From Lophium mytilinum (lineage: Eukaryota), in contig MU004184.1 in NCBI GenBank assembly GCA_010093605.1, forward strand, positions 878,801 through 942,800: a DNA stretch of 64,000 bases, written 5' to 3'. Positions within the stretch are counted from its first letter, which is position 1. Each line of letters starts with the position of its first letter. Both the position numbers and the translations under genes were made by a program. Of the stretch, positions 1-64,000 are shown piece by piece. Below the pieces are notes generated by a model that was not told where the DNA came from, made no database searches, and saw only the letters and a list, made by a program, of their open reading frames with translations.

Positions 1-1410
1 AGATTAAGTATTTCAGTTCGAGTCTTGGGGTTGCTTACCATCATTGTTCTCCAATCCATCGACTTCGTTGAAGAAATACGACTGCAATCGGTTATTTCAT
101 GCTCAAAAAGACTGAAGTGCATTTCAATCGTACCCTAGTAGCTTGCGTGACGACTGGACGATGTAAGCAATGATTCTCATTCAAGTCGGAGTTTTCTGCA
201 TCTTCTTACCAGTGTCGATATCCTCAAAAATCAGCAGGCACGGTGTCATGGACCTTGCCATTTGGAAAACAGCCCGGATGTTATAACTGTAAGGGGCGCT
301 CTTGACATACAAAGACACTACCGGAGAGTCTCGATGATACAAAGTCCGCATCAGAGCTGTATTCCACGTTAGCCATTAACAGTTCCTCGCGTGGTGGGCT
401 CGCCAAGTGGAAGTGTACCCTTGAGAGAAATTGTTTTGCCATTTCCGACTGTCAATTGTCAGTGATAGATCATTAAGGCTCTTCGACCAAATTGCATTAC
501 CTGGGCCGTGGAAAATCAATCCTGAGACATATCAGCATTAAAGTTCGGACGTGCTCAGTTTGCAGGGTCTTACCGCGCTTCCAGGGAACGCCGAATTCAT
601 CATAGATGTCCTTGCCTAAGGAGAAGGTCAACATAGGCCCGAATCTATCCGGAGATGAGCTTACTGTCGAAGAACTTTCCAGTGACCTCTTTCAAGGCTT
701 TCTTCATCTTCGGATCCAGAATAACGTCATCCCAGCTGCTTTTCTCAACCGACTCCCAGAGCTTAGCATCTCTCCTCCAAAAGCCATCGTACACATAGAT
801 GGCAGGCTCCTCCTTAGTGAGCCAGGCTCCGATGGAACTGAGGAGAGCGTCGGTGATGGCGGAGTTGCTGTACGTGGTTTCGTCGCCAACCGGTCCAGTG
901 AGCACATACTGCACTTTTCCGTACCCGATAGTCACATTGTAGAGAATGAAGCTATGACTGTTCCACTCATAGTTGTACTTTGCGAAGAAGATTGCGTCCG
1001 CAAGATGTCCAGAGCCACCTAGATTGTATTTAAGTACTGATAGAGCTCAAACATCATGGACTGTGATCTCAAGTACCTCGATGGGACGGTCCTACGAATC
1101 CGCGCCAGCGCAAGACAGACTCGTTCTCTTTGTCAAGGTGAGCAGTGGCATAGCCGGCAGCAACCTGTAGCAAGTAAGATGATTGTGTAAGTGCAACAGT
1201 GGGACCTTGAGCGCCTACAAATTGAAGAAGGTTGCAGTTTGAGGAAGGCACGCTTGTGACACAGAGCTCGGGGTACTTGGCTCGGAGGGCTGAAGTAATT
1301 TGAACATCGATATCAGTCGCCTTGCCTGAGTTGAATTTTTGGAACTCATCGAAGAGCTGAGGCTGTTTGTCATCTTTCTCAAGGAAAGTGAAGGCCTCAG
1401 AGGTAGACAT
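1..1410 (-). CDS. AAA+ family ATPase, multi-exon, 3' end runs off the left edge of the window
   Basis: ATG at 1410. Spliced reading gives SWDDVILDPKMKK, Walker A GLIFHGPVGNGKT (split by an intron at ~449-500) and Walker B PCLLIFEDID (~215-245). Several short GT-AG introns. Confidence 0.8.
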
Positions 1411-2610
1411 GATGGGGTGAATTTAGATGACTTGAAGTCGAGGTTGGGAAAGTGATGTATAGATACGATCAGGACTAGATTGTAATTGTAGGTGACTGGG
1501 CAATGAATGCACTAAATACTAGCTCCAGGCAACACTCGGCGAAGGAGCGCTTTCCTTGGAGATGATGTAGGAATGTCTTAAATGAAGCCAGTTGTCAGGA
1601 CTTCTACCGAGCTAGTCACGTCTTTATGTAGTCTCGCTCGTTGATCTGCGCCCTAAGCCCCGCCCCTCAACTCACTGCGCCGCGATGGAGTTCTCAGGGC
1701 TGTCGGGAGTTTGCCGGGGCCGCTGTGTTACTCTGAAACAGGTCGGACGTCATGCACAACCCCTGGACTGCGGGTGAGGAACGACGCTGAATGTATTTTT
1801 GGACGTATGATATCTGGGGAATCGGTTGCAAGGCTGAGCCTTTTGCTTATCGCTATGTGGCTTGCTTCAGCCCATCAATAACAAAATCTGAAACAGCTGT
1901 AATCTCTCAAAAGTGCGAAGCAGACTGGTCTTAAAGGGCTATGAGGAGCTTGTTGCTGCAGAGAGGCCTACGCAGTGGCGAAGCTTGTGTACAAACAAAT
2001 GTCCTGTATTGTACTGCGTTCGAGGAACAACGGCAAGGCTGAGCAACGGAGCACTGTGAGCGCCATGGCCTAGATTCTCGTGACTAGCTACGGCTGGGGA
2101 AGACGCAGAACGAGGCTGTGCGGAGATGCTGTGCGACGGTGCTACCGAGATTACTTTGACTCTCGTCGCCTTCCCAGACTCGGCTCTTTCGTGCCTCCCG
2201 ATGTCACCGCCACATAAAGGATCACGTTCTCACACTTCCACTATTACCTCGACGTCTAGCCCCAGCGGTGGCTTTACTTAATGCGAAAGGTGGGGACGTT
2301 TGCTCGCTGGCCAATGGCGGCGTTTGCTTTGTAGTTTGGCGCAGGGACGGACGATGCGGGTCGTGACGATGCATTTGGCCGCTATCGGGAGGTTCAGCCG
2401 GCGCGTGAGGATACCAAACTCCTATGCGCAGGTTTTGGCTATCAAAGGCTTAAGCTCACTTGAACGACTCGGAAGAGATTTCTTCTCGCCCTTCATTCAA
2501 TTCCTCCGTCTCTCCTTCATTCTTCTTCCAAAACCTTACTTTGTCCTCTTTGCCCCACCACAAAATCCCCCACCACGAGGTCCATATCGTCCAACAACAC
2601 CAACGTCGCC

Positions 2611-4394
2611 ATGTCTCCATCTGCTGTAAACAACGGCTCTGGGAACGGAAATGGCACTCTCAAGGCCACCGCGAGGTCGTTCCATCCTACGGGCACTCCG
2701 GATCCCTCGCGCTATCACGCGAGCTCGTCCAAGGAAGCCATGACTTCAGAGGCCGCCCATGCTGCCCACAACTACCATCCCCTACCCATAGGTACGTGTC
2801 ATTGCTTTACCACTTCTTTTGGCGCTTCATCGGAGCTTGAAGATTCCAGACTAGGTGGAAGTTTGCTATGGTAATATCCAGGCTAGCTTTCATAGCCTCT
2901 CGAGCGACCAACAGCTCCATTGGGCCACCTCGCGCATTGGTAGCAAGTATCAAGTAGTCGAAGTGGTACTAAATTGTGGCACCCACTGGATCATGCTTTG
3001 GCCTCATAGTTCATACCACATTAACTGACAATATCTAGTTTTCTCTCGTGCAAGCGGCTGCTCCGTGTGGGACCCCGAAGGCAAGCACTACCTCGACTTC
3101 CTCTCCGCCTACAGCGCTGTCAACCAAGGCCATTGCCACCCTGAACTAGTGAAAGCCCTGGTCGAGCAGGCTTCGAGGTTGACGCTGAGCAGCCGGGCTT
3201 TCTACAACGATGTCTTCCCCCGTTTCGCCGAGTACGTTACGAAGATGTTCGGATTTGACATGGTCCTACCGATGAACACTGGCGCCGAGGCTGTAGAGAC
3301 AGCAGTTAAGATTGCACGGAAGTGGGGATACAAAGTGAAGGGCATCCCAGATAACGAGGCATTGGTGTTCAGTGTGCAGGAGAACTTCCACGGACGAACT
3401 GTATGCCCCCTCAATGGCTGCTCTACTCTACTTCAGTGCTAACGTCACTCTGCTAGTTTGCTGCCATCACCATGTCTACTGACCCAGAATCACGCGACAA
3501 CTATGGCCCATACCTCCCCGGCATTGGCAGCTTCGACCCTACCACCAAAGCACCAATCCGGTACAACAACGTCGAAGACCTCCGAAAGGTGCTCGCGACC
3601 CACGGCAAGAAGACGGCCGCCTTCCTAGTCGAGCCCATCCAAGGCGAAGCCGGCATCGTCGTGCCCGACGACAGCTACCTACGCGAAGTGCGCGCCCTCT
3701 GCGACGAGCACAACGTCCTGCTCATCATCGACGAGATCCAAACGGGCATCGCGCGGACGGGCAAGCTGCTCTGCCACGAGTGGAGCGGCATCAAGCCCGA
3801 CCTCGTACTACTGGGCAAGGCCATCTCAGGCGGCATGTACCCGGTGTCCTGCGTGCTCGGCTCGAAAGAAGTCATGCTCACCATCGAGCCCGGCACCCAC
3901 GGCTCGACGTACGGCGGCAACCCGCTGGGCTCAGCCATCGCCATCCGCGCCCTCGAGCTCATCGAAGAGGAGAACATGGTCGAGCGCGCGCAGACCATGG
4001 GCCAGCGCTTTCGCGACGGCCTGCATCAGCTCAACAGCCCGATGATCTCGCTCGTTCGCGGCAAGGGCCTGCTCAACGCTATCGTTATCGATGAGAGCAA
4101 GACGAACGGCCACTCGGCGTGGGATCTGTGCATGCTCTTCAAGGAGAAGGGGCTTTTGGTAAGCGCGTTGGAGGCGAATTGGGAAGTGAGAGTGCTGACT
4201 AGGAACAGGCCAAACCGACTCACCAGAACATCATCCGCCTCGCGCCGCCGCTGGTCATCACCGAGGAGGAGATCCAGAGCGCGCTCGACATCATTCGTGA
4301 TGCTATGCTCGAGCTGCCGGAGCTGAAGGGCAAGAAGGAGGCGGAGATTCTGCCCGAAGGAGAGAAGAATGTGCATATCGGCGTCGACAACTAA
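2611..4394 (+). CDS. car2: Ornithine aminotransferase (class III PLP-dependent)
   Basis: Motifs [45 protein letters not shown] lysine in [19 protein letters not shown]. Exons ~2611-2791, 3039-3400, 3457-4158, 4210-4394. Confidence 0.95.
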
Positions 4395-4870
4395 AAGGCT
4401 TTTTCCTTTGGTGAGTCGATGCGATCTCAGGCTTTCGGGTCTACACATGTGGTGTATGTGGGTTTCATACCACAGCATTTTCTTGAGTCAAGGAGCTCCA
4501 CAAGGCAATTTGCATGGTGATGAGGACGGGGCAATGGAGGTGGATGCGTGATGCGTTCATGGTCATACTGTATAGATAATGATACCACGAAAATGGAGCG
4601 GACAGGACGTCCCGGAGTAATGGTATCCACGAAAAGTGTATGATACTCAAGCCACTTGGTCGGTTCTGGAAGTCAAAGTGACATTTGTGGGTTTGTGGGT
4701 AAAAGTGTCAAGAGTACCTTCACGTAAATAAAAGAGCGAAGCGAACAGCACAAGGGTTGAACGTTTTCCGAAATAAATTTATTTCGATTCAAATGAATCC
4801 AATGTTGCTTTTGGGACTTAACCATGCCCATGCCCTATGCGTAATTATAGAAAGACCCTGCCCTTTTCGG

Positions 4871-6209
4871 TCACTTTGCGCGCTCTAACTTCCGCTTCCT
4901 GGCCTCAGCGTACGCATTGGGAGCCGTTGCGCTGGTCAAAGTGGCCGCTTCTGTCTCGTCTTCGGAGTCGAAAAGAGCGTCGTCGACTTCTTTCTTGTGA
5001 AGAATTCTGCCAACAGACTGCATGTATAAGAACTTTGGGAGGCGCCAGAGGAGGGTGTCGTAGATGGTTGGTTTGGGGATTTCGTCGATCTGAACGTGTT
5101 GTGTTAGAAAGAGTTGGCACAAAGGGCCTAGGTCCACTTACATCGAGCAGGTACTCCTCAGTCTTCCCTTCCTCGGTCTTTTCCTCGATATAGACGTTTC
5201 CGACTGAATCCACGATCATGGTCTTGCCGTTCTCCATCTGTACTCGCTTCTTTGCTCCGACGGGTCCAGAGGTCAGGACTGCTTCGACTGGAGTGCTGAT
5301 GCCGGAGGACCTTGCCCCCTTCGCGGCCTTGCCATTCTTGGCTTTCCGTGACTCCTTCTCTTGGTTGCGCTTTTGCCGTCTATTCATGAGAACACCCTCC
5401 TGAGGCTCGTCGCCATTGGAGGGCGTCTCCCAACCCTGCGAGGCCGGGGTCCCGTTCACTCCTGGAATGCCCCCAATGCCCGATTCGTCTCCCCACGCCG
5501 TCCTCCTCGCGTTTCTGATGTACCTCTCGACAAATTCGCGGTGTCGCTTCCAGCTCAAGATCAGAGTGCCATAGTGCACCGCACCGCCACCAACGACAAG
5601 CAGGCCCAGCAGCACAGAGCCCAAGCCGGGCCTGAAGCGAGTATAGTAGTAATTCGTGCCCCTCCACTTGGGGAAGCCGTTGCGGAGGAAGTGGTCGTAG
5701 CGCTCGCGCGAGGGGCCCTTGAGGATCTCGACAATGACAGTGAGGCGCTGGTAGCGCGGCGTGGCCTCCTTCACAAAGGCATCAATCTCTTTCTTCGAGG
5801 GTTGGCCCTTGCGCACCGTGACGCCGGGCTTCTTTTTCTTGTCGGCGGCCTTTGCCTTGGGCACCTTGCCATAGTTGGCGATGAAGACCTGGCGGGCCTT
5901 GTCCGGGTGGGTCTCGCGCGACTTCTTGCGGTAGGCCTTGATGATCTGGTCCTGGGTGGCGGAGGGGGTGATATCGAGCAGGTCGTAGAAGCTCACATCG
6001 GCACCCTCGTGGGCGACGACCTCGTCGCGGACACGGAAGATTTCGTGATCTAGCGGTGGAGAAGAAAAAAAAACGGTTAGCTTTGCGGCTGCGGCGTCAC
6101 ACACGTAATTGCACACGCGAGAGGAGCAATGCGTACCTTCTTTCTCCCAGGCAGCGGCGAGCGAGACGAGCAGGCCCAGCACGAGGGCGAGCAGTGCGTG
6201 CGGCTTCAT
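4871..6209 (-). CDS. erj5: ER-membrane DnaJ/J-domain co-chaperone (Erj5-like)
   Basis: Signal peptide MKPHALLALVLGLLVSLAAA, W-x-K-E-D-H-E-I-F, J domain with HPD (THPDK), RERYDHFLRNGFPKWRGTNYYYTRFRPG, then a TM helix. Introns 6050-6136 and ~5091-5141. Confidence 0.85.
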
Positions 6210-6898
6210 TGCGGCGTTGGGGTGGTGGTGTCCTGGGCGAAGTGGTGAATGTCGCGACTTCGACTCCGGATGGAAGAGATGCAGGGTGGACGGAACGGTC
6301 CCTGTGCGTCTGTAGTGAACCCGTAGGCCACCAGCGTCGTCCAACGTGGCCCAATCGCGCAGGCAGCCGGCGGCGAATGGCAATGCAGCAGCAGGAGCCG
6401 GCGTGTATATGTATCTGCTGGCTGTCCCGCAGTTTCTCGTCGCTACAACTTCTCGTCGACTTGCGGTGGTGCTGCTGCTGCTGTCGTCGTCTCTTCTGAG
6501 GCAGCGTGGCCTCTGGCAAAATTGGGCCCGTGAGTGGCTGAAGTGGATCTTTGTCTTGGGCCTCGCCTGCCAGTGTGCCAGATTACCGCGTCCAGTGGCT
6601 TGGGTTCTCCTTGAATTAGCAACAGGGGGCTGAGCAGCCGCTCCCCTAACAAATTCCTCGTATCGGCCTTCGCACTGCTCGCATTCTTTCAAGCTTCGAA
6701 AGCAACACCACAAGACACTCTCACCCGGCCGCGTCACCATTGTTCGCACCTCCACGCACTTGTAGGCTGCCACTCTCTCTTTATTCTCATCCATTCCGTC
6801 TGCTACATCTGGTATCACTCCCCATTGTTCCGTCCCGACACCTTCCCGACACCAACGACACCACCGACATTGCTCCGTCATTTCATCAGCAGCTAATC

Positions 6899-7549
6899 AT
6901 GGCCCCTTTAATAGATATCGACGACCAGCCCTCGGTCCTCCCTACATCTCACACTACTCATATTGAGCCCGACCAGCCCCAGCAGTCTGCAGCCCCTCGC
7001 TCACACTTCCACACCGCCATGTCCCGCCTCAACATCCCGCTCGACGCCCTCACCTCCAGAATGAACTTTTCCGGCCGCTTCGAGGGCCTGCGCTCGCAGT
7101 CTGTCACCTCGAGGTTTGCCAACCTGAAACCCGTGTCAGAGTTCTTCGACGTCAAGCGCATCTCGAAACCCGCCAACTTTGCTGAAGCCCAGAGCCGGGT
7201 CAACTACAATTTGGGTTACTTCTCCAGCAACTATGCCGTAGTCCTCGTCATGCTGGTCATCTACAGCCTGCTCACAAACAAAACCCTGCTGTTCGTCATC
7301 GCCCTCACCATCGGAGGCATGTACGGCATTGGCAAGCTCGGGGGCAACGATCTCGAGATTGGCACCTTCCGCGCCACCACTTCGCAGCTCTACACCGCCC
7401 TGCTCGTGATATGTGTCCCGCTCGGCATTTACGCTTCGCCCTTTGCCACTTTCCTGTGGCTCATTGGTGCCAGTGGCGTCACTATTCTCGGCCATGCCAC
7501 TTTCATGGACAAGCCAATCGAATCAGCTTTTTCCGAGGAGGCGGTCTAG
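6899..7549 (+). CDS. yip3: Prenylated Rab acceptor 1 (PRA1/Yip3) family protein; alternative start at 7019
   Basis: MSRLNIPLDALTSR, RFANLKPVSEFFD, SRVNYNLGYFSSNY, four hydrophobic segments, C-terminal GHATFMDKPIESAFSEEAV. Intronless. Confidence 0.9.
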   Translation: MAPLIDIDDQPSVLPTSHTTHIEPDQPQQSAAPRSHFHTAMSRLNIPLDALTSRMNFSGRFEGLRSQSVTSRFANLKPVSEFFDVKRISKPANFAEAQSRVNYNLGYFSSNYAVVLVMLVIYSLLTNKTLLFVIALTIGGMYGIGKLGGNDLEIGTFRATTSQLYTALLVICVPLGIYASPFATFLWLIGASGVTILGHATFMDKPIESAFSEEAV

Positions 7550-7575
7550 GTGGTCGGCCGCGAACTCCATACGCT

Positions 7576-9081
7576 ATGCCCCCATGGGGAAGACCACCAG
7601 GGGGCCAGGGGAGGAGGAGAGGGGATTGGGAGAGACCGGCGGAGGGTGTGTACAGATTTCAAGAACTAGACAGCGATGAAGACGGCTTGCACGGTGTTGC
7701 TTTGGATCCGAGCATGCAAAAGGGCAGACCACCCTCGTTCAACCCTGACGAATTATACTTTAACGACATGGACCCAAGGGCGTGGGAACAAATGGTTACA
7801 GAGCGAGACAGACTGGCGTATGGGGATGTTTATGACCACTCTGAGGATGAAGACGGCTATTTTGAGGAAGGCGGAGGCGCAATTGTGCACCTTGCTCCAT
7901 TGGACCAGGAGGAGGTGCTCTTTCAAAGAGTGTTAGACAAGATTAGGAGAGCTAGGGGGACTGGCAAGCCAAATGTGGCTTTGACGCAGGAAGAGTTGGA
8001 GGCTTATGAAGCGAGGATACTGCGAAACCAACAGGTCCCGGCGCCTGCAGCGCGCCCGGCTGCCAAAATCAAAAATACTAGCTCCACGCCTACCAGCGCC
8101 AGCAGTAGCACTCGGTCGAAAAACGCCCAGCGGAGGACTTCAATTTTCTCGTCGCCGAAGCCAGTCAAGAACAAGTCCAGTGGCAGTGGAAAGAAACGTG
8201 TGTCTTCCGGCCAACTGGACAGTACTCCAGTACCCGCACCGGCCCCCGGCTTCATGATTCCAGGACCTGACGGACAACCAATGTATGCGCCTATCACGTA
8301 CAATCCCCGCGGTCCCCAATCTCGTTCTGCGCGTTCTATCTCCTCTCATTCCCGGCCTGGCTCCCGTTCGCCGTCACTTAGCAGTCGGAATGGCAATCAT
8401 CCTTCGACGCCTCCTCGAGAAGCTCCAGGAGCGTTCCCGAGTGACTCTCCTCAACATTACGAAAACGTAACGCCTCCGGTTCAGAAGTCACGCCAGTCCT
8501 CGTACCCACCCCGCCAGAACTCGTTTCTAGAAGACGCCGACTGGATCCAGTCTGCTCGAAGTCGGTCTGACCCCTCTGCTCTCCACCAACTTCCACTTCA
8601 ACCCTCGCCTCAGCTGGTACCTTTTCCCGTATCGCCTTACCAGCACTACAACGCGGATCCTTATCAATATATGCCTCAGTCAGCACCTTCAATGACCCCG
8701 TCATCAGTTCAACCCCAATCGCAGCCCCAGGTTGCTTCCCAATATGCTCGGGATCGCCGCTTGGGTGCAGCCGCGTCTGATAATTACATCAACATGCCGC
8801 GTCGTGTGCCTGTGCCGAACCAGCGAGCGAGCATGCAGAGCAGCTACTCGGATCCAGCACTCGGCTACAAGGCAAGCGGGCTGCGAGACGAACTCAGCGA
8901 CGATGACGACGATGACGGACAGCACGGTGTCCTGGTCGATGTCGTACAAGAAACAGGATCGGGCCCGGGATACAACGTCAACGTGACCAAACCTACCGGG
9001 CCTGGTAGTGGCAGCGGAGGCGGCAACAGTGGTGGAGGCTCTGGAGGAGGCGAGCGGAGGAGAAGAGGGAGGAGGAAGTAG
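7576..9081 (+). CDS. Hypothetical, largely disordered Ser/Pro-rich protein directly downstream of yip3 in the -1 frame
   Basis: Stop-free frame from at least 7411 to 9081, first ATG after the yip3 stop at 7576. Helical block EEVLFQRVLDKIRRARGTGKPNVALTQEELEAYE. Basic C-terminus ERRRRGRRK. Confidence 0.75.
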   Translation: MPPWGRPPGGQGRRRGDWERPAEGVYRFQELDSDEDGLHGVALDPSMQKGRPPSFNPDELYFNDMDPRAWEQMVTERDRLAYGDVYDHSEDEDGYFEEGGGAIVHLAPLDQEEVLFQRVLDKIRRARGTGKPNVALTQEELEAYEARILRNQQVPAPAARPAAKIKNTSSTPTSASSSTRSKNAQRRTSIFSSPKPVKNKSSGSGKKRVSSGQLDSTPVPAPAPGFMIPGPDGQPMYAPITYNPRGPQSRSARSISSHSRPGSRSPSLSSRNGNHPSTPPREAPGAFPSDSPQHYENVTPPVQKSRQSSYPPRQNSFLEDADWIQSARSRSDPSALHQLPLQPSPQLVPFPVSPYQHYNADPYQYMPQSAPSMTPSSVQPQSQPQVASQYARDRRLGAAASDNYINMPRRVPVPNQRASMQSSYSDPALGYKASGLRDELSDDDDDDGQHGVLVDVVQETGSGPGYNVNVTKPTGPGSGSGGGNSGGGSGGGERRRRGRRK

Positions 9082-9391
9082 TATCTATTTTCTGCATGTT
9101 CTTCTGTTCTATTCGGGTCATTGGTTCGCGTAGTCCGAGCGAATGATCTGAGTTTTATTTTTGTCTTTAGTGATGCTTTTTTTGTGCTTCGGAAAGAAAA
9201 CTCCCCTAAGGTGATTGGCGCTTCGGGGCTTTTTGGGTGCATAGTAGGCATAGAAATTCCGTGGCCGGTTGGTACACGATGTGGCGAGGGAGAGCGAATG
9301 ATTATTTTGAAATCTTCGATAAGGTGCCTGTGACATGGTTCGATATGCTTGTGAGCACTGTGACCTAGTCTTGAACACCGTTTAGTAGCTA

Positions 9392-9619
9392 CAGTACTGA
9401 GCCATAAGTCTGGGCACACAGAATTATTATAGTTCGGCTCCAATCTTGCGCAACTAACAAGACTGAGAGGAGTATCCCGGCCATTCAATAGACAGTGAGT
9501 CAAGCAGCAGTCTGAGTTACACTACCTAGACCTTGACATTGCGTCTAGATGTTTCAAAGCGTAGGGAGGTACCCCAAGCAGTGGTAAATGGGTGGACATA
9601 GACTTATGGCCTGTGACTG
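9392..9619. mobile_element. Tc1/mariner-type MITE, 228 bp, apparently complete
   Basis: TA|CAGTACTGAGCCATAAGTCT at the left end and AGACTTATGGCCTGTGACTG|TA at the right end form imperfect terminal inverted repeats with CAGT termini and a TA flank on both sides. Related sequence occurs at 13267 and 43221-43323. Confidence 0.7.
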
Positions 9620-10025
9620 TATTGACACCAGGGATATGCGCCTCTTGTAGCCTTAGGGTAGAAAATTGGTTTCACAGTTACTTTGCACTTGCTCAGTAGC
9701 TGCTATCTATAGGTGTCTCTTATTACATTAAACGATTGCACGCACCTGCAAGAAAAGCGCGATGCCAAAACTTTGAACACACTCACTCACTACTGTTTGA
9801 GGTGCTTAAGCATATTGTACGTATTTCATTTCGATGTAAACTCAGCGAGAGCTTGAATGGAGAGTTGCAAACATCCGGGGCGATCTCAAGCTTCTATAAC
9901 TCTATGTCTATAATTACCCATACATCATCTAAATCTAATCTTTCTCTAAACGCCAGTCTACCGCCCCGCCCTCCTCTACCCCAGCATAACATCTCATCTA
10001 ACCTCCCACCCCCTCACGCCGCTTC

Positions 10026-11189
10026 TTAAACTGGTTCTTCGTCCACAGTCTCTTCCGGAAAATCGGTCTTCCGCACGCCGAATACTCCCTTCTCACTCTT
10101 CCCCATCCCACCCCCCTTCTCCTCCGTCTCTTTCCACTCCTTCAGCCTGAATAGCCCCTCTCCATCTAACCCTAGCCCTTTCTCCTTCTCCATCGCCTCC
10201 TCATCGAACTCGAAGATCCGGAAATCGGCATTCGCGTAACGACGTCCGCTCACAGCTGTCCTTAGGAATCCGCTATGGCTGACCACTGCAATGACTTTCT
10301 CTTTGCGGCTGTAGAGTGCTTTTAGGCATGCCTGACCACGAGCTAGGACGGCGAGGCGGGTGAAGGCGTAGGGGTTTGAAGAGGGGGTGGTCTTGTGAGG
10401 GTAGAGAGGGTCGACGGTAGATAGGGTGGTGGCAAATCTGGGGAAGCGGTCGGCGACGGCTTTGAGGGGAGAGCCGGTGTCGCAGGGTTTGTCGGAGTTC
10501 TCTGGGGAGTGGTCAGTGGGTTGTTCGTAGAGAGTTCGAGACAATGTTGAGAGGGTCGTGCGATGAGAAACGTAGACTGTAGGATGCAAAGATGGGGGTT
10601 TTCGGATTATTAGGGAAAGTGTACAAGAAAAGGCTTTGAAAGGAGCTTCTGAAAGTGTGGAGACGGAAGTGTAGACTTGGGATCGTTGGGAAAAGATCTG
10701 ACACTAGAAATGCAGTCATAGGCAACGCCTTCCTTAACATAAGGCATGAAGCGGAAGAGGTTCTTATAGCATTCCTTTTAGACCAAGAAAATGGGAATAA
10801 ATAGACTCGAAGAAACTCAAAGGAACCCTACGCTTTGTACCATGGTTGTAAGAAAAAGCTAATCTTACCTTGCCACCCCGCGTCCGCAATAACCTCGACG
10901 CCCCTCTCAATCAACCAACCCAACCCGATGTCCATCGTCTGCAGTGTCCTCACCATCGGACTTACAACAATGAGCTCGACGTCACTCGCTACTGGTACCT
11001 TCTTGATCACATCTCTCAGCTCTTCGGACTGCTTTAGACCGAGCTCGGTAAGTTCGGGGTCGGGAAGCGACCAGTTCTGGGAGGCCTTGCCATTGTCAGT
11101 TCTTAATCGGGGGAGAGGGAGCCTTGAAGGTTTTGGGTTACATTATGAAGCGCTTCAGCATGGCGGATGAGGATGATGGTTGGTGGCAT
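10026..11189 (-). CDS. Histidine phosphatase / phosphoglycerate mutase-like protein
   Basis: MPPTIILIRHAEALHN (RH motif), DPELT, VVSPMVRTLQT, WQENSDKPCDTGS, AVVSHSGFLR. Introns ~11080-11141 and ~10503-10869. Confidence 0.85.
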
Positions 11190-11301
11190 CCTTTATGTCT
11201 GAAGTTCGGGGATCGTGAGTTTGCAAGCGATGGCGCAGTTAAGGAGTCACGACCTTCCTCGCCAAAGCACGTTGCGTTTCTCACCTCCAAACACAGCAGC
11301 A

Positions 11302-12738
11302 ATGACCGGAATACCAGATCTTGCCACCGAAATCCTCGACCTCATTTTCTCATTTCTCACATCTAAATCAGACATCCTCAATACTGCGCTCGTGTGCAAG
11401 CAGTTTCGAGACAGCGCGGAGCCGTTGTTTTACCACGATTATGTGCACGATGGCTCTGACAAGGAAAAAGCGGGCTCTCTCACACCTTTCATTCGGCAAA
11501 TCATCAAGCATCCCGATCTAGCTGCCCGTGTGAAGCACGTGACCCTTCACAGTTGGACATACGGCATAGCGGAAGATCAACAAGTCATCTCAGACGAAGA
11601 CTTGAGCGCCTTTGTGGGGGCTGCACGGGAAGCAAATATCCTCGACCCCACCAAAGAGGTCCACCAATTGATCACGGATGCTGGCATCACAAATCTGATT
11701 GATCCAGACGATGTTGACTGGGAGGACTCCCCGGAGCCTCCTGAAGCTCACGGGGATACGATAAGTGGCCATGACGATGCAGAATGGATCCAACAGATGC
11801 AGCTAGGAATCGAAGAACCCCGAATCATATTATTATTAGCCATACTCCCAGGAATCAAGAGCCTGTCATTTACGAGACTCCCGCGACAGGGAAATCTCTC
11901 CTGGTCCCAGCTGAGACGGGTGCCTCATGGTTTCCGTAATCTGCAAGACATACATTGCACAGCGGAGAATTTTGGATATGGTGCCACACTCTCATGTATT
12001 GGGCACTTGCTGGGAGCGCCTTCACTCAAAAGGTTGTTCATATCGGACGGTGGTCGCACTAGGAGAGATGTTTTGAGCCAAGAACCGACCCCCCTTGATT
12101 TGACACATCTTCCAATCAAAGTTGCGACTTTTGAGCACACGACAGCCGATTTTCGAGTACTCTCACAATTTATTCTTAAGTGTACCAAATTGGAATACCT
12201 CGCCTTTACAGTCACGAACCCGTTTTTTCGGGTTCAACAGATCGATACTCCCCAACTCAAAAACATCATTGATACTCAGAGCAATTCCTTGAAAGACCTC
12301 CGCCTGAGCCTGGATTTGTCAAGAGGCGAACTCGAGCTCGAGCATACTAGACTCGGGTCATTGACTCATTTCAAGAACCTCGTTTTTCTCGAGGCTGAAC
12401 AGTTCCTGCTTCTAGGACGGCCTCGGCAAGTTCCACAGTACAAGCTGAAAGACATTCTACCTTCCTCGCTGAAAGGGCTCAGTATTGGAGGGGCCGACGA
12501 TAATATCACACCTCATCTTTTGGAACTGGCGTCAGTTTGTAGCACGGACTTTGCAAGCCTTGAGTTACTTTGTGTCAGCTTCGCAAGCAACCCTACTAGA
12601 GCAAAGCCCAACCTATCCGTGCCCCTCGGATTTGAAGCGTCAAGCGTGAAGGTGATCTTGGAAACGAATCGGCGATGGCCACGTGATCGTCATCCTGGCC
12701 TGGAAGATTGGTTGAGCAAAACGATGCCAGAACTGTAG
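11302..12738 (+). CDS. F-box protein with LRR/RNI-like C-terminal region
   Basis: N-terminal LATEILDLIFSFL...ILNTALVCKQF F-box pattern, HPDLAARVKHVTL, repeated LxxLxL units, LKDILPSSLKGLSI. Intronless. Confidence 0.75.
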   Translation: MTGIPDLATEILDLIFSFLTSKSDILNTALVCKQFRDSAEPLFYHDYVHDGSDKEKAGSLTPFIRQIIKHPDLAARVKHVTLHSWTYGIAEDQQVISDEDLSAFVGAAREANILDPTKEVHQLITDAGITNLIDPDDVDWEDSPEPPEAHGDTISGHDDAEWIQQMQLGIEEPRIILLLAILPGIKSLSFTRLPRQGNLSWSQLRRVPHGFRNLQDIHCTAENFGYGATLSCIGHLLGAPSLKRLFISDGGRTRRDVLSQEPTPLDLTHLPIKVATFEHTTADFRVLSQFILKCTKLEYLAFTVTNPFFRVQQIDTPQLKNIIDTQSNSLKDLRLSLDLSRGELELEHTRLGSLTHFKNLVFLEAEQFLLLGRPRQVPQYKLKDILPSSLKGLSIGGADDNITPHLLELASVCSTDFASLELLCVSFASNPTRAKPNLSVPLGFEASSVKVILETNRRWPRDRHPGLEDWLSKTMPEL

Positions 12739-13266
12739 TCACGCATGACGGACATGAAAAGGGTGCACACCCAGCAAGTGACAATAGAAAATGACAGTCC
12801 ACAAATCCGGGAGGTATACCCGCTTTTTCCATGCTTGTGCAACCTTGTTATGCACCGCTTGAGGTCCTCCAATATGCTATTGCTACTCCTGAAATACCAG
12901 TTTTGGCAGGCCTGACAGCTCTCCGGATCACGTCAGATGGTGTTGAGCTGCTACAGTGTGCCACCTTTACCCTGCCTACCGTGACCACTTTAGCTCCATG
13001 TAGCACTTTTCTCAAAAATCACAGCGCTTACTATACATGTATCTCCCGGGACTGGATAGAAGCTAAGAGAGTTGCTAGCTAAGGGACATACTACTGGCCT
13101 GTAGAATTCCTTGATTGCGAGCTTCAATCAATGTTAGGATGAAAGGCTGTTGTAACTCAAAGTAGCTAGGGAATCACAGTTCTTGTAACCTTAGGTCCCT
13201 ACAATCCGAAGCTTAGTCTATAGCGATGATCGCTCTGGCTTCGTGCCCACTTGGTTTTTACTAGTA

Positions 13267-13335
13267 CAGTACTAGGACACAAATTTGGGCACATAGATAT
13301 GAGATCCCTGGCTTCTGATCTTGATCGCTCAATAC
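13267..13335 (+). mobile_element. Truncated left end of the same Tc1-like MITE
   Basis: TACAGTACTAGGACACAAATTTGGGCACA (13265-13293) matches TACAGTACTGAGCCATAAGTCTGGGCACA (9390-9418) at 23/29 positions, with weaker similarity continuing for ~40 nt. Confidence 0.5.
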
Positions 13336-13341
13336 CACCGT

Positions 13342-13370
13342 GGGGGGGGGGGGGGGGGGGGGGGGGGGGG
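13342..13370 (+). repeat. G29 homopolymer
   Basis: 29 consecutive G. Confidence 0.95.
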
Positions 13371-13781
13371 TAGGACTGGATGAATGTTTAATGGTGAAGA
13401 AAAACGAGAGAGGCATCACGGCAGAGCTTCTCACCTCCGTGTGGGGAGTGACGTTTTCGTAGACTGTGGAAGGGAGCGTGATCTTTGAGCACAACAGCAC
13501 AGATACGAACATGAGCGTTGAAGAACGACCTAATGCAGCCAAATGACTTTGATAGTACGTATCCAGAGGCTGTTACCTAGAATCGTGAGTCTTCGAGGTC
13601 GGATCAATCCCGCGGCGAAATAGGGCCTTGGCATTTCAGGCGGACTCGCCCCAAGGCACCACCGCGCAGAGCTTCAACCAACATCACCCGCGTCCTGCCC
13701 TTCGAACCTTTCCTCCTTCGTCTCCTCCATGGCTGTGCCGACTCCACGCAGTGAATAACAGAAAGGCAGCACCGACTCGCC

Positions 13782-16088
<2,307 letters not shown>

Positions 16089-16637
16089 GAAGCTCTCGTA
16101 GAGAACGGCTTGTGACTGGCGAACAGGACTTTAGTGGGTCTCTTATGTACTTAGCCAGACGGTCCAGGCTGGCAAGCTGGGCAAGGGACACAAGGCGTGA
16201 GGGCTTTCGTAAAGAGCGACTTGTGACTGGCGACTGGCGCTGGTATGGGATCTTTTTGGCGGGGCGTCGGGTGTAGCTACTACGGGCAATTGCGGGCGGT
16301 CCTATAGGAGCAGTGGCAGTGCAAATGTAGCGACATATCAGCGTATTTCAGCGGTGTGAGTGCTAGGAAGTCCGGCGGTGGTGGTGAATGGCGTGAGTAT
16401 TGGCAGCCGGGAGTCGGCTGTCCGAGAGACGTTTGGGTGGGACAGCGCCGAGAGCAAAGCTGACGAGTCGCGCGAGCTAGCCAGGGGCAACCGTGCGTCT
16501 CAACTTTAATCGTGCCGCTGCCTGCAGGGGCCTAGTAGTAACCAAATTATTGTTCACCGAGATCTGTACAAAACCCTCATCCTTCCCGGCACCTTTCAAG
16601 CCGCACCCTCCTGCTCTTACTCTCTGTCGCCTCTGCT

Positions 16638-18355
<1,718 letters not shown>

Positions 18356-18908
18356 TAATATCTAATGGTTTGCTGGATCGGGGCGTTGGCATAGGTAGAC
18401 GATGCCATGCGAAGGGCATGTAGATACGTGGGTTAAAAAGACTTAATAATACTGAATCATTCTCAAGACTTACGTTCGTTCGAAATCTCACCTTCCAGAA
18501 TCTGGAAACAGTGGGATACGGACAGACACTACGGCATACTCAAGCTGAGTACGGGACTATGACGACGTCTCGTATTGATAGGGCGCCACACTGAATCTTC
18601 TTACCTGACTGTGGTTGAATAGGCTCCTTCACCTGACTGTTGTGCGACACATCCACGGTCCAGAACATATCTTATATGAAATGACAAAACATGGACATTC
18701 TCGAAGATCCCGTCCTACATTTCAATCGGCGTCTCACCCTATAAGGTGCCTCGAAACAAAGCCTCCGTCTTGCCAAGCATATGGCGTTCTTCATTTCGTA
18801 TTCGACAACCACCAACCGTCATTAGAACAAGTCAACCCCTCTTCTACTAACGCCCATCCAGCCTTTCCTACCACCTTCACAATAACACACATACACATAA
18901 GCAGCAAC

Positions 18909-19781
18909 ATGGCAGCCAACTCCACCATCTGCCACAACCTAAACCGCATCCCGCACACAAACCCCGAAAGCAGCATCTTCGGCTTCGCCGTCCCCTGGGC
19001 TATCGCCTTCTTCTTCGCCGCCGCCGCCATCAGCTCCGCATCGGACGCCGCCTACCTCGCCAACGATGAAGCCGCAGCGACATCCTCGGCGACTGATAGC
19101 ATCCCCGACGACGCGCCCTCTGATAGCATCCCCAACGACACGCTCTCTACTAAAGAACTCAAGCAGCCTATCCCCTCGAGCAAAGCCAAAAGCAGCGCCC
19201 TCATCTCAACAACGATATGCCTCCTCGTCGCCTCCCCCGCCTTCGCGAACCAGATCCTCGGCCTGCTGGAACTCGATTACTGCCGACCGCCCGCGGCGCA
19301 GGAGCACTGGTGGCTCACGTTCGTCCCTGGCGCGGGGAATCCGTGGGGCGCGACGTTCTTTTACCTCGGGACACCGCTCTTCGTTGCCGCTGTCGCGTGG
19401 CTGAAAACGGTAGTCAATGTTGTGGCGGGGAGGCGGGGGGTGTATTATGATGATGGGCGGTGGCATCATCACCTTGGGCTACATGTCGCGAAGGGCGCGG
19501 TCGTTGCGCCGTTTGTGGTGGTGGTGTTGGTAGTTTATGCGGTGGGGTTGCTGGTGGTGGGGACGGGATTGAAAGGGGTGGGGAGGAGGTGTCGTAGCGT
19601 AGTAAGATTTGTATGGTGCATGATTACGGATGTGCAAGAGATGGCGAGGTGGATAAGGGGTAGGTTGGGGATGGATAGGGAGAGGGGTGGGGAGGAGAGG
19701 GCGCTTTTGGGGGTTGGGGAGGATGGAGGGATGGCTTCTGAGGAGACAGGCAACGGAATGGTGATGGATACGGTTAAGTGA
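18909..19781 (+). CDS. Hypothetical multi-pass membrane protein
   Basis: ATG in CAACATGG context. About four hydrophobic segments. Internal 27-bp tandem repeat encoding TDSIPDDAP/SDSIPNDTL (~19092-19150). Confidence 0.6.
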   Translation: MAANSTICHNLNRIPHTNPESSIFGFAVPWAIAFFFAAAAISSASDAAYLANDEAAATSSATDSIPDDAPSDSIPNDTLSTKELKQPIPSSKAKSSALISTTICLLVASPAFANQILGLLELDYCRPPAAQEHWWLTFVPGAGNPWGATFFYLGTPLFVAAVAWLKTVVNVVAGRRGVYYDDGRWHHHLGLHVAKGAVVAPFVVVVLVVYAVGLLVVGTGLKGVGRRCRSVVRFVWCMITDVQEMARWIRGRLGMDRERGGEERALLGVGEDGGMASEETGNGMVMDTVK

Positions 19782-20839
19782 TGTTTAGGGCGTTCAGTTT
19801 AGGTTGAGATATACTGTTTCAAGTCATGTCACGCCTGGTGATTGTGATCTGAAACCTTTCGGCACTATCATACTTCAAGTTCAGTACAGAAGGCACAATA
19901 GCACAAAGGTACATAGGGTATGAGCATCCCATCATGTGTTGTGTGATACTGCAATACCTCGTTTCGTAAGATCACGTCAAATGCTATGCTCCCTGTGACA
20001 CCCTCATACTGCAGAATCCGCCCGGATCAAACCGAACCCATGGAGCCGGTCAGCGGGCAAACATTTAGATTGATAGCTAGTTTCAAGGCTCGTCGGGAAG
20101 CTGCTCCGCTTTTCCAGGTCCTCCACGTGTGCTGGAATAAAGCATGGGACACCCCTTCAGCTCGGGCAGCAAGCGGGGATCAAAGCCGGACCGAATCATC
20201 GCTCGTTCCTGAATGCGTTGCGAGAGCATGGCGACGCCAGTGTTTGCCAGGAATTTCCAGCACATTCGTCAGTGTGACGCGATCGGTATCAAATGCCTTG
20301 CCGTTTTGGGTGGAAGGCGCATTCAGACTGTTCTGGAGGGTTCGTCGAGGCTCAGCGGTGGTACAACCTATATACTGTGTCCTCTCAGGTACTGTGCGAG
20401 TGTGAGGCTGTGTTGGAGTCTTAAAGGATGTGTTTAGCGGCACAGCGGAAGAAGCACGAGTCTAGGCGTCTGAAACACCTGAAACTGAGATCCGCGGGCC
20501 GACGTCATCGCTAAGAATAATAGAACGTTGCATGACAGGAGCGGTGCGGCGACGGATCCACGGTTACTACTGCTAGGTCCTTCCAAAACCCCGGAAATCA
20601 GGGAATAGAACACGCAAGGCTGATTGTTTGCTGTCGACCTCCACCCCAACGCCAAGCGCGGGATTTTGGTGTAAGGTGATATCCCTCCATCGCTCTCCCA
20701 GCGACCCAACTCTTCTTGCTCAGCACAACTTTTACACCCGGCTCCTACAGCAAAACTCGTACGGTTCTGCTTCTTTCATTGTTCGCAAGACGCGTCCACA
20801 ACTACAGCTTCTCGCCGGGTGCCTCTGCCCCTCAACACC

Positions 20840-23816
20840 ATGACGACCTTCGTAGTCTCACTGTGAGTCCCTCTAATTTATGCTTTCCTCACTCCGCCGA
20901 ATATCACGCCCCAGTCAAAGTGTACTCTGGACTAATGACCTCTCTATACAGCTTCCTGCCTTACACTGTCGACTTCCACGATCTTCCCACGCCGAAACGC
21001 CAATTAAGCCCGCCCGTCCGGCCTCTTACTTCCTCGGCTCGCAAAGAACCCAAGATCGAATTGCCCGAGAAGAAGGCCAGCCTTTTCTCCGTGCCCACAC
21101 CTCCAAAAACACCCGCCGCCGCGGACTATGCCGAGTTCTTCAGCCAATTGCAGCCCAGCGCCGCCACTCATTTCCCCAAGCCTCACGACCCTCGTTCCTT
21201 AGTTCGAAGCGATTCACACATACCAGAATGGGGCGGCACTCTGTTCTTTAATCAACCGCGCTCGCAAGCGGTCCCCGCGCCACCTGATACCATCTTGGAA
21301 TATGCAAAGGCGCAGGAGCGAGCCAAGGCAGTAAAGACCCGTCCTGCTGGTCGATCTCCCAACCCGAGCGCAAGGCATCATTCAAAATCGAGAGACCGCA
21401 GCAAGGACAAGGGCGCATGGGACTCTCAATGGACAGTGGAGCCTGCTGTTCAAGGCAACGGAGGCCTGGCCAACGCAATCAGGGCTGCAATCGATGCTGG
21501 CAGCATTGGCGACGTTAATTGGGTTGGCTTAATAGGCTTCCCTACCGATTCACTGGGCGATGAAATCAAGGACGAGATCCACGAGAGACTGGAGTCAGAC
21601 CTCGACTCGTTGACGGTGTTCGTCAGCGATACCGATTTGGACGGTCACTATGCCCACTTTTGCAAGACTATCCTCTGGCCAGTCTTCAACTATCAGATTC
21701 CTGACCACCCCAAGAGCAAGGCCTACGAGGACCATTCCTGGGTCTTCTACGTCCACCTGAACCAAGCCTTCGCCGACAAGGTGATAAAAAGCTACAAGCG
21801 GGGAGACATCATTTGGGTTCACGACTACCATCTCCTTCTCGTCCCTGCAATGATCAGGAAGAAGCTCCCTGATGCGCAAATTGGCTTCTTCTTGCATACT
21901 GCGTTCCCTTCTTCGGAAGTTTTTAGGTGCCTGGCTACCCGGAAGGAGCTTCTTGAGGGAATGCTGGGTGCCAATCTGGTCGCTTTCCAGACTCGAGAAT
22001 AGTAAGAATGATCTGTTCGTCGGTTTTTGGATACCAAGGCTAACTAGTAATAGCGCCCACCATTTTCTTCAAACATGCTCTCGTCTTCTGACCGTTGAAG
22101 CTACGGAAGACGGTGTTCAGCTGGAACACCACTTTGTGAACGTCGCGTCTTTCCCCATTGGTATCGACCCGAAAGGACTAAGCCTCGCACGAGAAGACGA
22201 GGAGGTTATGGACTGGATAAAGGTCATGCAGGAGCGATATCACGACAAGTTTCTGATTGTAGCCCGTGATAAGCTCGACAACATTCGAGGAGTACGGCAG
22301 AAGCTCTTAGCGTTTGAACTATTCCTCAACAAATATCCCGAATGGAGAGAAAAGGTATGTGCCACTACACTTCGTTTAGGGTGCGCATGACTGATGAAAC
22401 AGGTGGTGCTCATTCAAGTTGCAACATCGACTACTGAGAATTCCGAGCTCGCTGCTACAGTGTCCGAGATCGTCACCCGGATTGAGTCTGTCCATTCCAC
22501 GTTAGCTCACCAGCCACTGGTCTTCTTGATGCAAGATATTCCGTTCTCGCAGTATCTTGCGTTGCTCTCAGTCGCCGACGTTCTTATGGTAACGAGCCTT
22601 CGAGAAGGCATGAATCTCACTTGTCACGAATACGTCTATTGTCAGGATGGGAAACAAAGCGACAAGAAGCATGGGCCTATCATCCTAAGTGAATTCACTG
22701 GGAGTGCTGCTGTCTTCGAGGGCAACGAATTATCAATCAATCCTTGGGACTACCAAAAGTGCGCCGAGGCCATCAAGCTCGCCTTGGAAATGGAGCCTGC
22801 GGAGAAGGACCGGCGATACAACAAAATTCGCGATATCGTTATGCATCATACGGGAGCATATTGGGTCGCCAATCTGACGAAAGAACTTGCCAAGGTTCAC
22901 GATGAGCATTTCCGAAATGATACAATGTCCATTCCTCGCCTTTCTGCCATAAACCTGGGCGAACGGTACAAAAAGTCTGACAAGAGATTATTCCTGCTCG
23001 ATTATGAAGGAACACTGGCATCCTATGGATCGGTCACCAACATTGTTCTCTCAAGCCCCCAGCGAGTCATTGAGGCACTCAACGATTTGATCTCGGACGA
23101 TAGAAACATAGTCTACGTCATGAGCAGTCGTACTATCGAAGAGCTGCAACTCATCTTCGATCGGGTTCCTGGGCTAGGACTCATCGCAGAAAATGGATGC
23201 TTCGTCCGGGAATATGGTGGACCAGACGAGTGGATCGAGTTTTCCGATGGAGAAGTAACTAAGAAATGGAAAGAGTCCGTGTTGGGTATTCTCAAGTACT
23301 ATGAAGAACGTGTCGAAGGCAGTTGGATTGAGGAACGACGATGCTCGCTGATCTTTCACTACGAGAAAGCCGACGAGTACGACGCTGCAAATCGGCAAGC
23401 GGGCGATTGTGCAAATCACATCAACGACGCTTGCGAGAGCCAGCGCGTGCGAGCCATTCCCACGAAAGATACCGTCTGTGTCGAGCCAATGGATTGGGAC
23501 AAGAGCACCGCGGCTACTCATATCCTCAACAACCTTCGACAGCACGGACTTCCTGATTTCTTGATGGTAGCAGGCAATGACCGAGACGATGAGATTCTCT
23601 TCCGCTGGGCCAATGAGATTGACGAAAGCAAGACTATTCCGAACGTCACCACGGTCAGCGTTGGAAACAGAAACACAGTGGCAAAGGCGACTTTGACGCA
23701 AGGCACTACTGGTGAGTATTCTTCGACTGCTGCTATCTTGCCCACTCTCTATGTGCTAGCTAACGAAATATCCAGGTCTTCTTTCAGCTTTAGGCCGACT
23801 CTCGAAACTTGGCTAG
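20840..23816 (+). CDS. tps3: Trehalose synthase complex regulatory subunit (GT20 + HAD-like domain; Tps3/Tsl1-type)
   Basis: MTTFVVSL|FLPYTVDF, GNGGL, ILWPVFNYQ, IWVHDYHLLLVP, IGFFLHTAFPSSEVFR, REGMNL. HAD motif reads DYEGTL rather than the DYDGTL of catalytic Tps2. Four introns. Confidence 0.88.
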
Positions 23817-24770
23817 GATGAACACGGACTCCGACGGGATTTGGCCCATCTCCCAACTCCCCCTAGAGCTTCTTTCCCTCAAAATTGCTATGAATCGTTC
23901 TGAATTCTCACCCTATACCCCTTTGTATCAAAACCCCCTGTTTCATTAAGTAACATTACTACGAATGAGACGGATCACAGACAGCGCTTAGCGACAGCAA
24001 TGGCGTAAACAGGATGTACATGAAGTGTAACACAAGCCACGAAATCCATAGAACTATCCAACCTGTCTTCCGTGCATCAATCTGCCAAAAAACTGCCATC
24101 GCAATGGTTCTTTATGAGTGCTTAATTGCCGATAGTACGTATGTTCGGGGGACAAAGGGTGGAGTCAGAATGCGTTTATGTTCCAGGCCTGCTCTGTGTC
24201 AAAACAGATCTATCTAGTGTAGCACAAATAACCAAGCACACGACATTAGAGGGCTTTGACGGTCTTCATCTTAAAGCCATCCTTTCTACCCTCTCATGAC
24301 TCACCTCCTGGCAGGCTCTACACAACGAGAACGCAAGCAAGTATGAAACTCCAAAGTCGTACAATTGTGCCTCAGCCCTAGAAAAGCATTCAGCTCTCAA
24401 CAGGACAAGTTCCCCACCCGCAATCTCCACACCTCAAGCATAGCCAACAGCGGGGCCGAGCCGGAGTTCTCGCGCGATGTTACACCGTGTCCGAAAGGCA
24501 CATGGAGGGCTGCGTGTAGCATGATGCAAGGCACCGGACAGCTGCTGACTTAACATACGAACCCCTCCTACTCTATCCATTGGAGGAAAAAAATCTCCCC
24601 AGCCAGCTGCGGGGGAACACCCTATTAAGGCAACGAGATCGGAGAGCGAATTTCGTGCCGACGTTGGCGTCGTCGAGGTAGAGGTTTAAAAGGTCGGTGG
24701 TTCCCCGAGTTGCCAAACGCCCTTCCCGCTGCACGCCGTCGATCCCCCGCAATTTCGGCAACTCTTCCCC

Positions 24771-26514
24771 ATGGCGCCATCACGATTCTTGCTTGGAGTC
24801 GTCGTCGCGGCTGCGAGTATTTCTGGGGCTGGAGGCCAGGCGCCGACGTTTGCTGTGGCGCTGGCGGGTTGGAATGCGGTGGTGGTTGATGCGAGGCCAG
24901 TGAACGCGGGTGGAGTTCTCCTGGAATCGTTTATTTCGTACTCGATTGAACTGGCTTTCTTTCCGGATTTCGCGGGGAATTTGTCGAGCCCGAATGCTTT
25001 CTCGAATACGCTGCTTGAGAATATCAAGGAGTTTTCGGGGACGAAGCCGTATATTCGTGTTGGAGGGAATACTCAGTATGCAACTCTAGCTTTGGAAGGC
25101 CGATTCTTTTCATACGTGAAGAAGATTGCTAATCTGTGTGATAGGGATTATGCTATCTATGATCCGTCTCTAGAAGTAGCTACGGAGGGGATTGTCGATC
25201 CGGCGAAATCACCAGACTATCCAACGACTTTGTCGATCGGACCGTCGTTCTTCGAATCGTACTCGACGTGGCCAGACACGAAGTTCATCCACGGCTTCAA
25301 TCTCGGAAGGAACAGCACCGCAGCACGCGAAAGCCTGATTGCCAGTGTCCCTCTAGCCTGCAAAGCATTGAGCGGAGGAAAGCTGCTCTACTGGGAACTG
25401 GGCAACGAGCCTGATCTCTTCAAGACTTCTTCTCAGGGGCCAGTACGACCATCCAACTGGACGGAGGCCGATTACGTCGCAGAGTGGAATTCAGTCACAG
25501 CAGATATCCGCGCCGCCATGCAGAAATCAAACCCAGACTTCGCCAGCTCCAGCAACTTCAAATGGATCGCGCCCTCATTCGGCGGCGTAGGCAACAGCCT
25601 CAAAGCAGTCCCCACATGGCAAGACGGCCTGGACACCTCAGGCTCCATCGCCCTCTTCTCCTCCCACAAGTAAGAACCCCCATCCCTCACCCTCCACCAA
25701 CCCCCTAACAAGGTGTAGCTACATCGCCGGCGCCACCCAACCCGGCATCACCCTCCAAGGCACCCTACTGAACCACACCGCCACGACCATCAGCGTCGCC
25801 AAGCACAACCTCGAAGCCCGCAACCTCACCGGCGCCGGCATGCGCCTCCCCTACATCCTCGGCGAGACAAATTCTCTCTACAACCAAGGCGCCCCCGGCC
25901 TCTCAAACTCCTTCGGCGCCGCGCTATGGAACGTCGACTTCGCCCTCTACTGCGCGGCCACGGGCATCGCGCGCGTGCACATGCATATGGGCACCGACTA
26001 CCGCTACGCCGCGTGGCAGCCGCTCACAACCGTGAAGACGCAGATCGGGACCAAGCCGCCGTACTACGGGAACGTGGCGGTGGCGGCGGCGTTGGGGGAT
26101 CTGACGAGAGGGCGCGGGGTGAGGGTGGGGAGTTTGCCGCTTGGGGATGGGGTGACGGCGGCGGGGTATGCGGTGTATGACGGGGAGGTGTTGGTGAGGG
26201 TGATGGTGGTGGATTTGAAGGGGTGGAATTATACGATTGGGACCCACCCACCCAGGCCGGAGACGGTGTATGCGTTTAAGCTGCCGACGGGGTGTAAGGG
26301 CGTGGGTGTTGTGCAGCGGTTGATGGCGAATGGGAGTGATGCGGTGGAGGCGGTGACGTTTAATGGGCGGAGTTATGATTACGAGAGGGAAAAGGGCAGG
26401 CCGGTGGTTATTGGGGGGGTGGCGAGGGATGAGGTGGTGTGGGTTGGGGAGGATGGGGGGGTTAGTGTTGTGCTGCCGTGGTCGTCGGCGGCGCTGGTGC
26501 AGTTGAGTTGTTGA
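24771..26514 (+). CDS. Secreted glycoside hydrolase family 79 (beta-glucuronidase-like)
   Basis: Signal peptide, SYSIE..FFPDFAGN, IRVGGNT, acid/base WELGNEPD, nucleophile ILGETNS, KPPYYG. Introns 25076-25144 and ~25670-25718. Confidence 0.9.
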
Positions 26515-27644
26515 GACGGAAGGTGTACGTACTGTACAGTTGTAGGAAGAGTCTGATGGATTAGGAACTGACGTCCGAAGAATCAAAAGACAGAAAACAG
26601 ATTCAGTTAGTACAAACTTGTGCATTCTCGGATTATTGCCTGAAATGGATACCTGGAATTCCCTCAATTCCGCCCCACCCCTTCCCCTCCAAGTCTCGTC
26701 TTTCACCTCCCGTGTGCTGGGAAGAATGCAAGTCATGTCTCGTCTCGGCTCGGCTCCTTCCGGCACCCGTTTCACTACAGTAAGTGCCGGGATATTCCAA
26801 CTGCACGTATGTAGCGAAAAGTGGAGTTTCCGGAAGCTTGCGGTTCGGTGATCTTCGGTTCGTACGAAGTACTACAGCTTAAATGTGGAGGTATAATAAC
26901 CTCGTCCCCCACCTCACTTCTTCCCTCAAATCGTGGTATCGATTTCATTCTGCCGAATTGCTGCTTGCTGGCAATTCTTTCTTCAGTCCTATTCAATCTG
27001 CGTTGCATTTAGTCCTTCCTGATGCAGATGTGATTTCCAGTCCTGGCCGTTCATGGGTGGCCTTGAAACAGGTTGCCTTGCAAGGAGGATTCTCCGGCGG
27101 CTACTAAAGTCACCCAGCTTCAAATCAACCTCATCTCGTCCAGATTTCTTTTTCCTCTTTTCACTTTTCAAGTCACAGGACTCAAACGAGACAGGGCCAA
27201 GACATTTCATCAGCGCAATTCGACTTTCATTCAGCGCTCACTCCACCATCGCGCTTCGCTCTTTCTGAGGGGTATATAGAGAAGAGTGTGTGCATGCCGT
27301 AGCCACGGCCACCGGAAGTATGATACAACCAACGGACACCACCGCCAATCGCTCGAACCACATATCTGCCACCCGCGACTCCAACAGACCGTACATTAGG
27401 AAAACCTTGGGCCACATGAGACCTGTCTAAATCTAAGTGATAGGTGCAAAGGAAAAGAGCGGAAAAACGTATTAAAAGAGAATACTGGCAGCTGCGCTTC
27501 TCCTATCCAGGAGTAAACGAGTGGTGTAATGGCACGAAAGACATCCGCACAACGCCGTTGCAATGCGATGCAAGATATAACCGTTTCTGCGAATGAAATC
27601 GCCGGGGTATCTGGAGATGGACTGGAAAGAGGTGCATGGTATAA

Positions 27645-29521
27645 CTACGCCATGGCCATCTCGATCTTCTTGCCCTTCATGGATTTCCACTGGATGGGCG
27701 CGACGCCTACAATCGACAGACACGCCATCGCGAGAGAGACGTAGAAGGTGTTCATCAACGTCTTGTTGTACGCGCCTAGCACGCCCGCGAGGTATTGCGC
27801 AGGGATTGCGTTCTTGAGCTCTGTGGCGCCAGTCTGGAGTACGATGGAAAGGTCAAGATCCGGAACGGCGGATTCGAGGTTCTTGATAAGCTGGTTGGTG
27901 AATACGTTCTGCGCTACACTGATGAATAGAGCACCACCGAGGGTTTGGGAGAACATCATCACGGCTGTTCCAATTGGGACATCCTTGGCGGGAAGAACCG
28001 TTTGACTGCAAAGCCTGTTAGCGATAACTCCCATGTCTGAGCTGAGATGACTTACACTACAATAAGGGTCTGCTGCATGCCGAGTCCGACACCCGCTCCG
28101 AAGAGGAATTGGAAGCCAATCCACTTGGCGTGACCAGTGTCGGTCTCGAAGGTGGTCAGGAGGCCGGCACCAATGGTCATGAGAATGGTTGAGGCGAGCA
28201 TAAAGGGCGTATAATACCCGATTACAGTAACAAGGCCACCAGAAATCATGGACATAATGACCAGGCCAAGAATAGTGGGCAGGTTCATGATGCCGGATTT
28301 CGTGGCGGACACTCCCTTGATGGCCTGGAACCAGATGGGAAGATAGTACACCATGATGAAGAAGGATGCGCCGAGGGAAGCTCCGAAAATGGCGGAACCC
28401 CAGACGTTGCGGTTCTTGAAGACTCGTGGGGGCACGGTGGCCTCCTCTTGCTTCCAGATCTGGATACCGACGAAGCCAGCCATCAGGATAGCGAAGATCA
28501 CGAAGAGAGCGATGATGCGGCCGTTGCCCCATGCGTACTTGGATCCACCCCACTGGAGAGCAAGAAGCAGGCAGATGATACCTGGGAGAAAGAGTGCGGT
28601 TCCTGGAAGATCGAACTTCCTGATCTGTTGGGCGAAGGTCGACTCATCCTTCTTGCCTTTCCGGGGAGCTTGGAAGAAGAAGATGATGAAAGCACCGGTG
28701 ACAGCACCGAAGGGCAGATTGATGTAGAAGCACCATCGCCAGGAGAGGTGATCAGTGAAAGCTCCCCCCATCAGCGGACCCGCAACTGATGCTATTCCAT
28801 ACATGCCTCCGATGAGACCCATGTAAGTCGGCCTTTTAATCAATGGAACCGTGTTGGCAACGATCAGAATTGCACCAGAGAAGATACCAGCACCTCCGAG
28901 CCCAGCAATAGCTCTACCAACGATGAGAGCAGTGGAGTTTGGAGCCACACCACAGATCAAGGACCCTAGCTCAAAGATGAAAAGAGCGCTAAGATATATC
29001 CATTTGATGGAGTAAAAGGTGTACAGTTTTCCGAATATGAGCTGGAATGCGCAAGTGGTGAGGAGATAGGCGCTGCCGTACCAGCCGACGTCGTTGAGAG
29101 CTTTGAACTGATCAGTGATTCTAGGAATTGCGGTAGCGATGATAGTATTGTCCTTTGATTGGGTCAGCATTCAAGATGACTTATGCAACTAAACAGGGCT
29201 AGTGCTCACCAAGGCCATACAGAAGACGGAGAGACACAGGGCCACGGTGATCATGGCTAGCTTAAACGCTTTGGGGTACTCATGGTCGGCTTCCTCTTGG
29301 GCGGCCGTATCGATTCTCTGCAAGTTTTCTTTTGGCTCTTTGGGTTCATCCTGGGCAACATGCTCTTCTTCTTCATCGGCTGAGGCGGGCCTCGATGAGT
29401 TTACAGTGGCCTCTAGGGGCTCTTTCTTTTCGAAGACGGAGGGATCGGCACTTTTTGTGAAGGTTGAATCAGTATCGGCCGCGCTGGTTGGACGCGTGTG
29501 GTCCTTGATGTCGAGCCCCAT
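27645..29521 (-). CDS. MFS drug:H+ antiporter, 14-TMS (DHA2; AflT/MFS1-like)
   Basis: [53 protein letters not shown]. Introns ~29153-29207 and ~28008-28055. Confidence 0.93.
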
Positions 29522-31598
29522 TGCAAAGGAAGGTCAGAATGCGGTTGAAGAAGAAGGAAGGGAACTCTGTGGGACAAAGATCAGATACGTCGGGTGGCTG
29601 CACAGCGCTTATAAGGTTAAGGAGGGCAAAAGAAGCCAGGTGGATGGCGACAGGCGACGGCGTCTGCGAAAAGAACGGACGAGTTAAGTGACAAGGGTTT
29701 GGTGTCGCATGGGCATGGGAGTGAAGAGCCCAAAGATCGGGAGTGTGCTAAGAGGGACGGTTGGCGAATCGCCGAGTCACCGGGTGGCCCGCGCACAGAA
29801 GAGGCGGGACAAAAGAAAGGAGCTCTTTACGGACGAAAACAGCCGCGGACTCTCATCGCAGCCAACACCTGACGAGTGGCACTTCTGTTTGGCATAATTC
29901 AAGCAAGCAGTCACGAGAACCCTGGAATATCATCATACAGCGCCCACCGAGACGTGCAACTGTCCAAAGCGCAGCAGACAAGAGCGCGAGCCGAGTTCAT
30001 CATTGGTGTGGTCCGCACGTCCGCTTGATGATTTCCAGGCGGCGTCCCCGTGGGCGGCATCGGGAAGGCTTGGCGATCCCTGAGGGCAGACGGGCCAGGC
30101 TTTCTCTGCCGGGCTCGTTACTCAACACGGTTCCAGGCTAAGTCCGGCCCGTTCAATCTCGGCTCGCCGACCAATTCACTGTCGGCTCTGCGCTCGTCTG
30201 CACCCAACGTCCCCTGCCGTCCATCTTTCGTCCGGAATGGGGTGTTCCAAGCGCGAAGACCACGCGGCGATAACAGCCTCTGCCTTAGGCCTTGGCGACG
30301 ACTATGTCTGCCTGAAAGGGGGTGGAGGATGCACGTAGCGTGTGTTTTGCTCGGTGGTTATCGCTGCCCGTGAGACCGATAGACCGACGCTCTATATTTT
30401 GGCTCTCGCATTCCGCGGGCCCCGTTACGAAATACGAAGCGGATGTCAACACCGCACTCCACACCCCTTGTGTATTGCAGCTGATGACTCACTATGTAAC
30501 GTCGAGGAGAGCGACACCTGATGCCTGATATCTTCATTGCTACCCTCATGCCCTAGAAATAGCAGTCATGACCGCATCATTAAAGACTCAGATCAGACAC
30601 CAGTTATCCTCATCGCTGCTAACTCTACGGTGTGAAGGTCGTAGTATATGCAGTAATAGTTTCAGGTCTGCCTCGTCCGTTTTTACCCGAGTCAACTTCA
30701 GCTCGGGCAGACCACGCTGTGGTGAATGCTAACATCTTGGTTTACGACGAGCAGTGATTGTTTTGAACTCTCTCATATTTCACCCCATACAGCACCCAGT
30801 CTCCCAAATACTAACACAGCAAGAAAGCAACGCAGCAAAAGAGCAACAAATTAAGGGAAAATAGCAGGAAGCAACACAGTCAATCGCCGACACCATCCAC
30901 TAGCCACCATCACATTCCTCTCTCGGTACTTAGTGTCTCAAAAGACTCAGGTTTTACCGATTTGAGTGCTCACTAGTTCATCGAGATACCCCGCATCAGC
31001 AGGACCACGCTGGTGGAAGCCCGTAATTTCTAGGTTTGCATCGTCACACTGTCACACTGCATTCCCAAACCGACCCCCAGTCTCCCAACACCTGTCGCAA
31101 AGCAGAGCCCATGCAACTTACTCGATTGCACAAGGGAGATGATGTTCCGGCGCACAGAGCTGTCACTGCACGTTTGCAAAATCGTTTGCATGGAGCAGGC
31201 AAAGAGAAGGGACCAAGACGAGAGGGTACGAGCATTGTGTGCTCATGAAACTCGGACTGAGCGAGGGCTTTCTCCATCTATGATTTGTGCTAGCATCGAC
31301 GATTCCATATTTACAATTTGAAGATCATAGATATATTAGAGTAGATATCTGGTCCGTCCGGATCGTTTCGTCCTTCACCCTCTACCGTACAGCAGGGTAG
31401 GTTAGCTTATGTGGAGAAGACACAAACGTGCTTAGACAGGGGCAGCAGCTTACAAGCACAGAAATCGGGTACGCGCATATGCCACTCTGAAAGACCGGCT
31501 TGTCGTTTTGCATGGAACGGGAGGCGCGAGTTTATTGGAACGTCGAGTGCCTACCTGTGAAGTGTCACATGTCCTCTCGTCCGTCTCTTGTGCTGGGG

Positions 31599-33678
31599 TC
31601 AACGATTCATCCTGTCGTAGTAAGGATGCTGTACGGTTGGCGTGTACGGTCTTCCGCCGTCTTCTTGCAGCTCTTCGTCCTCCATATCTTCCTCGTCCGT
31701 AAACCTCTCCTGGATGCGTTCTTGCATCGGCTCATTCTTCTTCAACTCTACATCGATAGCTCTACTAAGCGCTGCGAGTCCCTCATATACCTTACACGGC
31801 TCCCTGTCGGTGTACATAGCCAGTGCTAGGAAAGGTAGGCGACGAAGAGTCCGCCCGCTGAGGCCCACACACCGTTTCGCAGCCCGCAGGACTCTCCGCG
31901 ATGGAGAGTTAGGCCGGTGGTTCAAATTCGTTATCGTAACATGAAGAGGAAAGATGAACTTTGCTTCGGCAAACTCCTTCCTCCAACAGACGTCGGTTTC
32001 CCAGGCGTGCTCGTAATGCACCTTCATGGGCACGCGCGGGTGCCACACGACTACATCTTCGGGGTCTGCTGACGGCACTAGCAGTTCGCAGCGGATTAAC
32101 TCGTTGATGGAGGATCGAAAGATATCAAAGATGGCCTCCGAACGCGGGTATGGAAAGAATTGCTTGATATCCACCCGGTCTAGAAAAGCCACGTCCTGGA
32201 GTCTGATGAGCAAATGAGTAAGTAAAACGGAGCTGCCACTCACAATAGTTTCGATGAGATTACTCGTGCATATGACGATCACGTTCTGACGGTGACGAAG
32301 TTGGTCGAGGGCCGTAAGAACCTGGTTCGTTGCCTATTGATTGCTCTTCGTCAATGATACACTCAGCTAACTGTAACATCTAGGGTGGAAGGGCTCTGCT
32401 GTCGCTGCACAACTGTGTACTTACTCTAACGGCATCGCCACATTCATTGCTACTCGACGCTTTCTCTCTCGAACTAGTCAACGTCTCTACTTCATCGATC
32501 ACCAAACAAACAAGCGTTGTCTCCTCTTCAGCGAGAGCCAGCACGGCATCGAACATTTTGCCGACAAGCTTGCTGCTCTCACCAAACCATTTACTAAGGA
32601 CAGCTTGGGCGTTGATTTCAACGAGCTTGCCTTGCGTGAAGTGCTTACCAAGGCGAATGGTAAGCTTTTGTGCCAGTGCTTTGGCGAGCGTCGACTTTCC
32701 GGTGCCTGGTGGACCGTGCAGAAGCATCAGGCGGTTCCAGTTGATAACGGAAGAGTTGATATCTGGGTTCCTGAAGAGAGTCACTGACATGGTCAGCGCT
32801 GCCATCGGCCCTTCAATAAGCAACGAAGCGTTTCTTCTTACTCATGCGTGTCATGAATTTGAGCAGTCGAGACGGTATTGGCTCATCGAATACCAAACTA
32901 TAGGCATCAGTGAGATTGCTACCCTAGCTGAAACAGAGTGGTCTTACGAGTCCCAGGCTCCGTTCAGCGACCTGCTCGGTAACAGTGTGATGCGAAGCTG
33001 AGGCATGTCGTCTTCGTCGGAGTCGGCTCCAGCGTTTCGTACTTTAGAGGGAGATTCGTAGTCCCCTTCATGGTAATAGTAGGCTTGCACATCTAGCTTC
33101 ACGTCTTGAATGTTGAATCCTCGAATGTCCTTAATCTCTTCAGTGAGGGAGCAGTCGAACACACTGATGGACTCAATCGTACTCGAATGCGGAAGTTGTT
33201 GAAACGCTTCGTGACTGTCAGTTTCACCCATCCACCTATCGCTGGTCACAAAGGCCGATGAGAACGTACGATCATCGATTTCTTGGCCAACGCAGAGCAA
33301 GCCTGGGTAAGTTTCAGTAAGCCATTCTGTGACCTCCTCACGGACCTGTAGAACTAGTTAGATCAAATCAATACCATGAGCTTGATATCCTCCACCGACC
33401 ATATCAGTCCGCACAAAACTTCCACTAGTGTTCTTAAGGCGCACTTCGATAAATATGGTCGGCCTAGGTTCATCGGCCGCCCTCTTGGGCCGAGGGCTAC
33501 TTTTGGGACTTGGCGGGACTGGGGAGAAGCCAGGAAATGGTGAAAACCCACGCGGTAGTGGAGGTAGTGGAGGGAGGCCAGCAGGTGAGGCGTGAGTAAT
33601 GGTCCCAAGACTGTCCGGGAGTTCAGTCAGCCGGGCTTCGATAGACTCCAGCTTGAATTGGGTCCATCGCGTCTCCAT
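31599..33678 (-). CDS. pch2: Pachytene checkpoint AAA+ ATPase Pch2/TRIP13
   Basis: LPSRSLNGAWDSL, INWNRLMLLHGPPGTGKST, LAQKLTIRL, SKWFGESSKLV, LVIDEVETL, AFLDRVDIKQF, GLSGRTLRRLP. About five introns. Confidence 0.9.
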
Positions 33679-33892
33679 TTGGAGCGTGGGATGGTCGTGG
33701 TCGCGGTGAGATGTGGTTGGTGGAGAAGATGAGGCTGGAGACCCTTGCAGTGTTCTAGAAATGTTCTCTGGATCGTGGGGGCACGGGTATAGTTTGACAA
33801 CGCGCTGCACCACGGCGTCATCACCGCGGCGTCGCACACGACTCTCCCTCTTGTGAACCACCGCCCACTCATGCTGCCGCCGCTCTTCAGCC

Positions 33893-36710
33893 ATGAAGAA
33901 CGATACCGGTACCTGCAGCAATCACCTCAGTGATCCCTTCGGCACCGAGCACCCGCGGGACACTACCATCCAGATCTCCATCTCCGTCGCCCTCGGCATC
34001 ACCGCTTTCCTAGCTTTTTGTGTATGCACTCCTCGCCTGTGATTCTGAAGTCTGCTAACGGATGTACAGTTCTTGCGACCGCGCTGGCAAGGCCTTTATG
34101 CCGCGCGCAAAAAGAACGTCGACCGAACAACCACCCTTCCCGAGCTCCCGAACAGCTTCTTTGGCTGGATCCTGCCTTTATGGCGCATCACAGAGGAACA
34201 AGTGCTGGCTTCGGCGGGTCTAGATGCCTATGTGGTACGTCGTGGAATCAAGAGGCTGGCATGCTCTTACTAAATTGCGACACAGTACCTCGCCTTTTTC
34301 AAAATGGCCATCAAATTCCTCTGCGTGACCCTCTTCTTTGCGCTCGTGGTTATCAAGCCAGTCCACGACCAATATCCCGACAAGTCTAAACAGGAGCTTC
34401 CTGACCCCAACACCAACGCTACACACCCGAACTCAACGTCTCTTGTCGAGGGTTATGCCAGCCAGCCTGTGCTGCTAGAGGCTCGCTCCAGCTGGGCACA
34501 AACTCTGGGTATGCCCACCGAGTACACGACAGATTATCTTTGGATGTACCTAGCCTTCTCATACCTATTTACCGGCCTTGCTATGTATTTGATGATATCA
34601 GAGACACGGAAGATTATAGAAATACGACAGGAATATCTCGGAAGCCAGACCACCATCACCGACCGTACCATTCGTCTCTCAGGAGTACCACCGGAGCTCA
34701 GGTCCGAGGACAAAATCAAGGAGTTTGTGGAAGATCTGCAGATCGGAAAAGTCGAGAGCGTAACTCTCTGCAAAAATTGGAAAGAGTTGGACGACCGCAT
34801 AACGCAGAGGAGTAGCATATTGCGAAAATTGGAAGAAGCGTGGACAGTGCATCTTGGAAAGCGGCGTGTGGAGAGGAGTCTCGAGACCCTACCTATCGTC
34901 CAACCTACACCGCCAGAGCCCCAGATGGACACAGAAAACGATAGTGAAGATGCTCAGCTTCTCAATGGTCATTCCAATCACGTTACTCCATATGCACGGC
35001 AGCGACCGGTTACTAGGATCTGGCACGGTCGTTTCAATCTCCGATACAGGACGGTCGATGCCATCAACTATTATGAAGAGAAGCTTCGCAGGATCGATGA
35101 GGAGATTAAGGCTTTCCGCAAGAAAGACTTTGACCCAACGCCGCTGGCATTCGTTACTATGGACAGCGTGGCTAGCGCAGTAAGTACATATATTGCATTG
35201 GCATTTCATTACGACTAACGAACAATCCATAGCAAATGGCTATTCAAGCTGTTCTTGACCCATCCCCGCTACAATTATTGGCAAACAACAGCCCGGCGCC
35301 TTCAGACGTTGTTTGGCATAATACTTATTTGCCTCGTTCCAAAAGAATGCTCCGAGCATGGGCCATCACAATTTTCATTGCCGTACTTACGGTACTTTGG
35401 ACCATCGTCCTCGTACCAGTTGCCGGCTTACTCAATACATGCTCAATCCACGAGGTGTGGCCTGGGCTAGCGGACGCACTTGATAGTCATCCTAACCTCC
35501 AATCCATTGTCAATACGCAGTTACCGACCCTGGCACTCACACTGCTCAACGTCCTTGTACCCTTTTTCTATGACTGTACGTATCTCCGGATATCACCTTA
35601 GGCTAATTGCTTACATATGACAAAGGGCTTGCGAACCTACAAGGAATGATTTCCCAAGGAGACGTGGAGCTTTCAGTCATTTCTAAGAACTTCTTCTTTA
35701 CGTTCTTCAACTTCTTCGTCATATTTACTGCTCTGGGTACTGCCTCCGGGGTACTTGATATGTTCGAACGGTTTGGCGAGAATCTAAAGGATACTACCAA
35801 TCTTGCCAACGCCCTGGCAGTATCTCTGCAGAAACTTCTCCTGTTCTATGTCGACTTCATCATTCTTCAAGGCTTTGGACTCTTCCCACTGCGTTTGCTG
35901 GAGATCGGAGCTTTGACATTGTACCCAATCAATCGGATTGGAGCGAAAACGCCACGAGGTACGTGCTCTCCATGTTCTCATCAGATAGATGAAACCTAAC
36001 AATTAGCTCAGATTTTGCGGAGCTCGTTCAACCTCCTGTTTTCAGCTACGGCTTTTTCCTACCCCAAACGATTTTGATTTTCATAATTTGCATGGTCTAT
36101 AGTGTTCTTCGCTCCTCTTGGATGGTCCTACTCTCCGGTCTCGCCTATTTCATCATTGGTCACTTCGTCCATAAATACCAGCTGCTTTACGCGATGGACC
36201 ACCGCCAACACTCTACCGGGAAAGGATGGCTCATGATGTGCGATCGTGTCACTGTCGGCATGATACTATTCCAGCTCACAACGGCCGGGCAGCTCGCCTT
36301 GAAGAAAGCCTTCAGACGATCTATCCTTATAATCCCACTCGTTTTGGCAACTCTTTGGTTTAGTTACTTGTACAACAGGACCTACAAACCTCTTATGACG
36401 TTCATAGCTCTACGAAGTCTACGTAGTGCAGAGCACTCGGAACTAGGCCGAGGCATCCAAGAGGAGGCATTTGCTGTTCATGGCCAAAGTAGATTCGGCA
36501 TGCAGAACCGTCAGACAGTGGATGAAGCGCGCGAGAGCGGTACTCGCTTTATCAACCCAAATCTCATTATGCCGTAGGTTTTGGTTCTACTGGTGTCTAT
36601 TTACGTGTGCTAACAAGCCTAGGCTCGATGATGTTTGGATCATGGATAAGTTCGCAAGAAACGGTGATATTTCAGCAACGTCAAGCACGGCTGCAGATCA
36701 AGAAACGTGA
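33893..36710 (+). CDS. OSCA/TMEM63 (CSC1, DUF221) stress-gated cation channel
   Basis: LRPRWQGLYAAR, SAGLDAY, TDRTIRLSGVP, VDAINYYEEKL, AFVTMDSV, APAPSDVVWHN, KYQLLYAMDHRQHSTG. About six introns. Confidence 0.9.
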
Positions 36711-37402
36711 CTTACGCGCAGGCGCGGAAAGTGGTAATCAAGTACATAGTGTAATGTATAGTCCCTGTCGTACAGTATTTCGTCTGTGTACATTTTTCTG
36801 TAACTCTTTGTGATGCTTCGATGTATGCCTAAAAGTTTGGAGCGATATTTCTTGCTTTCAATGCGCGTAGTTCTGTTTCCAATTATCCGATGTGGCTCAA
36901 TGACTTTACAGGCTCTTCAACGGGACAATCCTCGTTCATGTTTGGGTTTCTGACTTTCCATGGAAGGACCACAGGTAGCAGCAGGAAGGGGTCTTCCTCC
37001 CGTGTATACCCTTACACGGTAGTAGCTCTGAGAAAGCTTGGCTATGATACCCGACGCTTCCACTGCCTCTTGAAATTTCTCATGTCCTTAAGCCTCACCA
37101 GCGGCATTACTACTTTTGTGGCAACGCCATTTGACAACGCCACTCACTCGATTTACCGTTATTCTTCAGACCCTCCTGCGCTTACCTGAATTGCATCTCC
37201 CATCGGAGGTGCTCCAAAGACGTCTTCACAAATACACCTCTCAAGAGGAGTTGCCGGATCCCAATCTACATCGGTCTCTCCCATAAATAGCCCTACGGTG
37301 CCATCAATCACGTCCCTCTTCGAATCGCCGAACGAACACATTCTTAAGTTTGGACCACCAAGCCTCTCTATTGTCCACAGGAATCTCGAGGACCATCAGG
37401 GA

Positions 37403-40400
37403 ATGCCTACCACCAACAACATTCCCGTCGAACAAAGTTCAGGAGTGGCCAGTAACGCCAGTCCAGCAACAAACACGAGGCAGTCAGAGGGTCTTCGAAA
37501 CACTCTTGCCTCATCTCGTCGAACCGCAATTGGAGTCGCCGTACGAACTACCAGACGACACTTTACAAACCCTATACAATCTCAAAGAGAAGGCGGCTTC
37601 CCCATACGCCGAGAACGGCGTCGAACCTCGCTGCACAGAGTTCTTACAGGTTTTTTCAGCAGCAGTCCTCCTGCACCCAACCCAGCCATACGCCATATTC
37701 GGAGAGATTCTAGTGCCTCAGACGGGCAGTCAGTTTCTAGGGCAGATACCTACGGTTCTCTACAAAGCCTTGACCTCGTATCGCCTGGTACCTTCCTCTT
37801 CAGCGGACCAAGCTTGAGATCTGCTTACTCCAGGAGCTCTTTCGGATACTCGACGTCGCTTCTCGAAAGCCAATCATCCCTCGGTACTGGTAACGACACT
37901 CCTTTTAGCACAGAGGACTTCGCGCTGCGCAGGATGAATATAGAACAAATGCCGGTTGATCTTGTTGAAGACGGTGTCCTGGAGCCTTTCCTCTACTGCG
38001 ACATTACACGGAATATGTCTGACACCTTTCTCGGGGTTAGCTCGCCGATAGTAAAGCCGGACAACATCGTCTCAGAGGGCTCCTGTTCCGATACCGACAG
38101 TGGTCTAGGGATGTCAACACGGGCTGCAGCGACTTTGCCTTCAATACTTCCAGCGCGTTTGCTCGTTCAACTGTCAGCATATCTCGAATCTTCTTCTCTG
38201 CAAGCCATGAGACTTACATGCCGATCTTGGTATTCTGCCATTGGTGCAGCCGCTCCTCGCGTATTGCCTCCTCCGTGCAGACTCCCCACTGAGCTCATTC
38301 AGCATGTATACAGCTTTCTATCACCCAGAGACTTCAATGCAGCCCGTCACTCCTGCCAAACATGGATGACTGCGAGCCTGGACCGAACGATTCTAAGATC
38401 AATGCTCCGTCGTGGCGGGTGGATAGGAGGCGCTGAGCACGACCTTCACAAGAGGTACGTTCGAAATGAATCTGTAGAGCAAGGCAGAGTGGAATGGTTC
38501 CTCAGCAAGCGACTTTCCCGCGAGTGTGCCTTGTCTTGCAACTGGACTGGCAACGGACTCGAAACTCCCGGCACAAGGAACGCGAAATATCGTGAGCCAA
38601 TGGTCGAAGTTGCTAGGACAGATTTTGCCGACCTAGCACATGGCTCTGCTGGGCCTGAGGGGCGACATACTGGAGCTCTCGTCTTCACAGTCAGCGTTTG
38701 CGGCCGATTTTTGCTCGTTGCGGAAAGCGGTATGATATACATCTACCAGCTCGAAGACAGTGGTCTCCGGGCTCTGACCAGCGTAGTCTGTCCCCGAAGA
38801 GTTCTGGCAATGAGCATGGATGCTTCGTCTCACAGATTTGCTGTTGCTGCACTTCTAGAAGGCAGAATGGGTCTGGTCTGTGACCTTAACCTCAGCTCTT
38901 CAGACACGGGAGGTTCTGCGATCCCGACTGGCGCTGGACTCAACGATAGAAGTACACTCTTCACGGGCGGACCCGGTAGCCGCTTCGAGGTTCCCCTAGC
39001 GGCGGCCAACGACGAAATACAGCTTGCTGAAATCCGTGTTCAATCGGGCGATGAAGAGGTCAATTTACGAGGCGCCGACCGATATCATGAACGCCATTTC
39101 ATCAATCAGGACTGGCATGTTCTCCTGCGAGGGGGGCCACCAGACGACGTACATGTCCCCAAAGCGCAAGCAATGCCCATTGATAACGGACGTCGAAGCA
39201 TCTACCGTCATCTCTGCTCCGACGACGACCCGCCGCGCTGCGTGTCTATCTGTCCACAGCGCCGCTGTGTAGCCTTCGGCTGCTCTGCCGGTATAGAACT
39301 GTACTGGGTCGACGCCATCACCGGGCAAAACCTCAACCGATGGTTTCCTCTCACCTCACCTAGCGACTTCCTCCACTTCCTACCCCCCCGACCTGGCGTC
39401 GACTCCGCCAAAAAGCTCCGCCTAATCTCCAGCGCCGCACACCCCAGCGACCGGCCTTCGATCTACCACCGCTTCCTCTCCAACCGGCCAAACCCTAGCC
39501 TCTACTGGATCGAAAACCCCCTCGCCACCCACGGCCGCGGCGCCTCCAACTCCGACCACTTCCGCGCCGTGCCCCTGAGCGATGGCTACAACGTCCTCTT
39601 CACCGACCCCTCCACCTCCCGTCTCTACCTCGGCAGCGACGCGCCCCAGGGCGGCCCCACAAAGCTCCTCCGCACCCTAATGCTCATGCCCCCAGACCCA
39701 GACGCCATCCCGCGCATCTACACCGCCGCGGCCGACCTCACCTGGGGCGCGCGCGTCGCGGTCGCCTTCGGCGACAGAATCATCCTCTACTCCGTGCCCC
39801 CGGACGTCTTCGCGCAGGAATGCACCGCCGGCGGCTCCGACCTCCTCGCTGCTGCGGCGGCGGCCCACGAGGGCAAGGAGGCGGACCACTGGGCGCACTG
39901 GCTGGGCACGGACGAGAAGCTGCGCCTGCTGCACGCGTACTCGTACCCGGCCGACGCGGCGCTGTGGCCCATTGGCATCAAGGGCACCGTCGTGGGGAGC
40001 CTAGATGGGCTAGTCGACCTCGCGATTTACGCGGAGCCCGAGCTGACTATCTGGGCGTTTGGGGCTGATGGGCGCGCGGCGACGTGGCAGATGGATGCGG
40101 GCCGGCGGCGGGTGGTTGTGGCGCGGAATGTCGGGCGCGATGGGTTGGTGAGCGCGCAGTGTGAGGTGGATGTGGATGGGGATGTTGTTATGGGGGAGGC
40201 GGAGGCGGAGGGGGCGGGAGAGCGGTCGGTGGGTTTTGATGGGCAGGACTCGGCGCAGTGGCAGCGGGTGCCGGGGGCGCTGCGAGTGGAGAATGATGAG
40301 TTTTTGATTGGGATTGATGTTTCGTCGGGCGAGGCGTGGTATGATCGGGATGGGGATATTGTGATGTTTGATGCGGATGCGAATGAGGTGGGGTGGACGG

Positions 40401-40429
40401 GGGAGGATTGGTTGGTGCAGGAGAGGTGA
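37403..40429 (+). CDS. Large F-box protein with two F-box-like motifs and a probable beta-propeller-like region
   Basis: ORF over 1000 aa. LPARLLVQLSAYL...LTCRSW and LPTELIQHVYSFL...RHSCQTW, then VFTVSVCGRFLLVA, CPRRVLAMSMDASS, SICPQRRCVAFGC. Start codon uncertain. Confidence 0.8.
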   Translation: MPTTNNIPVEQSSGVASNASPATNTRQSEGLRNTLASSRRTAIGVAVRTTRRHFTNPIQSQREGGFPIRRERRRTSLHRVLTGFFSSSPPAPNPAIRHIRRDSSASDGQSVSRADTYGSLQSLDLVSPGTFLFSGPSLRSAYSRSSFGYSTSLLESQSSLGTGNDTPFSTEDFALRRMNIEQMPVDLVEDGVLEPFLYCDITRNMSDTFLGVSSPIVKPDNIVSEGSCSDTDSGLGMSTRAAATLPSILPARLLVQLSAYLESSSLQAMRLTCRSWYSAIGAAAPRVLPPPCRLPTELIQHVYSFLSPRDFNAARHSCQTWMTASLDRTILRSMLRRGGWIGGAEHDLHKRYVRNESVEQGRVEWFLSKRLSRECALSCNWTGNGLETPGTRNAKYREPMVEVARTDFADLAHGSAGPEGRHTGALVFTVSVCGRFLLVAESGMIYIYQLEDSGLRALTSVVCPRRVLAMSMDASSHRFAVAALLEGRMGLVCDLNLSSSDTGGSAIPTGAGLNDRSTLFTGGPGSRFEVPLAAANDEIQLAEIRVQSGDEEVNLRGADRYHERHFINQDWHVLLRGGPPDDVHVPKAQAMPIDNGRRSIYRHLCSDDDPPRCVSICPQRRCVAFGCSAGIELYWVDAITGQNLNRWFPLTSPSDFLHFLPPRPGVDSAKKLRLISSAAHPSDRPSIYHRFLSNRPNPSLYWIENPLATHGRGASNSDHFRAVPLSDGYNVLFTDPSTSRLYLGSDAPQGGPTKLLRTLMLMPPDPDAIPRIYTAAADLTWGARVAVAFGDRIILYSVPPDVFAQECTAGGSDLLAAAAAAHEGKEADHWAHWLGTDEKLRLLHAYSYPADAALWPIGIKGTVVGSLDGLVDLAIYAEPELTIWAFGADGRAATWQMDAGRRRVVVARNVGRDGLVSAQCEVDVDGDVVMGEAEAEGAGERSVGFDGQDSAQWQRVPGALRVENDEFLIGIDVSSGEAWYDRDGDIVMFDADANEVGWTGEDWLVQER

Positions 40430-41646
40430 GTTAGCGTGTGGTGAGACTTACCTAGTTCCTGGAAGTGTAGAGCGAGAGAGATCCTAGATTCGAGCTCCTA
40501 TTCAGAATCCTATCTTTATGTTCAACAAGAATCCAGAAGATTGAGTACGTTTGAGGTGTGTGTGACCACAAATAGTGGCGAGTGCGTTTTGAGTACGCAT
40601 AATTTAGGAGAACGCTTTGCGTGTAAGGATGCTGGAATGAAGTGAAATGCAATCGAGAAGGATGAAAGGTGCGAGAGCACGGAGATATTACGGCCTGGTC
40701 TTGTAAAAAGGTGAGTCAAATACGACTATATATCTGCTTTTATTCTCTGTACCTCCATCAACGAAAGTTGAGGACTCTGGTCCAATGGCCCTGGCAGCAT
40801 CGGCGAATAAAAAGTTCTTCCAAGGGCTTTTCCCTGCACAGCTTACTTCGGTAAGCCATAGGTTTTTGCTCCCTAAGAGCCCTAGGGCCGAGACCTACGG
40901 AGATTCTTTCCTTTTGTACCTCTTTAATGTTTTTTGCATTTTCTGATGATAGCGTATGTGACTGAAGAAGTGGTTGATAATTTATCCCTTGGCCCGTCGC
41001 ATTTGGCTCCACTAAATCGATAAGAATACAACCAATAGGAAGCTTCCAGTAATGAGAGCTGCAGCGAAAGACTTGAGCAACACATGCCCTCTAGACTTTT
41101 CATACAATGACCTAGTACCGCATGGGGTTCTGTAGTATATTATAAGAGATCAGAAAAGGACAGTTTAACAAGACTGAGAACCTTGCGGGCCACCTCAAAC
41201 AGTGTCAAACTGTCCCTTTACACAGTGTCTTCAACAGAAAGTCCGAGCGTTGCGCGACGACGGGCCAAGGGATAGCGAGCATCCTCTACATCCTTTGCAT
41301 CTCTTCATTTCTACGGTCGTGCCTGACCTCCTGCCGATTCCCCAGAAGTACTATTGCATCTGGGAGGAACTTACTCGCTGACACTTCCTCTCTCTGTTGA
41401 AGGCGTTTGATACTCAATTGCCACTACCAGGAGTGCCCCCGTGGGGAGACCAGAACGGAGGCGTCATGTCAAGTTTTGGATTGCGTGAACCAAGCCTCCT
41501 CTTGACCAAGAGAATCCTCGCGACAGGGCCGCCCCTGACAGTTGTGTCCCGGTTACAAAAGCGGCAGAGTGACAGGGTGATCTTCCACAGAGGAAGAGAG
41601 ATGGGCGCTAGGATGTTGAGAAAAGAGGAGAATATTACCAATCAAC

Positions 41647-43059
41647 CTACACTAAGATACCGCTTCCACACTCATAGCGTCTTTCTAAAACGCCTTGCCT
41701 AAGCGTGGATCCAGTCTCTCGACGTTCAACAGGCCAGTACGGTGTCCCTACCTGATAATCGTACCACCCCATAACCCTAGCCTGGGACCGCCATTCTTCC
41801 AAAGTACAAGGGATCGGACACCTAGTCCACTGGATCAACTCCTGGTCAACTTCGAGCGCCTGGCGTATCTTCTTCTCCCGGTAGGAATGTCTAACCCGCT
41901 GCTGGCGCTCCAGCTCGTCCAGGTAAACGTTCATCCCATCCGGCCCATCCCAGCGGCCTACAAACGCCCATTCCACCAGCCGGCGAAGATCCCAGAAAAA
42001 GATCCCTGCATCCTGGAAGAAATTACAAAATTGCGATCTAGTAAGGTCATGTTGAGCCCGCACAGCGTCGAAATACGTCCACCCAGGGGCGGGAGAACTG
42101 CCATCAGGCCAGTCTGACCACACACGAGCTGTGTGACGGTGGAATATTTGCGGTGATGCCCAGAAGCTGGAGCGGGGTTGGGAGTGACGGCTGACTTTCT
42201 TGAGACTTTGCATGAACGGTTCGAGGATATACCCGAAAGACGAATATCGGGGTGGGAAGAAGCACTGGTGTCCCCCGCACGCACGTGACCATGGGTTGCT
42301 CGTGGTGCGCTCTTCTTCCGTGAGGTATTTGAGAGAGCCTACCTGAAATATTCCGTGGCAGAGATGGTCGTGTCTAGCTATCAGAAAGCGGTGGACGCAT
42401 ATAAGTTCGTCAACCTCTGATAGTGATAGGCGAAGGAAGAACCGGCGGGTGACTTCCGCACATGCAGCTCTTCGCTGCACCAACCCGCTGGTAAAAGGCT
42501 TCGCTGGATCCTCTTCGGGATACGGTCGATTGAAGAGCCGCAAGGACCAGAGTGCCCGAGATAATCGGAGATGTTCCGGAGTCGATAGAACGAGAGGCTC
42601 TAATATAGCCCCCGGATTGTTGATGGCACCGACCTGCTGATAGGCCGCGGCTGCTACCAGGTGAACGGCTTGGTCAATCTCCTTTTGGTTGGCACGAAGC
42701 TCTTCAAGGACCGCGAGGGGATCGTTGGCCGCACACAAAACGCGTCGCGACTTATCCGCATCTAGGCTATCCGCAAGAAACACGCCCAGGTTGTCGAAAG
42801 GGAGCTTCTTAGTGCCATTGATAGTCAACGCAGTGAGGATATGGTTTTGGATTTGCAGAGGGCACTGACCTATCGTGTCATGCAATATAGCCTCTGGGTA
42901 TTTGAGAAACAAATCTTCAATAAGAGGACTGGCGTTGATGAAGTCGCAGAGAGATTGGAAGTCCATGGACCCAAGAACTGAGAGCTGTAGGTCGAATGGT
43001 AGGCGTAGAAACGGGAATGAGCGACGAGCATGTTTATTGCGTCTGGAACGGCGAGCCAT
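41647..43059 (-). CDS. Hypothetical protein with N-terminal F-box-like motif
   Basis: Intronless ~470-aa ORF with FPFLRLPFDLQLSVLGSMDFQSLCDFINASP. Confidence 0.65.
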   Translation of the reverse strand: MARRSRRNKHARRSFPFLRLPFDLQLSVLGSMDFQSLCDFINASPLIEDLFLKYPEAILHDTIGQCPLQIQNHILTALTINGTKKLPFDNLGVFLADSLDADKSRRVLCAANDPLAVLEELRANQKEIDQAVHLVAAAAYQQVGAINNPGAILEPLVLSTPEHLRLSRALWSLRLFNRPYPEEDPAKPFTSGLVQRRAACAEVTRRFFLRLSLSEVDELICVHRFLIARHDHLCHGIFQVGSLKYLTEEERTTSNPWSRACGGHQCFFPPRYSSFGYILEPFMQSLKKVSRHSQPRSSFWASPQIFHRHTARVWSDWPDGSSPAPGWTYFDAVRAQHDLTRSQFCNFFQDAGIFFWDLRRLVEWAFVGRWDGPDGMNVYLDELERQQRVRHSYREKKIRQALEVDQELIQWTRCPIPCTLEEWRSQARVMGWYDYQVGTPYWPVERRETGSTLRQGVLERRYECGSGILV

Positions 43060-43220
43060 AATGAGCAACAATGCTTGAATTTTTTAGTTACTTAAAGATC
43101 TGTAGGAAGTTGATACTGGGTGAGTGATGAAGAGAGGGGCAAGTTTGAGATGTTGCAGCCTGGAGCTTCTTCGAAATCGCTAGTATCGTCCGTGCACGTT
43201 TTCACAGTCTACGAAGTAAG

Positions 43221-43323
43221 CTGCACTGCTCGGAGCTTGACACCGCCCTCGAGTCTTCGAAACCCTGTGGGGGTACCCCAAGCAGTGGCGTACCAGTATG
43301 CCCAGACTTGTGGCCTGTCACTG
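43221..43323 (+). mobile_element. Right-end fragment of the Tc1-like MITE family
   Basis: Ungapped alignment to 9517-9619, including 17/17 GGTACCCCAAGCAGTGG and 20/22 AGACTTRTGGCCTGTSACTGTA. Ends ACTG|TA. Confidence 0.7.
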
Positions 43324-44373
43324 TACATCTTTCCATCGAGCTCATCCAAGAAAGACGTTTCGGAACAGCAGCATATGCCCATACCTCCCTCATTTTCTGA
43401 AACTGAGTATCCGCAGTGTCTGGGCAAGCAACCAATCACGCTAGGCAGGAATAAAGAGGCACACTACAGCAGGTCAACACTGTATGAGGTGGCCCAAAGA
43501 GCTATTAGGCTTGCCAAAGCAGGCATTTTATAAACAGCAATAGCATACTAGCGGACCTTAAGCGGTGCTAAACAAGCATATATAGTATATAAATAGAATA
43601 GTATATATATATATGTACCTTATAGATTTATATACTGCTACTCTCTAGGGTTAATAAATTACCACGCTGCCTTTTAGATGCACCTGCTTACCACTGCTTG
43701 AAGTGTTCTAATGAGTTTCTATAGATCCCAGAAGGAAGAACTTCTATCTTTTTTGAATTCCTGAAAATGTATCAAAGCACTCCAAGCGGTGGCATACACA
43801 CCTGCGTAGAATAGAGTGCCACCTTTTTCAAGCTCCGCGTGCTAACGTCTGTTCACTAGTAGTTAGATCTATCTTGTGCTGTTAGAGACAAAAGGGCTTA
43901 GCATCGTAAAAATTGCTCGATGCAGTATAGTCATTTTTCGCAGGTATGCAACCATCTTCGGAATTTACTCCTTTTACTCCGCAGATCGACTTCTGAATAC
44001 CTTCTCACCATCCAATCGCCATTTCTTCCAATTCAATCGGGCAACACTACAGTAGTTGGATATGAGCCAATCAGCGCCTGATGTCAGGAACTAGTTCGAA
44101 AGGTCAGAAAATAGGTCGAGATGTCAGCTCATAGCTCATACGCTCCATTTCTCGAGCTCGGGGGCGCTTCTGATGCGGCGCAAAGCTGCACTACGTCTGC
44201 CACAATATTCTGATTGCAAATACAAATATCCGTGTCTCATTCAAAAATCAACATAAAAACTTCAGACACTGCCACTTCTCTTTCACACAATCTCACTCTC
44301 ATAACCACCACCTTCCCCCTCCCATCTCAAGCCTCAAATAACCCCAATTCAACCCAGCCCACCCCTCTCCAAA

Positions 44374-45553
44374 ATGTCCACCCCTCCCACCACCAACCTC
44401 GCCTGGATCATCCCACCCCCCTCGTCACCCCAATCCCTCTCCCTCACCCTCTCCTCCCCCCTCCCCAAACCCACCCCGGGCCCCCACCAAATCCTCCTCC
44501 GCATCACCGCCATCTCCCTCAACTACCGCGACCTCATGGTCGCCACCCACGCCTACCCCCTCCCCGCGAAACCCTCCCTAATCCCAGGCCTCGACGGCGC
44601 CGGCGTCATCGAAGCCACGGGCCCCGACTCCGCCTGGGCCGCCGGCGACGCCGTCCTCGTCTTCTCCAGCACCTGGTACGCCGGCGGCTTCGAGAACCTA
44701 GACTTTATGACTATCTTGGGCAGCGGCGACATGGACGGCACGCTGCAGCGCTACATGGTGCTCGACGACGCGCGCGCGGTAAGGGCGCCGCGCAACCTAA
44801 GCGGCGTGGAGGCGGCGACGCTGGGCACGGCGGGCGCGACGGTTGTTAATGCGCTGTTGTGGGGCCCGGCGAGGGTGCGGAAGGGGGATGTGGTGCTGAC
44901 GCTGGGGACGGGGGGTGTGAGCTGTTTTGGGATTCAGGTGAGTGGATGTCGTGGGCTGCTAGTCCAGAGGGGCGGCGGTAGAGTTGGTCTAATAAGGCGT
45001 TGTAGATTGCGTCTGCGCTCGGCGCTACGGTGATCGCGACGAGTTCATCGGATGAGAAGTTGGAGGTTGCAAAGAAATTGGGAGCGGCACATGTGGTGAA
45101 TTATAAGAAGACGCCGGAGTGGGATGTTGAGGTCTTGCGGCTCACGAATGGGAGGGGAGTGGATCAAGTGTTGGAGGTTGGGGGCGCGCAGACGATCGTG
45201 AAGTCGCTGAAGAGCACGCGGGCCGGGGGGCTGGTGACGGTGATTGGGGCCTTGAGCGAGGGTAGTCCGGTGGATATATTGCCGTTGATATTGATGGGGG
45301 CGAAGACTGGTGAGTGCGCGATCGCGGTCGAGACCTTTGAGTATGGACTTTGAGTAAGTAGGCTAATCGTTTTGCAGTTCGTGGCTCGATGGCAATGAGC
45401 AAGGACATGGTGGAGGAATTGGTGAAAATTGTGGAGGAGTTCGACATTCATCCTGTGGTTTCGAAGGCGTTTGAGTTTGATGAGGCTGTGAAGGCGTATG
45501 AGGCGCTTAGGGAGCAGAAGGATATTGGAAAGATTGTTGTCAAGGGGGCTTGA
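44374..45553 (+). CDS. Medium-chain dehydrogenase/reductase (zinc-type ADH-like / quinone oxidoreductase)
   Basis: AISLNYRD, IPGLDGAG, EAATLGTAGAT, LGTGGVS, IATSSSDEKL, GKIVV. Introns ~44938-45005 and 45310-45377. Confidence 0.9.
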
Positions 45554-45778
45554 GGGAAACATTACTTGGATCCGGAGAGATGAAGACTTCAAGGCCGAGT
45601 CAATTAGAAAGCCATTAGAAACTATGATTCTCATTGATAGAGAGATTGCTGCTACTTAAAGTAACCGCAAACTTTCAGGCCAGGCAGATTGCCATGGGCA
45701 TTGCTGCTGTTGGCAGACTTCGCTCAACTTCAGTCCCATAGTGTACAAAACACAGCAAGAAGCCCCATCATCCGCCTC

Positions 45779-48199
45779 TCACCACGAGGCACCTCCCTTA
45801 CCTCCGAAGCCACCGCTATCTTCAACTTTCTTCATCCCTCCCCTCTTCTGCTGAGCCGCCTCATGCTTCCGCAGTTCCTCTGGCACTCTCGAAATCTGCG
45901 ACTTCATAAGCATCTGCTTAAGGTCGTACATGACATCTCCATCCTCATTGCCCAAGAACGTAATCGCCACACCGCTCTTGCCCGCTCGTCCCGTACGACC
46001 AACACGATGCGTATAGCTCTCGATGTTATTGGCCATATTGAAATTGACCACCAGGCTGACGTCCGGCACATCGATACCTCTACCCGCGACATCGGTAGCC
46101 ACAAGAATATCAGCCTGTCCCTTTCGTATGCTTTCGAGCGCGGCCTCTCGCTGGTCCTGCGTCTTCGAGCCGTGCAGCGTGGCGCAGCTGAAGCCCATTT
46201 GCTTGACGTCACGAGCGACGGCGTCGCAGTTGCGCTTGATGTTGACGAAGACGATGATGGGGGCGGCGAATTCGCCGGAGCTGAGGATCTCTTGAAGACG
46301 CTTCTTGCGCTTGTCTTCGCCCGAGACAAACTCGACACGCTGCTCGACTGTTTCCACGGCCTCGCCAACGTTACCGATAGTGACGATAGCGGGGCGGCGG
46401 AGATATTTTCGGGCGATACGTTCGATGGCGGGCGGCATGGTTGCCGTGTACATCATTGTCTGGCGGTAACGGTCTTTACCACCAAGGTGGCGGGACATGG
46501 CGACGGCGTTCTCAGCATCGTCGTTATCGGGTTTTTCGTTGCCGACAGGGAGGGCTTCGAGGATTTTGTTGACGGATTCTTCAAAGCCAAGATCGACCAT
46601 GCGATCCGCTTCGTCCATGATGATATAGCAGCACTGGCCCAGGACCAAAACGCGGCGCTCGATGCAGTCGACTAGACGGCCAGGGGTCGCAATAATGATC
46701 TCGGCACCGTCCCGCATGTTGTACGCTTGTTCTTCAATGGAGTGACCACCAACGAGACTGACGCAAGTGAATCCGAGAGGAGTTGCAAATTTCTTCGCTT
46801 CAATCTCGATTTGCTGCGCCAATTCACGAGTTGGTGCCAGGATGATAGCGTACGGACCGTCAGCCTTCGTCATCTCGTTCAGCGGTGGGAGGTCTGAGAT
46901 GTAAACTAGGAGAGGTAGCAGGAAGGCAGCCGTTTTACCAGAACCAGTGACGGCAACACCAATTAGATCTCGAGACTGCAAGGCAATCGGAATAGCTGCA
47001 CGCTGAACCGCGGATGGTTCCAGGTAGCCAGCTTCATCGACCACATCAAGCAACCGCTTCGGAAGGTTTGACTCGGACCATGAGCGCATAGGATTCGGGA
47101 TTGAGCCACCTTTAGTACTGATGTTGAAGTCTTCCTTGAAGATACGCCAGTCCCTCTCGCGCATTTGGTCCAGTCTCTTCTCGCTCCAGTGCTTGTCCAG
47201 TCCATTTCGGGTTCCCTCCTCTTTCCTTCGGCGCTCCATCTCTGCCATCGCCTGTACACGAGCATCGCCAGTCTCACGGTCCCGCTGTGCCAGAGCTAGC
47301 GCATACTTCTGCGCACCATGATCTGCGACATCATCGGCAAATCCGCCCAGCCTACCCCGACCGAAGAAGTTCGCCTCGGCCTGAGTCTTGTATAGCTCGT
47401 TGTAGTTCTGGCTCGTGTCCTCCTCAGCGTTCCACTCGAAATTGAACTTCTTCTCGGTAGTCCTCTTGCGCTTCTTCTTGGCCGAGAACGTGGACTGGTT
47501 CTGGTCTGCTCCCATGTATCGTTGCCGGATCAAAGCTGCTTCGTTATCCTCCGGCTTTGGCCTCTTGGTGCCCTTTTCTCCCTTCGGCGGCGGTGGAGGC
47601 GGTGCCATGTCCTGGCCACGGCTATTCCCATTCGAACGCATCGCCGCTGGTCCCGTTGGGATCTCGCCATTCCGCAAGGCACGAGGGCCTGTAGGAACTC
47701 CAGATCTGGATGTCGCGGTATGTGACTGGCCATTGACAATGCCAACCTGCTGGGGGGTGTCCCTGGAAGATTCCGCCTTCCGCTGTGCCTCCTCAGCCTC
47801 TTTCACGCGCTTCTCGAGGGCGAGTTTCTCACGTTGAGCTTTGTTGAGAAACTTAGGCTGCGCATATGTTAGTGAAGCCCAAACTGTGCTAGAGTCTCTG
47901 GTGAACATAGGACCATCAGAGGGGCGACAAGTACTAACCTTAGCAGCAGCCGCGTCGGCCTCCTTCTTCTTCTTGAGGATCTCCTCGATACTGAGAGGCT
48001 CGGCCTTCGGTTTCGCAGCGCCCCATCCTTTCTTCTGCTTGGGTGCGCCAGACTCAGGCGGAGGCGGCGGGAGTTCTGCAGGCGGCGGAGGAGGTGGGAG
48101 TGTCTCCGGCGGAGGTGGCGGTGGTGCAAGCTCCTGGGGGGGTGGAGGCGGCGGCGCAAGCTCCTCTGGGGGAGGCGGTGGTGGTGCGAAGCTCAACAT
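45779..48199 (-). CDS. prp28: Pre-mRNA splicing DEAD-box helicase Prp28
   Basis: KKFNFEWNAEEDTS, MRERDWRIFKEDFNI, AVTGSGKT, PTRELAQQI, MDEADRM, YTAT, HRVGRTGRAG. One in-frame 81-nt intron at 47858-47938. Confidence 0.96.
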   Translation of the reverse strand: MLSFAPPPPPPEELAPPPPPPQELAPPPPPPETLPPPPPPAELPPPPPESGAPKQKKGWGAAKPKAEPLSIEEILKKKKEADAAAAKVSTCRPSDGPMFTRDSSTVWASLTYAQPKFLNKAQREKLALEKRVKEAEEAQRKAESSRDTPQQVGIVNGQSHTATSRSGVPTGPRALRNGEIPTGPAAMRSNGNSRGQDMAPPPPPPKGEKGTKRPKPEDNEAALIRQRYMGADQNQSTFSAKKKRKRTTEKKFNFEWNAEEDTSQNYNELYKTQAEANFFGRGRLGGFADDVADHGAQKYALALAQRDRETGDARVQAMAEMERRRKEEGTRNGLDKHWSEKRLDQMRERDWRIFKEDFNISTKGGSIPNPMRSWSESNLPKRLLDVVDEAGYLEPSAVQRAAIPIALQSRDLIGVAVTGSGKTAAFLLPLLVYISDLPPLNEMTKADGPYAIILAPTRELAQQIEIEAKKFATPLGFTCVSLVGGHSIEEQAYNMRDGAEIIIATPGRLVDCIERRVLVLGQCCYIIMDEADRMVDLGFEESVNKILEALPVGNEKPDNDDAENAVAMSRHLGGKDRYRQTMMYTATMPPAIERIARKYLRRPAIVTIGNVGEAVETVEQRVEFVSGEDKRKKRLQEILSSGEFAAPIIVFVNIKRNCDAVARDVKQMGFSCATLHGSKTQDQREAALESIRKGQADILVATDVAGRGIDVPDVSLVVNFNMANNIESYTHRVGRTGRAGKSGVAITFLGNEDGDVMYDLKQMLMKSQISRVPEELRKHEAAQQKRGGMKKVEDSGGFGGKGGASW
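48050..48187 (-). repeat. Coding tandem repeat, about 27 bp x4-5, encoding PPPPP(E/Q/A)(E/T)L(A/P)
   Basis: N-terminus of Prp28 reads APPPPPPEELAPPPPPPQELAPPPPPPETLPPPPPPAELPPPPP. Confidence 0.85.
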
Positions 48200-48672
48200 T
48201 GCTACTGTGCCGGTGAGTGAGGTTGTGGTGTGTTGTAGAGAAAGTGTAGAGCGAAGGTCGATGTTGCCGCCGCCTCGGAATATTGTACTAGACTGCCAAG
48301 CATTTTAGGGCCGACCAATCAGGCGCCACTGACTCAAAATGGTCCGACATCACTCTATCTCCTTCAACATGGAGATGTAGAAGACTCGAACAGTCTACTC
48401 CATCCTATGTGGTAACTCTCGAACAGAGAATCGGCTCTCCTCTTATGGAAGGAACCATATTTTCGAATTCACCATGGCTCAGCTTCTCACAAACCGTGGT
48501 CGGATGCTTGCGCTCTGATTTTGCGCTCTGATGTCTTTAATATTGAGTATATTATATCCCCCGCGCATAGCAATGCTCTTCATACCTCACAAACTCCGCA
48601 GACACAATCCATCACATAAAGCTTTTGCTTCTTCAAGGCCATTAGAGCTTCTCACCTTCCACCTCAGCTACT

Positions 48673-49545
48673 ATGGCGGATGACAACAGCACTACACCTC
48701 GCACTGGGTCCATGAGGGATGATACACCAGAGCTTCTTCGGGGAGACATCAGCAGAGTCCACCAGGGAATACACCCAGAAACTTCTGGCTCACAAGTTCT
48801 CAAGATTCTCGTTAAACGAGGTCTTTCGCGCGGGAATATCCTCTGGGTTCTTCATTTATACCTTCTTCTCCCCAAGAAGAAAGCTGCCGTAAGTGCCGTA
48901 CCGTTGGACTTCTCAGCCTAACACTAGTCCATCTGCTGACTGATATCACAGGCCGATGCCATCTCCACCATTAACGGCTTGTTAGAGATCCCACGCGATC
49001 TCACATTCCGCCAAGACGACTTTTGGATACACACGGATAAGGATACGAACATGATCCCCTTTTCGTTCATCGGTTTTGCTTATGCCCAGAACCACGAGTA
49101 CTACATCCGCAGCTCCGAAGCCACCCACCAAAACCCCCTAAACTCGATCGCCATCAAACTTGTCCATCTCGGAGACAGCGACATCGAGTTCGAGCACTGT
49201 CTGAACATGCATCTAAAAGGACTCGTTACCAACATACCCGCTCTCACAGAAATCCAACTGATCGCTCCGGAATGCTACTCGCAGGCCGAAAGTACTACGG
49301 GAATGAGCAGTACGTGTCCAGGATGTAGACAGCAATACGACACCCTAGAGCAGCGAACCCGGGCCTTTAAGCAAAAGCATGGGAACATGGTGACTATAGA
49401 GGAAGCTAACGGCGTTTTAAGGTGTGTTTGGACCTGTAGAGTTGCCGGGGATCAGGGGGAGGAGAGGAAGGTGACGTTGCGGTTTGGGTATCACGGCGAG
49501 GTTCCTTGTCGTGCTTGGATGCACTACTTTCGAGAGTGCACCTGA
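48673..49545 (+). CDS. Hypothetical protein, two exons
   Basis: ORFs 48673-48921 and 48979-49545 join in frame via a GTAAGT..GCTGAC..CAG intron at 48889-48951. No recognisable domain. Confidence 0.6.
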
Positions 49546-50235
49546 AGACTACTGAGGAAGATTAGTGCCGAGGCCTCTAAGTGATTGAAACCGACAATGC
49601 GAGGTTGAAGACTCATAATCGAGTCTCGACGGTGGTATGTATGTTCTCTCGCCGTAGATCCATGGGTACTCGTTGGTGACTTCTTGGAGCACCACCTCGA
49701 CCCACTTTCAAAAAGAGGGAGATCATGTTCGGATAACCAGCAGCATCTGGAGGGTTGGCCGTATGCGGCTGGTCCAAAAGGTCTTTCTTGGATGTGGACC
49801 TCTCCTGCGCTTTAGTCTTGAACATCAGCTAGCAACAATTAACACTGGGGAAACTGAGAAAAGGGGACTGACAATTTAAGGATATAGGAGGTATTTTTGA
49901 CAATGATGTGCGCTGAGAGCACACGAGGGGGGGATATGGTGTGCATCTAGACGAGAAACAAACTGTCCAAATAGCTATTCTTCCCACAAAAGCTCAGCAA
50001 CAGCATGCTCTTGTTATAACAGTGTAGCAATGCCTCGTTCTCGTTAGTCTATCGAACCTAATGAAGTCCTAACCCCTGCATTAGCCTCAGCCTTACCAAT
50101 GCACAACCTCGCTCATTCCGCCATCGACTCATCGCTTCATGAAAAGACATACACGCATCCAACCCACAGCACTACCAATACTCCTACAAACACCAAACCG
50201 CCCTCCTCTCAATCAATCTCCTAACCCCCAATCCC

Positions 50236-52752
50236 TCACTCATCCTCCGCCTCAACCCTAACAAGCACCTCCTCCAAAAATCCCTCCAAAAACCCCACCA
50301 CCTCGCCCCCCATTCCCACGGGCGCCGCCTCATCCCACGCATCAATCTCGCGCATCACCCGCGCCGCCTTCGCAACCAGCCTCTTCACGCTCTCATGCGC
50401 CTCGGCCCGCTTCCGCGCCAGCTTCTCCTCCCGCTCGCCTAGCACGCCACGCTGCTCGCGCTCCGCTTCCTTCTTGACCTGCTGGCTCAAGTTCCACGTC
50501 CGCCGAGCGAGCGCGGCTTCGAGCGCGGGGATGACGACGCCGTTGAGCGCCGTGATCTCGGGACTCGCGCTCGAGGTTGTGCTGGTACTTTCGCGGCTGT
50601 TGGGGTTGGCGGTGAGGATGGAGTTGCGGGCCGAGGCGTCGGCGCGTTGCTGGGGCGTACCCATGCTTTTGATGCGGTTGGAGCCGCCCGAGAGGCGCAT
50701 GCGGGGGCCGCGGTTGGGAGTCTCTAGACTCAGCTCGATGCCGGGCGGGTTGAGACTACTTCGCGGCGATGACAGCCGCGAGGGGGATTGGAGTTGTGCT
50801 GGGAGTAGGGGTAGGATAGGGAGCTGATGATGTGGTGGAACCGGTGGTTGCTGTGATGTAGAGCTGCTATCCGCGTCTCGCCCCATTGCACCGTGGAAGT
50901 TTAGTCCAGGGGGCGGAGGCGGCGAGAAAGTGGGAAGAGGTTGCTGTCCTACGACTGGTAGTGGTTTTTCTGATGCCTTGACCGCAGTCTGCGCACTGGA
51001 GCCAGTGTTCGCGGCGTCGGTCCGAGAATTGCGGCTTTGGCCCTTGAAGGGCGGTATTGGCGGCAGACTGAATGGGCTAGAGAGCAGACTTGACTTTGGC
51101 TTTTGCCTCTCTGCAGTCTGTGGCGCGACAGGTGAGTTGATATCCAGCGATGCCATGTCCGCCGCTATGGCTTGCTGAATGTAGTCGTCAAACTCCAAAT
51201 TCAGGGGGTTGCTAGAATGTGATGGTGGCAGCGGTTTCTGTGGCGTCTGCGGACTGAAAACTTGTGAAGTACGAGGAGGCGAGTGTTGTGGTGGTAGAGG
51301 GGGATTGCGTTTCTTCTCCGGGGAAAGAGGCAGAAGTATCCTCGCTGCTCCGCCAGGCGATACTGGTATTGTGGGGGTAAGTGCTAGCCTCTTGGTCGGA
51401 GATGGTGGCAGTTGCGGTGGACTCGATGCCCGTATGGTGCCTGTCGGTGTAAACGCGTTCTCAGCTCCTATGTCGGATTCGACCGGTTTCCGGGTTGGTG
51501 ACTGCTGAGGCAGAGGATCTGACGAGTAAGGCTTCCGCGTATTTTGAGCTGCCTCGTTCATGGATGTTAGTGGTCTATGGGCGGCTGGCCGAACGGTGCC
51601 GAAGTCCCAGAGGTCATCCTGGGCAGGAGTTCGCCTTTGAGGGGCATTCTGCTCTAGCTCATCCTCCTCTTCCTCGGCTGAGTCTTTGCCATGCCGCGCA
51701 TACCACCTCTCGTTCCGCTCAATCAACTCCGTGAGATAGGTATTCTTCTTTGCTTTGCGAATGAATGGATGTTTCAGGAGCTCCTTCGCGGACGGCCGCT
51801 CTCGTGGTTCCTTCTTCAAGCACGCCTCGACGAAGTCTTTGAAAGGCTTGCTAAAGTTGCCCTCTAACGCTGGGGGAGGATTCTTCGGGATGAGAAAAAG
51901 CACCTTCATAGGATGAATATCCGAATATGGCGGTTCGCCCATTGCAAGTTCCAGCGCCGTGATACCAAGTGACCAGATATCTGCCTTATGATCATAGCCA
52001 GACTGCTTGATGACCTCTGGCGCCATCCAAAAAGGTGTCCCCACAAACGTGTTTTTCTTCGTCATGGTAGCGGAGAGCTGGCCCGAGACGCCGAAATCCG
52101 CGAGTTTGACCTGGCCATTGGAGCCCAGGAGGATATTCGCCGCTGTTCGGATTAGTAATGTATCCCTATACAGAGTCTGCAGCTTGTGAACATACCCTTT
52201 ATATCCCGATGCAGCTTGTTGTCAGCATGCAGATACTCCAGCCCCATCAGCAACTCCCTCAATATGATAGTAATGTACTCCTCCGGTATAACCCCCGGCT
52301 TCAACAAATCCCCACAGCTCCCACCAGAGCAGAACTCCATGATGATCCACAGGTCCGACCCTTTCAGAAACGAGCCGAAGTACTTTGTGACGTATGGGGA
52401 GTGGAGTTCGGAGAGGATGGAGATTTCCTGAATGATGTCGTCGACTTCGTCTTCGGCATTTTCGACGTCGATGACTTTGATGGCGACGGAGGCGCCGGTG
52501 CGTTTGTCTACTCTGTTGTGTGTTAGTTTCTGTACAAAAACGAAGCATATCATTCCCACGAATGCGGGGCTTCTAGGTACTGTCTGGAAGTGGAACAGCA
52601 GCAGACTTACCCTTTGTAAACCTTTCCGAAGCTCCCACCACCTATATACAACTGTCAGTCTCTTTCCTTCTTTATAATGCTTCCCCTAGGCATTTCTTAC
52701 CAATACACGCTTGCTTCGTATACAACATCTCCGGGTCCACCGCTCCATCCAT
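50236..52752 (-). CDS. Ste20-like germinal-centre kinase (GCK-III, MST3/STK24-like)
   Basis: [71 protein letters not shown], Pro-rich tail, C-terminal [14 protein letters not shown]. Confidence 0.92.
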
Positions 52753-54175
52753 GAATTCACTCGCCATACCCGCAGACCAACGTCAGATCTGGTCCCAAGC
52801 TGTCGAGGATGTGGACGAACTGTTTGTCCAAGCGGTCAAGCTCAGTGTCGCAAGTATCCAATTCGCGGTGGTGGTAGCTTAGTGGCCAGCAACGATGAAG
52901 GTCGGCAGCGGAGGAGAGGGGAGGAAGCTGCGCCGCTCGGTAAGAGTCAAAGACCAGGGCGGCCCCAAGGATCCTAGAGGTGCAGTATACACGGTGAATG
53001 GGTCGGCGAAGCTGTCCGTGTAGCGGGCAAGTTCCTGCAGAGCGATGCACATCAGCATTCGTAGCTCCCATCTCAACCCACCTCCAGCACTCTCACCGCC
53101 GCGTCACACTCACCAACAAGTCGAAAGCGGGTCCAGAAGCTCCAATTCACTCTCACCGCCTCTCAGAAGGTTCAATCGACGCGGTAGACGGGTGCAGAGA
53201 AGCGTGTAGCCTCAGCCGTGGAGAAGGAGTCGTTCGCGGGGGACGTAAACAGCGGCGGTTAATTTCCGTATGGCGGGCCCGCGTGTATTTAGTAGACGCC
53301 ACAACAGACGTCGATCCCTTTCATCGAGGGGGGGTTACATGGGCAGAGCAGAAGAATGAAGACGAGGCAAAGGCGGAGAGGTTCATTGAGAAATGCAGCC
53401 TGTTTACCCTCTGGTTGTCATGGATGTTGCTGGCATGTATGGCCTGTTTAAAGGTGCGGCCGGGGTGTCCCTCCTTCTGGCGATGCGGCGAGCCTCCTTC
53501 CTCACTGGTAGAGCAGCAGCTACGAAACGCGTTTTCTTGGCCTCTAAGAAGTGGAGGAACTGTTGCAAATCAAATGGGCAGGTCTGATGCGTCGTTCGCG
53601 TTGCACGGAAGTTCGCCGTTTCAAATTCCCTAAATTCACGAGCATTGGTTCGTCGAGCCTTCTCCGCAAATCACGGGCTCTGATTGGTCGAAAGCAGTTC
53701 CTTGAGTATAATTGCTGCCCAAAAGAGAGCTTCCTTAAACCCCTATAATCCCACACGCAGCTAGATGGTCATAATCATATTCACATGAAGAAGTACAGAG
53801 TCTCGCCCTGGAAACACGATCTCAGTCTCGCGCAAAAAGGGAAGCTGTCGTAGACGCAAAGCACGGGTATCGTCGATTTTCGCTCGCTCTCCAGCACTAC
53901 AGTGCCATGCGTGTTTTCGCTTCATTCTCCCGCCATATCCAGTGAACTGAACCTTTCAAAAACGCCGCCGAACTTGCTTACCCTTGGCTGAGTTTCTTTC
54001 TCCCATTAAAGCAATGCAAAGAATAATATTTCGCGCCGAAAAAATAGCGTCATTGTGTCTGCTGTCCAAAAGCATAGGACAGAAAAGAACGGTCGAGCCA
54101 AAGATGATGAGTATGCCAACCAAAAACGTTGACCAGGATAGGAAAGGCACAAGACTCTCGGATTAGAATGAAGAA

Positions 54176-56833
54176 CTACCGCCTCTTCACAACCTCAGGC
54201 GTAATGTCGCTCTCGTCCTCCTCCTCCACGGGCGCGGGCGTCCTCCTCTCATGCCTCCGCTCCGGCCTCCTCCTCCGATTGAAGCTGATGTTGCTCGCTG
54301 AGTCATCTGGCGCAATCTCACTCCTCCCGTCATCAATTCCATCGTCCGTCTCGCTCTCCCAGCCGCCCCACCCAGCCGCTGACGCCGGCGTGCCCAGCCT
54401 GACCTCGATGCCGTCAGTCATGGAACCACGGCGCGCCTGCGCAGCCATGGCGAGACCAGCGCTGCGTTCGCGGAGGTTGCGCCGAACTGTCTCGGCTTTG
54501 CAATGGAGAGCCTCGAAGGCGTTTTCGAGAGTTTCCATGCCGAGGTAGATTTCGCGCTCCACTTCAGCGAGGACTGCGATTTCCGTCTCTTCGTCCATTT
54601 GGACGGGTGCGCCGAAGGAGGATGACCCCGGGGTCCCGGACATGCCGCGATTTGGGCTAAAGGGAGTGGGGCCGCGAGATGGGCCTCGAGATGGCATGCC
54701 GGCCGCACTGAATGGTGTCGTGGTCCGAGAAAGGGGTGTTGGTCCTCTTGAAGGGCCTCGCGACATAGGGGTTCCAAAGGAGGGAAATGCGTTCTCTGCA
54801 CCGGACCATAGGAATCCGTCGAACCGTCCTGATACTAGAATCTCCCACTCACCAGCGCTGACAGCAGCTAGAGTAGCCAAGACACTATGAATCTCCGGGT
54901 TTTTAAGGAGATACATGGTACATTCCGGATCCCGGGGTGGCTTATCTAAGCGATAGAGTCTCTGAAGAGCCAGCGAGGTCTTTGCCAGTACTTCAGTGCT
55001 GACCTTGGCCAACGGAGTCTGCGCTCGTGACGCAGGCAACGTCGACATTCCTTTGTAAAGAGCCGTGAACAGTGGTCTTTTCTGGGGCTCGAGATGTGTG
55101 AGCATCGCAAAAAGCAACGTTTCATCGTCGACCTCTTGTGGCGGACTTGAAGCCTCCTCGGGTTGTGCTGAAAGCCAGTTCTGGACAGCCGTTTTGGTCT
55201 TCTTACTTTGCCGCACATAGTGCTCCCGATATTCTTCTGGTACGTCAATATCCAGCTTTTGCATTGGGGCCTCCTGTTCCATATCGGCGATACCCAGTCC
55301 GGAAGCTGCAATTGAAAAAGGGGGCCAGGGGGGTAGTTCTCGGCGTCCAGACACATACTCCAGGATCTCGCCCCAGCTAACACCGGTCTCTTCGTCCGAT
55401 GGGTCCTGCATTGCCAGCGGCAGGCACATGATGCATTGGCAGCTTTCCGAGGATATGTTGCGGGCAAACACAGCCTCTAGTCGGTCTAGCAGCCTGCGTG
55501 CTACTGAACGATACCCGGTGGCGACAGCGATTGATCCATGCTTTGAGATGACTTGATTGTAGCTTTCCAACAAACTTTGGAAAGGGGCAAATATACTTCG
55601 AACATCGGTGTTCTGCGAGGCTGGCACTCTGGGCGAGGTGTACTGCTGATACGCCGACACGGGTGACGAAGTAGCGACAGCTGACAGGAGACTCCGTGGG
55701 ACTGGATGTGGGAGGCCGCCATGCTGCAGCAAGTAGTCGACTCGCGGCGCATCTGCATTCATGACTGGAGGAGGTGGCGGCGGTGGTGGCGTGAGTGGGG
55801 AGTCCATGTACATGGAATCTACGGACTGAGATCTGGAGATAGGGTCGTTGAATATTTCTATCATCGGATTACTCTTCTGGGTGGTCACAGGCGGGAAATC
55901 TGCATCTCTCGGTGTTGGGGTTCGTGGAGATGAATCGACGACTGATGGGGACGATTCTGTAGTGGACAAGGGTGTGGGCCGAGAGGGAGCCCTCTGGACA
56001 GGTGCAATTGACGTGGCATCGGAGTCTGTAGACTGAGTGACGACAGAAACAACATGCGATCCAGCAGATGCGGTACGACCTGGTGGTCTGGTATTTGGAC
56101 TGATAGGTCTTGGAGCAGGTGGTGCCAGGTGTGCTGCCTTGTCTTGTTTGATCGTGCTTGTCCTCGACCGTTCCGTAGTGGACGTTATATCCGTCGCATC
56201 ATCCATCTCTGTGCTCTGCCGTAAGCTTGACCTGGACGCCGAGAACTTTGGGCCTGGACCTGGTCCTGGTGTCAGTCGAGACGAGCTATCAGCACTCCTT
56301 CTCCCGCTTTCCGGCCCATGATGTCCTGTGTGCGCGGCCATTCGTATGCTACTCCCGCTCTCGGGCCGCCTCAGTTCTGGACCAGCTTCCGTCGCGGTGA
56401 GAGGAGGGCTCGGTGGTGCCCTATTCGGGGCTGCTGGATGTGTCTCCTCCCTTTCGTCCTTGTCCTCAGCATCCTGGCTAAGATCGGTGGGATTTGGTGT
56501 GAATGGAGACTTCCGTGCGTCGGCCACGTTCTCTTTGCTGTGGACCGCTTCCTTGGAGTGCTCCTTGCTGAAGGACGGGTACGGCAAGCTGGTCTTGGAA
56601 CCGTACGGCGAGGAGAGGGCTTCCCGTCTCTCCATCTCAGGTACAATAGACATCTTGCGCGAGGAGTGGGAGGTACGGGAGGCCGATTTGCGGGTGCGCT
56701 CGCGAGTAGGATTGTCGGGATCTTTGGAGGACGTCTTCTTTCGGCGCCGGGGCTCTTCACCGTCGCGATCTTTGTCCTTGGAAGAGCTGGACGAGGCCTT
56801 CTTGCGTCGCCGGGGCTCTAGTATGCTGGACAT
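54176..56833 (-). CDS. Conserved-looking fungal hypothetical protein (disordered N-half, globular core, coiled-coil C-terminus)
   Basis: Intronless 885-aa ORF with PRVDYLLQHGGL, ATGYRSVARRLLDRLEAVFAR, CQCIMC, WEILVSGRFDGFLWSG, LAEVEREIYLGME. Confidence 0.8.
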   Translation of the reverse strand: MSSILEPRRRKKASSSSSKDKDRDGEEPRRRKKTSSKDPDNPTRERTRKSASRTSHSSRKMSIVPEMERREALSSPYGSKTSLPYPSFSKEHSKEAVHSKENVADARKSPFTPNPTDLSQDAEDKDEREETHPAAPNRAPPSPPLTATEAGPELRRPESGSSIRMAAHTGHHGPESGRRSADSSSRLTPGPGPGPKFSASRSSLRQSTEMDDATDITSTTERSRTSTIKQDKAAHLAPPAPRPISPNTRPPGRTASAGSHVVSVVTQSTDSDATSIAPVQRAPSRPTPLSTTESSPSVVDSSPRTPTPRDADFPPVTTQKSNPMIEIFNDPISRSQSVDSMYMDSPLTPPPPPPPPVMNADAPRVDYLLQHGGLPHPVPRSLLSAVATSSPVSAYQQYTSPRVPASQNTDVRSIFAPFQSLLESYNQVISKHGSIAVATGYRSVARRLLDRLEAVFARNISSESCQCIMCLPLAMQDPSDEETGVSWGEILEYVSGRRELPPWPPFSIAASGLGIADMEQEAPMQKLDIDVPEEYREHYVRQSKKTKTAVQNWLSAQPEEASSPPQEVDDETLLFAMLTHLEPQKRPLFTALYKGMSTLPASRAQTPLAKVSTEVLAKTSLALQRLYRLDKPPRDPECTMYLLKNPEIHSVLATLAAVSAGEWEILVSGRFDGFLWSGAENAFPSFGTPMSRGPSRGPTPLSRTTTPFSAAGMPSRGPSRGPTPFSPNRGMSGTPGSSSFGAPVQMDEETEIAVLAEVEREIYLGMETLENAFEALHCKAETVRRNLRERSAGLAMAAQARRGSMTDGIEVRLGTPASAAGWGGWESETDDGIDDGRSEIAPDDSASNISFNRRRRPERRHERRTPAPVEEEDESDITPEVVKRR

Positions 56834-57602
56834 GTCTTCGCCACGGAGAGAGAGACAGGGCCTAGTGCTACCAGGTTTGGAGTAGAGAGTGTAGGGCGCG
56901 AGCGGCTATTCTGCGGCCTACTGACGTGTTCCCGTGGAGAGATCTTTGCCAAGGATAAATCATCCGTGCCCCTAATATCTTACGATTACATAGTATATAT
57001 CCCTTGACCATTGCTTCGCGGCACCAAATCCATGCCTTTGCACTTCTCGTCAAGTTACTCGTCTCTTCGGGTGCGGCAGTTTCAAACAAGAAGTCGGGAC
57101 GGACACAAAAGACACGGCACAGACGCCAACACTCCGGCGGCATCTTACTTCAATGATTGGGCAGCCACACTGACCCCGCGCCGCAGTGATGCATTCACGG
57201 CAGCAAGCTAGCAGGTCCAAGGCGGTTGGAAGAGTTCCCGGAGTATACTAAATTTATGCTCTGTACCAATTGGAGCTTCACACACGCTAGCTAGGTAAGC
57301 TCAGGCTCATGTAGGCATATGTCTCTTTGGACTTTGAAATTGCATATCGTGGTATGTAGGTATGTATGTACTGTGAACTCGCATTGGCTGGGGATATCTC
57401 AATTACTCTTCCTGTTTTACACCTACGAAGTCCTACAATCCGTAACTATTCCAATGCCCAAACGCACAAGCGTCTTCATTACTGCCCAAGATCTATATCA
57501 GCGCAACTATCCGTGCAAAACAGATTCGTGCAGGATAAAGACTAGGCTTGAGGTTGGGCTCGTTGTCTCCCTCGAAATATGGTGATCAAACACAAGAGCT
57601 TC

Positions 57603-60600
57603 TCAATGGTGTGGTGACCGGTAGACAGCTTGCTGTTGCTGAGGCGGAATACCACTCATCATCTCGGCCGTTGTGCCAAAAGGCGGGCCGGCCAGAAAGC
57701 CCCTAGGTGAAGGGAGCGTCGTTCGTAGGTTGAGAGAAGAGCGGCCGACGTCTTGTTGCGGCCTGTGCGGAGCAGGGTGAAATCCAGCATAACCATTCGA
57801 CGATTCCTCCTGGCGCTGCTCCCGAAGCTTGACCGGGCATTTTTTCAGATGGTTCGTGAAGCCTGTTCCTTTTGCGCACATCTTCGTGCAAAAGTCGCAG
57901 ATGACCTTCTCGCCACTCGGAGTCATTTTGACCTCATGGTATCGTCCTTCCTGATACTTCTTCTCGATGATAGGCTCTAGATCGCTCCTAGAGCGATCTT
58001 CGGTCGACGGCTTGGTTCGTAACCTCCTTTCTGGGGCTTTCTTAGATATGTCGTCTTTGCTAGTCACTTTGCGCGACTCCGGGTTGCTGGCTTCCTGGTA
58101 TGGCGACCACGAGGCATCGCTCTGGCTATCTTGGCTCTTGTTCGACCTTAGGGACTGACGTGGGGAACCCTTTGCTGGATATCTGCGTTGCGACTTAGAG
58201 CGAGAATTTGTTGACGCTGCTTTTGTTGCTGACCTTCAATTATGGTTAGAGTAAATCTCATAACAAAGTTGCCCACGTGCGGCCCACCTCATTATGTCCG
58301 TCTCAGCCGGCTTCGTCTTTCCCGTTACATGGTCCCAATCCATTCCACGCTGAAGCCATCGCCACTTCAAGAACCTCCGGAGGTCGGGGTGTCGGGGGCG
58401 TACTAGTTGCCAATCGTCGCAACAAAAGATCCGAAAGCAATCGCGAGCATAGTCTGAAATTTTACCATCCCAAAAAGAGCGTTCCTTGCCTTTTTCGTAG
58501 AAGCCATCGTAGAGTTTCATGTCCTTGGTGTACACCTTTTTAGAAAAGTGCGCCCATTCATCGTCACCTGGCCAGGCACGCGTCTTGATGTCATCGGACA
58601 AGAATCCATCACTGATCCAAACCTTGGCCAGCACTACCAACGCCTCGGCGCGGATAACGTTATCAGCAAGCGGTTTGACGAGGTCAACGAGTTCGCCGTG
58701 CTTGATGCTTTCGCCGTGTTTAGCTCTGTGCTCCGCCCCCGAAGAGCGCCCTGCATAGCACACGTTTGCTATGGAAAGATCGTCAGGTTTTGGGAACATC
58801 TTCACAACATCCCGGAAGGTGGACTCTGCGATGTCCTTGGGGGCTTTCCAGGTTAATACGGCGGCAACAAGAACGTAGAACGGATCGCTGCGCAAATCCT
58901 CAAATATAAGACCGAATCTTTTCGATGATAAAGCCGGAATGTGAACAGTTCGTCGGTTGGCATTCGAATTCAAGAGGTCGTGCTCGGACTTGGTCGCTGC
59001 TTGGAGCTTTTGCTTCGGAACCCACCCAGAATATGATGTGTCCGTACCGGATGTCGAATCCAATTCCATGTCCGTGTATTGAAGACGAGATGTTCTTCTG
59101 CTATTTCGTTTCGAGGTACTCCTCGGCTCCAGCATAGTCGTAGGAGGCCGAGCCTGAACCTCTTCTTGGTGGTCCATAGGCGACATAGACCTTGATGTCC
59201 GCTTCGGATCTAAGCTCAAGCTCCTTGATCGCTTCTTAGCCCAGCCATCATCCGCAGACGTGCTTTCGAGCCGCTGGGCGTTCATCTCTAGTTGTTCTAT
59301 TAATGAGAAGTCCGTTTCCTGGTCTCCGTCCACTTCCGTCTCTGGCGAAGTAGAGCCCGGCACGTCCTCATCCGGAGGATCTTGACTGAGTGTTGTGTCT
59401 TCAGTGATTATGTTTTTAGGCTCCCCATCCGTGCTCGTAGGTTTAGTAGCGCTCGTGGGTTTAGTTGCGCTCGTAGATTCAGTAGCGCTCGTAGGTTCAG
59501 TAGCGCTTGGGGACTGTCCGGGCTCAGGGCTTGGAGACCGGCCAGCCAATGCAATATCTAAGTCCGAAGTGCTGTGTGTTAAGACGCTTTGTTCCTTCAC
59601 CGGCAGTGTTTCCTTTGGTGGTGGTGCTTCGATTTCTTCTTCCTCGGCGCCTACGAGAAGGAGGACTTCGGCATCTTCGACACCCGCTGGGGACATTGGG
59701 TCGGCAAGAGGGAGTTCGACGACCTCCATGTAGCCTTCGTTACTCATCTCGGGAAACTCTTCCTCATAGGCCTCATAGTAGTCGTCCGGCTGGTGATAGG
59801 GCTCCAAGTCCTCAAGAGACGTATATGTTGCAATTTGCCTCCTGTCTGACTCCGGAGTCGCCGGGACACAGAGCATATCTCCAGTTTCTTGGTCGAAGCC
59901 ACCGAAAAAGGACGCCAGGTCTTGCTCTGGCTCCTCAGCGGATACTGCTGAGCCGGGTCCGTTCGCTAGCGTACCAGAAGCTAAGGGAGAGGAAAAGTTA
60001 TATAATGATGGAGCTACGACGTTCGACGGCGGAGACAGAGCGTCACCTAACTCAACTGACGGTTCTCGTGTCGTTGACTGCGGACTTGCAGGTCTACTGG
60101 GCTCGGCGATAGATGACTCAGCCAAAGGATGTTCCCGCAGCATAATTTGGCGTCCTTCAGAGAAAGTAGCCAAAGTTTGGGCGGGCTGCTCCTTGGTCTC
60201 GGACCACGCTTCCAAAAAGTTCTCGACTTTGGCCACATCAGTTCTTGATATGCCTTCCCCCACTGATCGGGATGAAAGATCCGGATACGGGCCCCGTGCG
60301 CGCTTGGGGATCCTGGAGGGCTCTGGTTCCTCGTTCTTGCGCTTTGGCCCTTGGGGTTCCGTTATCGTCGTGGTGATCGAAACCTGATGAAAATGCAGGT
60401 GGACTGTGGGAGACTGTTTCTCAGCCACATCGGCGGCGTCCTGCTCCGTAGCATCATCCTCCGTAGCCCGCTTTGCCAAATGCTTCCTTTCGGCTCGCGC
60501 TTCCTTTCTTGCCTTTTTCTCGGCCCTCTCCTGTCTCCTTTTTCTCTTCTCTTGTTTCCTCTTCGCCTTCTCAGCTATCCTTGCTTCGTCTTTCTGTTTC

Positions 60601-61178
60601 CTCTTTGCCTCCCGCGCAGCGTTGTCCCGTATTCTAGCGTCTTCCTCTTCCTTCTTGATCTGCTCCTGCCGCTGTTCCTCAAGTCTCTGCGCCTCCTCAC
60701 GCTCCCTATCCTCCTTCGCCTTCTCCGTCGCCTCATGCTTCCTATCCTCCTTCGCCTTCGCCTTCTCCACGGCTTCTGCCGCCTCCGCCTTAGCAAAGCA
60801 CTCCTTGCGCGCCTCCAAGTCCCGCCTCTTAATCCACTTCGTAAATTTTTTCACGCCCCACCCCTTAGGGTTCGCATACCTACGAAGCTTCTTAATACTA
60901 GCTTTGGTGAGCGACCACTCTTTCTGCTCATTCCACATCCCCTTGAACAGCTTCTTGATCTGCTCCGGGTCCTCATTCGCGAGCTTTTCAAGATACACCC
61001 GATGCGCCTGTCTGTCGCCGGCCGGTTTGTAGCAATCATAGAGCTGCCGCCGATTGTGTAGGTGCAGCGCGAAGACCTCCGGGAGTAGGTGGCGGGTGCG
61101 TTGATACGTTGGGTCGTACGCTGGGATTGGCACGCCTTCCTGGCCTGAGGCTCCGCTGGCGGGGTGTGTGCGAGGCAT
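57603..61178 (-). CDS. Divergent MBD4-like HhH-GPD DNA glycosylase with long N-terminal region and probable C-terminal C2HC zinc finger
   Basis: FGLIFEDLRSDPFYVLVAAVL..FPKPDDL, YARDCFRIFC, W..VRP....LRRFLKWRW..GMDWDHVTG resemble the MBD4 catalytic domain. A putative intron at 58234-58287 removes the TGA at 58236-58238 and joins the in-frame exon ending at 57603 (CDFC..NHLKKC). Confidence 0.7.
59430..59507 (-). repeat. 18-bp coding tandem repeat x4 (TSATEP/TSATES/TSATKP)
   Basis: Repeated GTAGCGCTCGTAGGTT-like unit, translated PSATEPTSATESTSATKPTSATKPTST. Confidence 0.85.
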
Positions 61179-62597
61179 GACGCCGGTCTTGGGGGGGATT
61201 CGAAGCGTTTGCTAGTGAAAACATCGTCAGATCACACTCATCGTTCATTGATGTCGGCGAAAGGGTGGGAGGGCGAGAGGGAGGGGAGCAATGCATACGT
61301 GAAGTTGGCTGTCGTGACGCGATGAGCTCGGTGCACAAGCTTCCAGCTAGGGCAATAGAATTGACGAAGGTGGAACACCGAAGAAGAGGCCGTGTACTGG
61401 AGCCAGAGTGGGACAGCTCTGGCTCATAAAGCGAGGCATTGGGGGGTGTGCGGCGGTGGGGGAGGAGGAACGGCGCACGCGTGAAATGTTGTGGAACAGG
61501 AAATCGTGGATGGCTCGGGCCGTGTGATAACTAGCGCGTCGAGGGGTTGGTGCGAACACTGATGAGATGGAAATCCTCCGAGTCTTCACCACCACGTTTC
61601 CTCGCGGAGCATCCAAACTTTACAGGAATTGACCCTTCGTTGCCACGGATGCCTTAAGTTGAAGGCTAGCAGACGACGATTCAAGCTGGAGTGGCCAGAG
61701 AATCTTTCATTTCGTACCACGGTACCAACGCTGCACCTATCCACTTCTCCGCACCTGAAGCCAATAAGCTTGTCGATGTCGCAAACGAATGTGATATGGG
61801 CGCGGCGGGCTGCATCAATGCCCGTAATTTCTTTCTTCGTTTTGATTCTTCGTTTCAGAGAAGCGGAAATATGACACGTCTCTTCTTCACAGGCTCGAAT
61901 CTACCTCGTGCTGATGAACGTCTCTCACTATTTGAGGTACCCCGCAAAGCTATCAGCTTTATCGAAATTGTCCTTTTCAAAAAAATTATAACGTGTTAGA
62001 GGATCTCAAGCGATGTACAGAAAGCCCAGAGACAGTATTTCACCCGAGTTTTCTGCTGCAGTTCATATCACTCATCGCTTTCTATTAGTTGCCGCCCTGT
62101 CGATAACGTAGGTAGAGCGAAATGTGACGGAAACGCGGGGCCATGAATAAGATGGCACACTCTTAGTCTGCTTCTCGTCTTTGCATCGAATGGCAACAAA
62201 ACTTCATGCAAAGCGAGCACACGAAGCATTCTGCCGCGTGTTCCACTGCTTGAACCGCTTCGACATGTTTCCCCTTAGCTTAAAGCACAGAGTTTCTATC
62301 TCGTTTGTCTTTTAAAATTATATTGAAGCTATACGTAGCGGAAGGTAGGTACACAAGATAAAAAACTTGCTGAGTACCTACGTTTTCCATGCCCACCGCG
62401 ACGGGTAAGGGTATACTTCGTACTACTATTTTCATCGTGCTACATTCAGTGAGGGTATGCAACGGACAATGGGATATGGTTTGAACAGAAGATGAAACAC
62501 GCGGAATAGAATACGTGATAGTTGAGAAATAAGATTCGTCATAATATATATCCAACACCGAAAAACACCCTAACACTCCCACCACCAAAACCCCTCC

Positions 62598-63778
62598 TCA
62601 AACTAGGTCACTCAACACACCTCCACCCCCCTCCCCCACCTCCTCCTCATCCTCCTCCCCCTCCGTCCTCTCCCCATCCCCAAACACGGGCCGAAACACC
62701 CCATCATAACTCCTCCACACCCCATTAAACACCACCGCAAACATCCCCACCACCCACCGCGGACTCCGCCCCTTCTCATCCTTAAACCGCTCCTGCAACA
62801 CAAACATAAACGCCAAAATCGGCATCCACACATTCAAAAACACCGCCCGCCCCACCTCCTGCCTCTTTCTCGTAATCGTATACGTCCGGATCCCCTGCAA
62901 GTACTCCAAATACTCCCCCGGCAAGCCCCGCTCCACCGCCCCGTCCGTGATGAGCTTCAGGTAGCGCGCGGAGGGCTGCGCGTACGACGGGTCCGGGCGG
63001 AAGAGGCGGTCGCCGTCGTCGCGCTCGGCGGAGTCCGGGTCTGGGGCGGGCGCGAAGAGCGTGTGTGCGCGGAAGGGGGGTGTGGAGGGGGAGGTGGGGA
63101 CGCAGGGGGTTGAGGGGGCGAGTGGGTGGCAGGCGACGACGATGTCGTGGTAGCCGGCGCCGCCGCCTTCGGTGGCGATGATGTGGGCGTAGTCGGTTAG
63201 GGAGACCTCGTAGACGGTGCCGACGAGGGGTTTCTTCCAGTGGTCTTTGTGGTAGTCGCGGGTGGGAGAGAGGGAGGGGGTGCGGACGCGGCGGGCGGTG
63301 TTGGCGAAGCAAGGCTCGTTGTAGGGGATGCCGGGGAGGTCGAAGGTTAAGCGGAGGGAGGGCTGGGGGAGGGGGATTAGTATAGGTGGGTGAGATGAGG
63401 GAGGGCGAGCGGAGAGCGTACGACTAGGACGTTGAGTTGGGAGAGGGGTTTTATGCCGCGTCTTCCCAGAAAGGTTTCATCGCAAAGGTTGGAGCCGTAG
63501 GCTAGGTATAGAACTGTTGTTCTTTTTTCATTCTGTTCTGGTATATATTGGGATGTAAAGGTATCGAGGTTATATGGCTCCTCCGTCATGGAGCTGTCCA
63601 GGCGGTCTTGGGACGGAGCCGGGAGCTTCGGGGCGGGCGACACATGGTGAGGTTGTTTCCGGGAGTACTGATATTCGTTGTAGAGGTTTTGAAGCACTGC
63701 GTACTTCTGAGCCGACGTTGGATAGAATGCTCGTCGGTCGAGGTTGGAGGTGGTATGTGCTTCCAGGCGTGATGACAT
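62598..63778 (-). CDS. Gamma-glutamyl cyclotransferase, GliK-like
   Basis: TVLYLAYGSNL..TFLGRRGIKPLSQLNV, LTFDLPGIPYNEPCFAN, WKKPLVGTVYEV..DYAHIIATEGGG, AQPSARYLKL, VFGDGERT. One intron at ~63363-63421. Start is 63778 or 63589. Confidence 0.85.
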
Positions 63779-64000
63779 GGTTGTTCTTACGTGCTCAAGA
63801 CGTCCTACCCACAAGGTTTAAAGCTATTGGATGCTCTAGAAATAAGCTATATCTTGGTATTTAGACGTCTGATATTGTATAAGAACGACGGAAATTGATT
63901 TTGGTTGTAGAAGGGTTCAAGGAGTCTTTGAATGCGGAGAAATACACTACTACGAAGTACATCCTATCAAGACCCTGATTTCTCATCCACGGAGGTTCCC

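Follow-up and report, generated by a model that had tools for sequence, protein, structure and literature searches.

The window analysed here is a stretch of 64,000 nucleotides from Lophium mytilinum, and the features described below lie on its forward strand. The upstream ORF is yip3, a PRA1 gene (Pfam PF03208, E 8.1e-40, 136 bits against a cut-off of 30.1), whose zero-frame coding sequence (7019..7549), delimited with Pfam, tblastn and RNA splicing, encodes a short form of 176 aa (MSRLNIPLD...ESAFSEEAV) and closes with a TAG at 7547-7549. An ORF scan offered ATG 6899 as the start, a candidate that we rejected because it falls within a 5'UTR intron (6762..6914, 153 nt, GT..AG) that is spliced out in RNA contigs. 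The joint runs from 6761 to 6915 in the X1 contig (depth 1559.7) and from 6760 to 6915 in the X4 contig. The actual start is ATG 7019, which after splicing has no further in-frame ATG upstream; in tblastn, residues 1-176 counted from the methionine at 7019 were matched in orthologous loci. Exon 1 of the 5'UTR has a minimum extent of 6576..6761, given that the X4 contig has its first base at 6576 and its splice at 6760/6761, and that the X1 contig is spliced at 6761. The 3'UTR covers approximately 9082..9183 (the X1 contig ends at 9183, the X4 contig at 9218). Contig ends are not transcript ends, and these outer limits of exon 1 and of the 3'UTR are hints only.

The second, longer ORF lies in the -1 phase relative to yip3 and is open from stop to stop over 7186-9081. 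The initial annotation was right in finding this frame open across the end of yip3, but the overlap comprises 361 nt of yip3 from 7186 rather than 139 nt, and 7411 is merely the first ATG in the frame. As it also pointed out, the next ATG beyond the yip3 stop is at 7576, a spacer of only 26 nt. The -1-frame coding part of the long form (7531..9081) would consist of FRGGGLGGRPRTPYA followed by an extension of 501 aa (initially counted as 500), with its stop TAG at 9079-9081, giving a predicted fusion of about 687 aa. In this long form, the AUG at 7576..7578 that heads MPPWGRPPGG would be an internal methionine and a possible secondary start. A Pfam search of the 3' ORF identified no domain, with no match better than E 0.77; its composition is of low complexity, rich in serine, proline and arginine. 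The 3' ORF has 97 homologues, and a profile search matched 414 cluster representatives at E<=0.001. The named homologues are all from Pezizomycotina (Dothideomycetes, Lecanoromycetes, Leotiomycetes and others), many matches being unnamed, and the closest named protein is from Mytilinidion resinicola (82%). A second, word-indexed protein search with the alignment as input returned an essentially unchanged set and no Sordariomycete. The multi-class profile matches and an identical junction architecture suggest an indirect tie to the 3' ORF of the Podospora anserina YIP3 gene, PaYIP3, for which -1 frameshifting has been demonstrated (Malagnac et al. 2013, PLoS One 8:e73772; PMC3777964).

[quoted passage not shown] This heptamer departs from X_XXY_YYZ, as the initial annotation had recognised, in that the A-site tRNA would move from UCC to UUC and would need a G-U pair at the middle position; the same argument has been made for the PaYIP3 heptamer (PMC3777964). 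A 2-nt spacer, GA (7535..7536), which is outside the canonical range of 5-9 nt, separates the shift site from a stem 1 (7537..7568) in which 7537-7540 pair with 7565-7568 and 7541-7546 with 7556-7561, leaving GAA (7562-7564) as a bulge. An alternative shift site, A_GCU_UUU with a spacer of 5 nt, would have a more typical geometry; we leave it as an alternative because re-pairing of the GCU P-site tRNA onto AGC would be poor. With stem 1 only 2 nt from the shift site, a Pezizomycotina-specific trans-acting factor may be needed, a speculation that was put forward by the authors of the 2013 study (PMC3777964).

Stem 1 is the minimum-energy fold of the junction, with the yip3 stop codon in its loop, just as had been proposed. 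Its energy of -14.2 kcal/mol is ordinary against shuffled sequences (z = -0.20, with 82 of 200 shuffles folding at least as well), and because this test was not significant we dropped energy as an argument for the hairpin. In an RNAalifold consensus, all 10 pairs of stem 1 are formed in 19/19 sequences, two of them with one-sided changes, and the 3-nt bulge is GAA or GAG in the orthologues. Stem 1 has no two-sided changes among the 19 sequences, since it is nearly invariant and doubly coding, and the compensatory changes that we observed are in a candidate pseudoknot stem 2 proposed here (7549..7598), where GGUGGUC (7549-7555) could pair with GACCACC (7592-7598). Among 17 distinct sequences, the helix 37-42/85-90 is 97.1% paired, and two of the seven pairs are changed on both sides (three cells), although the same sequences carry a broken neighbouring pair. 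The covariation score of this candidate was attained by 1 of 500 shuffles; stem 1 and candidate stem 2 taken together have 97.9% of their cells paired. With a permissive threshold, Rfam returned no more than two matches, both at chance level (15-17 bits, where the gathering scores are 70 and 160).

The signal that exceeds chance lies in conservation, as every orthologue examined retains the phase, the shift site and stem 1. We retrieved 22 orthologous loci from metagenome DNA of uncultured, Dothideomycete-like fungi, 21 of them with upstream DNA, and in every one of these 21 YIP3 is located immediately upstream on the same strand. The yip3 stop and the position of the ATG are separated by 26 nt in 15 loci and by 29 nt in the other 6, and therefore every locus has the -1 phase. 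In 22/22 rows the -1 frame is open from at least 25 nt upstream of the yip3 stop, and no in-frame ATG occurs within the open -1 part upstream of that stop in any of 21 orthologues. In one locus (L016) a -1-frame TGA ends 25 nt ahead of the yip3 stop, which restricts the shift to a 25-nt window that includes the U5 run. Variable phase and spacing with intervening -1-frame stops, which the initial annotation regarded as speaking against its reading, are thus not what the orthologous loci display. As for the shift site, GCTTTTTC is unchanged in all 22 rows, the U5 run included, and the final codon is UCC in 19 of them and UCA in 3.

Both peptides that flank the ATG are also conserved, and so is the trans-frame peptide, the 15 codons upstream of the AUG being open in every sequence. 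Of the 21 loci, 17 retain an equivalent of AUG 7576; L005 has ACG in its place, L019, L020 and L022 have TCG, and in these four PPWGRP... continues past the lost ATG. In the annotated models of Acarospora, Cirrosporium and Pyrenula, FFRGGGLGGRPRTP[YH]D is followed by L, T or V, not M. The predicted suppression of synonymous variation was found across the last ten yip3 codons: third-position entropy over the last 9-10 codons drops to 0.18-0.20 bits against a mean of 0.93, and, in an analysis that used 18 of the 22 rows, these are the two lowest of 168 windows. The junction DNA is near-invariant although the tails are merely 33-56% identical. Codon-position entropy over the 26-nt spacer and the first 10 tail codons did not separate the frames, a test that could not discriminate because the region is too short and constrained by structure.

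Concerning the RNA, the X1 and X4 contigs, which come from two studies and are spliced at the 5'UTR intron, stay unspliced at the junction and cross 7549 and 7576 without a joint; an X5 contig bridges the junction too. No indel near 7528-7532 is listed in four RNA runs, in contigs that drop rare variants. Such contigs cannot prove a single transcript nor exclude rare isoforms, and the X1 contig extends more than 3 kb into upstream genes. Stretches without cover in X5 and X6 are low-depth gaps, and we left them out of the evidence.

We consider it very probable that the locus forms a single gene, orthologous to PaYIP3, with one mRNA and a -1 frameshift near the end of YIP3 that leads to a fusion. 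A single mRNA with a spliced 5'UTR intron would cover both ORFs. Most ribosomes would make the 176-aa YIP3/PRA1 membrane protein (7019-7546) and terminate at TAG 7547, while a minority would slip back by one base on U_UUU_UCC. The slip would be promoted by the structure that begins 2 nt downstream, the bulged stem 1, and a pseudoknot formed with 7592-7598 probably adds to it. The slipped ribosomes would then read the -1 frame to 9081 and produce a protein of about 687 aa in which a long tail follows the PRA1 body. The initial annotation had suggested such a fusion, with the SEEAV tail replaced by FRGGGL... and a disordered extension, and the experiments in Podospora together with the comparative data support it. 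A frameshift is required to account for the conserved phase, the open -1 frame, the ATG lost in 4/21 loci and the conserved trans-frame peptide. For this fungus we infer -1 frameshifting, and with it a frameshift efficiency and a slip by one or by two tRNAs.

Could the two ORFs instead be two cistrons? The 3' ORF would then be translated from AUG 7576, by termination-reinitiation or from a transcript that starts within yip3, and no fusion would be made. This AUG does head a conserved MPPWGRPPGG in the window and in the 17 loci that keep it, the same peptide with its AUG occurs in annotated proteins of Botrytis and of lichen fungi, and the continuous RNA cover is as compatible with overlapping or dicistronic transcripts as with a single transcript. 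However, the replacement of the AUG by ACG or TCG leaves the flanking coding sequence in place, three other classes have L, T or V at the position, the 15 open codons upstream of the AUG encode a conserved peptide in every sequence, and the phase is fixed across loci; the tagged product seen in P. anserina is as large as the fusion (PMC3777964). We regard this explanation as unlikely. In several public models, the yip3 stop is assumed to be spliced out with a small or unconventional intron, which brings the two frames together: P0058, P0061, P0082 (Pleosporales), P0121, P0181 and P0188 connect PRA1 and tail by predicted introns. Yet the junctions of these models are mutually inconsistent, either skipping PPWGRP or entering the -1 frame upstream. 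The X1, X4 and X5 contigs are unspliced there, though a rare isoform would escape contigs, and 12 P. anserina cDNAs are likewise unspliced at the junction (PMC3777964), making an intron very unlikely. Fixed phase, a dispensable ATG, the conserved peptide and unspliced RNA are the reasons why we see reinitiation, an internal promoter and splicing as improbable main routes.

Slippage of the RNA polymerase on the T5 run, by which a minority of mRNAs would gain or lose one U and have the tail in frame, would make use of a conserved U5 run that is correctly placed. Against this, five Us are fewer than the run lengths known for transcriptional slippage. The four RNA runs list no indel at the site, the P. 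anserina cDNAs agree with the gene (PMC3777964), and the conserved downstream structure would be left unexplained; polymerase slippage is thus even less probable than an intron. Finally, yip3 and the 3' ORF might be unrelated neighbours, with phase and hairpin coincidental. The hairpin energy is indeed ordinary, and in G+C-rich DNA an ATG is often preceded by a short open stretch of its frame. This reading is refuted by adjacency and phase kept in 21/21 loci, by the open frame and by the suppressed synonymous variation, and the near-invariant junction DNA next to such divergent tails also argues against it, so that we give it hardly any weight.

A variation on the frameshift reading would be that Dothideomycetes make three products: the short YIP3, the fusion and, in addition, a free tail of 501 aa from AUG 7576. 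Reinitiation 26 nt past the YIP3 stop would give the free tail, or else an internal start site would; these are the two alternatives of the initial annotation, which are disfavoured as the main route by the loss of the ATG and might serve here as an additional one. We find this doubtful. If true, the two processes, frameshifting and reinitiation, would be in competition at a single pseudoknot. The window and most Dothideomycete loci have an AUG right after stem 1, which other classes lack.

Returning to the frameshift itself, the locus is a further orthologue of the published YIP3 case and no new kind of system. It adds independent comparative support, 21 uncultured Dothideomycete-like loci and a 25-nt bound on the shift window. 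It also carries a warning for annotation, as the annotated relatives examined list the tail either as a "hypothetical protein" of its own or as fused to PRA1 via invented introns.

Conservation of the YIP3 frameshift arrangement across Pezizomycotina was described with PaYIP3 (PMC3777964), a case summarised in a review (Atkins et al. 2016; PMC5009743). In the Podospora genome paper of 2008, 14 genes are mentioned as candidates for recoding (PMC2441463). [quoted passage not shown] A GFP-tagged long form of 88 kDa was detected in vivo from the wild-type allele, and in a yeast dual reporter, with readings of 1% vs 0.3%, the sequence gave about 1% frameshifting (PMC3777964). The L. mytilinum locus resembles it in having a YIP3/PRA1 5' ORF and, in the -1 frame, a longer 3' ORF with poor conservation and no domain, in U_UUU_UCC at codon 170/171 with the 2-nt spacer and the bulge in stem 1, and in a 5'UTR intron with unspliced RNA over the junction. 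It differs in belonging to another class (the relatives of the window are Dothideomycetes), in the length of the intron (153 nt vs 173 bp), in the predicted fusion (about 687 aa vs 61.6 kDa) and in the AUG just 3' of stem 1, shared with most Dothideomycete loci. Moreover, the long protein was detected in P. anserina, whereas here it is predicted from DNA and RNA contigs.

Fungal polycistronic transcripts, reportedly described by Gordon et al. in PLoS One in 2015, are said to hold two conserved ORFs on one RNA that are translated separately, with neither a fixed phase nor a conserved junction. The locus described here, in contrast, has a conserved phase, a conserved junction peptide and a dispensable AUG. 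The 1a/1b junction of IBV (U_UUA_AAC, a 6-nt spacer and an H-type pseudoknot) is similar in that the -1 slip takes place just ahead of a stop. With canonical viral signals the locus shares a G+C-rich stem 1, a possible stem 2 formed by the loop, and a short first and a long last loop, but the YIP3 heptamer departs from X_XXY_YYZ and its spacer is 2 nt instead of 5-9. In the yeast assays reported, the IBV heptamer was not stimulated by the PaYIP3 pseudoknot in the way that it is by the pseudoknot of IBV itself (PMC3777964). PEG10/Edr and Ma3 (PNMA) are mammalian cellular genes that likewise extend a protein by -1 frameshifting, and the Edr pseudoknot has a 3-nt bulge too (PMC3777964). However, these genes are retroelement-derived and use canonical tandem slippage, while YIP3, as described in the 2013 study, has no such origin (PMC3777964). 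Its discoverers present YIP3 as the first eukaryotic gene, cellular and not of retroelement origin, in which -1 frameshifting lengthens the protein (PMC3777964).

The yip3 reading frame encodes a protein of the PRA1 family (PF03208, E 8.1e-40), and direct reading of the sequence confirmed what the initial annotation had described at its 3' end. The last codons are GCT TTT TCC GAG GAG GCG GTC, with a run of five T at 7528-7532, the stop codon TAG lies at 7547-7549, and the first ATG of the following frame, which is in the -1 phase, is found at 7576, 26 nt past the TAG. This -1 frame is open from stop to stop over 7186-9081 and measures 501 aa from ATG 7576. We consider it very probable that a minority of ribosomes shift by -1 at the U run and continue translating to 9081, which would join YIP3 to the product of the -1 frame (the tail) in a fusion of ~687 aa, and that the remaining ribosomes would terminate at 7547 to give YIP3 alone. 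A tandem slip would produce the junction ...AFSR and require G-U pairing at the second base of UUC; a slip in the P site only would produce ...AFFR.

The 5'UTR contains a GT..AG intron of 153 nt (6762-6914), spliced in RNA contigs of the same organism (X1) and of a relative (X4). The ATG at 6899-6901, the first of the long yip3 ORF, falls within this intron and no other in-frame ATG is left upstream of 7019 after splicing. Therefore, YIP3 begins at ATG 7019 and is 176 aa long, and the ORF-based model of 216 aa is ~40 residues too long. Upstream of yip3, the minus strand carries a long open frame (4905-6896), the translation of which includes a stretch that we take to be J-domain-like (...FYDLLDI...AYRKKSRETHPDK...); the frame probably belongs to a gene of the DnaJ type that has introns and is transcribed divergently. 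An X1 contig merges this gene with the YIP3 transcript.

An alignment-based metagenome scan yielded 22 orthologous loci, one of which (L021) has no upstream DNA. YIP3 is directly upstream on the same strand in 21/21 of the others, with the match cut at residue 82 in L008 and in two pieces in L006. In the latter (L006:155-681) residues 1-37 and 38-176 are in different frames, pointing to an indel, or an intron within the coding sequence, not shared by the other loci. The yip3 stop and the codon aligned with ATG 7576 are 26 nt apart in 15 loci and 29 nt apart in six (L006, L010, L015, L016, L017, L018), the longer spacers having two different 3-nt inserts, one in the loop of the hairpin discussed below and one after its stem; either length puts the tail in the -1 phase. 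Variable phase and spacing with -1-frame stops in orthologues had been named as evidence against slippage; the phase is -1 in all 21 loci, and in 22/22 rows, window included, the open stretch of the -1 frame begins 25 nt or more ahead of the yip3 stop. The closest upstream stops in that frame end 25 nt (L016), 34 nt (L006) and 37 nt (L019, L022) before it, and the one in L016 confines any frame change to a 25-nt stretch that holds the U5 run. The junction DNA is nearly invariant from TCA GCT TTT TCC through the PPWGRPPG codons, while the tails are just 33-56% identical. The suppressed synonymous variation anticipated at the 3' end of yip3 was also found: among 18 full-length YIP3 sequences (leaving out L006 as split, L008 as cut, and L009 and L013 as assumed duplicates) third-position entropy has a mean of 0.93 bits but drops to 0.18-0.20 bits over the final 9-10 codons, which give the two lowest values among 168 windows. 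A test of codon positions in the spacer gave no information on frame.

The hairpin proposed by the initial annotation is indeed the minimum-energy fold of 7533-7575, with the yip3 stop codon within its loop. Its stem (stem 1) pairs 7537-7540 with 7565-7568 and 7541-7546 with 7556-7561, leaving a GAA bulge, and its energy of -14.2 kcal/mol is ordinary for the composition (z -0.20; an equal or better fold in 82/200 shuffles). RNAalifold, applied to 19 aligned junctions, 17 of them distinct (L008, L009 and L013 were left out as identical there), formed all 10 pairs in every sequence. Covariation was not observed in this stem: changes are one-sided in two pairs (U-G to U-A, C-G to U-G), and no pair has two-sided ones. 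By complementarity, the loop segment GGUGGUC (7549-7555) could pair with GACCACC (7592-7598) as a candidate stem 2, and the two stems would form an H-type pseudoknot whose first loop is 2 nt long. Pairing with stem 2 added holds in 97.9% of cells. Two stem 2 pairs have two-sided changes (U-A to C-G in L003, G-C to A-U in the L019 group; three cells in total), 1/500 column shuffles reached the covariation score, and pairing was 32-67% in slid registers. Nonetheless, support for this candidate stem is modest, because in every sequence with a two-sided change an adjacent pair is broken, and the 3' arm encodes Arg-Pro-Pro. No Rfam family matched the junction element.

Homologues of the tail numbered 97 at E<=0.001 in a word-indexed protein search and 414 cluster representatives in an exhaustive profile search, and no Pfam domain was found in it. 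The named relatives all belong to Pezizomycotina; Mytilinidion resinicola (82%) is the nearest, and many Pleosporales, lichen-forming fungi and Botrytis come after it. In most of them the tail is annotated as a hypothetical protein in its own right, with its start at MPPWGRPPGG or, further in, at MEE..., and at least six models (P0058, P0061, P0082, P0121, P0181, P0188) fuse PRA1 to the tail via predicted introns with mutually inconsistent junctions. A slippage join is absent from every annotated model examined (among P0003-P0098, P0121, P0181 and P0188). Annotations of these relatives should therefore be read with caution, as they file the tail as a separate protein or join it to PRA1 by invented introns.

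Could the tail be reached by other routes? Independent initiation at AUG 7576 as the sole route seems unlikely to us. The Met of MPPWGRPPGG is kept in most Dothideomycete-like loci; the aligned codon is ACG in L005 and TCG in L019, L020 and L022, where the frame continues SPPWGRP..., and models from other classes (Acarospora, Cirrosporium and Pyrenula) have L, T or V, not M, directly after the trans-frame peptide FFRGGGLGGRPRTP[YH]D. Within the open -1 part before the yip3 stop, 0/21 orthologues have an in-frame ATG. Where the Met is missing, gene callers begin the protein at the downstream MEE... Met. Because most Dothideomycete loci, unlike other classes, retain the AUG that follows stem 1, the tail might also be made as a free protein alongside the fusion, which we regard as doubtful.

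Assembled RNA contigs from one run of the same organism (X1) and three runs of a relative ~97% alike (X4-X6) were mapped to 6300-9600. The contigs with the spliced 5'UTR intron also cross 7549/7576 without joint or indel, reaching 9183 in X1, and 8384 and then 9218 in X4, and an X5 contig spans 6969-7621. Therefore, the junction is transcribed, and its dominant form is neither spliced nor edited. A cryptic intron joining the yip3 and tail frames, as in the predicted fusions, is very unlikely, transcriptional slippage putting the tail in frame is highly improbable, and coincidence, set beside the adjacency in 21 loci, is scarcely credible. Contig continuity is no proof of a single transcript; the X1 contig also extends >3 kb upstream into other genes. 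Among 40 of the 131 strain differences, the 12 at 7135-7474 are all at yip3-frame third positions. At 9387-9429, six different X1 contigs (96-1796 nt) match only ~35-40 nt with 2-3 mismatches and then diverge from the window; this is a short sequence, for instance a small repeat, that recurs in many transcripts or loci.

Ribosomal slippage at this gene has a published precedent. As described by Malagnac, Fabret, Prigent, Rousset, Namy and Silar 2013, PLoS One 8:e73772 (PMC3777964), PaYIP3 of Podospora anserina combines a YIP3 5' ORF with a 3' ORF in the -1 frame that is restricted to Pezizomycotina. It has the shift site U UUU UCC at codon 170, a stem-loop/pseudoknot that starts 2 nt downstream and in which stem 1 carries a highly conserved bulge of 3 nt, a 5'UTR intron of 173 bp, and 12 cDNAs identical to the gene at the junction. 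The same paper reports an 88-kDa GFP-tagged long form from the wild-type allele and frameshifting of 1% in a yeast dual reporter, versus 0.3% when the control was out of frame; on its own, the short form could complement the deletion, but the long form had no activity. Pezizomycotina share the arrangement, in which the pseudoknot shows compensatory changes, and it is +1 in Capnodiales and Ophiostomatales (PMC3777964). The case is summarised in a review (Atkins et al., 2016; PMC5009743), and the 2008 Podospora genome paper gives its recoding candidates only as supplementary material (PMC2441463). Like PaYIP3, the window has U_UUU_UCC (7528-7534, Phe171), a GA spacer followed by a bulged stem 1 from 7537, a 5'UTR intron and a junction that is unspliced in the RNA contigs. 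This feature-by-feature match, together with the comparative evidence, supports the -1 slip put forward in the initial annotation. The gene is a further orthologue of the already known YIP3 -1 frameshift case, to which our comparative evidence is added.
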